The notes below the pieces were generated by a model. That model had not been told where the DNA came from and did not search any database. It saw only the letters and a program-made list of their open reading frames with translations. DNA of 64,000 bases, taken from assembly GCA_024679065.1 (NCBI GenBank), contig JAGIQG010000026.1, forward strand, positions 28,086,001 to 28,150,000. Reading direction: 5' to 3'. Position 1 is the first letter of the stretch, and every line of letters begins with the position of its first letter. The stretch is from Sphyrna mokarran. Taxonomy: Eukaryota. Positions 1 through 64,000 of the stretch are shown in pieces. Position numbers and translations under genes: made by a program.

Positions 1-399
1 GTATACATAAGTGGGCTTCATGATAGAGAAACTCACCCTACTATCCAATCGAATATTGAGATTGCAAATAATGTGATTCTGCCTGAAGCAGTGGCTGGAG
101 AGGGAGATGGAGTCAGTGACAACAGAACAGAGTTTGCAGTGGGAATAAAAATTATACTTTTGATTTTTTTTATATTTAACTAGAGGTAATTGCTGATGTG
201 GACAAAGCTGTTTGACATCACAAAGGTAGGGACAAGTGATGCAGAGGTAGTTTTTTAAAAAATTATTCATTCATGGGATGTGGATGTTACTGGCAAGGCC
301 AGCATTTCAGTGTTGGGTGTTGTCAACATATCTGTGGAATTTTAGCCTAAGTCTCAAATGATGTTCCTAAGAACTTACAGAATGTGAGCAAAGAGGGGT

Positions 400-1900
400 C
401 ACATTAATTGGAGCAGGCCATTTAGCCCATTAAGCCAGTTCTCCATTCAATGAGAACATGGCTGATCTGCAGCCTAATCTCAATATCCACCATTGTACCA
501 TATCCCTTAATATGTTTAGTTAATTTTAAAACTGAAATTGATAGATTTGAATTAACTAATCCAGCATCAATTATTATTGGCAGAAAAGAGTTCCAAACTT
601 CTACCACCCTTGGCAGTAGAAGCAGTAGTTGCTAATTTGACTCCTAAAAGGTCTGGCTCTAATTTTTAGATGATATTTCTGAAGTTCCTCAACTGGTGAA
701 AATAGTTTCACCCTGTTTCTCCTAATATCTTGAAAACTTTGATCAAATCATTCTATAATCTTCTAGTTTTCGGTGAATACAACCTTGGCTTATCTGTCTT
801 CGTAGCTTAACCCTAGGAGTCCAGGTGGCATTTCAATACATCTATATTACAGTCTCTTCAAGGCCAGTACAACCAACTTAAGTTATTTTGTCCAGAACTT
901 CCCACAGTATTCAAAGTGTGGCCTCACCATGAGTTTGTACAGTGGAACATGACGTCCATTCCCATAGTCTAGATACACGACCAGCATTCTGTTAGCCTTT
1001 TTGATGATTTCCCCGACAAATTCATGACACTTTAATGATGTGTACTCGGGCCCCCAAGTTTCTTTGGATCTCCACTGTTTTGAGCTGTTTGCTTTTTAGA
1101 AAGCATTCTATCCTGTTTAGGTCAAAGGTCAATGACCTCACACGTGCCTACTCTGAACTCCACTTACCAGTCTTACCCAATTCCTAATTCTTTGTAATTT
1201 TACACTACACCCACAGTGCTGGTAATGCTGCCTTTTTTTTTTGTTAGCAGCAAATTTAGATATATTCTTTCCCATCATCTAAGTTGCTATTGATGAATGA
1301 ACATGAGGAACCAACATAGATTTTTGAGGCATAAAGAGAAAATGCTATAAAATTCCTGACAGCATCTGTAGGGAGAAAATAGAGCCAAAATTTCAAGTCT
1401 ATATAACTCTTTGTCAGAGCTAAAGACAATTTAAAATAGGATGAGAACAAATATTTGAGGTACCATCAGTCACATCCACGCCAATTAGTGTAGCTGCCCA
1501 TTATCAGAAAACTTTGTCTCCTTCTATTCAGCCAATTTTCTAACAGGATCAATAATTTGCCATCAATCTATGAGGTTCAGTTATTGTTAAGAATCATTTA
1601 CGTGGAACTTCAGATATCTTCTAGCAGTCCATTTAAGTGACAGCTAAAGGAAGTTCCCTGTCCAGTACAATGGATTCTTCAAAACATTCAATTAAGCTCA
1701 TCAGGCATGACTCATCCATTACAAATCCATGCTAGCTTTTTCCGAGCAGCTAAAAATGTTCAAGGTGTTCAGTCACCCTATCCTTAATTTTGGATAGTGA
1801 CAATTTCCCAACAACATATTCTGTCACCTATCGTAAATTGTGGAATGAGATACAATTTTCTAACCTAAAGAGGAGTACTCCAGAATCAAGGATAGATAGT
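400..1900 (-). mobile_element. Decayed CR1-clade LINE (3' tail plus RT remnant)
   Basis: Tail ggagcaggccatttagcccatt...ggctgatctg, followed by degenerate antisense RT sequence (cagtattcaaagtgtggcctcacc). Confidence 0.75.
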
Positions 1901-2539
1901 TCATAACATTCCAGAGGTAATACTAGAGAGTATGGGAAAAGAAACTCTTGCCAACTAAACTCTCACTTGATTGAATGAGTGAATCCAAGTGAGAGGAAAT
2001 GCCACTGCGATGAATAGCAATAGTGAGATGCTGAATAAAGATGCTTTAATCAACTATTTCAAAATCTGTAGAGGTAGAGAAGGTAATAAAAGACTGTGGA
2101 TCATGGTTACAATTAGAGAATCTGATTTCACTGGTGATTTTGCTTAGGGTCATTAAAGTAATGTGGGAAGGACAGGAATTTGAAGAGACTCAAATTGAGT
2201 TGCAAAAGAGTGGGCACAGATTAGATAAGTTAACAGCATCTTTGCTATTTTTCAGAGAAAGTTGGGGTAGAATTTTGCAATTACAGCAGCTTTGAAAGAG
2301 TGGATGGCATTGTCTCTGAGAGGAACCCATTACAAAGTTTGCAGGTACAAAGACCAAGAAGAGAGATTTGGTGCTCAGCAGTTCATTGGGAATAGAATCA
2401 TTGAAGCAAGAAGCGGGTCTCCTAGACGAGATGAGCTTGGACAGAGCATGAGGAAGGTGGGAGACAAAGTAAAGATACAGGTTCAGCAATATGCAGATGT
2501 TCCTTAACAGTGAACTCTCCAGTCAACAAACATAACAAA

Positions 2540-2725
2540 ATTTGAATCATACAACGCAGCCATAATTGCCCTTCTCTTTCAAGATTTTCTGCAGCAATTC
2601 TACCTGACCGGGTTAATAATTATTCAAAAGATAGTCATGCAACTGAGCAAAGAGTACAGCATAACCACTGGATACAATCTTCAGCCGAACAGGCTAGTTG
2701 AGAAATTTAATAGCATGCTAAAGTG
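2540..2725 (+). mobile_element. Gypsy-type integrase remnant
   Basis: About 2661-2723 translates ITTGYNLQPNRLVEKFNSMLK, like the integrase motif TTxYHPQxNGxVERFNxTLK. Upstream AILPDR resembles ILSDRG. Confidence 0.65.
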
Positions 2726-3011
2726 AAGACAGTAACTAAAACTCGCATGAATAGAATTTAACTCTTGCCTGTGTGTAAAGAGATAACCCTGCACTTGACA
2801 GAATCCTCACTCCTTTGGTTAACTACACATGTATATCTGGACTGAAAATAGCCAAAATGACAAATTTTGTTGCAGGATCACTGACCTGGAAGTTTCCTAA
2901 TGGGGTCAATAATTTGTTGTCAATCTATGAACTTCAATTACAGTTAAGAATCTTTTATGTGGAACTTCTTCAGATTTTTCCAGACTCATCCTGTTTCTCT
3001 TCAGTTTTAAA

Positions 3012-3302
3012 TGTTTATTTATTAGTGCCACAACTGGCTTAAATTAACACTACAGTGAAGTTACTGTGAAAATCCCCTCATTGCCACACTCCAGCACTGT
3101 GTGGGTATACTGAGGGAGAATTTAGCATAGCCAATGCACCTAACCAGCACATCCTTCGGACTGTGGGAAGGAACTGGAGCACCTGGAGGAAATCCATACA
3201 AACATGGGGAGAACGTGCAGATTCCACACAGTGACCCAAGCAGGGAGACGAACCAAGATGCCTGGTGCTGTAAGGCAGCAGAGCTGACCATTGTTGCCGC
3301 CC
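3012..3302 (-). mobile_element. V-SINE (HE1-like head and core) with non-CR1 tail
   Basis: Antisense V domain (ggactgtgggaaggaactggagcacctggaggaaatcc) and tRNA-like head; tail ends ...gtggcactaataaataaac. Confidence 0.85.
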
Positions 3303-3389
3303 AATATTCCCTGATAAATGCGGCCTGATCTGCATTTCTATTTGTTTTCCAGAATCTACGGTATTTTTACTTTTGTCAACTTAAAATTA

Positions 3390-4789
3390 GACTTCTTGCT
3401 CCGTGATTTCAAGCAAACTACAACAGCAAGAACTGTTGAGTTAGTTGTAAGCTAAAGATAGAAGAAGCTGGACTTGGAATTGTAGAGAGCAGATTTCCCA
3501 AAATAACGAAATAAGATTCCAAAAAAAAAGAAATGGGGGTAAAAAAAAAGTCTCAGGAAGACAATTATATTAAAGAAACAAAGAACAAGCAGTTAAACAA
3601 GGTCCTGTTGGATGAATCATTGAATCCCCACAGAACAGAAGACCATTCAGCCCATCAAATCTGTACCAGCTCTCTGAAGAGCATCCTATCCAGGCCCACT
3701 CCCCTGTTCTATCCCTATAATCCTGAACATTTATCATAGCTAATCTACCTCACATACACATCTTTGAAGACTAAGGGCAATTTAGCATGGTCAATTCACC
3801 TAACCTGCACATTTTTGGACTGTTTAGAAGTTTTAGTAAAACTTCTAAATAAATAAACTGCCACAAGAACTACATTTAAAGTCAGCTAGGTGAAATATCA
3901 GACAGCCAAGGTAAATCAAAAGTTTGCTGACACCTTACTATAGCCTGTGAAGCAGTAGTTCTGTTGGCGTGGCTGGGTACTTCAGAGATCAGGTGGAAGC
4001 TCAAGTGCACATGGCAAGAATATTAAAAGGAGGTCGAAATTCTGGAGGTAGTTCTTTGGTGAAAGTATCCAAGAGAAAGTATCATTTGGGGGAAGATCAT
4101 AGGTAGAGGTGGGAACATCGGGGTGGCGGTGCAGGCTCGTTGGGCTGAAGGGCCTGTTTTCCGTCTGTTTTATTCTTTGTTCTTTGAGGCTGGAGTTTGG
4201 AAACCCTTGTGTGGAAGTCAGAGTTCCAATGAGACCAACTGGCATTTGGGAGGGGATTTGATGAGAAATCCACAAGTTGTGTTAGGTGATATCTGTCACT
4301 CAGTTTCAGAGTGTGGTGTTTTTGATTACAGTTAGCCTACTGGTTTACATGGACGGAGTACTTATCGAGAAAATCAGAGTATAAGGTAAAGTTTGTAACT
4401 TGTCATCCTTATAAATATGTATATATTTGTGAAGGTATAGTTGGGGTGAAGGACCATTGTGTTATAGTTAATCTTTTTATTTAATACTTTTTTGGTTAAA
4501 TTGTGTTTTTTATTTAAGAAAAACTTGGACGGGTTCATGAATGAGAGAGGTATGGAAGGATATGGTCCAAGTGCAGGTCAGTGGGACTAGGCAAAAAAAA
4601 TGGCGCGGCAGACAAAAAGAGCCAAAAGGCCCATTTCTGAGCTGTAATTTTTAATGTTCAAAAAGTTAATTGGCAGTCCTCTGATTCTGTTCATCCACAT
4701 CTCCAAAAAAAATTAGCTAGGATTAATCAAACTAGTTTCATCCTTGGATCCGAGTTGTCCAGTAGTAACATCAATTGGGGTCGTTAACA
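3390..4789 (+). mobile_element. Probable solo LTR with nested V-SINE (3630-3824) and two CR1 tails (about 4060-4186 and 4515-4660)
   Basis: Ends ...ggggtcgttaaca, a terminus typical of shark Gypsy-type LTRs. Left boundary uncertain; nested tails recognised directly. Confidence 0.4.
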
Positions 4790-7221
4790 AGGGCGTTTGT
4801 CCTGGGAGAGGGACAGAGTTTAGATGTGGCGAGGTGGGGACCGAAAGCCTCCTGCTCCTCATGACCCAGAAGCAGGACAACGAAGATACTTATTTTCTCC
4901 CTGTAGTTGCTGCCCTCATCTTCCTTTGGTTATCCATCCAGCCACAATTAATCCTATGAAACAGGTTAAACACCTCATTAAAAGATTTAAATTGTCATCT
5001 CATGTCCAGGGAGCTACCCTCCCACTATCCTGTCTCCATCACAACTGAAAGTGGATGGGTTGGAGGAGGTTGTGGTGGAAATTGTTAAAATTTTAACTTC
5101 TGGCCCAACCAAAAATCTCCAGTTTTTGGCTGCTAAAATTCAACCCTAAATTGTGCTATATGCAAATGTTTTGTTTCTTCTTAAATGTTAACAATAGGAG
5201 AACAAGAGTATTTTGTGCAATTTAATAAGGTAATTACCAGTTGCTAATCAATCCCTATGGAATACATGTGAAGTTCCATTCATTCAAATGATGGCCTTTT
5301 CTGCCAAACATGAAAAGAATATTTGGCAAAAGTTTAAAATTGTTTGCCATCATAATGAAAGCTAGCATTAACAGCGTTAGACAAAAAAAGTCACGGCAGT
5401 ATGACTGAGGTATTGAACTTTTGTCATTGTGTAAATGAGAAAAAACAGAAATCCTATCAGACAAAAAGGATGCTTACTCTACAGGCAGTGTTATCAATGA
5501 ATAGAAATCCAATAATAATATGTTAATGGGCTTCATTCAGAAATGGCCCTCTTTATGCCAAGGAGTTCAGAGTTCATACTAACATTTGGAATAGAAAAAC
5601 CAAACCAAATGAAAAACTAAGAGGGACTCCCCACTGTTTCCATATGCATCAAGTTACTGTTACAGAAATGCTATACTCAAGTTATTAAAAATGATTGTGT
5701 CAGTATTGTATGGGGATCGCAAAAATTCCAAATGTTCCTGGCCCATTCTGACTAAATTGCTTTTGCATTTTAAAACTTAAAAATATCTCGGTGAAACATA
5801 ACTGGATTTTCATACAATTTGGCCACCAGGAAGACAGTGATTATTACAGAAGTTGGTTCATATGTGCATTATAAAGTAGGAATGTGAACCACTATTTCTT
5901 AGGAGAGAAGAGAGTGGTGCAAGTGTTCACCATGTACATCCAGATAAACAGCATGTTTCAATTCATTTGATTTCCAGCAATCCTGCAATCAACATCTAGC
6001 TGTTTTTGAAAATGAGCCCAATGTCTGGCCTTAAACACTCCTCCTAAAAACCCTTCTCAGCTGTTTGGAAATATTTAATGATGTTTGGCCTAAATTTATT
6101 CTTTGCTATCCTGACCATGTTACCTCATCATGCTGTTTTAGCACAAATGAAAGCAAGTTTTACTGATTCTCGACCAAGTTTTATTTGGGAGGCTGAAAGG
6201 ACAATGCTTGTCAATTTGTTCCTTGATTTCTTCCATCAGTACATTGAATCAACTACTGTATTATGTCCAGGGACTGACAACTCCTTTGTATTCTTACATT
6301 ACAACGACACAGCATTCAAAGTGGGCCTACTATGGCAATGCAGTTTTCCTGCAAGTTTTGGAATATGAAGTTATTTGATTGAGTACTCTAGTCTAGCATC
6401 CAACTGGTTTTGTTTATTGCCAACATACATTACTTGTTCAATGACAGAAGATGAATCTAAACCTATAAATCTCTCAAACTGCAACTTGGCAAATTCTACT
6501 TTAAAAATGAAGTAGATTAAACTCCAAGTTTACTTTTAACACAAATAGTTCTTGTATAATTTGTATTGTCAAATAGTTACCTTCCAAATACTGGGGTTTT
6601 TGAGAATCTGTGTTTCATTTTATTTTTGATCCATGTAAGAATTAATCCCATTGCTCAATTGCACAGGCTATGTATTTTCCCTATACAACATTTTTAAAGA
6701 TTGCCCATTTATGGCCGACAGATTCATGATTATCCCCAGCCTATGTTAATAAACTCAGCTCCTATAACCTGAAATTTGTCTGCTGAAAGCTTTACACTAG
6801 CATTTTATGTTATTGTGCTGCTGTTGTAAGCTTGTGACTTCATCCAGGAACTTGTAAAAAAAAAAGATGGCCCTTCAAGTGTTGAAACAAAAACGCACTT
6901 CAATTCCACAACAAAGCTGAAGCCCTGCTACGACTGCAAATTCCATCTTAATGTAAATAACCAATTTTGTTTTTTAATTCTTGTAATAAATCCTTCATTA
7001 TTTCTGTAAGTAATGTGTCAATAAAAATTTACAACAGTCCAAATGCATGCTAAATTAAGACGGGAAATTGTGTTTGTGATTGGAACCAGTTACTCTGCTT
7101 CACGTGAAACACCATGAACCGCTGCTGAACATTTCTAGATGTTAGTCACTGAATTTCATATTACTTCATTATTATTAACTATATTTACTTCTGAAGGATA
7201 ACTGGCTGGTTACCTTACTTC

Positions 7222-7518
7222 CATAGAATCCCTACAGTGCTGAAGGCAATCATTCAGTTCATTGAGTCTTTACCTATAACAATCCCACCCAGGCCCTATC
7301 ACCTTAATCCCACATATTTACCCTGCTAATCCCCCAGACACTAAGAGACAATTTAGTATGGCTAATCCACACATTTTTTGAGTACAAAGAAACCAGAGTA
7401 CCCGGAGGAAACCCACACAGACACAGAGAGAATGTGCAAACTCCACACAGATAATCACACAAGGCCAGAATTGAACCCAGGTACCTGGTGCTGAGGCAGC
7501 AATGCTAACAACTGTACC
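7222..7518 (-). mobile_element. HE1-type V-SINE, near full length
   Basis: catagaatccctacagtgc tail, V domain (cccggaggaaacccacacagacac), tRNA B-box (gggttcaattc on minus). Confidence 0.9.
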
Positions 7519-8144
7519 AGTTTTAAAGCCATTAATTTGGTAAGTGCAGATGGAAGGACTGCGCTTGAAACAAGAACATTTGTTCTTTCTTCATACATAG
7601 ATGTTGTCCGACTTGCTGAGCATTTGCAACACTTTGCTTCAGATTTGCAGCATCTGCTACACGTAGCTTTTAAGTTCAGTAAAATAGAAACCTGCTGTAA
7701 TGCAGAGATTAACTTTGTAATTTTCAGACTGAACTCTATGTAGCACATACATAACTATTCAATTCCAAATTACAAAAGGCATATATTAGAGAGAGAAGGA
7801 AAGGAGGATAATCATTGTGGTATAAACATTAAAACTAGGCTGACTGACAGAAAGAACTATAATTATTCTTTAGAAGTCACGGAAGCAGGTAAATTAATCC
7901 CTTTATGGCATTTCCTTATCAGTTTTCTGTCGACTGTTATACCCTCAATATCTTCTGAATTCTGTTATAAATCATTTTCTTCAATTAACTGTGTGTATAT
8001 ATTTTAGTCACTTCAGCCATTAAAAGCCTCAAAGCCTACTGCACAGATCACTCCAATTAGGGTAACTGTTAAATCTCCAGACACACACATCTCCAAGGGA
8101 AAAGTGAACAAAAGATATAATACTGGATAACAGGGGACAGAAAT

Positions 8145-8310
8145 AAGAACTACTAACTGCAAGAACTACTAACTGCAAGAACTACTAACTGCAAGAACTA
8201 CTAACTGCAAGAACTACTAACTGCAAGAACTACTAACTGCAAGAACTACTAACTGCAAGAACTACTAACTGCAAGAACTACTAACTGCAAGAACTACTAA
8301 CTGCAAGAAC
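8145..8310. repeat. Perfect 16-bp minisatellite (AAGAACTACTAACTGC) x10 plus partial copy
   Basis: Read directly: 166 bp, no variant units. Confidence 0.98.
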
Positions 8311-8451
8311 AGGAATGTTTCAGGTTCAATTGTTTGTGCTTAATTTCAGCTTGGCAAAATCAGCTTGATTACTATAGTAGGTCAACAAGGGGTTCTATGA
8401 CTAATCTACATTCACTGATTCTGGTGGAAAACATTCACACTGGTTACTGGT

Positions 8452-9490
8452 CATAGAGTCATTCTGGCACAGGAGGTCGTCATTTGGCCCATTGATTCCA
8501 TACTGACTTACTGTGAAGCAACCCAATCACTTTCTTTCCCCTGTTCTATTGCACAGCCTGGAACTTTACCCAATTGGCCATCCAGTTTCTTTTTACAAGT
8601 TATTTATCATCTCTGCTTCATGGGCAGAGTGTTGCAGGTCATTTCCACTCATCACTTAAAAATTTCTTTCTCACATCCTTCTGCATCTCTGGCCAAAAGC
8701 CTTAAATCTGCATCCCTTAATCTTGTAGTCACAGGTAATAGGTACAGATTTGCTTTGCTTATCTTATCTAAACCTGTTATTACCTTGTAAACCTTGATCA
8801 AATCAATCTCTTTTGCTCCAAGGAGATCAATCACAGTTTCTTCAATTTAACCTTCTGGTTAAAATTCTCAATTCCTGGAACCACTCCAGTAAATCTCTCT
8901 GCATCCTTTCAAGGATCCTCACATTCTTCATAAACCATGCTGACCAGGTTTAGATCCAATGTTCTAGTTTTAGCCTAACCAGAGCTTTAGGCAGGATTCA
9001 GCATAACTTCACTGCTTTTGTTCTCCATACTTGTATTTGTGAATCCCTAGATTCTTTATGCTTTGCTGACCGCTGTCTCAATATGTCCTGTCACTTTCAA
9101 AAATGCAGATGAACCCCCAGATCTCATGTCCCTGTATATTTTTTTTACAACTGCACCATTTCATCAATATTGTCTCATTCTATTCTTTCTGCCAAGTGAA
9201 CCGCCTTACACTTCTCTAAGAAATTCCATCTGCTACATGTCTATTTATTCTACCAATTCTCTGACACTTCCCTCATATCTAAGGAAGATCAAGACAGGCA
9301 CTTCTGTGATCATCGCTTCTGCTTCCTTTACCAATCTGGGATGTAAGTTATCTGAACTAGGAGACATAACATGGAAAATAAGTGCAGGAATAGGCCATTC
9401 AGCCATCCATCATCCCCAGAGTTTGCTCCACAATTCAATTTGGTCATGGCTGATTTCCTATTTCAACACCATACTCTGACTCTCTCCCCA
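8452..9490 (-). mobile_element. Decayed CR1 LINE 3' fragments
   Basis: Tail catagagtcattctggcacaggagg...; ORF 8652..8834 has DLIKVYKVITGLDK (CR1 ORF2 C-terminus); second tail near 9370. Confidence 0.8.
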
Positions 9491-10030
9491 TTCCTTTTTA
9501 TACAAAATCAGCCTTTCCAGTATGTCTTTCCAATGATTTTTTATTCCATCCATTATCTGTACCATCTCAGCTTCTTCAATATTTCGTCAGAATCCTCTTC
9601 ATTGGTAACACAGATACAAAGTACTCATTAATATTCAACCTGTGCCCAGTATCACCTCCTTCTTTGTCCCCTAAAAGACCCCACTCCACCTTACTATGTG
9701 ATTACTATTTATATGCCTGTAAAAGAATTTTGGATTCCCTTTTATATTCTTGTTATTCTAGTCTTGTATTCTCTTCGCTGTCTTATTTTCCTCTTCATTT
9801 CACCTTTAAACCGATTGTATTTGGCCTGGATCCTGCATGAAGAAGTCACCCAACATGCAGTTGTGTTTAGTCTCATCATGTTCTTTGTATCCTTTGTCAA
9901 CCAATGAGCATTGATTTTAATTGCTTAGCTTTCACCTTTGATGAAATATATTCAGACTTTAACTGAATTATTAAACATCATTCATTTGATGTCCTGTCAA
10001 TCTTTGGTTCCATTTTACCCTGGGTACATC

Positions 10031-10985
10031 TCATAGAAACTAGAAGCAGGAGCAAGCCATTTGACCGTTCGTGTCTGCGCTGCTATTTATTACGATCATA
10101 GCTGATCATCAAATTCAAAGTCCTGATCTCCTCTTCTCCCCCAATATCAACCGCGAGACCTACATTTAATTTCTTTTTGAAACCACACAACATTTTGGCC
10201 TCAGCTACTTGCTGTGCTAGTGAATTTCATGTACTCACCACTCTCTGGGGAAAGAAATTTCTCCTTAATTCAGCTCTAAAAAATTTACCCCTCCTTATCC
10301 TGAAATCATGACCCCTGGTTCTGGACTCCCCCACCATCAGGAACATTCTTTCTGAATCTACTCTGGCTAACCCTGTTAGAATAGTACAAATTTCTATGCA
10401 ATCCCCTCTCAATCTTCTGAACTCCAATGAACACAATTTAAACTAACTTAATCTCTCATATGACAAGACCTGCCATCGCAGTAAACCTTTGCTGCACTTC
10501 CTCTATAGCAAGGGCATCCTTCCTCAGATAAGGACACCAAAACGACACACAATACTCCAGGTATGGCCTCACCAACACCCTTTATGATTGCAATAAAATA
10601 TTCCTATTCATGTACTCAAATCTTCTTGCTATGAAGGCCAACAAACCATTTGCCTTTACTGCCTGCTGTACCTATGCACTTCTTTTCAGCAACTGATGTA
10701 CGAGGCCACCAAAGTTTCACTAAGCACCCACCTATCTCTCTCAATTTATACCCACTCAAGTAATAATCTGTCTTCCTATTATTGCTACCAAAGTAGATAA
10801 ACTCACATTTATTCACATTCTACTGCATCTGCCATGCGAATGCCCACTCAAACGGTCCAAATAATGCTGAAACATTTCTGCATCCTCCTCACAGCTCACT
10901 CTCTCTCCATACTTTGTATCATCTACAAATTTGGAGATAACAACAACATTCAATTCCCTCTTGAAAATTATATAATGTGAACATT
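10031..10985 (-). mobile_element. CR1 LINE 3' fragment (RT C-terminus plus tail)
   Basis: ORF 10227..10436 SLEFRRLRGD...ESRTRGH...RRNFFPQRVV and ORF 10616..10816 NKCEFIYFG are CR1 ORF2 signatures. Confidence 0.9.
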
Positions 10986-11099
10986 ACCTAATAATTTATA
11001 TTATATAAATGATATACATTATATAATGTATATCATTACATACGTAATGTATATAATGGGGACCTAGCAAAATACCCATGGAACCTTATTGACTACTAT

Positions 11100-11495
11100 T
11101 CCTGACACAAATATTCGATTCCTCCAATATCAAGAAAAGATTGCAGCCTTGTGCACCATCCAGAAGATGCACTTCAGGAACTCACAGGGCTCCTTAAGCA
11201 GCATGTTCCAAGCCCATAACAACTACCATGAGCAGATACCTGGGAACACTATCACCTGGAGATCCCCCTCCAAATCACGCACCATCCTGATTTGGAAATA
11301 TATCACCATTCCTTCGCTGTTGCTGAACCAAAATCCTGAATTCCCTCCCTGGCAGCATTATGGATGTACCAACGTCTCAAGGACTGCAGCAGTTCAAGAA
11401 GGCATTGCACTACCACCTTCTCAAAGGCAACTAAAGGTGGGCAATAATTGCTGGCCTAGTCAACAAAGCCCACATACCATTAATGAATTTTAAAA
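11100..11495 (+). mobile_element. LINE 3' end, second CR1-group family
   Basis: ggactgcagcagttcaagaaggc...accaccttctcaaaggcaact...ggcaataattgctggcc tail. Same family at about 255-310 (-), 25265-25670, 51270-51890 and 63550-64000 (-). Confidence 0.8.
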
Positions 11496-11559
11496 ATATT
11501 ACAGCAAAGAGAAGAATGTGCCAAAACGTGTCTGTGTCAGAACACAACCCTGATTGTCC

Positions 11560-13210
11560 CTACTGCAGATTTTAAAAGGGTTCCAATGTTGCTCTGTCAT
11601 AGCTAACCTAACCAAGACGTCATCATAGAAAGAGGAAAGCGTATTCAGCATTTTTGACAGTCAATTTTCTCCAACAGCTTAAACAGACTGTCTCTGCTCA
11701 CATGATTGAATGCCTCAGTGAGATCAATGAAGGTAACGCATCGTGGTCAATTCTGTTGATGATATTTCTCTTGCAATGGCCAGGCTGAGAAAATCATGTC
11801 AATCATAGAGCCTCCAGTTCTGAAACCCACGCTGGCTTTCAAGCTAGATGCATTCAGCTGGGATCTGCAGTTCGAGAAGGGCAAATATTTTTGGAATGAA
11901 ACTCAGCAGGGAAATACCTCAATCATAGTTACAATCGCTATGGTCACATTACAAGAACAAATCTTTGCATCATGCATGTCCTAAGGAACTACTTCCTCCT
12001 TTTAGTAGGCGGAGAATTTTGTGCAGATATTGCAGGTGTACCAGTTTCCCATGCTCGATGAGTTCACACTGGAGCTATGCCCACAACAAGCAAGACAATC
12101 GCCTTAATAAATTTCTCTACTGCGGGTTCAATATCCAGCTCTGCCACAACAGGCAGGCTTTCAATGGTATTTAGAATTTCCTCGTTGATAGGTGAAACTC
12201 TGCAATGTGAAACTCTCTCTTCAAATGTTTATTGCAATCAGTAATCACCAGCCTGGCCCATGTTTTTGATAGAGCTGATTTCTTTGCCATTGGACCTGTT
12301 GCCTTTTTGATTCCTTTATACCTGCCCCTAGTATTTTCATAGAATAGAATCCCTACAGTGCAGAAAGAAGCCATTTGGCCCATCAAGTCTATGCTGTCAA
12401 CAATCCTACCTAGGCCTACACCAATTATTTACACTGCTAATCTGCCTGACACTAAGGCAATTCAGCATGGCCAGTCCACCTATTTTCTGTATCAAAGGAT
12501 ATTCAGGCAAAGTTATAATCAATAATAATTAGTATGTAGGGTTACAGGAGCAAGGTCTGGGTAAGATATTCAAGAGTCTTTGTAGACTTGATGGGTCAAA
12601 TAGCCTTCTGTATTTAGGGATTCTATGATAATAAACAGTGCTCTGCTGGACTTACTTCAAGTAGCTTTATGAATTCAAAGACTGCCAGCTCAGATCTCTC
12701 TTGTAATTTGTGATAGCAGGCCATTTGGCTTCAATTGGAAGTTCCATCACAAATGATGTTAGCCTCAAGCCACTCAGCATTTTTCCACACTCAATGTGTT
12801 GGGACTGCAGTATTTAGATAATGTCTTGACGTATGTTCCTGTCTAGCACGTGTTATTAACCAGCTGCAAGTCTTCTGTCAATCCTATGCACATAGTTCTG
12901 ACATTCTAGTTTATGACTGAAGAGTTGGTATCATCTTTTTCTTTGTTTCTTTCATTTGCTTGCCTGGTGCAAAGGCACTCATCAAGTAGAAACTCTCAGA
13001 TCCAAGAACCCACTGAAACAGTTGCATGATTGCCAGGCAGCACCTTATTAATCAGGGGCTGCCTAACTTTGGTGGCTGACTAGTGTAGTACAATAGTCTT
13101 TCCCACCACTGGAGACAGTCATAGCTTTCTACACCAACTGAGTTGGCTTATTCTTTTATAACTACTACATTAAAGCTCTGCAGTAAAACTGTAACGTCCT
13201 CTCCAGGGTA
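11560..13210 (-). mobile_element. Decayed RTE-clade LINE, interrupted by V-SINE fragments (12337-12630)
   Basis: ORF 12171..12386 contains RGRYKGIKKATGPMAKKSALSK...VITDCNK, like RTE ORF2 (GMYEGIKKAIGP..KTAPLKS). Confidence 0.7.
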
Positions 13211-14076
13211 CAAGTTTCCACAAAATTTATGAAGACTGAGTTGCCCAAACATCAGGATCACCCTCAATCTCCACAGTTGAGTCCAAAAATAAGTAAAGCA
13301 CATTTGGCACTGGCACAGTTGCAGGAATTGACGGAAAGGTTACATATTGACCCCAAGTCACTCCTTATAATACACAGCATCTCCATTGCAAGTCCTCAGC
13401 TGTGCCTCCTCACGGCGACACATGAAAATTGGGTCCATCATGGCACCAGACTAAAGATTCAGAGGAACTCAAGAGATTTGGGTTCTCAGATGTACAATGT
13501 ACAGAATCACTGGCATGTGGGCAGGCCCTGACATTCATCAACCAAACTCCCAACTATCAGCTAATAACTCCACTGCCTTTTGGACATCCCAGGATAACAG
13601 AAGGCTAAGGTTATAAACCCTGAGAAAAAACCTGGATTGAGTCCAACAACAGATTCATGCATCAATATAATGCAAATTCCAACAGTGATGGTTGTGTATT
13701 TAACTGAAGCATATAGGTTTAACTCTCATCCAATTTTCTACCTCACTTATGTCAGAGAACTACAAAGTCTTTACTAGTTTCTGTTGTATACCTTTGTCTG
13801 TCAATATACTGAAATCCAAAGGATTGTAAAAGACCAACTGCCTATTTGGTAGCAAATACACAAGACCAGACAGATGTAAGTTTAATATGATCAACATGCA
13901 ATCTTGAAAAAAAGGCACCAAGATCCATACTTAGCCAGTTTTACTTGAGTTAGGTCAGTCAACATTTAAGAAATAAAATGTATGTAGGCCACATCTGTAT
14001 TGTTGTTAGACATTTACAGATGTTTACATGTTTCAAAACTCAAGAAATTCCAATTGCTTCCAGCCGTGTTACATAC

Positions 14077-14210
14077 CGTATGACTAACTGTGCCTGTAGA
14101 ACTGTTGGTAGATGGAGTCTCTTCATCTGACGTGCTGTTCAAGGTTACAGAAGAAGCTGTGACACCTTCCTCAGTTTGTTTGCTCACACCATTGGTGCCA
14201 CTGCTGGCAA
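14077..14210 (-). CDS. RANBP3: RANBP3 coding exon (134 nt): (V)ASSGTNGVSKQTEEGVTASSVTLNSTSDEETPSTNSSTGTVSHT
   Basis: tatattccag|TTGCCAGC...CATACG|gtatgt; phase 1 to 0. SSGTNGVS matches human. Embedded in ORF 14014..14256. Confidence 0.9.
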
Positions 14211-17200
14211 CTGGAATATACGCAAATAATATTTCAATTAGATTCAAACAAGCCACTCTGAGTTTTGAATTACTTGAAAAAGTTCAGTTATCAGGATATG
14301 GCTGGAAGATAAGGTTATACAAGTATGCAGCATGTTCAGCATTGCATTTCCAAGTGACCCATCCACTTCACAAGACAGAATGTTGGCACACACAACAGAA
14401 GCAATCTAAAACTGGGAAGCAAATTCCTCAGATTGGATTTAGTAAACAAAACGGATCTTCTGTAATGCAAGGGATTGGATTGCAAATACTTGTAGAAATG
14501 CTCAGTTAGAAAAGATTTATTTTTTTTTTACACAAACTCAACTGTTTAAGTACTTTGAAGTAAAGTTGGTATGCTGGTTACAGCAGAAAGTTTTCAGTTA
14601 GAATTTAGTATAGTCATAGCTGATCCTCCATTTTTAATTATTTCTATTTCCTTGAAGTTGCTAAAACTGTAGAAACAACCATCATCCTGGACAGCCTCAC
14701 AGCATGACCATAGCCACATAAACCAACAATAAGTATGGGAAGGTAAAGTGGGTCCTGCTTCCTCCGTAACAACATAAAATTTCACACAACCTCTTTTCAA
14801 TGTTGTCCAACCCCTTTTTACTTTGATTTCAGCCTCAGTAGTTTATAAAGCACATTGTAAAATTGATACCAAGTTTTGCTGAAAACCTGGGCAACTAACA
14901 GGAATCACCATTTCACAGGTGTTTATCTGATGTTACATGTTCCTATTCCAAGTGTCATCGTGCTAGTGAGAACAGCTTTGTTGAATTTACCCAGTATTTC
15001 TTCTGTGACTCCCACTTTGGAGAGTGTCCTGGGTACTCAGTACCAAGGAAATTTAGTGAACAGGAGCGTGCCATTCTGCAGCCTTTCTGTACTCCCAGCT
15101 GCAGGATTATAATTGAAGGGCGGAACTATCAAGGAGGAAATATAGGGAAAGTCAAGACATTTACAGTTTGGGTAGGTGATACTTCTCATCTAACCAAGCA
15201 ACCCAAATTGTAATCCAAGAAATATCCTTCAAAGTAAATCTTTACCTAGCTGTGTATTTGTAAAAGCCAAAAGAAAATGATTTCCTTATTAAAGCTCAAG
15301 GGTTCAGATGTTTATAACGATGTATATACATTTCATTTTCTCAACTGAGAAGTACTTCAATCAGATGATGATGGGTCAAGCTTATGACATGGAAGAATTA
15401 CTAAATTTTAGTCCACAGCATCACTAAGAGGTTGTTAAAAACATTAAGCTGAAAGCAAAGATTCAGGTTTCAATTTCCAAATGGGACTCTACAAAATTTA
15501 AATTTTTTGATAAATATCAGTAATGAATATTTATAATTGGTTATTACCTACGCACATAGCAAGATGACAAGTAGGGGTGTGTAGTTTTGGTCACTAGCTG
15601 AAGACTGACGTACTGGAAAGATTTCAGAGAAAAACAGTCAGGATGATTCCTATCCTTATGGCACTAAACATGCAATGTTTAATTAAACATTTTTGGTGTT
15701 CACCGATGAAAAAATTGAGGAATATACAAGACAGGTCTTTAAATTAATGAGCCACACAGAATTGGAAAATCAATGCACATGCCTCATGCAAAGTTAGAAT
15801 TTAGGAGTAAATAAATTCGCTAGGACAGTGAACATGTGTAACGAATGCCTAATTTTGAGGTGGTGGACGGGCTAAGGCTCTCTTAAACGAGAGCTGGATC
15901 TATGGAGAGAGGGCAACGTGTATTGTTGAGATATTAATGGGTCTATTTATATTTTTTCCAAGGAAACGTAAAGGAAGTAAAGAAAGCATTCTTCAAGTTA
16001 GAAGATCAATAATAGTTAGATAAGATGACAGTGGCTGTGCTGAACAACAGACTCTCAAAACAGCTTTGATGAAATAACTGTTTTTGACTCAGATTTTTGG
16101 GCATTCATTTTCAATAAAATTATTCTTTACAGGATTGAGAGAACATGGAATACTTTGTTAAGTGGAAATGCTCAGCAGGGCTGGCAGCATCTGTGGAGAG
16201 AGAGAAAACAGAGTTGCTTTAAGTCTGTGGCCCTCCATCATAACTGACGAAAGATGACAGACTTGAAACATCAGCTCTATTTAAGTCTCCACTGAGTATT
16301 GCCAGGCATAGTAAGTATTAATAACATTTTCTGTTTTTATTTTGACTTTACAAGAAATAATAATTAACATAGAAGTCAAGGAAAATAGATACATCATTGA
16401 AACAACAGAACACTGGGGCTTCGCAATTATGTTTTGACTTCTCTAATGAAGAACCAGCACAGATAAAATAGACTGAGTTGCTTCATTCTGAACTGTAGTT
16501 TCGTATAGCAAGGACTGCACTGTATTCACTGACAATAAAGGATATCGGGTCATCAAGGTTATGAAAGGTGCAATATAATTGCAAGGTTTTCTTTCTCCCT
16601 GTCTCTGTAAACTTCCATGACTGCTAGTAAATCACAGTATGGGAATTCAGACTCAACATAAGAGGATCCTATCCCTTTCATATTAACTTTCCTAACTGGT
16701 GTGTGCATCTTTGAAGTAAAGCTCTGAATCTTGGTTATTTAAGTTTCATTCTTTAATGAACAACTTCTGTAAATTCTTCTCAAACAGCTTTATTCCCATT
16801 CTACAACTGTTCACTAACTAACAGCTCAGTACACAAAAATGCAAAAATTAAAGCATACATTTAGTTTAATCTGTACTAGCATTAGCTGCCACAATAGAAT
16901 ACTACAAAACATGCACATATATACCTGATATTGCACAAACTTGAGACTCCACTGATTGAAAAAACAAATAAAGAGCAGACAAATCCAGTAAAATTAATTA
17001 TAGCATTTATTGGTTTTGATTCAGATTGTTAAGTTTGCCAGAACATGGCTAAATATGTTGCAAGAGGTTCTGTATTTTTCTCAAAGAATGAGACATCAAC
17101 GTTGCAAAACTAATTGCACTCAAGCATGCTCCATCACCCTCATGCCATTTGTGGTCAAGAAACTTGTACAGAAATATTTACATGGACAACAGCAAGCAAC

Positions 17201-20200
17201 TTTCCAAAGCCATTGGATGTACGCAGAGCGAAATTATAACTGAATGAGTTTTGTGAAGTAAGCACTGAAAAGGACATCCAGAACCTACTCGTGACTGGAC
17301 ACAAATCATAACTGGATGGTTGGTCACGTTGCAGTTTTGCTACACCAGGATATACATCTTACATGGGATTGCAAAGGATATACACAAACATGCCAATTGG
17401 CCCCTTCAGCTTCATGTCCATCAATGACAGGAATTACATAAATAACACTATAAAAAGCATGGCTGATGCTTTAGAATCCCCAATTAACCAAAGGTTCTGA
17501 AGCTATTTGTGAAAGAGGTAGCTGTAATTTGCTATTAATATGCCAGTAGACCAATGTTGTTCTGTTGCATATGAAACATGGACAAGCTAAGTATTTTTTC
17601 ACATAGGAAACGTCAAAATACAGAATCTTTGGCCAAGAATAACATTCCTATACAACACACTCTTCATGTGTTAATTCTGAGCCAAGTAGTACATTCATGG
17701 ATACAAATCCCATTTTTCTCCACTGCACAAATATGTTCACCAACATTTCAAGAAAATGAGTCTATCAAGTTCAGATTCAATCCTGCAGGTATAAATATTT
17801 GCACATCACTCCGTCCAATGGAGAATTACAAAGATGGCAACAATAAACAAACAAATGTACAAAAAGGCAAACTACCTATTAAATGACTGGCAAAATGCTA
17901 CACCAATGAAAGCTTTGTCACAAACCATAACATTGGTTGATAAATCAGTACTGATCCATGCAATGAATGTCCATCATCTCCAGATCAAGAGAGTATAAGG
18001 TTTTTTTAAAAATTTATACAATATGCAACTTATATTTTAACAATCACTAAATGGGATTAGGAGCAATGCTTTGCTATCAACAGAGAAAGTAAAAGACTGA
18101 GTTTGGGAACTTACAAGAAATTCTGAAATTTTGAAACAAGAGGCCATAAGCATGGCCTGAAGTGTATTCAAATTCCTCTCTTCGTTCTTCAATTTTCATT
18201 TTATTGAGCACTGCTTTTCCCTCTACTTTTTCTCATTTCGTCCCTAATTTTATTACTTCTTTTACTGGTTTTCAGTGTTATTTTCTCTTTTGGATCCTGT
18301 TTTACCATTATTCTTTGATTCTATTGATTTCACTTGTTATAATTCTTTAATTCTTCATCTTAAAAAAATGTCCACTACTCATTCCTTTTATCCTCTTTGC
18401 TTTTTACTGCATTGTGTTGATTTTCTTCTTTTTCAAAGCCTGCAGGGATACAGAGTCTCCTCCACCAATTACAGCTGCCAAGGCATCAACAACAGTCGCC
18501 CTTGCTCCTACTGTGAATTGAGAACCCCAAGCACAAGTATCATTTAAGTCCAGCATAAGTTACTGCCAGTGAAAGGAACGTGCTAGGGAATGAGAGTAGC
18601 GCACATAGATTTGCGAAAAGCAAGCATATCATTTGGAGCTTGCAGATAGATGAAAATAATACATCACTTGCCCTCATTGAGGGCTATACCAAGTGTCCAC
18701 GATTCAACTAACTGCAGCACAATCCAGGGTGTTTTTCTTACGCATGTTATAATAATGATGATTATTCAGAGCCCTGCACTTCATGTTGTTTTTAGGTGAT
18801 TCAATGTTTCCCATATGTTCAATAATAATTGCCTTACTGGTTAGGCCCTGGTTCCTAACCACAGTATAAATGAAATTTTCTTTATGGTAGTTCATGTAGA
18901 TTCTCCAGTGGTTTAAAGTCTGAATCCTGGCTTTGTAAAGGGCAGGTTTCCCTTGGATGCTGTTTAAAGTATGTCAGCTGTTGAGTCGACTAGATGAACA
19001 GTCTGTGTATCAATGAAGGTTAAAGGTACATTCCCCTACAATTTAAAATTTTAACAGGGATATTCTCAAAAATAATCCTGGCCTTAGCTTAACAAAATAA
19101 GGTTCATTGGTGCTTTCATCAAGATCAATCCTTTGCAGGAGGATGATTTGAATGTTAATATTGGGAAAGGAGATATGAGAAAAGGAAAGAAAAAAAAAAA
19201 AGAGCACAGAATGGAGAAATTTGGGAGTTTCCAATTCTAGCTGACTTAGCTGGAGTTGGGAACACAGAACATTTCAGAGTGAGCCAATCCTGACCATTGG
19301 CAAGACTCAACATAAAGACCAATGAAAAAAATATTTCTACTAAAGCAAACATCTCAAAATTTGAATTCATATTTCAGGTGAGGTTTAGTCTGAGGATTAC
19401 ATTTAAATGTGATAAAAATTGTAAGGGGAATGCAACTTTAACAGCATATGCAGACTGGCAACAAAACTTCTGAGAGGTTAGACAGTAGAAAGAGGAATTG
19501 CAGTTCCAACCAGTTACCGTTTTGTGTAAAGGACTTCGGCTGGGGTGGCTGCAGGACAGCTGGACGTAGGACGCTCCGCTGCTGCTCCTTGGACTTCTGA
19601 TTAGGAAGACCTGCAAGACCAAACAACTGATTTTACATCACCTCAGCTTTGTTTTTATTCAAGCATGCTGCTTTGAATAAAGCTGCAATTCTAGTACAGT
19701 ACAACACTGTGTTGTAATGTTAAAGGAGAACTGTTCCAAAACAGTCACTCCTCCCACTGAACAATGTTCAGGTACAGATCCTGTTGCTAAAAAGCAGAAC
19801 AGGGACAGTGTGCAACTTGCAACACTGAATGATGAATTTTACTGGCAGAAAAGCATCTCTTACCAATCTACACAAACAACCTCTAGCCAGGTACATTTCC
19901 ACAAGGTAAGGAAAGCTGCAAGTAGAGGCAAGCTTAATATGGGAGATTGAGCAATGATGCCCTGCGCTGATTAGCAAGATGTTTAAACATCAGCATTGTA
20001 GTTTAATACCAAAAAGATGCCTAACAGAAAAGAGGAGACAGTCATTGCTATCGTACAAAAGTTCAGAAACTGAAGATTTAACCCTCTAGTATCTGCATCA
20101 TTGAAGCTTCCCCCTCCGTGGTTGTCAAAATGTCGCAGACAAACAAACATAAGTTTATGGCAATTGCAAAGTGATTCACCAGTGTATATCACAAAGTAAG

Positions 20201-23200
20201 TGGTCAAATGACCAAGTCGAAATGTGGAACAAGATTGTGCATGTGATCATCGCTTGCAGTATAATCTATTAGTATGGGGATGAAGAAGATTTCAAATACT
20301 TACCTCTAATACAATTCCAGCTCACTATAGTTTCTGCTATAGGAACTGCCACGATAGACACAAAAACTGTGCAACATATTGCATTATAACATGGTGAACG
20401 CAGAGGATGTGCTTCAATTTGTGAATACAATGGCATCAGATTTTTCAGCCAACCTTTAAAATGGACTTCAGGATCCCATTTGATAGGCAACAGGTGCTCT
20501 TCTTCAAAGAGTGCAGCCCTGAATCTCCCTTAAGGTGTTCAACAGACACAGCCATGTTTCAGTTCCATTAGTGAAACTGAACGCATGAACAGCAGCAACT
20601 AATTCCCTACAACAAACACATTTTTAAAGCATTTCAATTGGAGTCAACATCAAATTCAAATGGGCTTGCTTGTTTACGTCAAATAATTATTTCTGTGGTG
20701 CAATAACTGCTGTGAACATAATACAGCAGTATGATATTCTACCCAAAACCCAAAAAACCATTATAAAACAAAGATTCCACATTCTTTATGATCAAGTCAC
20801 CGAAGTCCTATATAAATTTTTATATGCCTGAATTACAGATATATAGAACATCTGAACTATTTTAACAACAACTTGCATTCATGCTTTCCTCCAACCCACG
20901 CCTCACATGCTTTCCTGTAACTGTGTTGTTGTCAGAGAAAGTATCATTTCAGAAAAGAGAAAACATTGACACCTCAGAAGCTACATCGTAATAAAATACA
21001 TCAATTTTTATGTTTTAAAAATGAAGCCCATTTTTAAAATTGCTCTGCATATAACCAAGGTATAGTTTACTGACATTATCAAAAGATGTTGATAGAAATT
21101 ACAAGACAGCTCATTTAGCCTGCTGTGCTTGTGTTGGCACCAGCACTTCAAGAACTACCTCATCTAATCTAGCCTGTATCCTTTCATATTGTTTCTTTTC
21201 AAATGCTTATTTAATTTTATTTTGAATCAAGTTATAATGTTTGCTTCAACAAGAATGTGAGTAAGCATTCCTTACCCCAATATGTGAAAAGAATTCTAGT
21301 GATAATGAATCCAACTCCATAACAATTTACTAATCACTGAAAATAAGATTTTGATTTACCTTTACAACACCTCCTATAATTTTGAAAATTCAGATTACAT
21401 TCCTCAAGACTCCCAGTCCTGGTCAAAAGCCCCATTTTGAGATTTCTTTCATAAATATAACTAAATTCCCATATAATTCTTTGTTTGGTCTTTTCATATC
21501 TGTACTATTGTTTCTATAAGGTGTCCAGAACTGCCCAATGATCATTTCATACAGGGCTTGGAACTCCTATTGTTCATAATATTTGTGAAAGATATTGACT
21601 GGACTCAAGCAGTAGCTAATAACAGAATGATTACCTTCAAATGGTCTCTGGCTGAAATGTGTCAAGTCACATTTTATCTAAATATATATCAGAGAATGGA
21701 TATAGCAGGAGATTACAGCAAACATGTAAAAGATTAAATCTGAGACGGATGCGTGGAATTAAGCAGAGCCTAGTTCAGCAATACACAAAGTATCTCCTCT
21801 CACATGGAGAGCACGAGTCAAAATTTAGGGAAGGGACAGCATCCAAATTTATCTTTAGATAAATTAAATTCAAAATCAGGTCGGGGAAGTCAAAACAAAA
21901 ACAGCTCCTGATGCCCGCCAGTTACAGAAAGCATCGAATGAATCAGTGGACATTTGATTCATTCCAAATAACTTTGAATCATGGGAAATATAGGCACCCG
22001 ATGAGCTTATAGAATTTGGATCTGTACCTGGTAGAAATTTGCCAGGCTCAGAAGTAGGCGTAGCAGGTGGATCACCACTCTGCTTACTGAGAGACCACAG
22101 AGGCCGAAAATGTAAAGAATTTAGCTTATTAATCATATCCCGAAGCAGGTATCTAATATGAGGCAGTCACCAGTAAGCAAAATTGGTTACTACATGGCAC
22201 CTGGGAGATGCTGAACTACAAGTCCAAATGTTATATTTGTACAAATCAACGCTGAAACCAATTCTGAAGTAACTTTTTTTAAATGACTATCTCAAACTTC
22301 ATGCAGACACATTTGAAAGGATTTGGGTAGCAGTGCTCAGAAGGATTTCAGGAAGAAGGCAATTAAATAATAAAGATTTAAGCTATTAAAATGTTTTTTT
22401 GTTGAAAATTTTGTTTAGAAGAGCCTTGATGCAGGGGTCTTCAAAATAATTTGTAGTGTAATGTTGGAGCTTTTGAAATATGGATAATCAGCATAAAACT
22501 GCAGCACAGAAGAGCAAAATTCAAACATCTCAGGTAAGATTATTGAAAAACCTACTCAAAGAAACAGGCATAGAACAGATTCCAAGAGATAATAATTTTA
22601 GTTGGTCCCATATCTGTTGAAGATAGATGGTAATAACAATGCTCAAGCCTCTTCAAAGCACGTAGGGAAGTTTTCTTGGCAAATCACATAAAAACAGTAG
22701 AAGGAGTAAGCTTGATGAATTATGCGGTTCAACACAGATTTTAAAGGCTTCATGACCCATTTGTTACCCAGAAATTGTATTGATATTCAAAGCATATCTT
22801 TTGAGATACTGAATTTGCATAAACTGTTTCTAATGGAAAGCTCTATTACCCTACATACTATCCCCAACTCATCAACATCTACCCCAGATAAATTTCAAAA
22901 CTGGATTAATTTTAAATGAGAAAGTTTTCCAGCCTTTTTTACATCAATGTAAAAGTATTTTTCTTTACTGATTTGTGGATAGGATCCTTGCACTGTGAGA
23001 ATTCTCACAAATAAATAATTTATGGAATAGCTGAGTAGGTTTTTTCTCTTCCTCTTACAAGTTTAAGGTCATCTTAAAGAAACATTAAAGTAGTCACGAG
23101 TGGAAAGAAACTGGTTTACTCCTGCCAACAGATGGAGAATTCTCATTTAATTTTGTCTTAATGGTTTGACACGTGACTTGTGTAGCACTCCCTGCAAGAA

Positions 23201-26200
23201 ATATTTCCTTTGTTAAGCCCTTTTTTCTGGATTCTAAATAGAACCAGAGAATGAGATAAAAAAGTTACATTTCCTAGGCATTCTCTTGACCACAAATGTC
23301 AAGTGGTTGGATGTTTGCATAGTGAGAGCTACTTTATTTTCTTAAAACAGTTTGGAGCATGTAATATCCATAATTAGATTTGTATTCAACCATTCAATAT
23401 TCATAGCAATACAACTGCATTCAAGGTAATGGAATCATAATGAAAACTAAGTTACTTATAAAAAACAATCGTTTACAAAGCTTTGCAATTTAAACTGTGA
23501 TATGGCAACAGTTTGAAAATCCACCTGCAGAATTATAACTAAAGCCTAACCAAGTCTCAAACAAAATCATGCCTTAAAACCTAGTGTTTGTCTGCCTAAA
23601 AATCAGACCCAAATAGGAAATTGGGAGGATAAAATGAAAGCAAACATTAAAATCTGTTCAGCTACTTTTACTGCAAACATAGAATACTGTGGATTAATCT
23701 TGGTTAATTGGTGATATACGGCAATATTGGCAAAACTGGAGCTGCATGCACATTGGCTCGACAATGAAAACTGAGGCTTTATATAGAATTACCACAAAAG
23801 AAATGATGCAGCAGCCCAAAAGTAATTTTCCTATCAATTTAGTGAAAGATGGTCTACTTTAAATTATTTAGCATTACCAGGATCAATACACAAGCTGCCA
23901 ATCTAAATATATATATATATATATACACACCAGTGGAAGATATCCACAAATCCTCCCTTCAGCCGCCTTTGAACATCAATATAAAAACTTGGTTTATTAA
24001 TTGAGAATTTCTAAGAAATTAATCCTTCAAAACTGTATCAAATGAAAATACTCTTTCATAGGAACTCTCTCTCATGATTTACTAATTTCCCAGATAGAAT
24101 TGAAGAATACAAGGTCTACACCACAAATAAGAATTATGCCTCCATTCAAAATATCACACAACTACAAAATTAAAAATGTACCATTTTAATGCTAATCCAC
24201 TCTTTCCAAATACTTGCTTTCTAATAACTGTTCTGAAGTGAAACACTGAAAAAAATTATATGCAAGATAACATCAGCCACATGTCTGTCAAACTGGAAAA
24301 TACTCAATTTCAGTTGACTGCCTATGCAAACTAATTGTCCAATGAAAGAGGACAGTTACAAGATTCATAATTCACTCGTGTTCATAAATACAGTAACAAA
24401 AGCAATCAAATGGTGTGATGAAAGAAAACTTCACATTTCCCCAATGTAATGCTATTAAGTTACTTCACTGATATTTGATGATTTTGTTAGAGAGTATTTA
24501 CAGACACACAATGCAATCTGACATTGTGGTAGAGACTAAGCCATAGTGACTATCACTTATCGCATTTAGTTAAAAAGTGTTTGAACAGTACTCATTAGTT
24601 CCTTTTTAAAAAAGGACAAGCCTGGTTTACATCTAGTAAAACACCTTTTAGTTTGGATGCCCAATTCATACCTATATTCCACATTAAGAGTTTTTACTTT
24701 AAGACTGTATAATTTCTCTGATGTGATACGCTACAACAGAAAGAAAATAACACGATGAATGTTTTCTAGTAGACAAATTCCAGTTTCAAAAAGGAAAAAT
24801 ACAATTAGTATTGAATGTTTTCAACTCTGCTCTAAGTTGTTGATACATAAAACATACATGAGCATTCCTATGGACACAATAGAGTCATATGACTAGCAAG
24901 CAATAAAGAGGGTATTGTGGAAATTTACTACAATGATTATGTGGAAACACAAATATGAAGATATGGAAATTGGGACTATTTTTACGAGGATATAAAAAAA
25001 ATTAAGAAATCATTTGATTAGGATGTTTAAAATTATTGAAGGATATTAACAGAAACAAATTGTTTCCAGTTGAGGGGGTAGAACTGGCAGGTATAGATAA
25101 TATTTGACGTGCAAGAGATTTAGGGTAGAGGTATGAATACATCACAAGGTTTGGGATTGAAGCAGTTATTGTTTCAATATGTAAGAATAGATATCAGTAA
25201 GGGGAACGAAAAGATGAGACAACAAACCCGACATAATACTGGAGAATAAAAATCAGTCTGAACATCTGTATCAAGACCTGAATAATATTCAGGCATGGGC
25301 TCGGTAGCAAATGACATCCATGCCACACAAGTGTCAGGCAATGAGCATCTCCTGACAAGCCATCACTCCTTGATATTCAATAGCGTATCATCTCTTAATT
25401 GCCGAGGTCAACATCCTAGAAATTACCAGTGAGCAGAAACTGAAATGGACCTGCCATATGAATACTGGAGCTACAAGAACAGGTTCAAAGGGTGGAAATT
25501 CTGCAATGAATAACTCAAAATCTTCGAACTTCCTTCCTACAGCATTGTGGCTGCTTCTTCATCATGTGGATTGCAGTGGTTCAAGGTAGTGGCTCACTAC
25601 CACTTTTAAAGGGAAAGTGGGTAATAAATGCTGGTCTACCCAGTGATACCAACAGCACAAGGACAAATTTTTTAAAAATCTGAAGTGTTTGGGGCAGATC
25701 ATCTGCTTCTATGTTGCAAATTATGTGCAATTTTATTCCTTTCTACAATAAAGTTGGACTGTTTAACATGGTAGAGGAGCACAGTGATTGATTTTCAAAG
25801 GGCTTGAGATGCATATTATCGAAAGATTACCTTTCAGAGACTGTCTACCCACACTGTCACCAAACTACTGGGGCACAGTTACATTTCATTGATGCAACTG
25901 AATTAGTTCATTCATACAGAAGACAACTGGTTTTTCACTCCCATTATTTCAAGTTTCCAAATAATGAATAGACCTCAAAAGTTCTAAAAATATTCCCAGC
26001 CACAAAGTTCATTACAGTATTCTAATCAATTTAGGCAGAAAATCCAAAAGTTGGCTTGTGCTAAGAGATCTAATATTAGGTATACATTTAGATCTGCAAA
26101 ATTTACAAAAGATATGATGAGGTCAAGGTTGTTTCCAATGGTAACAAGCCATTGCGCTCAATTCAACATCAGCATTACATTGGCTATAGCAACATAGCCT

Positions 26201-29200
26201 AGATACAAGAAGTGCATTCTTTATTAATCATATTACAAAATCTTAACATTTCAAAACAGCTATATAGAAAACCAAATCTCAAATCAAAGTAAAATCAAAA
26301 TTCAAGTCTGCATATGGATCTGCACAAAACCAGTTTACATAGATGATTTAATAATAGCAAAGCCATTTTTTGAAGATGTGTATCTACAAAAACATACATT
26401 GCCTGCAAGTTGATCAGAAGGACGTGCACAATATTAAGCTATCATTGCAAATTACAGCACTTGCTGCACAGCTTCTCACTCTGACAGTAATTCTAGCTGT
26501 GCATACTGTCCATAGAACACAATAATTCAAGACTTACCTCTGATTGAAAATACAAAAATGCCAACAAAAGCATTACATGTGATTTCAAATCATTTTTAAA
26601 TGACTGTTTCCAAACCATTTTAATATCACATTATTATAAACGCAGGGACAGCACAAGTCATAAAGGGAGGCCTCCATCTATTTGTTACTTTATACTGCGA
26701 AGATTACTGTATGAAACAGAATTTTTTAATTACACAGTATAAATGAAACTCTCTCAGGTAATGCAAAAAAAGTCAATACAATTTTCTCCAACACAAAAAT
26801 GTCAGTCATAAATTTTCTTTCAATGTTTAAACAGTATTAAAATATGTTAATATTCCAACAACTAATTTAATTTGTCTTGCAGTACCTAAGCTCACACATA
26901 CACTTATTCCTGCTACAATCACACACTCAGATGGTCTCTGAAAACACAATTTACATAACTGCACAGACAAAATGAACAGTTAAACCTGTGGATAAATTAG
27001 CACAGTATGCTCACACATACGCAAAAGTATCTTGCAGCAAAGCAGGCAAATGTGTAAATGTATATGCCAGCTTGTTAATTAATTTATATAGGCTTGTATA
27101 AAATCAGACTGAATGTATATAAAGAACAGGAAATGCATGATAATTTGTACAGAAACATGTTTTATAAGAGATATTTAGAAGATATACAAGCCATCTATTT
27201 GACACACCGATATAGTTTTTGTTGATTCTAATCAAAAATATCTTTTATATTCCAGGTGCATTTTATTAATTTTTTTAAAGCACAAGTTATTTCAGAAGGA
27301 AGGATGTACAAAGAACAAAGAAGCACAGGAAACAGGCCCTTCGGCCCAACGAGCCCGCACCGCCTCCTCCATGTTCCCACCTCTACCTGTGATCCCTGTC
27401 TATGTTTAGAGATCTATGGATTAAAAACCAAATGAGACAATTTAGGGAGAATTTGTTTTGCCAATTAGCCTAAGAGCACATCTTTGGGATGTGGGAGGAA
27501 ACCGGAGCACCCGGAGAAAACCCACGCAAGCACGGGGGGAATGCGCAAACTCCCACAGACACAGGCCCAAATCCATGTATCTGCACAGCACAGCAATAGT
27601 CACTGAGCTGTCGTGTTGCCAATCAAATGGTCCAGGTCAAGCGTACACTAACGACGTGAAGCACTAGGATACTCTCGAAAAAAATCCAAGAGCAGCCCTC
27701 TCACAACCCATCGTGTGTATGCCCCTCATTAGACAACAAGGTGGACCAAAGCACCTGTAGGATAAAAACAAGTACATCAATATCATCATCTATTTACACA
27801 CTTCCCAGGGACTCCCAAGGATCATGATCCCTATTTTAAATCAGTTTTCTATACCCCTCCATTCCCATTCTGTTCATGTGCCCATCTAAGTATTTCTTAA
27901 ATAACTCCAGAGTACCTGCCTCACCACTTTACTTGGCAGCACATTCCATACCCCCACCACCCTCTGTGTGAAAAAACTCCCTCTAGCATCCAAATTATAC
28001 CTCACCCCCCTCACCCTAAGCCCGTGATCCCTCGTGCTATTCAAGTCCATCCTAGGAAAAAGCTTAACCCTGTTTACTCTATCTATACCCCTCATAATCT
28101 TGTACACCTCTATTAGATCTCCTCTAAGTCTATGTCTTTCTAAGGAAAACAGTCCCAATTTGCCTAACATCTCCTCGTAACTCAGACCTTCCATACCAGG
28201 CAGCATCCTGGTAAACCTCCTCTGCACTCTCTCCAGAGTCTCCACATCCTTCCGGTAGTAAGGCGACCAGAACTGGATGCAGTTTTCCAAATGAGGTCTA
28301 ACCAACGTTTTATACAACTGCAACATTAAAGGCCAGCTCTGTACTCTATACCCCTTCCTATAAAGGCTAGCATACTATATGCTTTCTTCACAACCTTCTC
28401 CACTTGCTCTGCCACCTTCAGAGACTTGTTCACCTGCACCCCCAGGTCCCTCTGCATTTCTATATGTAATGTAACATGTTTTCTTCACGCTTTACCACAA
28501 ATTTTTTTTGATCAAAGTTGTAGTTTAAAATGTGTTTTTTTCCCTTCTGTAATTTTTCTTTGGATCTTAGGAAACACATCAGTTTGATGGATTCTCAGCC
28601 AAAACTGCTACTGTTGTAACAATTCAGTGGGCAAGTTCACATACCAGAGAACTATATTTCTGACACACTTATGAACTAAATGTGCATCCCAGTTAAATTT
28701 GTTAAAATAGGCAAGATTGAGTGAATAGTATTTTACAACCATTTGAAAATTACAACAAATCTAATTAACAGATTAATGAGAAACTATTCACCTTAATTGC
28801 CTGCTTGAGGCAATAACGTCACTATAATTTTCAAAATAGGCACAATGTAGCTAAAATCAGTACTATACACAGCTCCCCGCACCTTTCATCTCAAATGCAA
28901 TTGCTTGCAGTGGGGAACAGTGGCATGTTTTTGCTGTAGTTGAGATTAATAGCATTGATTAAATTCACCCTTACTACACCTTATGTATAACCCCCACTGG
29001 GCACTTGCAGTATTGCATCTTCACTTGTTCAAGTACACAGAAAATTGCAAATATTAAAGGGAACTTGACTCTACTGCTACAGGAAATATTGCTCGAGGTA
29101 AGACGCACAAATTAATTTCTCCCCAGATAAAGTACAGCATGGGCATAACAGTACTGCATAGTCTTCCTACTGAAACAAGGGCACAATCCAGCAGGTACAG

Positions 29201-32200
29201 CTGTTGTATTCTTCCCTCAATATACTACCTAATGGAAACAGAAGCATCATATTTTGCTCCAGTAATCCAATACCTCAGGCACAGTATCTAGAAGGTGCAA
29301 AGACACCAGTTTATGACTTCAACTTAATGGTACTCACCAGCACTGGGAGCCTGGCCATGGATTAAAGTTGGAGGTTTCAGCCGAAAGCCAACATTCTTCT
29401 CATCTAAAGAGAAAGAAAACCAGTGATTAATCTGAGATGTATATTTATATTTCTGCACACCTACTTTTTTTTGTGGGAGTCATATGTCAGGCAGCCCACA
29501 AATAGGACAGCACAGGGAGTTCACATCCATAGCATCAGGCCTTTCAGCTTCTCAAGTTTTTATCTAAGGTAAAAAGTACAAAAAGAGGGCTGAGAGAGGG
29601 AGGGGAGATACTTTACAGTACTGGATTATAGGACTTACCTGGCTCTGAGTCAGAGTTGCTGGCTGCTGCCTGGCAGAAACCCAATGGCATAAAGACATTA
29701 TTCTTTGGAACTGCAAGATAAGGACAGTGGCAGTGAGTATCAGTAGATCACACCAATTTTAATAGTCCCTAATTCTGCAGATTATTCACCAATGGCTCTT
29801 CCTTCCAATGTGCGTTGGGATTTTCATAGTCAAGGGAAGGACTGCAAATAATGTCAGTGGCTTGAAAAAGTGCTTATTGGTCAAAACAACATACTAACCG
29901 TGCAATTTACTCTTGTCTGAATCACCAAACTACGGCACAACATACTGAAAGGAATCAACTTAGTCATCATTTGTTTATCTATTACATTTTAGAATGTCAA
30001 TTGGGCCATAAAGACTTGCAATTCAGAATTTAATTCTAAAACCTTAGAATACTAATGATTACTTTCATTTGACTAAGAATCGGAAATGTGACCTCTGACG
30101 AGATGATCGATTGAGAAATTGGCAAAATCATGCATAATAATTTGAACTGATTATGTCTTACGTGCCATACTCTAAATTTCAACAACAGCATTTCGCATAA
30201 GTTGATTAACAAACTGGTTTTTAAATCAGTCTGTATCAGAAATTTTCCTTCAAGTGTGTTCAATAAAGTGTGAAGTCCCAACGCTGCTGTAGGATTCAGT
30301 GCAAGAATCCAAAGTTACTGAAAATGATTGCTAGCACAAGGGGACACAGCTTTAAATTAAGGGGTGATAGTTATAGCACAGATATCAGAGGTAGGTTCTT
30401 TACCCAAAGGGTGGTTTGGGAGTGGAATGCCCTGCCTGCAGCAGTTGTAGATGCGCCAAGTTTGGTGGCGTTTAAGAGGTTAGTTGATAAGTATATGGAA
30501 GAGAAGGGAATGGTTTAGTTTGGAGGGGCATTGCTTTTTATATTGGTCGGCGCAACATCGAAGGCCGAAGGGCCTGTTCTGTGCTGTAGTGGTCTATGTT
30601 CTATTAATTTGCCAATAACTGGGTATCTAGTTCTGAAGATGAAGGTCCAGAAAGAAAAGTACAAACTTTTACATTTTAGATAGCAGTCTTTTCATTCCCT
30701 GAATAAAGTTCAACCACACACAAATGCAAAATTCCTCTATCCATCAATATCAGTTAATAATATCCTATTATAATTAAATCAAATAGTCTTGAAAGGGCTC
30801 CCATTGCAGTGCCCAATGTGCTTGCCTTGTAAAGAAGTGGGTGGGTGTGAATAAGCCTAAATGTCATTCTATCGTCTTGGACCTGGAAGCCACAACAGTG
30901 ACGAACATTTCTAATTACTTTAAAATGCTTGGGAAATCCAATTGTTAAAAAAATGATTGAAATTGACTTTTAAGAGTTTGTATCTACTGTAAAGAGTTTG
31001 CATGAACAGTAAATATAAAATCAATTACGACTTTTGGATAAGAAGAAACACTGGTCCACGTGACCTTGGAATGCTTGACCTGGAAGCAATCCCAATAGGA
31101 AGGAAGTAAAAATGTGCAGGCCAACGAAAAAAAAGAGTAATGGGGCGGCTGGAGAAAGGAGGTGGTCAGCAAGACAAATTGAAGAACTGAATTTCTGAGC
31201 AGTTGAAAAACTCGTTTAGAGCTGCTATTGCTGTATCTTTCATTTCCGAGTGATTGAATATCACAAATCTGCCATATCATGCAAAAATAAAGGCAGTTTT
31301 GGAAGATGCATCAGGGAAAAAAGTTACCTGGAAATTTGGTCCATGTGGCAGTCAAACCCCTTTGGTTAAGTACTTCAGATTTGATGCACGCTCAGGGACA
31401 AGAGGGTGTGACTACGAGGGAGGTACGTACAGGGATCCAGAAGGTAGTTCTGGAGGAGCCTCAGCCCTTCCACTTGTCCAACCAATAGGAGGTTCTTGCA
31501 ACCTGTATGGACGAGAGCAGGAACTGCGATATGGGGGCCATCCAAGTTGGGGGAGTGAAAAATAATGCACTATTAGTAGGCGACAGTTTAGTTAATGGGA
31601 TAGGTACTGTTCTCTGCAGTCAAGAGCATGAATCCTGAAGCCTGTACTGCCTGCGCAGTGCCAATGTAAATACATCTCATCAGGACTGGAGAGGAACTTG
31701 GAGCAGGAAGAAAAGGATAACGTTTTTGTGGTCTACTTTGATACCAGTGACACAGGCAGGACTAAAAACAGATTCTATTATAGAAGTACAAAGTAGCTAA
31801 CCATTAGATTAATAAGCAAAATGGCAAAGAGAATTCCCCTTTATGGGAGAAACATAAAACTAGAGGTCATAGTTTCAGAATAAGGATGCTCTTATCTAAA
31901 TTGGAATTGAGGAGGAATTTCTTCTCAGAGGGTTGTCAATGTTTTGAATTCTCTACTGCAGAGAGAAATAGAGACGGGATCATTGAATATATTCAAAACT
32001 GAGTTATACCGATTTTTGATCAACAAGAAGTTAAGAATTATGGGGTGGAGTAGAGAGGTTGGTCAAAAAGGAAAGTGGAACTGAGACCCAGATTAGATCT
32101 TATTGAATGACGAAGCAGACTTGAGGGACCAAATGGCCTTTTCTTGCCTCTATTGCTTATGTTCTTATCTATTTGGTTCTCAAGCGATTCAAAACTTTCC

Positions 32201-35200
32201 TGCTCCAGCAGAAGTGAAGACCTCAGTTGGAATACATTTGAGGACCACAAATCTGCTGTTGCAATGGTATTCCAGCTGAAGTTTTCAAAGCTTTTGCTCA
32301 CATCAAAACTGTGCACTTATCCTACAGATTTGGGGAGAAAAAAGAACTCATCCCAAGAACAGGGATATGACAATTGTGACAACTATCTACAAGGAGAGAG
32401 ATAAATTGTGTTGTGAAAACTATTGATATATTTCCCTCTTATCCATAGCAAGGAAAATCCTTGCACATATTCTCCAAAATCATCACCTATTTTCTGTGCC
32501 TGAGAAATCCTCCCAGGCATTTATGATTTATAGTTTGAGGAAACTGCAATGTTTTTGCCCACTCTGCAAGCTACTCTCAATCTTGTCAATTCTACTTACA
32601 AGAAACTTGGCCTGTGTTGGAATGTTGCCAAAACAAAACCCCTATATCAATCCACACGTTAAAAGGTGATATTCTGCAATATGTTGAATGCATTCCATAC
32701 TTTGGCAGCCACCTCTCTCAAAAGATCAAACTCCAGATCAACTGCATTTGCTCAGCCTTTTATAAACCACAGCAACATCAACAAAAACCTCAAGTCTTGT
32801 GTGCAGAACAGTTGGCATTACCATGCTCCTGTATTACAGTGAGACCTAGACAATGCATCAATGACACCTAAGAGCGCTAGACAAATTCCATCACAATATC
32901 TCTGCTGTATCAATAGGAAGAAAATCCAACAAACACTAGTGGCGTTGAAGCCAGCTCCACAACCATTCAGATAAAACTCCTGCAAAATCAATCTTGGTTG
33001 TCTGGACACAAGTGTCCAGATGACTGAAAAGCATCTTCCCTGCCAGATTCTGTTCCCTCAAATCCTAAATGGCTGATATTCCAGGAAAACACTGTGAAGT
33101 TCTCCTTGAAGTATAGCAGTGTTGACATTAATGACTGATAGGGGCTTGCTACCAATCATTCAAAATGTCAACAACTTGTCAATCAAGCTGTATCACGTTG
33201 CAAGTCACAACATCATAATGAAAGGCAGTGACGGTATGAATAAAAGAAAGCAAATCCTGTATTCCAGATCCCACTACTTCACAGGACATCCTGCAACTGT
33301 GCCTAAAGATTCGAGGGTTGAGAATTAATCTGTATAGTCACATGAAGACCCACAGAATAAACTCGCAACCTTGAATCATCATCCTAGAACTGAGAAATAG
33401 CAGCCAACATTCCATACACCAAAATAATCTAAATGAAGAATTGCCCGATATATCATTAGTTTCCTACTCCCACAAACTCATTTAAAAGTAACTGTACTAA
33501 AGTTTGTTTTTCCATGCTGTTTATTGTCTTATATACTAGTTTAAGACCAACTCTCAAGATATTTCCTTTCAAAACTGTACAACCCAATTTTTTCCAATCT
33601 CTTCTGAAGTCAGATTTATAACCAACCATTCAAGGTGTACAGCAGCTTCTACACTTTCAGTCAGGTCATTCTTCTCTTTTCACCACTCCCCAATTCCATT
33701 GATTCACAGCTACACTCTAAGTGTATCCTCTACTTTCATCTACTGAAGCAATGAAGACATACATTTATATAACACCTTAATACAAAAAAACTCATGCTGA
33801 ACATCATAAATTAAACCAAGCCAAGAGAGAAATTAGGAGTGGTTAAAAGCCAAGTCAAAATTGGGATTTGAGGAGCTTTTCTAAAATGCATCATAGAATC
33901 CCCAAAATGCAGGAGACCATTCAGCCCAACGAGTCTGCACTAACAACAATCCCACCCAGCTCCTATCCCACCTATTTAGCCTGTTAATCTCCCTGACACT
34001 AAGGGACAACTAAGCATGGCCAATCCACCTAACTTGCACATTTTTGGACTGTGGAAGCATCCAGAGGAAACTCATTCAGACATGGAGAGAATGTGCAAAT
34101 TCCACAGATAGTCACTTGAGGCTGGATTTGAATCCAGGTCCCTCACACTATGAGGCAGTGTGTCTAACCACTTTGCAAAGTGCAAAGGTTTAAGAAGTTA
34201 AGTTTCTAAGAGTCAGGCCTAGACAGCTAAAGCCAAAGGTGAGGTGAAGGGATAGGAGAAAAACATATGAGGAAGGAGCTAGGGGAATAGGAGGAAATTT
34301 CAGAGGGGATACAAACCTTTGAAAGGATTTATATGTGAGTGCAAGGTTTTCAGTTAAATTCATTAGTGAGTAGAGAGCCAAAGAAGATTAGCAGCAAATG
34401 ATATTTTAGCTGGATATTGCGTACATCAGATAATTATTGCAGTAAGTTTTTCAGTCAAGTAAAAATTTAATGCAAAGGGGATAACTGGAGACAAGTAAGG
34501 AGAGGATAGCAATGCATTTAGCTACCTAGATCCTATGTTCAAGAAAGCCTTCCACAAAACTTTTGGTCACCTTCTTTTGGTGATTCCTTTTAATAATTCC
34601 TTCTTTGGTTCTTTGTTCATCTTCTCCTTAAACCATTCTGAAGCATCTTTGGGAATTTTTTTATGAGGTAAAAATGTTTTATAAACGCATACTGTTGTCA
34701 ATGTTAGACAAAGCAACTGAACAGCATGAAGGGAATTGAGAGATCTGGGACTGAATTTTATGGCAACTCCCACTAAGTACAGTTTTGGCGGAGGTTGGGG
34801 CGTGTAAAATACGACAGATGGTCAGCCCATTGCCTTCCCACCCATCTCTGACCCGGTACACGAACAGGTGTCAAAAACTGGCAACTCACCCATTTTTTTT
34901 TTTTAAGTGTAATTAAAAACCAATTGAGCTTATTAACAAGCTAATTGACCCATATTATGCACTACCCGTGCAATAATACATCAATGTGGCCAAATGGGAG
35001 GGCCTTAGAACTATGTATTCTCCCAAAAGCAAACCAAGACCTTATGCCGTTCCTGTGCTCTCCACCTAGCCTTCAAAACCCTTCCTCCATTCCCTGTCTA
35101 TCCCTTTCCACCCTAAAAATCCAGAACCTTCCTTCGGAGATCTATCGTTCTTCCTGGGGCCTGCTCATGGTCTACACTACATTCTGGCAAGACTGCAGCT

Positions 35201-38200
35201 GCCGGTCAGGTATTGAGGGTGCGACAAAGTCTTACCCTCTACTCATTTAGGCCACCCCCTGAGTGTTACTACTAATGGGGAGAGGGCTTTTATTTAAAGC
35301 CCACTTGTTTGAAACAGACTTTTGTAATACTGAAAGAACACAAGCAATGCGGCCCCTGTAAAAAGGTGAATGCAAAGGATTTTCTATCTATCTCAGAGAG
35401 CAGGAGCTCTCGTATCTGTCCCGGCCAATATTCACCCCTAGCCAACAACGCTTTAAAGAGATTATTTGGTCTATATCACATTGCTGTTTGTGATCATTAT
35501 CTCATGCTTATGTTCAAATTGGCTGCTGCATTTCCTACTTATAATAGTGACGACACTTCAAAAGTACATCACTAGTTGTAAGCGTTTGGGGCATTCTGAG
35601 GTCGTGAAAAGGTGCTAGACAAATGCAAGTCCTTCTTTCAAGAAAAGGATTACAATACCATTTAAAAAAGATGCATATTTGTAACGAAAGAGAAATATGA
35701 TTAGAATAAACAACTCCAGTTGAACACCTAGCAACAGCTTTTGTTTAACACCTTCTATTGTGTTTTAATTTGTTTGATTCTATGATCCCAAGAAATATAG
35801 CTGTTTTGTGTATCAAAACATTTGAGAACAAGGATTTAGGTTTAACAAACGCAATTCTGTCTGGTGCAAGACTCATGTGAATGCAGACATACTTTCCAAG
35901 CATTGGTCATACACCAATATATGCTGCACCACAGAAATGGCCACATTTCAGCAAACAATAAAAAGCAATAAAATTGTGGGGCATCACAGTTTAAGGATCC
36001 TAACCTGACTGTACCATTTCGTGTAACTTATCTTTGAGCAAAAAATGTTCAAACACTGAAGACAAGAAATTCAAATTACAGTAACCTATTCGAAAAGTGA
36101 CACCCTTAACCAAGGGATTCTACCACATTTTTCTATGCTTCAACTCTGAATAATCCGGCTTGCAAGATAAACTAACACAGCTCCACCACATCTGACTTTT
36201 ACTCTTCTAATATGAAGTTAATGATGATGATTGCTCTATCCAAACCTTCTAAAAGAATTAATAGCTTTGAGGGAAAGACAACTAAAAATACACATAAAAC
36301 ACCATTACTACTGACAGAAGCTATTTGGAAAGTTGCATAACAAGTGAAGATTGTCTACTCGAGAATAATAGTTCCATGTCGAAGACTATCTTTCTGAAAA
36401 AGAGAATACAAGCTTTGCATATAAAGCTTGTATGGGAAAAGATGGGAAAAACATCACCTCTAATAGCCAGAGATACTCCAGAGACATTGTACAGAGCATA
36501 AAAGTCAGTTGCAGCCATGCTGTAACAAAAACACATTCCTGTTGTGCTAAGGATTCAGTACCAAGGTTTGGAAACCAACTTTACCTCCAAAACCATACCA
36601 AAGATGCAATGATTTGTAGCAACAGAATAGAATATTGGTTCAGGAAATTCTAAGCTTCTCACAAAAGAAGAAAATAAATAGTAAACCGGGCTTTATTTAT
36701 AAATATACCAAACAAATTGGAAAAATTGCAAGATACATAAAGCAAGCTTGTAGAATGAAGTGCAATTTTCTCTCATTTGGCAAGCATCCCATCCATTATA
36801 TGGAGTTGGGAAAAGGTTTTTCAATCACAATGAAAAGGCTTATTATTAAATACGCACAGAGTAAGGTAATAGTAGTCATGTTCTTCTGGTGATGAGAGCA
36901 TTGTTAGCTTGTCTTCCCCTCAAAGCTACTAATTCTTCAGAAGGTTTGGACAGAGCAATCATCATTATTAACTTCATATTGGAAGAGTAAATCAGGTCTT
37001 CTGAATCAAAATGTCTACAAGTGCACATACACACAATGGGGTAGGAGGAGGTTGAAAAAAATAGTATGAACAGTCAGTCATTGGTCACAAAATGAGCATT
37101 TCCAACATGCAGCTGGAATTTGGGATTGAAAAATACCAATTCTGTAATTCCACTTCATGCTTAAGATGTCACAGCACTGCAGGTATCCTATACTAATGTG
37201 ATCTATGTTTATTTTCATGAAATGTTTCAATAAATATTCGAAGATCAGTCTTTAAGCGAAGTAATTTATTTACCAATAAGTAGAACAAATCATATTTTCA
37301 ATTTCTGAGCATATAAATATTTCTCTCTTACTCCACAAACTGCCTTTTTTGCCAAGTTACCTTCTACTTCCTCCCACTTGAGCAAGGAATTAATTTTGCA
37401 GTGTGACCAAAAGAATTAAATATGTAGCTGTGGTGAAGTGACTGGCCAAAGGAAAAACTATATTGCATAGACTCAAGGGCCTGCACATCATTTCAGGTTG
37501 CTTGTAACCGTGCTAAGAATGCACTTGTTTAGCTAATGAAGAATCCCAATTATTGAACAGTCAGAGAGAAAAAGAAAACAATGCTTCATTTGTTCATGCT
37601 TGGAAAAGGAACATACCTGGCTGTGAAGGTGGGAACACCTGTGTGAAAGACGAAGATCTCTCTCTTTTAACAGGTGGAGGATAGTTACCATCATCTTTGT
37701 CAGAATCTGAAGAAATAAATTAATTACATGGAGAAGAATAACTTTACGTTTAAAATGTAGCCACTGAATCTGAAATACTAATCACCTGATTTATTCTTAA
37801 AAAGCTGCAATTACTCTGACCTGCAGCCAAAAATTTACATGCAAGTTATAAATGCCCTTTGAGTTCAAAAGTTTATAAAGAACTATAATTTTCTAGGTTT
37901 ACCTTTGTGGACAACTTGCCAAAGAATTATTTAACAATGAGTTAGAAAAACAAGCTAAGTTTAATATAGCTCCATTTTAGGAACTAAATATCTGAACAAG
38001 AGGAAGCACTAACGGCCCATAACTTCTGCAGAGTGTCAATCTCCATAAGATTGTCACGCTCGACAGATGTACCCACAGGGGGATTCCAAAGCTCTTGTCT
38101 TGCCCAATCTTCCTCACTCAGTCTGGGTAAGACAGGAGTAGTGCAGCGTGCCCTTGGCAGCATCAGCATGAACTAACTAGGATGCAGACGAGAAGGAATT

Positions 38201-41200
38201 GGCAGTAACACTCCCTCTAGAGCCAGGGGAAGCCAGAAGGACAGGGTGTAGTAAGAGCTAGAAGAAGGGGTTGGGCCGGCTTGGGAAGAGAAATCAGAGC
38301 AGTGCAGGGAAGCGTCAGATAGGGAGGTTTTGGGGGTTTGAGGGGAGGACCCCAGCTGGAAGGATGGTTGACAGGGTTGGAGCTGGAGTGGGATGGCTGT
38401 GGTGATCCCTTAGTGGGAGGGGGATTGTTTATCGGTTGTCCCCTGTATGGCTGGGTCTGAAGTCAGTGTGGAAGTGTTTCTTTTCTTGTATCTCTAAGAG
38501 TAACTATGAGGATATAATTGGCTGAACCATTTGAAGTTAAAGTTTTAAATCGCTGCTGTGATAGTTCCAACAGCACAATTGTCCAGACAAGTTAACATTT
38601 CTGAGCAATTGCCAGGTAAATCCTTAGGTGGGAACTTCCAAGAGTGATTTCCCAGTGCATCACTGGGGTATCAGGAAGTTTATGGATCAATATTTTCAAA
38701 CAGGCACAGAATAAAACATGAGAACCAATCAAATGAACATGCTTACCTTCTGCATCTTCAGGACTGGAGGTATCTACTGGCCTCTAAAATATAAAAAAAG
38801 CCCATTATTCTCAAATTTTCCTAGTTCTATTGATTACACTTAAAAGCACACTTCTCCCTGCCACCTACCAACATGAGACGGCAGTGTCATAATTGAAAAC
38901 AAAAAGAACAATAATTTAAAAGACTTAATTATGAAAGCCAAAGATCTAGTAATCAAGCAATATTCATTTGGGGCTATATTTAAAAGTTACTGCAGAGTAT
39001 TTTTAAAAAATGAAATGCTGTAATAAATGTAATAAAAGATCCAAATCATATTGCAAGGCACCTGATTTGGATCAAAGTTTGCATCAGGTTTAGTCTGAAT
39101 CAAGTTTAGTTCCTTTTGCTCAATCTTTTGCATATTCAGTTACCCAGATTTCAGGAAAACTAACCGTGGCAACATTTTTGTTTTGATAAAAACTTTGCAC
39201 AGATTTTGACCCATCATATGATCTATTTCTACACAGAACATTTTCAGTTCTGCAATGTCAAGTGTGAACACTTGATGCAATAAATTAGACAACATTATTG
39301 AATACATTTCAGAGTTCAGACAGCCAGTAATATTTAAGGATAAATACAGCAAATGTATCAATCGTCAAAAAAAGACACAAAGCTGGTAATTCCAAATGTT
39401 CTGGCAGCATCCACAAATGTTAATCATCCTAGCTCTAGTGAAACAAAGGCTTAAGCTCACAAGTTTCTCTTTATAACCATAAAACGTCAACCATCATAAT
39501 CATGCCAGTGAAACAATGCTGCATTTTTCATCATCTTCCTAGAATTTTTATAAAAATATGCTCAAAACTATTTAAAATATTTCAAATTTAGCATAATGTC
39601 TACAACTTCAATATTATTTACTTGCTTTTTCATTCAATGTCACATTAACAAAATGGTTGACAGCATTAGATGGAATGATACATGGACATCTAAAAAGTAC
39701 TGGCATTATTGAAACATGATGTGGAGATGCCAGCGTTGGACTGGGGTAAACTCAGTAAGAGGTCTGACAACACCAATTTTAAATCCAACCGATTTATTTG
39801 ATAGTAAACTTGCTAGCTTTCGGCCTTTGTGCCTTCATCAGGCGAATGAGATGTTCTGGTCTGCAATGTTCATTGACCAGAACACCTCATTCGCCTGACG
39901 AAGGCACAAAGACCGAAAGCTAGCAAGTTTACTATCAAATAAATCGGTTGGATTTAAAATTGGTGTTGTCAAACCTATTATTGAAACAGTCAGCAAAGTT
40001 TCAAACACAGCACACTACACCATGCAAACTTCCTGGAGTTCTTTTGCAAATAACAAAGCCAGCTAAAAGGCAGAGCTCTTTCCTTGAAACTAGTACATAA
40101 AATTCAAACTGATGGAGCAGTTGACAAGTTAACTATTAAACGGATTGAGAATGTGCAATACCACAGTGATCTCCTGAGCTAGCTACTAAGGCAAAACTCT
40201 GCAATCAGTTAAATGCTTGTATGGAACTGAGAGCTGGAGAGATCAAGTGACAGCCCTCATCTGTAATTACGTTTGTGACCAGTATGCAAAGGATAGTGAT
40301 GAAAAAAATCAAAATGTTACATGACAGAAGCAGGTAGTTAATCATCCTAGCTCTAATAAAATAAAGATTTAACCTCAAGTTTATAACCGTAAACTGTCAA
40401 CCATCATAATATGCCAGTGAAACAATGCTGCATTTTTCATTACCTTCCTACAATTTTTATAAAGCTCAAAACTATTTGAAATATTCCAAATATATTACAA
40501 TATAATATTCTACAACTTCAATATTATTTACTTGCTTTTTTATTCAACGTCACAATAGAAACAAGAATTTTACTTGCTTCTTCTTGACCATATCTATTTA
40601 TGGTGCTGCCTTTAGTGATCTGTGCACATGGGCATTACAGTGACAAACATAGATGCTTCATAGTATCAGGAGCCCGGGTCCAATTCCAGACTCGGATGAC
40701 TGCCTATGCGGAGTCTGCACATTCTCCCCATGTCTGCATGGGTTTCCTCTGGGTGCCCCAGTTCCCTCCCACAGTTCAAAACGTGCAGGTTAGGTGGATT
40801 GGCCATGCTAAATTGCTCCTTAGTGACCAAAGATTTGTAGGTTAGAGGGATTAGCCATGGTAAATGCACAAGGTTATGGGGAGGTTTGACAGCATTTTAA
40901 ATTTGATAGCATTTGATAATTCTGAACAATAGGTTATCAAAAGACAACATGTATCTCAAGTCTGCACCAGTGCTTTTTCAAGAAGCACCTAGTTTAATTG
41001 CACTCTTTCTTGTTCTTCCATCTCTCAATTGTAGTTTTTCAAGAAACCATCCAACTCCTTTTGGAAGAGTTTATGAACTTGGCTTCAATAAAGATTTGTG
41101 GCAGACAATTCCCATTTTTAATAAAATCACTTGGTCAAATAACTATTTCCAATCTCTCCTTTAATTCTAAAATTTGTGCTCTTTATTTAATATCTCATTG

Positions 41201-44200
41201 ATCAATAGACTGAAGCAAACTGCCAGCACACACACACATGCCGAATGACTCTCTGCACTCGAAACATCGAAGGTCTGTATCATGATCCTGACAATTTTGA
41301 TTTTTCTTTTTACATGAACCGTTATTGTCTGCAAAACTTACCCAAAAGCCCCAGGATCCCAACACAGTTAAAGTCTTTTTCTGGGAATTATGAAATATGT
41401 GATTCCAAGTTTAACATCTCCTACTTGGCTGAATCTTTGCAACAGAAACCAATAATTTATTGAGCTCAGTAAATAATACCAATATTGTTCCAGAATTCAG
41501 TAAATTACAATCAAATTAACTTATGATGTTTTGTGGTTATCTTACATAGTGGGATTGACAGCCTCCTCAGACTCAATGCATAAACCCAAGAACTGAAGTA
41601 CTTCATCACAATATTCACAGGACAAGTTGATAATGCAGTTAAGAAAGTGTATTGAAATGATGGCTTTGTAAATGTGGGTATTGAAAAAAAAACAAGGAAA
41701 TCATTTGTGACCTTCACAGATCACTGGTCAGGTCTCAGCTGGAATACTGTCTAGAACACTAGGCAACACATTTTAGATAGGAAATTAAAAAGACTTGGAA
41801 AAAATACAAGGGAGATTTATCAGGAATGAAGAACTTTAGTTATGTGAAGAGAATGGAATGCACCACCCTGTACCTGAAACAGTGGTAGGAACAAACGCCA
41901 TAGGAACTTTCAAAAAGCACTTATATTAACATGTAATTGTACAGGATTAATATAGTGATTATGGGGTATGCCTCCATCTATGTCACAAAATATATCTGGA
42001 GTCACTGCTGAGAATTATTGTACAAAATGCAGGTACAAGCATTATCTATCTTGGGAACAGGTTGCAAGATTAATTTGGATGAAGACAGTGAATGAAGATT
42101 ACCTTAAGCTCACCCATTTATAAACATTTACAGTCCCTTATGCACAGTTTTCTAAATGATTCCAAATATCTTGCAGTCAAGTTTAATCTAACTGTACTTG
42201 CATCTAAAAGTACTTACTCTCCATGTGAGGAAATTTTTGACAAATTGCAAGCTTGTCTTTCATTAGTTTGAACCCACGTAAGAGGTGTTTTATCCTCCAG
42301 ATACCACTTATCTTGAAGTAAAAGTCTCTCCCAATAACTTACATATACCAACCCAGACACCGTTTTTATGTAACTCAGAGGCAACTATAAGAAATCCCAT
42401 AAATGTTGCTCATTACAGACTTGGAAATATGGAGGAAAGCCGTCAGTAGCAAGAATAGGTTATGAATGACTCGCACCCAATTATTTTGCTAAGTTTTAAA
42501 CTTTTCCCCAGGAATCTGTCCTTTATCAGCTATCACTCTTTTCTCCACAGTCCCCTGCTAACTCCTCCCTCTAACAGTAATTTAGCTTGTCTGCTCCCTG
42601 GCCTTTTCTTTGCATCTCCGCAATTCTTTTCCCTTCAAGGTATCTTTTGTAAAGATATTGGTGAACCACAACTGAATCTGCCTCCATTACCTTTTCTGAG
42701 ACCGTATTCCAGATCGTAACTACCCACAGCATTAAAAAAGTTCTTTCACATATGATTATTTTTGCAAATCATTTTAAAATCGGTGTCTCAATCTTTCTGC
42801 TTGTGGGAATAGTTTAGAACATAGAACATTACAGCGCAGAACAGGCCCTTCAGCCCTCGATGTTGCGCCGACCAATTAGGAACAAGCAGTGACCCTCTAA
42901 CCTAAACCATTCCCTTTTCATCCATAAACTTATCTACTAACCTCTTAAACGCCACCAAACTTGGCGCATCTACAACTGACGCAGGCAAGGCATTCCATAC
43001 CCTTACCACCCTCTGGGTAAAGAACCTACCTCTGACATCTGTCCTAAAACCACCACCCCTTAATTTAAAGCTATGTCCCCTCGTGCTAGCTTTCTCCATC
43101 CTAGGAAAAAGGCTAGGATGGAGTTTGTCCATCTACACTGTCAAGATCCCTCATGATCTTCAGTACCTCTACCAAATGTCCTCTTGAAAACTCTAATCTT
43201 CTTCAATCTATCTCTGGACCCATTATTTTCTGCATCTGCGCTAAAGTTTTCATATTCTTCCTGAGATACAGTGCCAAGAATTGGTTATCATACCCCTGCT
43301 GAGGCCAAACCACTGTTTTATAAAGGTTCTTTATTTCTTCTTTATTTTGTACCATGCACTGAAACTCAGATTTCCTTATGACTTTTTCACCACTTTGTCA
43401 ACCTGCTTTCCATCTTCAAGTATTTGCGCATTTATATCCCACAGGTATATCTGCTCCTGTAATGTACTGGACAACATCATTGCAGTAGTGCCCAATGTAA
43501 TTGCACTAAAGTAGTTATTTTCCCAAGGCAATTAATTAATGCTGCCTGTTTGAGGTAGATTATGAAATGTTTAAAATGTAAAAGCCAAAGCATATTTTTA
43601 GAAAGTGGGTAAGGACATTCACCGTCTGGTTATGAACTCTTACAGCAAAAGAATTTCACCACTTCAAATCTGTGTGCAAAAGTTATGCAAATATATGCCT
43701 CCTGATAGTAAACTTGAAGATACCAAATAACTTCAAATTCTAAAATTGTATTTTCACAGATAAAGATGAATTCATAGATGCATTAACTGTTGATACCATT
43801 TATATTTTAGAAAGTAAAATTATTGTCTTCTAAAATAAATCTTGTTATTTATAACATTGATGAAATTTAAGGATAAATTACATTGCCTAATACAAACTTA
43901 AAGAAAAGCAGGTGCCAACAATGCTCACATATCCTACTATTGTGAGACTTATAAATCTGTGTGGCTAATAATTGCGGGTCAGATTTTGAAGAAAGAATGA
44001 CAGCACTGGAAGGCTGTATACTGTTATTAAACTGCAAATCAGCCTGAACTTGAGAGAGCGAAATAACACTTGAATTGCAAATCACTACAACTAGCCAGCT
44101 GACTGCACTGCTCCATTATTGTGAAAAGCTAAGTCTAGCAAAATTAACAATGTAAGTGCCAGTTTAAAGATATCATAATTGTTAATGACTGCTTACTCAG

Positions 44201-47200
44201 AAAATAAGCAAAAGTATGGAATTTCTTTCAAGTTTTGAATTGTTGCTGGAAATTTTCAAAATGTAAAAATTGCCTTTTTTGCTTGTAGTAAAACGTATTA
44301 TACTCCAACGTATTCCCCTCTGTTAAATTATCTTTCTGTTCATATTTTGATATTGATTCACCAACTCTAATTCACTTTCCTTCTCTGTCTTTCCTCTGCT
44401 TATTGTTCAATCCTTTCTTCTACTTGAGATAGGCTGTTTATTCCCTCATTCTTCAAAATCCCAAATACCCTGCTGCCCTTTTGTTATCAGCAAGCACTAG
44501 CAGCAACTTCATGGGTGTTTTTTTCTGAAAGCTGAAAAGGTTATCTAACACAACACAGTATGCCACATTTCAAAAAAGACTGGGATTTTTTTTTTGGGGG
44601 GGGGGGGGGGTTAATTAATCTCAAGTTATTCTGATTCAAATTGCCAGTACCTCCCTTGTGCTTGTCCAATCCCTGAACAAGTTCCAAGGTAATTTAGTGA
44701 TTTGCAAAATGCCACCAATTTCTGTAAATTTCTAATCTATTTCACTGGAGTATGTTCCTTTTCGTTTCACGAGGAACCAATCCTGATCTCTTTTATATTG
44801 CACTTCTGTATCTTAAGCCAAATTCTCTCGCATTTCTGGATTCAATTACTCCAACATTCTCTCATCTGAAACTTGGTGTCTTTGAGAAATTCCTTGTATT
44901 TATTGTTACCTTGTTTGATGGCGGTGTAGGCGAGGTCATTGGTTCAAGTTTTTCCTATAAACACAGCAATTATGATAAACATTTTTAAAATCCTAAATAT
45001 AAAAATCAAAATTCAATACAATACTTTAAATATAATTTAACTTAATACAGTACAATATAAAACAGAAATACAAATTAACAAATAGGACACTGGGTAATAT
45101 TTTAAACTTTTTCTCAACAAATTCCTACTTTGTATTCTTTCAGTGAGGCACAGTGCATCTTTTGATAACTCAATAAAATAGTTGTAAATCTCAAGAGTGA
45201 GCTTTGCAAGCTCATTAAACTTCTTGTAGACAGGGAGATGGCAAATGAGAAACATGATAGCCAGAACTGACCCAGTTTTCATCTGATATCTTGGTACAGT
45301 TCCAGGGAATGACTGGATATCAAACAGGGTCCAAAATCATTGCCAATTCTCTTCTTAATTCAGATGTGGCAGCCAATAATAATGCTCTGACCTCATTCCA
45401 ACTGAAATCAGCTACTAATCACAGACTAGAGATCAAGCGTGGGATCTTACTGGTCTGTATAGATGACCTATTCACTATGTAAACCTGACAAAATGTTTGG
45501 GAGAGTACATTTTAACACTAAAACAAACATGAAGCAAAGACAAATAATAGGTAGAGGGCATACAGGGAATAGAGAAAGAGGTTTATTTTCATCGAGACCC
45601 CAAGATGAAGTGAAGAGCCCATAATGAACAGCAACAATGTAAAAGGGCAAACAATAGCAAAGGAAATCAGATAATACAGTACGCAGGCTTAAAAAAAAAA
45701 TCAGAGAAAGAGAAAAAAATAACCTTTATAGCAAGTTCTTCAACATCACTAACATTTAAGGAAGGGTCACAACATATTGAAGGATACCAACAGCATTATA
45801 AAGGATAGGTTAAAATACAAAATAAGCCCAGTAGTGGTTAGCTTACACCCAGCTTAGTTGCACTTGCAAACAAAATGTGGAAAACTGTTTTCGAACGACT
45901 AAAAACAGAATTCCACAATCCAAGTAATCAATAAGGAAAAGGTCAAGATTTGATCTGGTCCGATCAGCCAATAGACCACTAAGCTAATTATACGCTAAAG
46001 CTGCTTAAATTTGAATCACAGAACTGAGGGGGTAAAGATGGGACTGTACCAGGAGAAAAAGGATGGGAAATAATTGTGGTCTTACTGGGAACAAGAATAT
46101 TGAAGTAAAGGGCAAAAGAGTAGTTAAGCAAAGCAACAAGGAGAGAGCTAAAATTGAGGGATCTGGGAATTTTGACAAATAGGTGACTTGAGGAAGAGAT
46201 TTTGCATAGATGATTGCATTGGAATTGAAGGAGAGTAGTAAAATGTGAGCGGTGAGGGAGAAAAATGTGGTTAAAAACTATTTTGTCGTGATTGAGACTA
46301 AAGATGCAAAGGGCGCCAGAGAGAACAAAGTTATTGAGATTGTGGAACATAGGAGTTTACTGAAGTGCAAAATGAAAAGAAAGCACTGAATTTGGAGAAG
46401 AGGAGCAAAGAGGGTTGAGATCAGAGACTATAGTCACCAAGGATGAGGAGAGGCTTGATACAAGAACAAAGAAAAGACAGAAGAGAGACGATCTCAGTGA
46501 GGACATCATCGTGGGCCTTGGAGGTTATAGATTATGATGTTTTCAAATGAATGGCAAGAATAGAGGAGAAGGCATGGGTCAAGAGGGAACCTATTGTTCA
46601 CGTAAGGAGAGCAGATATGACAGCTGTGTCGCTATAATGGAAAATTAGATGGGGCAGTGAAAATTTCAACACAGAAAATAGAAAATATCAGCACAGATAG
46701 ACTTAAAATGCAGTGGACACATCATAAGCACTCTCTGTGGTAATATTTTATGCTTCAACAACCCTCTCCTGTAAAAGAAATTACTCCTTCCTCATTCTCA
46801 GCAAGAATTTTTAATTGATCAGCTTGTCATTGATTTTCCGACTGGATGGAACAGTCCTAACCTATTAAAGCCTCACGAATTTTAAAGCCTCTATTAAACC
46901 TTCTTTTGGTTTTGTCTGCTCCGATGGAAATCCTCTTATTATCACCGGTTTCATCTCAGGCTAGTTTCTAATGTTATCCTAGTAAATTCAAACCGTAATT
47001 ATTTGAAATCCCAGGTGGTTCCGTAGTGCCTGTCCAAAAAGCACTTATTTGCCTTTTCTCCTAAAATGTATTATCTCACTCATATCTACATTAAATTTCA
47101 TCTGTCAGCTATACCCAAGCTTTTCAACTTACGACTTACTGGCACCTTTCTATCTCATTTTTTGGTAAACATTTTACTTTTGTAATTTTAACTGTGTTTC

Positions 47201-50200
47201 TTATATCTGATATATATTATTATTGATTAAATACATACACATGCATAAATTCATCCGAAAGTTCATCTAGCAGACTACTGAAGAATACTTTTTCCAATCT
47301 CTCTCAAAACTGACCAATACCTATGCCTTGTCTCCTGTTCACCAACCAACTGGATTTCAATGTTGTAACATTTATGAGGCACCTGGCACTATGAAGCAGC
47401 TGTGTCAAGAATCTGGGTTCAATCCCAAGCTTAGGTGATCGTCTGTGTGGAGTCTGCACATTCTTCCCATGTCTGCAGGAGTTTACTCCGGGTGATCCAG
47501 TTTCCTCCGATAGTCCAAAAATGTGCAGGTTAGTTGGATTGGCCATATTAAATTGCCCCTTAGTGTCTAAAGATGTATAGATCTTAGATGGATTAGTCAT
47601 GGCAAACGCATGAGGTTATGGGGATTGGGCAAAGGGGAAGGCCTGGTTCAGATACACTTTTGGAGAGTCAGTGCAGATCTGTTGGAATTTCTTCTACTGT
47701 AGGAATTCTAAGATTCCTTCTTGTATCATACACCTGATGACACAAAGCACTTCAAAGTAATTAACTGGTTTTAAGCAGTTTGTAAGAAATTTTATAGAAA
47801 TATTGAGTCAGATTTTGCTGTAGATAAAGAGTGCTCACTATTATTATTGACCAAACCAGACAGCAACTTTAGTGTACACACAATTAAATCTGGAAATTGT
47901 CATCCTAGATGCACTGTTTTCTTTAAGCTGTGCAAAAATAGCATCTTGCCATCTTGATTCCCATTCAAACATATTGAATGGCATTAAGTTTGTCTTGACA
48001 TCGCAGATACTGACTAAATTTATTACAACAGTTAGGCTTGTCCATTCCAGTTTAAGTACCCTTCTCAGACTCTTAATTACTGCCAAACACCGAAAATTAA
48101 CTTTTATATAAAGCAGGAAGAGGTTTAAAATTAAATAATTAAATTCTGGCTTCTATATATCTCTTTCAGTCAATCTTTTCTTCCTGCGATTTAGTTTACT
48201 TTCTGTACTGGATATGGCATTGAATTTGGTAGTCCCCGGTTCAAACTTTATGCTGCCTATTAACAAATCTATAAACTGTATGGTTTACACAATACACTGT
48301 TGTTTGTCCAATTCACAAGATCTCAAATGCTTTGTAGAGAACACTGGACTGTTTGGCTGATAACTTGCCATGCAAGATCCTACAGGCAAGTGTAAGCCTA
48401 ATGAACATCATAGCCTTTCATTCCATTGACACTAATGCTGACCACAAAATCAGCAGACCTCCACATACGAAATAAACATTTATACTACAGGTTTCCAAGT
48501 TCACTTAACCACAAATGCAGTTTTTTGGAGGAATGCCATGCTAGACTAGTCAGATTTGAAAACAGGAATAGAAATTGATATTCTGATAGATACGAGAAGC
48601 TCCTGGGATTTATTTGCTTCTGCTAAGCCACGTGGTGTCATTGTATGGAGAATATATATGTATACATGTGTGTTTTATGTATACATTTATACCAATTGGT
48701 TTCACGGTTATTACTGGACTTTAAATCCAGCTTTTTCTTATTGAATTCAAATGTTACCATCTGCCATTATGAGATTCTAATCAGAAACCCCAGAGATTCC
48801 GAAAATATAACTACACCACTGCCTCTCCAAACATACTTGTTTGGTAATGGATTTAGCAGGGCAAAATAATGAACTTGCGCTGCAGCCATCATATCTACTA
48901 CATAGAAAGACATGGCCATTTAGGGGAGAGGGGCAGATCGAATAACTGATGCACCATGAAGAAAGCAGCACAAAGTCAATGGAGTGAAAATGCCAATCCA
49001 AGCACGAGTTTTGTTACCTTGTTCCAAACAAGGTGACTGAATTTCCTTTCTTCCCTATTACTCCTAGTGTAGAGCATCTCTTACATAAATGCTGCCCTTC
49101 CTGCAAGAGTGAGAAAAACAGGGAACGAGAGAAAGAGTGAGCAGGGTGGAGAATATTAGACATATGGTGAGGGGAGGAGATTAACATCAGATAAGGGAGG
49201 GAGTCTGGCCAAAGTCTTCCTGGAAACACAAGCCAAGGAAAAGGACTTAAATGACAGAAAATACTACAGCATCATATTATGGGAAAACTTAGAGAATGGC
49301 TCCAGGCATTAACACTGCAATTTGGGCCTTTTCAAACATCAATCAACAGTAAAGCTGGATTTTCCGTGGAACAGGAATGTGAGAACCGATTGCTCAATCT
49401 GAAGCAGAATAATCAATAAAAGTGACAGGAAATGGTGCAATTAGAGAAATAGAAAATCAAATTTATTACTGAAATGAGCCGAATAGGATGTAAGAGATGT
49501 GCACATTTGATGGATTGGCCATGCTAAATTGTCCCTTAGTCTCACAAGACATGTAGGTTGGGAGGTTCAGCAAAGCGAATGTGCTGGGTCGAATGCTATA
49601 TTGGAGAGTCAGTGTAGATTCAGTGGGCCAAATAGGATCCCTCTGCATGGTAAAGTTTCTATGAAATACATCACTGGCTCAAGGAAGTAACTGTGTGACA
49701 AATTTACAGAGGCAATTTTGAGTATTAATGTGACTAAATGAATAAATGAATGCATGCCAAATTTTACTATGGTCAAGATGTATAGGTTACTAAAACAAAA
49801 TATAAAACAACATTGGTTTCCCTGTATTTAAACTGTAAAAATGCATTGAGCGCATCAACAATTTAATAGTTGAGGAAGGAAATTATGTAATGGGGAAGTG
49901 TGCTGTATGGAAATTTGCTTTCAACAAGATGCCAAGTAGTTCCTACTTAGTGGCAGATATTGAGAAACAATTAACACAATCATCAGCTCTTTCATTGCTT
50001 AAGGATACATCCATTAAAAAATCTGAGGATATAAACAAAGGATTCAGATAGAGGTGACACTGTTAATCACTTGCCTACACCCAACTTTCTTTCAAGGCTA
50101 CAATTCCCAACCTTTTTTAAGGTTGCCTTTTCTTTATTTCCAATAACTTTTATTACACTATTTTTAAGAACTTTTATTACACATGCCAATAAATCACCCA

Positions 50201-53200
50201 GCAAAAAGCAACATAAAGGGGCAGGAAAGAAACAACAGAAGGGGCCAGTTCAAGAACGTAAAGAAGCAAAACACTGCAACTCAAAGCCCTGGCTTAGAGA
50301 CTCAAATTTCAAAAAAGCAAGGCAAGTCCAGTCCAAGACTCCAGAGGTATTATATTGGCAGAGTGAGGGGTCTGTGGGTTCAAGTACCATTTAGGACTTG
50401 AACATAAAAAAATCAAAGTCAATTCTTCAGTGCAGTACTGAGGGAGTGCTGCACTGACATGCCGAGTTTTGGATTAGGTGTTAGAGATGCCCCATCTGTC
50501 TTGCAGATAGGTGTAAAATATTGTAATAGCAGTATCTCAAAGAAGAGCAGGGGAGTTATTCCGGCATCCTGGTCGATATTCAATCGACAAACATCACTAA
50601 AATTGATTATCTCGTATCACATTCCTGTTTCTGGGACCTTGCTGTGTGGAAATTGGCTATTGCATTTCCTACATTACCGTAGTGGCTACACATCAAAAGT
50701 ACTTATAACTTCATAAGTTCGTAAAATATAGGAGCAGAATTAGGCCATTCTGTACATCAAGTCCACTCCACCATTTGATCATGGCTGATATGCTTCACAT
50801 CCCCAAAACTTTTCAACCCATTACCAATTACAAACCTGTCTAATTCCTCCTCAAACTTAATGTCCCAGCATCCACCACACATTGGGATAGTGAATTTCAC
50901 AGATTCACAACTGTTTGGGAAAAGTAGTTTCTCCTCAACTCAGTTTTAGATAAAGGGGTAGCAAATTTAAAACAATGATCTCTCATCCGAGAATGCCCAC
51001 AAAAGGAAGCATCCTCTCTATGTCTACTTTATCACACATTAAGTGGCTTCGGAAAGTACTATGGTGAGAAAAGGTTCTACACAAATGTAAACCTTTTTAG
51101 TTGTGGAGAGGCTCCTGGCAACAGATAGATTGTATGATGGCAGCGTTACACAATGTTGGGGCTGTTTTAATAATGGGATTTTAACTTGCATATAGACTGA
51201 GATGACCAGAATAGCTTCGGTCAGAAAAATCATGAAATTACTGATTTGATAATATTCATGCTACAGATGGTAATGACCATCTTCAACAAGAAAGAGTCAA
51301 ACTACCTCCTCTGCCATTCAACCCCACCTTCAACATCCTGGAATCACCACTAAACGTAAACTAGTTGGAGAAACACATTCATATATTGAGGCTACAAGAG
51401 CTATTCAGAGGCTGAACATTCTGCATCGAGTAACTTATCACCAGACTCCCAAAGCCTTTCCAGTATCTACACGTCAGGAGTGTGACGAAACGTTCTATAC
51501 TTGCATGCATGAATGCAGTTCCAATAATACTCATGGAACCTGACACCATCCAGGACAAAGCAACGAACTTAACTGGCAACCACCATGTTTATGTTTATGA
51601 ATTTACTCCCTCCCACCAATTTACCATCCACAAAATACATTGCAACAATAAATTCATCAAGATTTCTTCAAAAGCACCTTCCACACCTACGACCTCTACT
51701 ACCTTGATAAAGGGCAATAAATGTATGGGATAACCACCATTTGCACGTATCCTTCAAGTTATACACAATTCTGACTTGTTGATCATTCATTATCACTGGG
51801 CCAAATTACCAGAACATCCTACTTCACAGTGATGCGTGTGTATCTATTCTTCAAGAAGACAGCACACCATCACCTTCCAGAGAGTAACTAGCAAAAAGAA
51901 ATCAAATTTCGACCTATTAAAATAGCCAGCACAGATTTGTAAAAGATAGGTCATACCTGCTTAATCTGAAGAAGCTTTTTGAAGAGGTGATTTAAACAGC
52001 AGGCAAGGAAATGACCAAGTCTATATGAACTTCCAGAAACTGTCTACTGAAGTCCTTCATAAGAGGTTAAGTAAAATTGAAGTTCATGAATTCCAAAGTC
52101 AAACAATTTATCCGATTAGAAAACTGGATAAGTGTGGGAGACAGAGAAAGAATAATGGATAGACAGTCTAATCGACAGGATGTGATTAGTGGTATTCAAC
52201 AAGAATCTGCGTCATGGATCTCAAGAACTGAGATGATGGGTAGAGAGCCACCTAGCAAACTTTACAAATGACAAAGATAGCCAGCACTTTAAGCAACGTA
52301 GTAAGGAAGTTAAAACTACAGAGTTATGGACAAAACTTTGTAAAATGGATTTCAACAAAGGCAAATGTGAGATAACCCACTTTCTAAATGGCAAAAAACA
52401 AACATCGAAAGTCCAAAGAGACAATGTACATGAGGGAGATTTGTGTATGCAGATCATTAAAATGTTCCATTCAGCTTTTGACAAATATTCAAAAAAAGGC
52501 TAATGGAAAGCAGATATTAATATTCAAAAGACCAAAATATAAATAGGTAGAAGTTAAGCTTCAGCTATTCAAAGCCTTGGATACACCACACCTGGAGTAC
52601 TGTGGGCAATTGCAAGCACCACACATGAATATATGAGTATTGGAAATAGTGCAACCACATTGGTCAGAATGATACCTGAACTCCAAGGGTTAAATTACAA
52701 GGAAAGTTTACACAAATTAGGGTTGCATTCTCTGAAATTCATAAGGTTAAGAGTTAATTTGATCTTTAGATGTTACAGGGAGTTCATAGATGAGATAAGT
52801 TATTTATGCTGTTCGGGCAGGCCAAGACTACAGATCTAGTCTAAAAATTAGACTAAGGCCTTTCTCTGAGGACTGAAATTTACAAACACAAAGGGTGCCT
52901 GGAGTTTATAACTCTCCAGAGAACAGCAATTGTGAGGTGAGTTGTAAATCCGAGATTATATTTTTATTAACCAAAGCTGTGAAGGGGTATGGGGCAAAGG
53001 CAGGCATCTAGATTAGGCCACAGATTAGCCATGATCATCAAATAATCAAACACATCTGAGGAGCTAAATTGTCTCCTCTTTTCTTGTACTCTCTGTACCA
53101 ATCCCTCTTGGAGGTCCCTTGTAAGTAAGTGTTTATCCAGCAATTATTCATCATCTAGACAATTGCATTGGGCTGGGGATTATCCGACAAGGTGATTTAA

Positions 53201-56200
53201 ATCCCATGTCTAAATCCCCACCTGGTGATGTCAGGACGGTCATGCAAGACAGGCACGTTACATTTCAAATACAGGTAACTTACTACGGAGTGGCAATTCA
53301 CCAATGATTGCCACTCTGAGGACATTATGGGTCAATAATAGAGAAATGAATGAGTGGAGTGACACTAGGAAACTACCAAAATTTGGCAGAATTTAAATTG
53401 GTTTTTCATAGCCACATTACTCCAGGGAGGTACGAAGGTTTCAAGTTTATCATCAGTGGATAGAGGAATGCGTAGGTTTAAAAGCATGGCAAACAGATTC
53501 TTGATGTTTAAGAATATGATAGTTTTCTAAATTCTGAGCAGCTGCGGGTCACAATAAAGAGGAAAGATAAACTTTTTTACTTTAAACTACGTGTCACAAG
53601 GAGGTTTATATTAACACTTCAATGAAATAACTGAAAATTCCTTAGTCACCACACTCTGCCACCTGTTTGGGTACACTGAGGGAGAATTTAGCGTGGCCAA
53701 TGCACTTAAACAGCACGTCCTTCAGACTGTGGGAGGAAACTGGAGCACCAGGGGGAAATCCATGCAAGCATAGGGAGAACGTGCAAATTCCACACAGACG
53801 GTGACCCAAGGTGGGAATCGAACCGGATCCCTGGCGCTGCGAAGAAGAGGGAAATACCAGAAGGAAAGAGTCCAGGGGTCTACAAAAGAGTGCATGAAAA
53901 AGCAGTGAATTTTGAACCAGTGGATGCAGTTTTCTGAAATATGGTCATACTACAAAATATTCCAGGGACTAAAAGAAAATAGGGTCCTGAGGGCTGGCAG
54001 AATCTCATTGTTGGCAAGAAGGTACTGGGTTTCAGGAACACAGAGAGGAAGTTTTATGTCAGAAATGGGGGAAATAGAGGGCTCTGCTGCATTTGGTGTG
54101 GCTAGAAGACTTCCAGGATCTAGTCATGTTGTGATTGTCAAGCTTAAAATTCACAGAATACTCAGATCTGAGTAGCTCTTGTAGTCATGGCATTTGTGTG
54201 GCTGGTCAAGTCAAGTTTCTATGCTAGTGGTGAGGGATTCCTTGATAGTAAGTCTTTGAAGGTTATGGGGAAGTAGTTAAATTTTCTCATGTTGGGGATT
54301 GCCAATGCTGGTCAATTACATGGACCCGAAGCCTGTGTCCAGGTCTTGTTACATGCAATAATGGGTTGCTTCATTATGTGACGTAATGGAATTGGACGCT
54401 GCAATTACAATGCTGACCTGCTCATCTCCTACAAATGGCAAATGACCAGTTAAATCTATCCTTGTGAAGCTGATTGAAAATATTAGCCATGGCATCACAT
54501 AATTCCACTGCTCTTCTTCATTACAGTGCCATGGGATCTTTCATATTCACACAAGGGGGCATATGGAAACATGGTTTAATGTCTTGTGAAAATCGATATC
54601 TGATTCGTTCAACACTGCAGTAGAGTGCAGCCTTGGTTTGTCTCCTCATGTGGGACTTGAATCTGCAATCTTTGGACTCAAAAGATGAGTGCGCTACCAA
54701 CTAAGCCACAGCTGACAACTAAAAAGAGCCAATATATTGGAATCAGTTATTAAAAGAGTGAAAAATGAAAGTCACAAAAGTCCCAGAAGATCATAGGCTG
54801 CTCTCCCCCTTCTTAAGGGAGCTGACTGCTGATGATTTAATCTGATTGTCACCACACCTCAGGCGAGGGGCAAGGTTAAGATGGCAGAGCCTTCATGAAT
54901 AACCTCAGCTGATATGGGAATTGAAGCCATACTGTTGGGGTTACTCTGCATCACAAACCAGCCATCTAACCAACTGTGCTAACCAATCTTACGATTAAAA
55001 TAAAAATTAAATTAAATACAGCATATTCTCCAAATGATTGAATAAATGAAACAGCAACTAGACCAAGTTTTTTCTATGGTTGGTAGGGAACAAATGAATA
55101 GAAAGCAAACAGCAAATGATTAAAGTTCATGAAAGCAACTAAAAGTCAACATAGAAGATAGGAAGACGCCTTTAAACCGAAAACCCAATGCCAATCAAAT
55201 ATAACTGCTGCCATGTAATTAATTAAATAAAATAGCTTCTGAAGGAAGACATTGTTTGGGAGTGTGTATGTACCAGGAGCAAAGAATGAAAAATAAACCA
55301 GTACAAATTAGAATTGAACTATGGACCGCCTGACAGATGCACTTGGAAAAGGCCTCTCATCAGATTGGGAGTAAAAACCGAGGATAAGCCAATAAAAGGA
55401 ACAGATAATCAATTTACACTTAAGATTTAGTAACAATATTATAAGCATGACTATCTTAGATCGTAAGATGTTTATTTAACTTGTCACTAGCCGAAGCAGA
55501 TTTCAACAAATTCTGAGTCACGCTTATGGAGGATCAAGAAGGGACCAAGGAGAGGAACTTGGCCACATGCTGCCTCTTCCAGTAGATGATAAGGCAGTGG
55601 TCAGGAAAGTTAAGAAAGGGAAACAGAAGAAGGGAGAAGAAAAGTGCATTTGAGATGGGAGGGAGAAGACTCAAAGGGGGCAGATAGAATGCTCTCAGCT
55701 TTGTGCAAGAGCCTGGAATGGGAACTTTCAATTCCACTCCCAGTATCAGGTGAGGAAAGTCTTGTCATTAAAAGATTTGTATAAGAAAAAAAACTTCTGC
55801 ATAGTCAAAGGAATTCTTTAAGGGAATTCTGTGCTGCAGTTTAAAAATCCATTCTGATTCTTAAAAAAATACATAAATTTCTGTAATACCCTGAGGGTTA
55901 AGTAATAGTTAAGTGCAGCTACAATTCTTAGTTTATATAGTGTGACAAAATTGCAACTGTGAAAGTAATAAGTATGACAAAACAGGAAATTCCACAAAGC
56001 TGTAATACTTGGACTCCAAGATTTAAAATGAGAGGACAGATGACACAAATTTTGCATTTTCCAGTTGTAATGGAATGTTCCTAGCCTAGCAATCTATTGT
56101 GGCTGTCAGAAAAGCATGTGATACTCTGAAAATAATATTTTGAAACTGCATTGAGCTGCAGGCTCTGAGCACTGGGTGGTGCTAAAGAACCGCTTTTCAT

Positions 56201-59200
56201 TTCAGGCAGACTTGCTGTGTCATCTTAAAAACAAAATACTGTAGATACTGGTAATCTGAAATTAAAACAGAAACTGCTGAAATACTCAACAGGTTCAATA
56301 ACATCCATGGAGAGCAAAAGAATCACATCTGATTGAAAACACTAACTGTTTCTCTCTCCACAGATGCTGCCAGAACTGCTATGTATTTCCAGCACTGTTT
56401 TTATTGCAATATCATATTTCTTACTATACAAGACAACAGTGCAAGGTTAACAGATTAGCTTGCATCTTATCAATTTTAACCTTTTTAACAATAAAGATGG
56501 GCTCTGCTTCTCAATACCACAAAAGATCTAAGTTTTTTTTCAAAAGTCAGCTCTGGTTCTTTTTGCTACATGTAAATGGTTGTTTGGGGTAACAGGTGAT
56601 GGAGAGAGAATATTGTAAGTCTGCAACATATGCAAGCAACCAGTCTCATTTCTTTCCTTCCTGAGAAATTAGGAAATTGGAAAATTGCAGTTGAATCACA
56701 TCTCATTGAATTGCACTATTATAGCATTATTATACTATGTTGCTCTAAAGCCTGTGTTAGTGTCCTAAACGTATTCAGCATTATTTCACATGTGACATGA
56801 TGGTCATCCATGTATCCATCCATATGGGAGCTCAACAATAGCAGTGGGAAATCCATGCAAGAGAAGGATAACCTAAGTAGCCACATAATTCTCAGCCACA
56901 GTGTAATTGGGAACAATGATATTCTTTCATCAAAATGATAACATACTGAAAGGAAACATTTATTTTTATACCTGCTAATAGGCAGCACTTATACAAAGGC
57001 TTAATAGTTGAATATGTTTAGGACACTAACACACTTCAGGGCAACAAAATATAATAATGCAATAATAGTGCAATACAATGAGATGTGATTCAACTGCAAT
57101 TTTCCAATTTCCTAATTTCTCAGGAAGGAAAGGAATGAGACTGGTCGCTTGCGTACAATGCAGATTTACAATATTCTCTACCTCTGTGCTGCTCTCTTCT
57201 ATCCTCTCTGTCACCTATCACCCCTAAACAATCATACTCACATCTTAATTACGCAAAAGACTTCCTCGTCATGTAGTCTCTCTTCCAGATTCATTCTGTT
57301 CTTTCTTCTCTCTCATCCTCACAATGTGTAATAACCTTTTCTTCATCCCTCCCACTCGCAACACACTGTCTCTTTTCTCCAGTTTGTATTTACTACATTC
57401 TCTCTTGCCCTGGTGCAAATTCTCTTTTGCTCTGTTTGTGCACACATTCTCACCTGAAACATACCTATTTAGCTTTTATATTTCTGGCCTCTCTCAGGCA
57501 CTTTCTCCCTTCCTTTGAACTTGGTCCTCCTCTTTCCCCACCGACTTCATTCACATCACATTGAACTCTCCTCTCTTGTTTTCTCACCCCTTTTCATAAA
57601 TATTCAGAGTCATAGAGTTTCATAGCACAAAAAGAGGCTCTTTGGCCCATCTTGTCTCCCCAACGCCATCAAGCACCTACTTATTCTAATCCCATTTTCT
57701 AGCACTTGGCCCGTATCCTTGTATACTAGGGCATTTCAAGTGCTCATCTAAATATTTCTTAAATGCTGTGAAGTCCCCATCTCTACTACCCTTTCAGACT
57801 CCTGCCATTCTCTCAGTGAAAAGGCTTTTTCCTCTAATTCCCTCTAAATTTCCTGCTCTTTTACCTTAAATCAATATCTCCTGATCATTTACCCCTCCAA
57901 GGGGAAAAGCTCCATCCTATCTACTTCCCTCATAATATTGTACATTTCAATCATGTCACCCCCAGCCTTCTCTGCTCTAAGGGAAAAACCCCCAGTCTAG
58001 CCAGCTGCTCTTTATAGCTGAAATGTTCCAGCACAAGCAACATTCAAATGAGTCTTCTCCGCATCCTCTCTAGTGCAATCATATTCTTCCTGTCACTCAT
58101 GTTAATTTATCTAATGTACCCCTGCCACATAACTTGCATTTATAAAGCACTTTAATGCAAAACAAGTAAACCAAGATGCTTTAGATAAGCGCAGGAAATT
58201 TAATACCACATTGGAGGGGGGAGTTGAGACTAGACTGAAAGCTTGATAAACAACATAAATCTTTGGAATTAGGACAGAAGGTGAACAGCTTGCAACTAAT
58301 ATGGACATCCAGATAGTAAGATTCATGTGGATAAAATTCTGCTGCTAGTATGAGATTGCATTGATAAGGCAGGCGGCATGGAGAAATTTGAAGGCAAGGA
58401 CAATAGTATTAAATTGAACATCTTGCGGGACAGGGACTTAACATAAGCCTGTGAAGGCAAGCAATGAGAGAGTAAAATGTATTGTGGTGGAATAGGAGAT
58501 TGGAAGTTTATGAAGAGTTGAGGTGAAAAGGCGAGCAAGGATATCAGAAAATAGGCTAAAACAGACAATACTGCAGAAGTGAAAGTAAACCATCTTCATG
58601 AATCAAAGTTATCAAATTTAACCAGGGCACCAAGGTGTCTTTTAGTTCAGGATAGTGGCAAAAAAGTGCTATCAATGCAAATATTTGTAATAGACACTGA
58701 AGATGATGGTTTCAGTGTTCTCAACATTTAACCGATGGAAGTTATGACTCATCCAAGACTAGGTGTCAGATAGGCCGAGGGGCAGTCCAAGGAACTGAGG
58801 GAAGATGGAGCTGAGTGTCACTGGCATATATGTGCGAGAGCTGAGCCCGTATAATGCATCATTCTCTTTCTCCCTTATAAACTCATTCTCTCCCATTTCC
58901 ATCTTCATGTTCTTTCTCCTTTCCTTTGCCCCTCTCCAGAGTCTGACAGCAATAGAGGACAAAAATAGTCAGGCTGCTTTATAACAAAGCTACTTTATAA
59001 AGGACATGATGCACAATAGATTAATAAAGTTGCCACTGACTCGAACTTTATGCACTGGAGACTAATAATATTAAAGTCTACTTGCAGTCTGAAATGAACC
59101 TAAGCCAGTCTAAAGCTTGCCCCAAAGCTATCACAGTGCATCCAAAATAGACAAGTGATCCACATCCCAATGTGGATGTCTCACATTGGTTGAGTACATA

Positions 59201-60251
59201 AGTTCACTATTTCTATTTTAAAAAGGGGCCACATTAAAATGATGTGTTCATTCCTCAAGTTTATTTCATTCCTATAGACTTTTTAAACAATATCACTTTG
59301 AAAGCCATTTTCATAATAGCCCAGATTTTATATACATTTAGTCTTACTATTTATACAGCCATTTAAACTTCTTGTTATAATACCACCTCATTTGCAATAC
59401 ATTTTTGAAAAAATAAATCTAATTTCACTGGAGTTCAAATCATAATTCAACAGCCAGCATTTGCTGCCTACCACCACCCTCAAGGACAGTTAGAGGTGGA
59501 AGTTTGAGCCACAAATTTCACACATCAAGGTTCAAATCATTCTGGTGAACCATCCAGTCATCAGAACCATCCTGACACATTACTAAGTCAAAACACACAA
59601 CCTACGTACAACACCTCTTCAAGTCTTGCCTCTTCAGCATTCCAGTTCTAATACACTTTATAAGTTATAAAACATACCAAAATGAAAGCTGAGATTACAC
59701 AGCCATATCCATTTTTTGTTAACTCGCAGCTGGAAAAGCAAAGCAAGCTAGATTAGCTGACATGAGATCACTGATTTACACTTTGGTAAACAGAAAGTTA
59801 ATAAAGATCACCCCAGTAACATTATTTGAAGAAAGAGCAGTATGTTTGTCCAGTCTTAAAAAGGTGAAAGTATGATTGTATAAAATAAAGCCCCAGATGA
59901 AGAAGCAAGCAGACAACGAGATTGGAACAAGTTGGCATAAAATAAAAAATTCACAAGTATCAAGGTTAGAGATTAAGAAAAAAAATACACTGCACAGGGC
60001 AGTGGATGCTAGAAACAAGCTCCAGAAAAGTGAGTTAACGTGGGTTTCAATGGCACATTTAAAATGGGATCTATGTTGCAAAATGCTTTCAATTTCAAAT
60101 TTTTGTAAGACAACTCAAGTATAACTCAAACTGACAATCCTAATGTTTCACAAAATGTAATAGTGAAATGAATACTGAGGTAGAATGGTTACCTTCTGTC
60201 CTTTCTCGTTTTTTTGAAACACAAAAACAGGTGGAGCAATGGCAGGTTTCT
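14077..60251 (-). CDS. RANBP3: RANBP3 (Ran-binding protein 3), partial spliced gene: 7 N-terminal coding exons in window
   Basis: Seven GT-AG exons join in consistent phase into a 551-nt open frame. It matches motifs I recall from vertebrate RANBP3: KPAIAPPVFVFQK, PPVKRER, GFRLKPPTLIHGQAPSAG, KEQQRSVLRPAVLQ, SSGTNGVS. Start exon and RanBD exons are outside the window. Confidence 0.96.
16160..16348. mobile_element. Old palindromic Penelope-type short element with degenerate hammerhead core
   Basis: gctcagcagggctggcagcatctgtggagagag ... ctgacgaaagatgacagacttgaaacat ... ttttctgtttttatt; the two halves are reverse complements. Confidence 0.65.
16925..16951 (-). CDS. Candidate RANBP3 microexon (27 nt): (V)ESQVCAIS
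   Basis: tctgctctttatttgttttttcaatcag|TGGAG...TATCAG|gtatat; phase 1-1 fits the host intron; TGCATG just downstream. Confidence 0.45.
19518..19610 (-). CDS. RANBP3: RANBP3 coding exon (93 nt): (G)LPNQKSKEQQRSVLRPAVLQPPQPKSFTQN
   Basis: ggtcttgcag|GTCTTCCT...CAAAACG|gtaact; phase 1-1. Embedded in ORF 19438..19626. Confidence 0.96.
21085..21540 (-). mobile_element. Ancient CR1 3' fragment
   Basis: Highly decayed tail, cctctataattttgaaa (antisense FKII) and ccagaactg motif. Confidence 0.5.
24880..25670 (+). mobile_element. Two adjacent decayed LINE 3' fragments
   Basis: gatgtttaaaattattgaaggatatt (FKII.G) remnant, then the ggattgcagtggttcaagg...aataaatgctgg tail family. Confidence 0.6.
27308..28460 (-). 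mobile_element. Young 5'-truncated CR1 (HER1-like) LINE with long 3' UTR containing a V-SINE-like segment
   Basis: ORF 27886..28326 MLQLYKTLVRPHLENCIQFWSPYYRKDVETLERVQRRFTRMLPG...RLRGDLIEVYKIMRGIDRV is a textbook CR1 ORF2 C-terminus. V domain at about 27440-27570; terminal ggccgaagggcctgtttcc...tttgttctttgt. Confidence 0.93.
29338..29403 (-). CDS. RANBP3: RANBP3 coding exon (66 nt): (D)EKNVGFRLKPPTLIHGQAPSA
   Basis: ttctttctctttag|ATGAGAAG...AGTGCTG|gtgagt; phase 1-1. GFRLKPPTLIHGQAPSAG is identical to human. Confidence 0.97.
29639..29710 (-). CDS. RANBP3: RANBP3 coding exon (72 nt): (V)PKNNVFMPLGFCQAAASNSDSEP
   Basis: tatcttgcag|TTCCAAAG...GAGCCAG|gtaagt; symmetric phase 1-1, open frame. 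Resembles the KNNVFMP..FC...NSDSEP segment I recall from non-mammalian RANBP3. Confidence 0.88.
30330..30603 (+). mobile_element. Young CR1 3' fragment
   Basis: ASTRGHSFKLRG...RGRFFTQRVV..WNALP, then ggccgaagggcctgttctgtgctgt...ctatgttcta tail. Confidence 0.92.
31250..32165 (+). mobile_element. Internally deleted CR1: ORF1 esterase remnant joined to ORF2 3' end
   Basis: From about 31560 reads NALLVGDSLVNGIGTVLC...LYCL...SGLERNLE...VVYFDTSDTGR (GDS esterase of CR1 ORF1). From about 31835 it is TRGHSFRIR/RRNFFS plus tail. Confidence 0.75.
32480..33340 (+). mobile_element. Decayed RTE-clade LINE 3' part
   Basis: YVECIPYFGSHLSQK (compare RTE FPYLGSHLS) and a degenerate LxWxGH-type region downstream. 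Confidence 0.6.
33890..34172 (-). mobile_element. HE1-type V-SINE
   Basis: Tail, V domain and tRNA-like head all recognisable. Confidence 0.9.
34748..35300. mobile_element. Possible Harbinger-type MITE fragment
   Basis: Begins gggactgaattttatg, like the GGGCTGAATTTT TIR recalled from shark MITEs. A matching reverse end (aaaattcaaccc) occurs on a separate copy ending near 5146. Confidence 0.35.
35400..35640 (+). mobile_element. DeuSINE (SacSINE1-like) 3' part
   Basis: cacattgctgtttgtga...aaattggctgctgcatttcctac...gacacttcaaaagtac...gaggtcgtgaaaaggtgct...aaatgcaagtc: Deu domain plus L2-type tail. Confidence 0.8.
37617..37706 (-). CDS. RANBP3: RANBP3 coding exon (90 nt) with NLS and RxRxxS phospho-motif: (D)SDKDDGNYPPPVKRERSSSFTQVFPPSQP
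   Basis: tttcttcag|ATTCTGAC...CAGCCAG|gtatgt; phase 1 to 1. PPVKRER NLS followed by the RSK/Akt-type site known in human RANBP3 (RERTSS). Confidence 0.96.
38747..38783 (-). CDS. RANBP3: RANBP3 coding exon (37 nt): RPVDTSSPEDAE(D)
   Basis: ttttatattttag|AGGCCAGTA...GCAGAAG|gtaagc; phase 0 to 1. Equivalent to human RSAGGSSPEGGE. Confidence 0.9.
39810..39846 (-). ncRNA. Minimal type I hammerhead ribozyme motif (sense to RANBP3 pre-mRNA)
   Basis: Minus strand gc-CUGAUGA-A-GGC-acaaag-GCC-GAAA-GCUA-gc: catalytic core, 3-bp stem II and palindromic AGCU in place of stem III. Confidence 0.7.
39890..39926 (+). ncRNA. Minimal hammerhead ribozyme motif, second arm
   Basis: gc-CUGACGA-A-GGCACAAAGACC-GAAA-GCUA-gc; stem II weakened by one substitution. 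Confidence 0.6.
40660..40882 (+). mobile_element. HE1-type V-SINE, truncated
   Basis: ggagtctgcacattctccccatgtctgcatgggtttcctctgggtgccccagttccctcccacag V domain. Confidence 0.88.
41540..41935 (+). mobile_element. Decayed CR1 RT fragment
   Basis: cactggtcaggtctcagctggaatactgt (LVRxQLEYC) motif. Confidence 0.7.
42815..43120 (-). mobile_element. Young CR1 3' fragment nested in an older CR1 (about 42590-43450)
   Basis: ORF 42902..43132 LFPRMEKASTRGHSFKLRG...RGRFFTQRVVRVWNALP. agttt occurs on both sides (possible short TSD). Confidence 0.92.
44910..44954 (-). CDS. Candidate RANBP3 alternative cassette exon (45 nt): EKLEPMTSPTPPSNK
   Basis: gctgtgtttatag|GAAAAA...AACAAG|gtaaca; phase 0-0 fits the host intron; no stop; not in a recognisable repeat. 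Confidence 0.5.
47380..47712 (+). mobile_element. HE1-type V-SINE
   Basis: B-box gggttcaatccc, V domain, tail ctgtaggaattcta. Confidence 0.88.
49495..49662 (+). mobile_element. V-SINE 3' half
   Basis: ggattggccatgctaaattgtcccttagt...gggccaaatagg tail. Confidence 0.75.
50355..50712 (+). mobile_element. DeuSINE (SacSINE1-like), interrupted by CR1 tail (50720-51035, minus)
   Basis: gtgggttcaagt B-box; cagtgcagtactgagggagtgctgcactg; gctgtgtggaaattggct...ctacacatcaaaagtac Deu domain. Confidence 0.82.
51900..53092 (+). mobile_element. Decayed CR1 RT and 3' end
   Basis: PHLEYC, MIPELQGLNYKESLHKLGLHSL (ORF 52633..52839) and tail. Confidence 0.8.
53590..53843 (-). mobile_element. V-SINE with non-CR1 tail (same subfamily as 3012-3302)
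   Basis: Shared block gggtacactgagggagaatttagcgtggccaatgcac and gtgtcacaag...attaacact tail. Confidence 0.85.
54420..54715 (-). mobile_element. DeuSINE, antisense
   Basis: ccactgctcttcttc...gtgccatgggatcttt...gggacttgaatc...gctaccaactaagccacagctgac. Confidence 0.7.
54768..54985 (-). mobile_element. tRNA-derived SINE, third family (copy 1)
   Basis: Reverse complement of the copy at 60811-61032; B-box ggcttcaattccc. Confidence 0.8.
56228..56404. mobile_element. Old palindromic Penelope-type short element
   Basis: aaaacagaaactgctgaaatactcaacagg ... tctctctccacagatgctgccagaactgctatgtatttccagca; same family as 16160-16348. Confidence 0.65.
56581..57230. repeat. Long inverted repeat: arms about 56581-56785 and 57003-57230, spacer about 220 bp
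   Basis: tttccttcctgagaaattaggaaattggaaaattgcagttgaatcacatctcattg has an exact reverse complement in the right arm; homology extends both ways. Confidence 0.95.
57605..58092 (-). mobile_element. CR1 LINE 3' fragment
   Basis: cagagtcatagag...tttggcccatc tail and ccctcataatattgtac (antisense YxIMR). Confidence 0.8.
58130..58860 (-). mobile_element. Decayed L2-clade LINE 3' part
   Basis: aacttgcatttataaagcacttt is an antisense L2 tail; gagctgagtgtcactggcata resembles antisense YADDTQL. Confidence 0.6.
60193..60251 (-). CDS. RANBP3: RANBP3 coding exon 2 (59 nt): (E)KPAIAPPVFVFQKNEKGQK
   Basis: Minus strand ttattcacag|AGAAACCTGCC...GGACAGAAG|gtaacc; phase 1 to 0. Matches human EKPAIAPPVFVFQKDKGQK. 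Confidence 0.95.
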
Positions 60252-60359
60252 CTGTGAATAAAGAACAATAAAATCAGTACGCACATTTCAGTCACAACTT
60301 CTTTTCTTCCACAAGAAATTGCAGAAATACTCAGTCTGACACATTCATCCATAGTCAAT

Positions 60360-61865
60360 CCCCTTCGTACACATCTGCCCTTTTTCCAAGCACTTCACAC
60401 TGCTTCAATTTCTTAAACGTTTCGCACTCTCCTTTACTTTCAATGCACTCCCACATACTGTTCTAAACACTTTGTCCACTTGGTCTAATTCTCACATTTC
60501 ATCCCCATTATTTTCACTTCCTCAGTCTCATACTCTTCTTAGGTCCAGTTACTTAACCCATAAAAGTGCTGCTCCTCTGACACAACATGAGCCATCCACC
60601 CACACAGCACAGCCCTGTGTGCCACATGACTCTCGTATATGCAGGGTGTCAGCCACGCACACCACATTCAGTGTTCACACAAGCCTCGTGAGCTATCAGA
60701 TACGCAGCCTCTTTCACACACATTCATTTTCCTATACATTTTCCTCTCTATATACACACATTCACTTTCCTATACATTTCCCTTGTGCAGTCTCTTATAT
60801 ATTCTGCATAGGGGTCATTTTAGCTCAATTGGCTGGATGGCTGGTTCGTGATACAGTGATGCCAACAGTGCAGGTTCAATTCCCATACCGGCTGAGGTTA
60901 TTCATGAAAGCCCGCCTTCTGAACCATGTCTCTCGCCTAAGATGTGGTGATCCTGCGATTAAATCACCACCAGTCAGCACTCCCCCTCAAAGGGGTGAGC
61001 AGCCTATGGTCATCTGGGACCACGGCAACTTTATATATTCTGTCTTCACACTGTAGAGTTGATCACTCATACATTCTTGGCACATGTAATATGGTACACA
61101 CTTACTTTATACTCCCTTTCTCACAAATGTCACAATCACATAACATTTAGTCTCACTCTTTCCTGCATATTCCCTTCACATATGCTCACGCATTTCCATC
61201 CCTTGTTTGGATGTCTCATACTTTTTCCTTATCCTCACACAAATACACACTATCTGAACCACAAACACTCATTCAGGCATGCCAAGTCTTGCACAAAAAC
61301 ACTCCCTTCATCCTCACTCACTTATTCCCCTTGCGTGCATTCTCTTACACCTTCCAAATGTGCCTCTGTCACTCATCTACATATGCAACTGCCTTTGCAC
61401 GCACAGATAACAAAATTTTCAAAGACTTAAACCATTGAGAGCTTTGTACATACTCACAATTCCCTCATATTCATTCTGACATACTGGCACCTTCCGATAC
61501 TTTCGCTTCCCTTATATTTGAACATTCATCATACTTTTTCACACTACTTATTGCACACACTCAATCAAAACTTTCCATTTGCAAATTCTCTTTTTCATCC
61601 CCTTTCTCACAAACACTATTATACTCAAACGCGCACAGCATTCACTCACATTCATCTTGCAGTCTATTTCAAACAATCCACTCACCATTTGTCTCTTACT
61701 TATACCCCACTCACACCCTTACGCATGCCATGGCGCGCACACTCATTGCCCGCAGTCAGGCTCTCATCTTGCATTCACAATGCATTATGCTTATAGTATC
61801 CCCTCCCTCATGCACACTTTATACAGACACATTTTAGACATACTGTAACTAACACCTGCACTCAA
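60360..61865. repeat. C/A/T-rich low-complexity region (GU/GA-rich on the pre-mRNA)
   Basis: Strong G depletion on + with many cacac and ctcac motifs; explains ORFs 60472-61848. Confidence 0.7.
60811..61032 (+). mobile_element. tRNA-derived SINE, third family (copy 2)
   Basis: A-box tagctcaattgg, B-box ggttcaattccc, body ggctgaggttattcatgaa...gagcagcctatggtcatctgggac. Confidence 0.85.
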
Positions 61866-62199
61866 AACAATGTGGGATATTAATTTTTAGCTTAGGGATG
61901 TTGGAATACAAGAAGCTTTCAATATTCAGTATAATTTCTGTCTGTTTGTGGAGGTGAATTGATATATGCCAGCAGTGCAAAATGATCTGGTAGCAAATCA
62001 GCAGCCAATTTTTCACAATGTTAATTTTTATTTTCCACTGACTTGCAAAATATCACCAAGATTTTTAATTTCAAACCAAGTAAAAGCAACAGCAAGACTT
62101 GGATATGAGCTACCAAAAGAAGTCTGAATAATTGTTTAATGAACTTCGCTATAAAACTAATAGATTGCTGTGAAAAAAATAAGCTGGCAATTCACAACA

Positions 62200-62600
62200 A
62201 GTTGAGTAGGTTGGGCTTGTACTCAGTGGAATAGAATGAGAGGTGACCTTATTGAGACATGTAGAAATAACAGGGAGCTTTACAGTGTAGATGCTCAGAC
62301 ATTGTTTTGGGAGGGTCTAGGACCAGTGAACATAATCTCAGAGAAATTAAAAACAGAGATGAGGAGGAATTTCCTCTCTCAAAACAGGGCAGTGAATCTG
62401 TGGAATTCTTTACCACAGAGGGCTGTGGAAGCTGGGTTATGCTCAAGGCTAAGATAGACAGATTTTGATCAGTAAGGGAATTATGGGTTATGTAGATAAG
62501 ATAGGAAAGTGGACTTGAGCTTATATCTGATTAGTCATGATTTCATTAAATGGCAAAGCGGACTCAATCACCAAATGGTCTACATCTTATGGTCTATGGC
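62200..62600 (+). mobile_element. CR1 LINE 3' fragment
   Basis: ORF 62236..62457 MRGDLIET...MRRNFLSQ.RAVNLWNSLPQRAVEA. Confidence 0.88.
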
Positions 62601-62839
62601 TGTTGTACACTAATTTCATCTTCTATACCTCTGTTATAAAACAAAAGCTTATCAGTGGTATCACTGTTGCTATTACGAAAGCTCTTATGTTCCTGCACCC
62701 ACTCAACGTCCTCACTGATCCCATATCCTCAACATAGGAATGTTTATCTTAAAGCTGAAAGCGTTGAGTGTCGAAAATCAGGAATTCTTCTAGTAGATTA
62801 AATGGAAGGAGCAACTGCTTGCAGTAGCAGAATGGTCAC

Positions 62840-64000
62840 TTACCAAAGGATACAGATTAAAAGTGATGGGCACAGTCCAACAACCACAATCATGAAAAGT
62901 TTTTTTTAAAAATGCAGAGAGCGGTTGTGAACTGGGATGTACTACCTCAGATAGCAGCAGATTCAACATTAACATTTAAAAGAGAATTGGGTAGAAGACT
63001 GAACAGATAAAACTGAGACACAGAGAGGGGAAGTGGTATTAACTGGGTAGCTCTGTGAAAGACCCAGCACAAGCATGATGAGTGAAATGACTACTTCGTG
63101 TACTGTATCATTCCATGATTCAATTCTAGAATTCTTTCAACTGTCCCCATTCATTGAAGAACTCAGGTTAATCAAATAGAATTTTTCTTTAACATGCTGA
63201 CTTACACTTATTAACCCATACTTTTCCAAGTGCCTATTAACTCCATACCAGATTGTCTCTCAAAGTTTCCTCACCAGTGTTATGAAGCTAACTAGCTGGT
63301 AACTGCCAGGTTTATCCCTTTTGTCTTTTTTTGAACAGGAGTATAATATTTGCAATTCTCCATTTGCCTAACATTAAACAATATTCACAAAGAATTGGAT
63401 GTCTGTGGCCAGAGCTTCCACAATTTTTACCTTTAATTTACTTCCTTCATTCACACCTGCTTTGGCTACTCTTTCATTAGTTGTGAATATACAAAATATT
63501 TTTGGGGTCTCTTATGTCACCTGCTAATTTATTCTCATACAATATCTTCCATGGGGTATGAATGTTGCCGTCAAGGCTAGATTTGATGCCCATCCCTAAT
63601 GGCCTCTGAAGTGGTGGTGAACTGCTTTCTTTAATCCCTGCAGTCTACCTATTGTAAGAATATCCACAATATAACAAAGAAGGTGGTTTCAGGTTTGTGC
63701 CCCAGCAATGAAGGAACAACAAAATAGCTCCAAGTCAGAATAGTGCGTGATCTGGAGGGGAACTTGCAGGTGGTGGTTCCCACGCACCTGCTGCCCGTTC
63801 TTCTAGGTAGTTGTGGTCATGGGCATGGAAAATGCTGTCACAGGAGGCTTGGCAAGTTGCTGCAGTATATTCCGTATTTAGTACAAACTGCTATCACAGT
63901 GTGTCAATAATAGAGGAACTGGGTGTTTAAGGCGGTGGAGAGTGCTTTGTCCTGGTCGATGTCAAGCTTCCTGAACGCTGTTGGAGTTGCACTCATTCAG
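62840..64000. mobile_element. Cluster of decayed CR1-group fragments (62840-63125 plus; 63180-63540 and 63550-64000 minus)
   Basis: Recognisable tails (gacccagcacaagcatgatgag...; gcccatccctaat...ctgcagtc). Confidence 0.7.

Follow-up and report, generated by a model that had tools for sequence, protein, structure and literature searches.

Endonuclease-bearing Penelope-like elements (PLEs) are known for the peculiar layout of their genomic copies. Adjacent pLTRs in inverted orientation, mostly head-to-head, with flanking target-site duplications (TSDs) of 8-10 bp and a tail of 31 bp borne by one member of the inverted pair, were described in PMC3846280; PMC8557442 gives an inverted 5'-truncated copy and a tail of 30-40 bp, often at one end only, as the typical PLE layout, and inverted pLTRs and short 3' extensions are listed as known PLE peculiarities in PMC8969392. 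According to PMC11167929, the tail is the distance between two start sites of reverse transcription, both DNA strands are nicked and extended, and ATT is preferred.

PLEs also carry minimal hammerhead ribozymes, which occur in pairs, 100-700 bp apart and on opposite strands. Their reported features are an extra base between positions 9 and 10.1, a G10.1-C11.1 pair and a palindrome at 15.2-16.2, with covariation across families (both from PMC4209133). In the experiments reported in PMC4209133 and reviewed in PMC6765202, a single minimal PLE hammerhead did not cleave and dimers cleaved poorly, and the anole PLE ribozyme cleaved only with its protein, as described in PMC11167929. What PLE hammerheads do in vivo is called unclear in the literature (PMC8557442).

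Here we describe an insertion in an intron of the RANBP3 gene of the shark Sphyrna mokarran, most likely a new instance of this already described type of endonuclease-bearing PLE insertion. It was analyzed within a window of 64,000 nucleotides (the whole stretch of DNA studied). The insertion shares with the units of Penelope/Poseidon, Neptune and Nematis, as presented in PMC3846280, PMC8557442 and PMC11167929, head-to-head inverted 5'-truncated copies, an extension at one end, a short TSD in an AT-rich target starting with ATT, a hammerhead in the repeat, high copy number and a fixed 3' end. It differs in that both halves are cut to about 100 nt, so that there is no ORF and no direct pLTR, and in that its tail of 43 nt and its TSD of 12 bp somewhat exceed the 30-40 nt and 8-10 bp of the published units. 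The earlier note on this DNA called the 43 bp a unique end; we find that the arrangement is nothing special, as it matches the published PLE insertion unit, and that this end corresponds to the PLE tail.

Structure of the insertion and its place in RANBP3

The features discussed below are as follows.

38784..44909, minus strand: host intron of RANBP3, between exons 44954-44910 and 38783-38747 (tblastn)
39705..39716, no strand: TSD, left copy; 12 bp, exact match, starts with ATT
39717..39759, minus strand: 43-nt extension of a single arm, interpreted as the Penelope 'tail'
39760..39861, minus strand: left arm, read as a 5'-truncated pLTR end; sense on the minus (RANBP3) strand, 102-bp inverted match
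39793..39798, minus strand: AATAAA hexamer within the left arm, on the RANBP3 strand; a candidate poly(A) signal only
39814..39841, minus strand: minimal hammerhead motif of the left arm; 3-bp stem II, predicted cut between 39814 and 39813
39862..39874, no strand: head-to-head junction (loop) of 13 nt, probably in part element-derived
39875..39976, plus strand: right arm, read as a 5'-truncated, tail-less pLTR end; sense on the plus strand
39895..39922, plus strand: minimal hammerhead motif of the right arm; a derived G>A at 39912 weakens stem II, and the cut is predicted to fall between 39922 and 39923
39977..39988, no strand: TSD, right copy; exact match, kept once at the empty site

The exact 12-bp direct repeat at 39705-39716 and 39977-39988 is formed by a 12-mer that has only these two occurrences in the window (chance about 3e-7 per position), and between its copies lie 260 bp made of a 43-nt end, a 102-bp arm, a 13-nt loop and a second 102-bp arm. 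The inverted arms are mismatched at 4 of 102 positions, all by transitions (pairs 39764/39972, 39824/39912, 39837/39899 and 39851/39885). All of these elements had been named in the earlier note and were recovered in the sequence; the insertion itself is borne out both by the exact repeat and by an empty site with one target copy, described below. The sense strand of each arm points away from the loop. As 43 nt at one end are unpaired, the inverted repeats do not form both termini; the insertion contains no coding sequence. The last 2 bases of the left TSD copy also match the element end in many copies of the family, and the alignments of family contigs continue from the left arm for about 5-6 nt of the loop (to 39866-39867, with gaps).

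The host gene was identified through a 41-residue frame over the exon at 37713-37618, for which 42 proteins were retained among 43 candidates, all of them from cartilaginous fish and 41 named Ran-binding protein 3. Exons were placed by tblastn of 7 of these 42 cartilaginous-fish RANBP3 proteins against the window. RANBP3 lies on the minus strand, splice sites are visible at the downstream exon 38783-38747, and this nearest exon is 922 bp from the TSD, in agreement with the original proposal that the insertion resides in the RANBP3 pre-mRNA 0.9 kb off an exon. A PDB search with one exon gave no match, and a search of the literature with an exon motif gave none either. The 45-nt exon 44954-44910, upstream of the element, is absent from one shark isoform (P0007) and may be alternatively spliced.

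Empty site and age of the insertion

Of 24 public sequencing runs, four (X1, X21, X3 and X4) were aligned to the stretch at 80% likeness. In run X21, one 670-nt contig spans 39509-39704 with 10 differences and 39977-40217 with 14 differences (aligned lengths of 196 nt and 241 nt, respectively); because it is unbroken across the target, it represents an empty site with a single target copy. The insertion is thus true and is absent at the same site in a related genome. In run X1, the left junction is crossed with 0 differences and the right one with 1, by contigs that reach 24 and 30 letters into the element, i.e., just below the 31-letter bridging rule; one record of this run extends from 39947 into the right flank. 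These unbroken junction contigs suggest that the X1 sample lacks an empty allele. Run X4, which may be of RNA, does not cover the flanks of the element.

The divergence of the arms is 4/102, or 3.9% (95% interval 1.1-9.7%), and that of the flanks from the empty-site contig is 24/437, or 5.5% (3.6-8.1%). The insertion is therefore lineage-specific, but some time has passed since it arose, barring an origin of the arms from two templates that already differed slightly. It can be called young in the sense of lineage-specific only. The insertion could serve as a presence/absence marker between lineages.

Copies of the family share one end

Run X1 alone contributes 45,477 records that fall on the stretch, almost all of them on the element; as the 80% threshold takes in a sister subfamily, the summed depth is not a copy number. 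In this run, 2,528 contigs with unrelated flanks end at 39715-39717. Loose ends at 39715, 39716 and 39717 number 1063, 808 and 657 in X1, 693, 480 and 416 in X21, 118, 84 and 73 in X3, and 75, 48 and 47 in X4, so a common end at the tip of the tail is seen in 4 of 4 runs, and the existence of multiple copies with common ends, which had been put forward for checking, is thereby established. Since the flanks of these shared ends are unrelated, the 43-nt end has the same tip at thousands of loci. The consensus of the loose ends before 39715 has the same three final letters in all four runs, and in sense orientation the last bases of the tail may be an ATG, which could be where the source ORF begins. 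Among the loose ends listed (787 more exist), the tail-less end at 39760/39976 is not seen. Within the window, blastn detects no other copy, and the tail pattern searched with 3 mismatches has 1 match, which is the element itself.

The sister subfamily diverges behind 39775 and at the 3' strand of stem I (39924-39927). It prevails in run X21, with T at 39924 in 449,934 of a depth of 493,454, and forms the minority in X1.

Hammerhead motifs of the arms

The CUGANGA...GAAA-GCUA cores are located at 39895-39922 on the plus strand and 39814-39841 on the minus strand, one per arm. A scan of the whole window with the core pattern yields 3 matches, namely the two arm cores and one at 36056-36095, and so places both cores on opposite strands, as had been claimed. 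The boxes CUGANGA, GAAA and UH are present in both arms, and the triplet is CUA. There is an additional A at 39902 (between 9 and 10.1), G39903-C39914 corresponds to G10.1-C11.1, and a palindromic AGCU occupies 39918-39921; of the four features on record for minimal PLE hammerheads, three (the extra base, the G10.1-C11.1 pair and the palindrome at 15.2-16.2) are therefore present. The assignment to the Penelope-type minimal hammerheads, also proposed in advance, fits the description in PMC4209133. Among the best 40 of 75 family variant rows, the core positions are variant-free.

The helices, on the other hand, differ from those of the minimal hammerheads (min-HHR) that Cervera and De la Pena 2014 (PMC4209133) described for metazoan PLEs. 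Helix II consists of 3 bp in the left arm and 2 bp in the right arm versus 7-8 bp in the Schistosoma families, and helix I of two Watson-Crick pairs followed by a mismatch or bulge. In folding predictions, the left core in isolation forms stem II with a probability of 0.22 and the first stem I pair with a probability of 0.045, and the right core in isolation forms stem II with a probability of 0.003. The family variants G at 39925 (27% of X1 depth) and A at 39927 (40%) give better predicted stem I pairing with the 5' strand of this copy.

The search for hammerheads with Rfam returned 7 matches at E<=10, and no hammerhead family was among them; such a miss is expected for motifs without helix III. 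The best Rfam match, an Enterococcus sRNA, was rejected: it scores 28.4 bits versus a gathering score of 440 and reflects the hairpin only. The hammerheads are most likely passengers of the pLTR.

Relation to PLE proteins

No reverse transcriptase (RT) or endonuclease ORF of this family was found, and the tail and core patterns had 0 matches in viral and GTDB contigs; the PLE partner is accordingly one that we infer. A 21-base hammerhead core pattern matched 5 metagenome loci (L001-L005). In L005, a 967-aa ORF (328-3231) has RT and GIY-YIG domains above the Pfam cut-offs and a CX4CxxC linker, which PMC8557442 presents as typical of Neptune/Nematis, and the hammerhead core pattern lies 642 nt downstream of this ORF. 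In L002, an endonuclease fragment (E 6e-12 to L005) lies 753 nt upstream of the core pattern. L001 and L002 represent a single element, whose RT fragment falls below the Pfam cut-off, and L001 was accordingly omitted from the comparison of downstream DNA. Judging by these unrelated loci with the same core motif, the clade of the shark family would be Neptune-like. Homology of L002-L005 to the shark family beyond the core was rejected: in 4 of 4 loci, the similarity of the downstream DNA does not exceed that of shuffles (163, 185, 330 and 645 of 1000 shuffles as good), hence these are motifs of the same type and not members of this family.

L005 appears to be an intact PLE unit of the Neptune/Nematis type, with its hammerhead at 3873-3905, for which the predicted pairing suggests a possible palindromic helix III of 8 nt together with a helix I of 4 bp. 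In L003, the hammerhead motif at 5957-6111 is flanked by a 37-bp inverted repeat common to L004, and no PLE ORF is evident in the ORF list of L003.

Origin of the insertion

We propose, with a probability of about 0.85, that the insertion is a TSD-flanked head-to-head fold-back that arose in one event through a PLE RT and GIY-YIG endonuclease, and that it is a dead, doubly 5'-truncated pLTR end. The PLE protein would nick both strands of the AT-rich target, 12 nt apart, and reverse transcription would begin internally at two positions separated by 43-45 nt, so that the tail would be included in one arm and missing from the other. Both cDNAs would terminate about 48-54 nt upstream of the predicted ribozyme cut; as they extend upstream past this cut, the RNA template would have been uncleaved. 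The two cDNA 5' ends would then be joined head-to-head, and gap filling would yield the TSD. Alternatively, the same product may be reached by self-primed fold-back of one cDNA, a route proposed in PMC3846280. Six positions of the first 12 tail bases match the target, and this match may have aided priming at the tail-less end, although homology is not needed for priming according to PMC11167929. As it stands, the finding matters little: it adds one clean example, with a verified empty site, of a described type of PLE insertion.

The fold-back joints of other copies have different centres, running from 39775-39822 to 39875-39937 among the best 15 of 160; this variation suggests that fold-backs formed repeatedly and independently, and speaks against a unit fixed at 260 bp. 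Together with the common end in 4 of 4 runs, the same joints (best 15 of 160) show the family to have a fixed 3' end and variable 5' truncation. They bear directly on another reading, which we consider very unlikely, that the insertion is a discrete non-autonomous, retrozyme-like fold-back retroelement whose whole 260-nt hairpin was transcribed, and then retrotransposed by PLE proteins acting in trans. The lack of coding sequence would suit such a unit, as would the depth of some sister junctions, which amounts to several single-copy units (the junction 39812 to 39926 in other copies has a depth of 117 in X1 and 51 in X21 versus about 15-17 for the flanks), and a 2026 preprint (10.64898/2026.07.22.740005) ties animal retrozymes to PLE pLTRs. 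Apart from the varying centres, however, the own loop of this copy is found at a very low depth in the family (all_depth 208-310 at 39871-39873 versus millions at the tail), and retrozymes are described in the same preprint as head-to-tail tandems, not inverted pairs. More generally, the insertion shares with the non-LTR retrozymes of animals (PMC7229834; 10.64898/2026.07.22.740005) its short length, lack of coding sequence, type I hammerhead and relation to PLEs. The retrozymes differ in being direct tandem units with canonical hammerheads that yield circular RNA, and the insertion in that its two minimal motifs are inverted relative to each other, in its tail and TSD, and in having no other copy in the window. 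Of the view that this is a non-coding ribozyme-bearing retroelement, the absence of coding sequence and the ribozyme motifs are retained, but the insertion looks doubly truncated and not like a distinct element, given that the centres of other fold-backs differ.

Least probable of all is an origin at the DNA level, as a MITE or fold-back DNA transposon or as a solo PLE end duplicated in inverted orientation by repair after insertion, which the long near-perfect inverted repeats and the TSD would call to mind, but the unpaired 43 nt leave the inverted repeats non-terminal, the family has a fixed 3' end and variable 5' ends with no uniform unit, and the TSD encloses both arms at a clean empty site, so that the insertion brought in both arms.

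The predicted hairpin in the RANBP3 transcript

The predicted energy of the hairpin is -184 kcal/mol on the plus strand (z -24.9) and -193.9 kcal/mol on the minus strand (z -30), and 0 of 200 shuffles were as good in either case. All four arm mismatches are G.U pairs on the RANBP3 strand, on which the hairpin is therefore fully paired. An imprint of ADAR on the RNA intermediate was considered as the source of these G.U pairs and is ruled out at 39851 and 39912, the two of the four positions that could be polarised directly: the family majority in run X1 is G at 39851 (137,444 of 167,081 depth) and at 39912 (131,950 of 155,453), so that on the minus strand the two changes are C>T, and they carry no A-to-I imprint. 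The other two mismatches have the same direction (C>T, minus) by loose-end consensus rows only. The same direction in all four events has a 1 in 8 chance.

Folding of growing transcripts in silico indicates that the core is paired to the antisense arm with a mean probability of at least 0.96 at every step, and forcing the hammerhead fold within the hairpin would cost 74 kcal/mol. The prediction that the sense ribozyme is trapped in a dsRNA hairpin on the RANBP3 transcript thus agrees with the modelling. It is a different matter whether this trapping is what makes the insertion tolerable, as the earlier note supposed. In that scenario, which we regard as highly improbable, the sense ribozyme would cut the RANBP3 pre-mRNA, and the insertion is tolerated since the antisense arm, made first, traps the ribozyme and AAUAAA in dsRNA. 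The predicted pairing and the +74 kcal/mol penalty are in line with it, as are the four G.U mismatches on the RANBP3 strand and the under-representation of retrozymes in Xenopus introns reported in 10.64898/2026.07.22.740005. Against it speak the inactive single minimal hammerheads and poorly cleaving dimers of PMC4209133 and the protein-dependent anole ribozyme of PMC11167929, and the stems of the present motifs are poorly populated alone. Without the antisense arm, the core is predicted to prefer competing hairpins (-7.6 versus -5.0 kcal/mol), and a 6-bp GCUAGC duplex (-8.2 kcal/mol) to outcompete the 4-bp AGCU dimer helix (-2.5 kcal/mol). Moreover, the antisense-first order follows from the geometry of any tail-out fold-back on either strand and hence shows no selection. 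Caging is probably not needed, the proposal that it renders the insertion tolerable finds no support, and a selected role is improbable for the predicted hairpin of the RANBP3 pre-mRNA.

If the folding predictions hold, PLEs would place perfect 100-bp RNA hairpins in host introns, and their editing could be tested in shark RNA data. Two further intronic inverted repeats, possibly MITE-like, are present in the window: 56605-56755/57029-57179 (151 nt, 90% identity, 273 nt apart) and 36198-36253/36936-36991 (56 nt, 93% identity, 682 nt apart). Given these repeats, dsRNA in the introns of RANBP3 is not unique to the insertion.

Fold-back junctions near the predicted cut

The sense arm begins 1-14 nt past the predicted cut in 14 of the best 15 of 160 joints, and the best-supported sister fold-back junctions lie 0-8 nt past it. 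Among the best 12 of 167, 6 of the 8 rows with at most 4 letters between the two sides have one arm end at -1 to +3, provided that the intervening letters are read as family variants. The X1 depth drops from 1,263,941 at 39924 to 155,453 at 39912. The arms of the copy described here begin 48 nt upstream of the predicted cut.

It is conceivable, though we think it rather unlikely, that many fold-backs of the family end 5' at or just past the cut and that this shark-type PLE family has often been copied from ribozyme-cleaved RNA. If true, cleavage by PLE hammerheads in vivo would be recorded in the genome in a form that can be counted, and since the role of these hammerheads in vivo is open, enriched truncation at the ribozyme cut would matter more than the insertion itself. 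The clustering of junctions near the cut has simpler explanations: alignment loss where the sister subfamily diverges in stem II, chimeras that arose by snap-back or in the library at the palindrome that surrounds the cut, stalling of the RT at stems, or an artefact of listing the deepest rows. PMC11167929 reports no RNA ends at the cut and describes cleavage as not required in vitro. A report of fold-back ends enriched at the PLE ribozyme cut was not found in the literature searched, subscription papers being outside its scope.

Other repeats around the insertion

A direct duplication of about 230 bp with 82% identity (39419-39647 and 40337-40557) flanks the insertion. It was considered as a possible source of a paralogous empty site within the window and was rejected, as it stops short of the target site. 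Fragments at 30330-30603 and 42815-43090, in opposite orientations, 12 kb apart and about 90% identical, are presumably LINE-like 3' fragments, and we likewise take the 162-aa frame at 27886-28374 to be LINE-like; the SINE-like repeats of the window look shark-like to us. A perfect tandem array with a 16-bp unit occupies 8145-8304.
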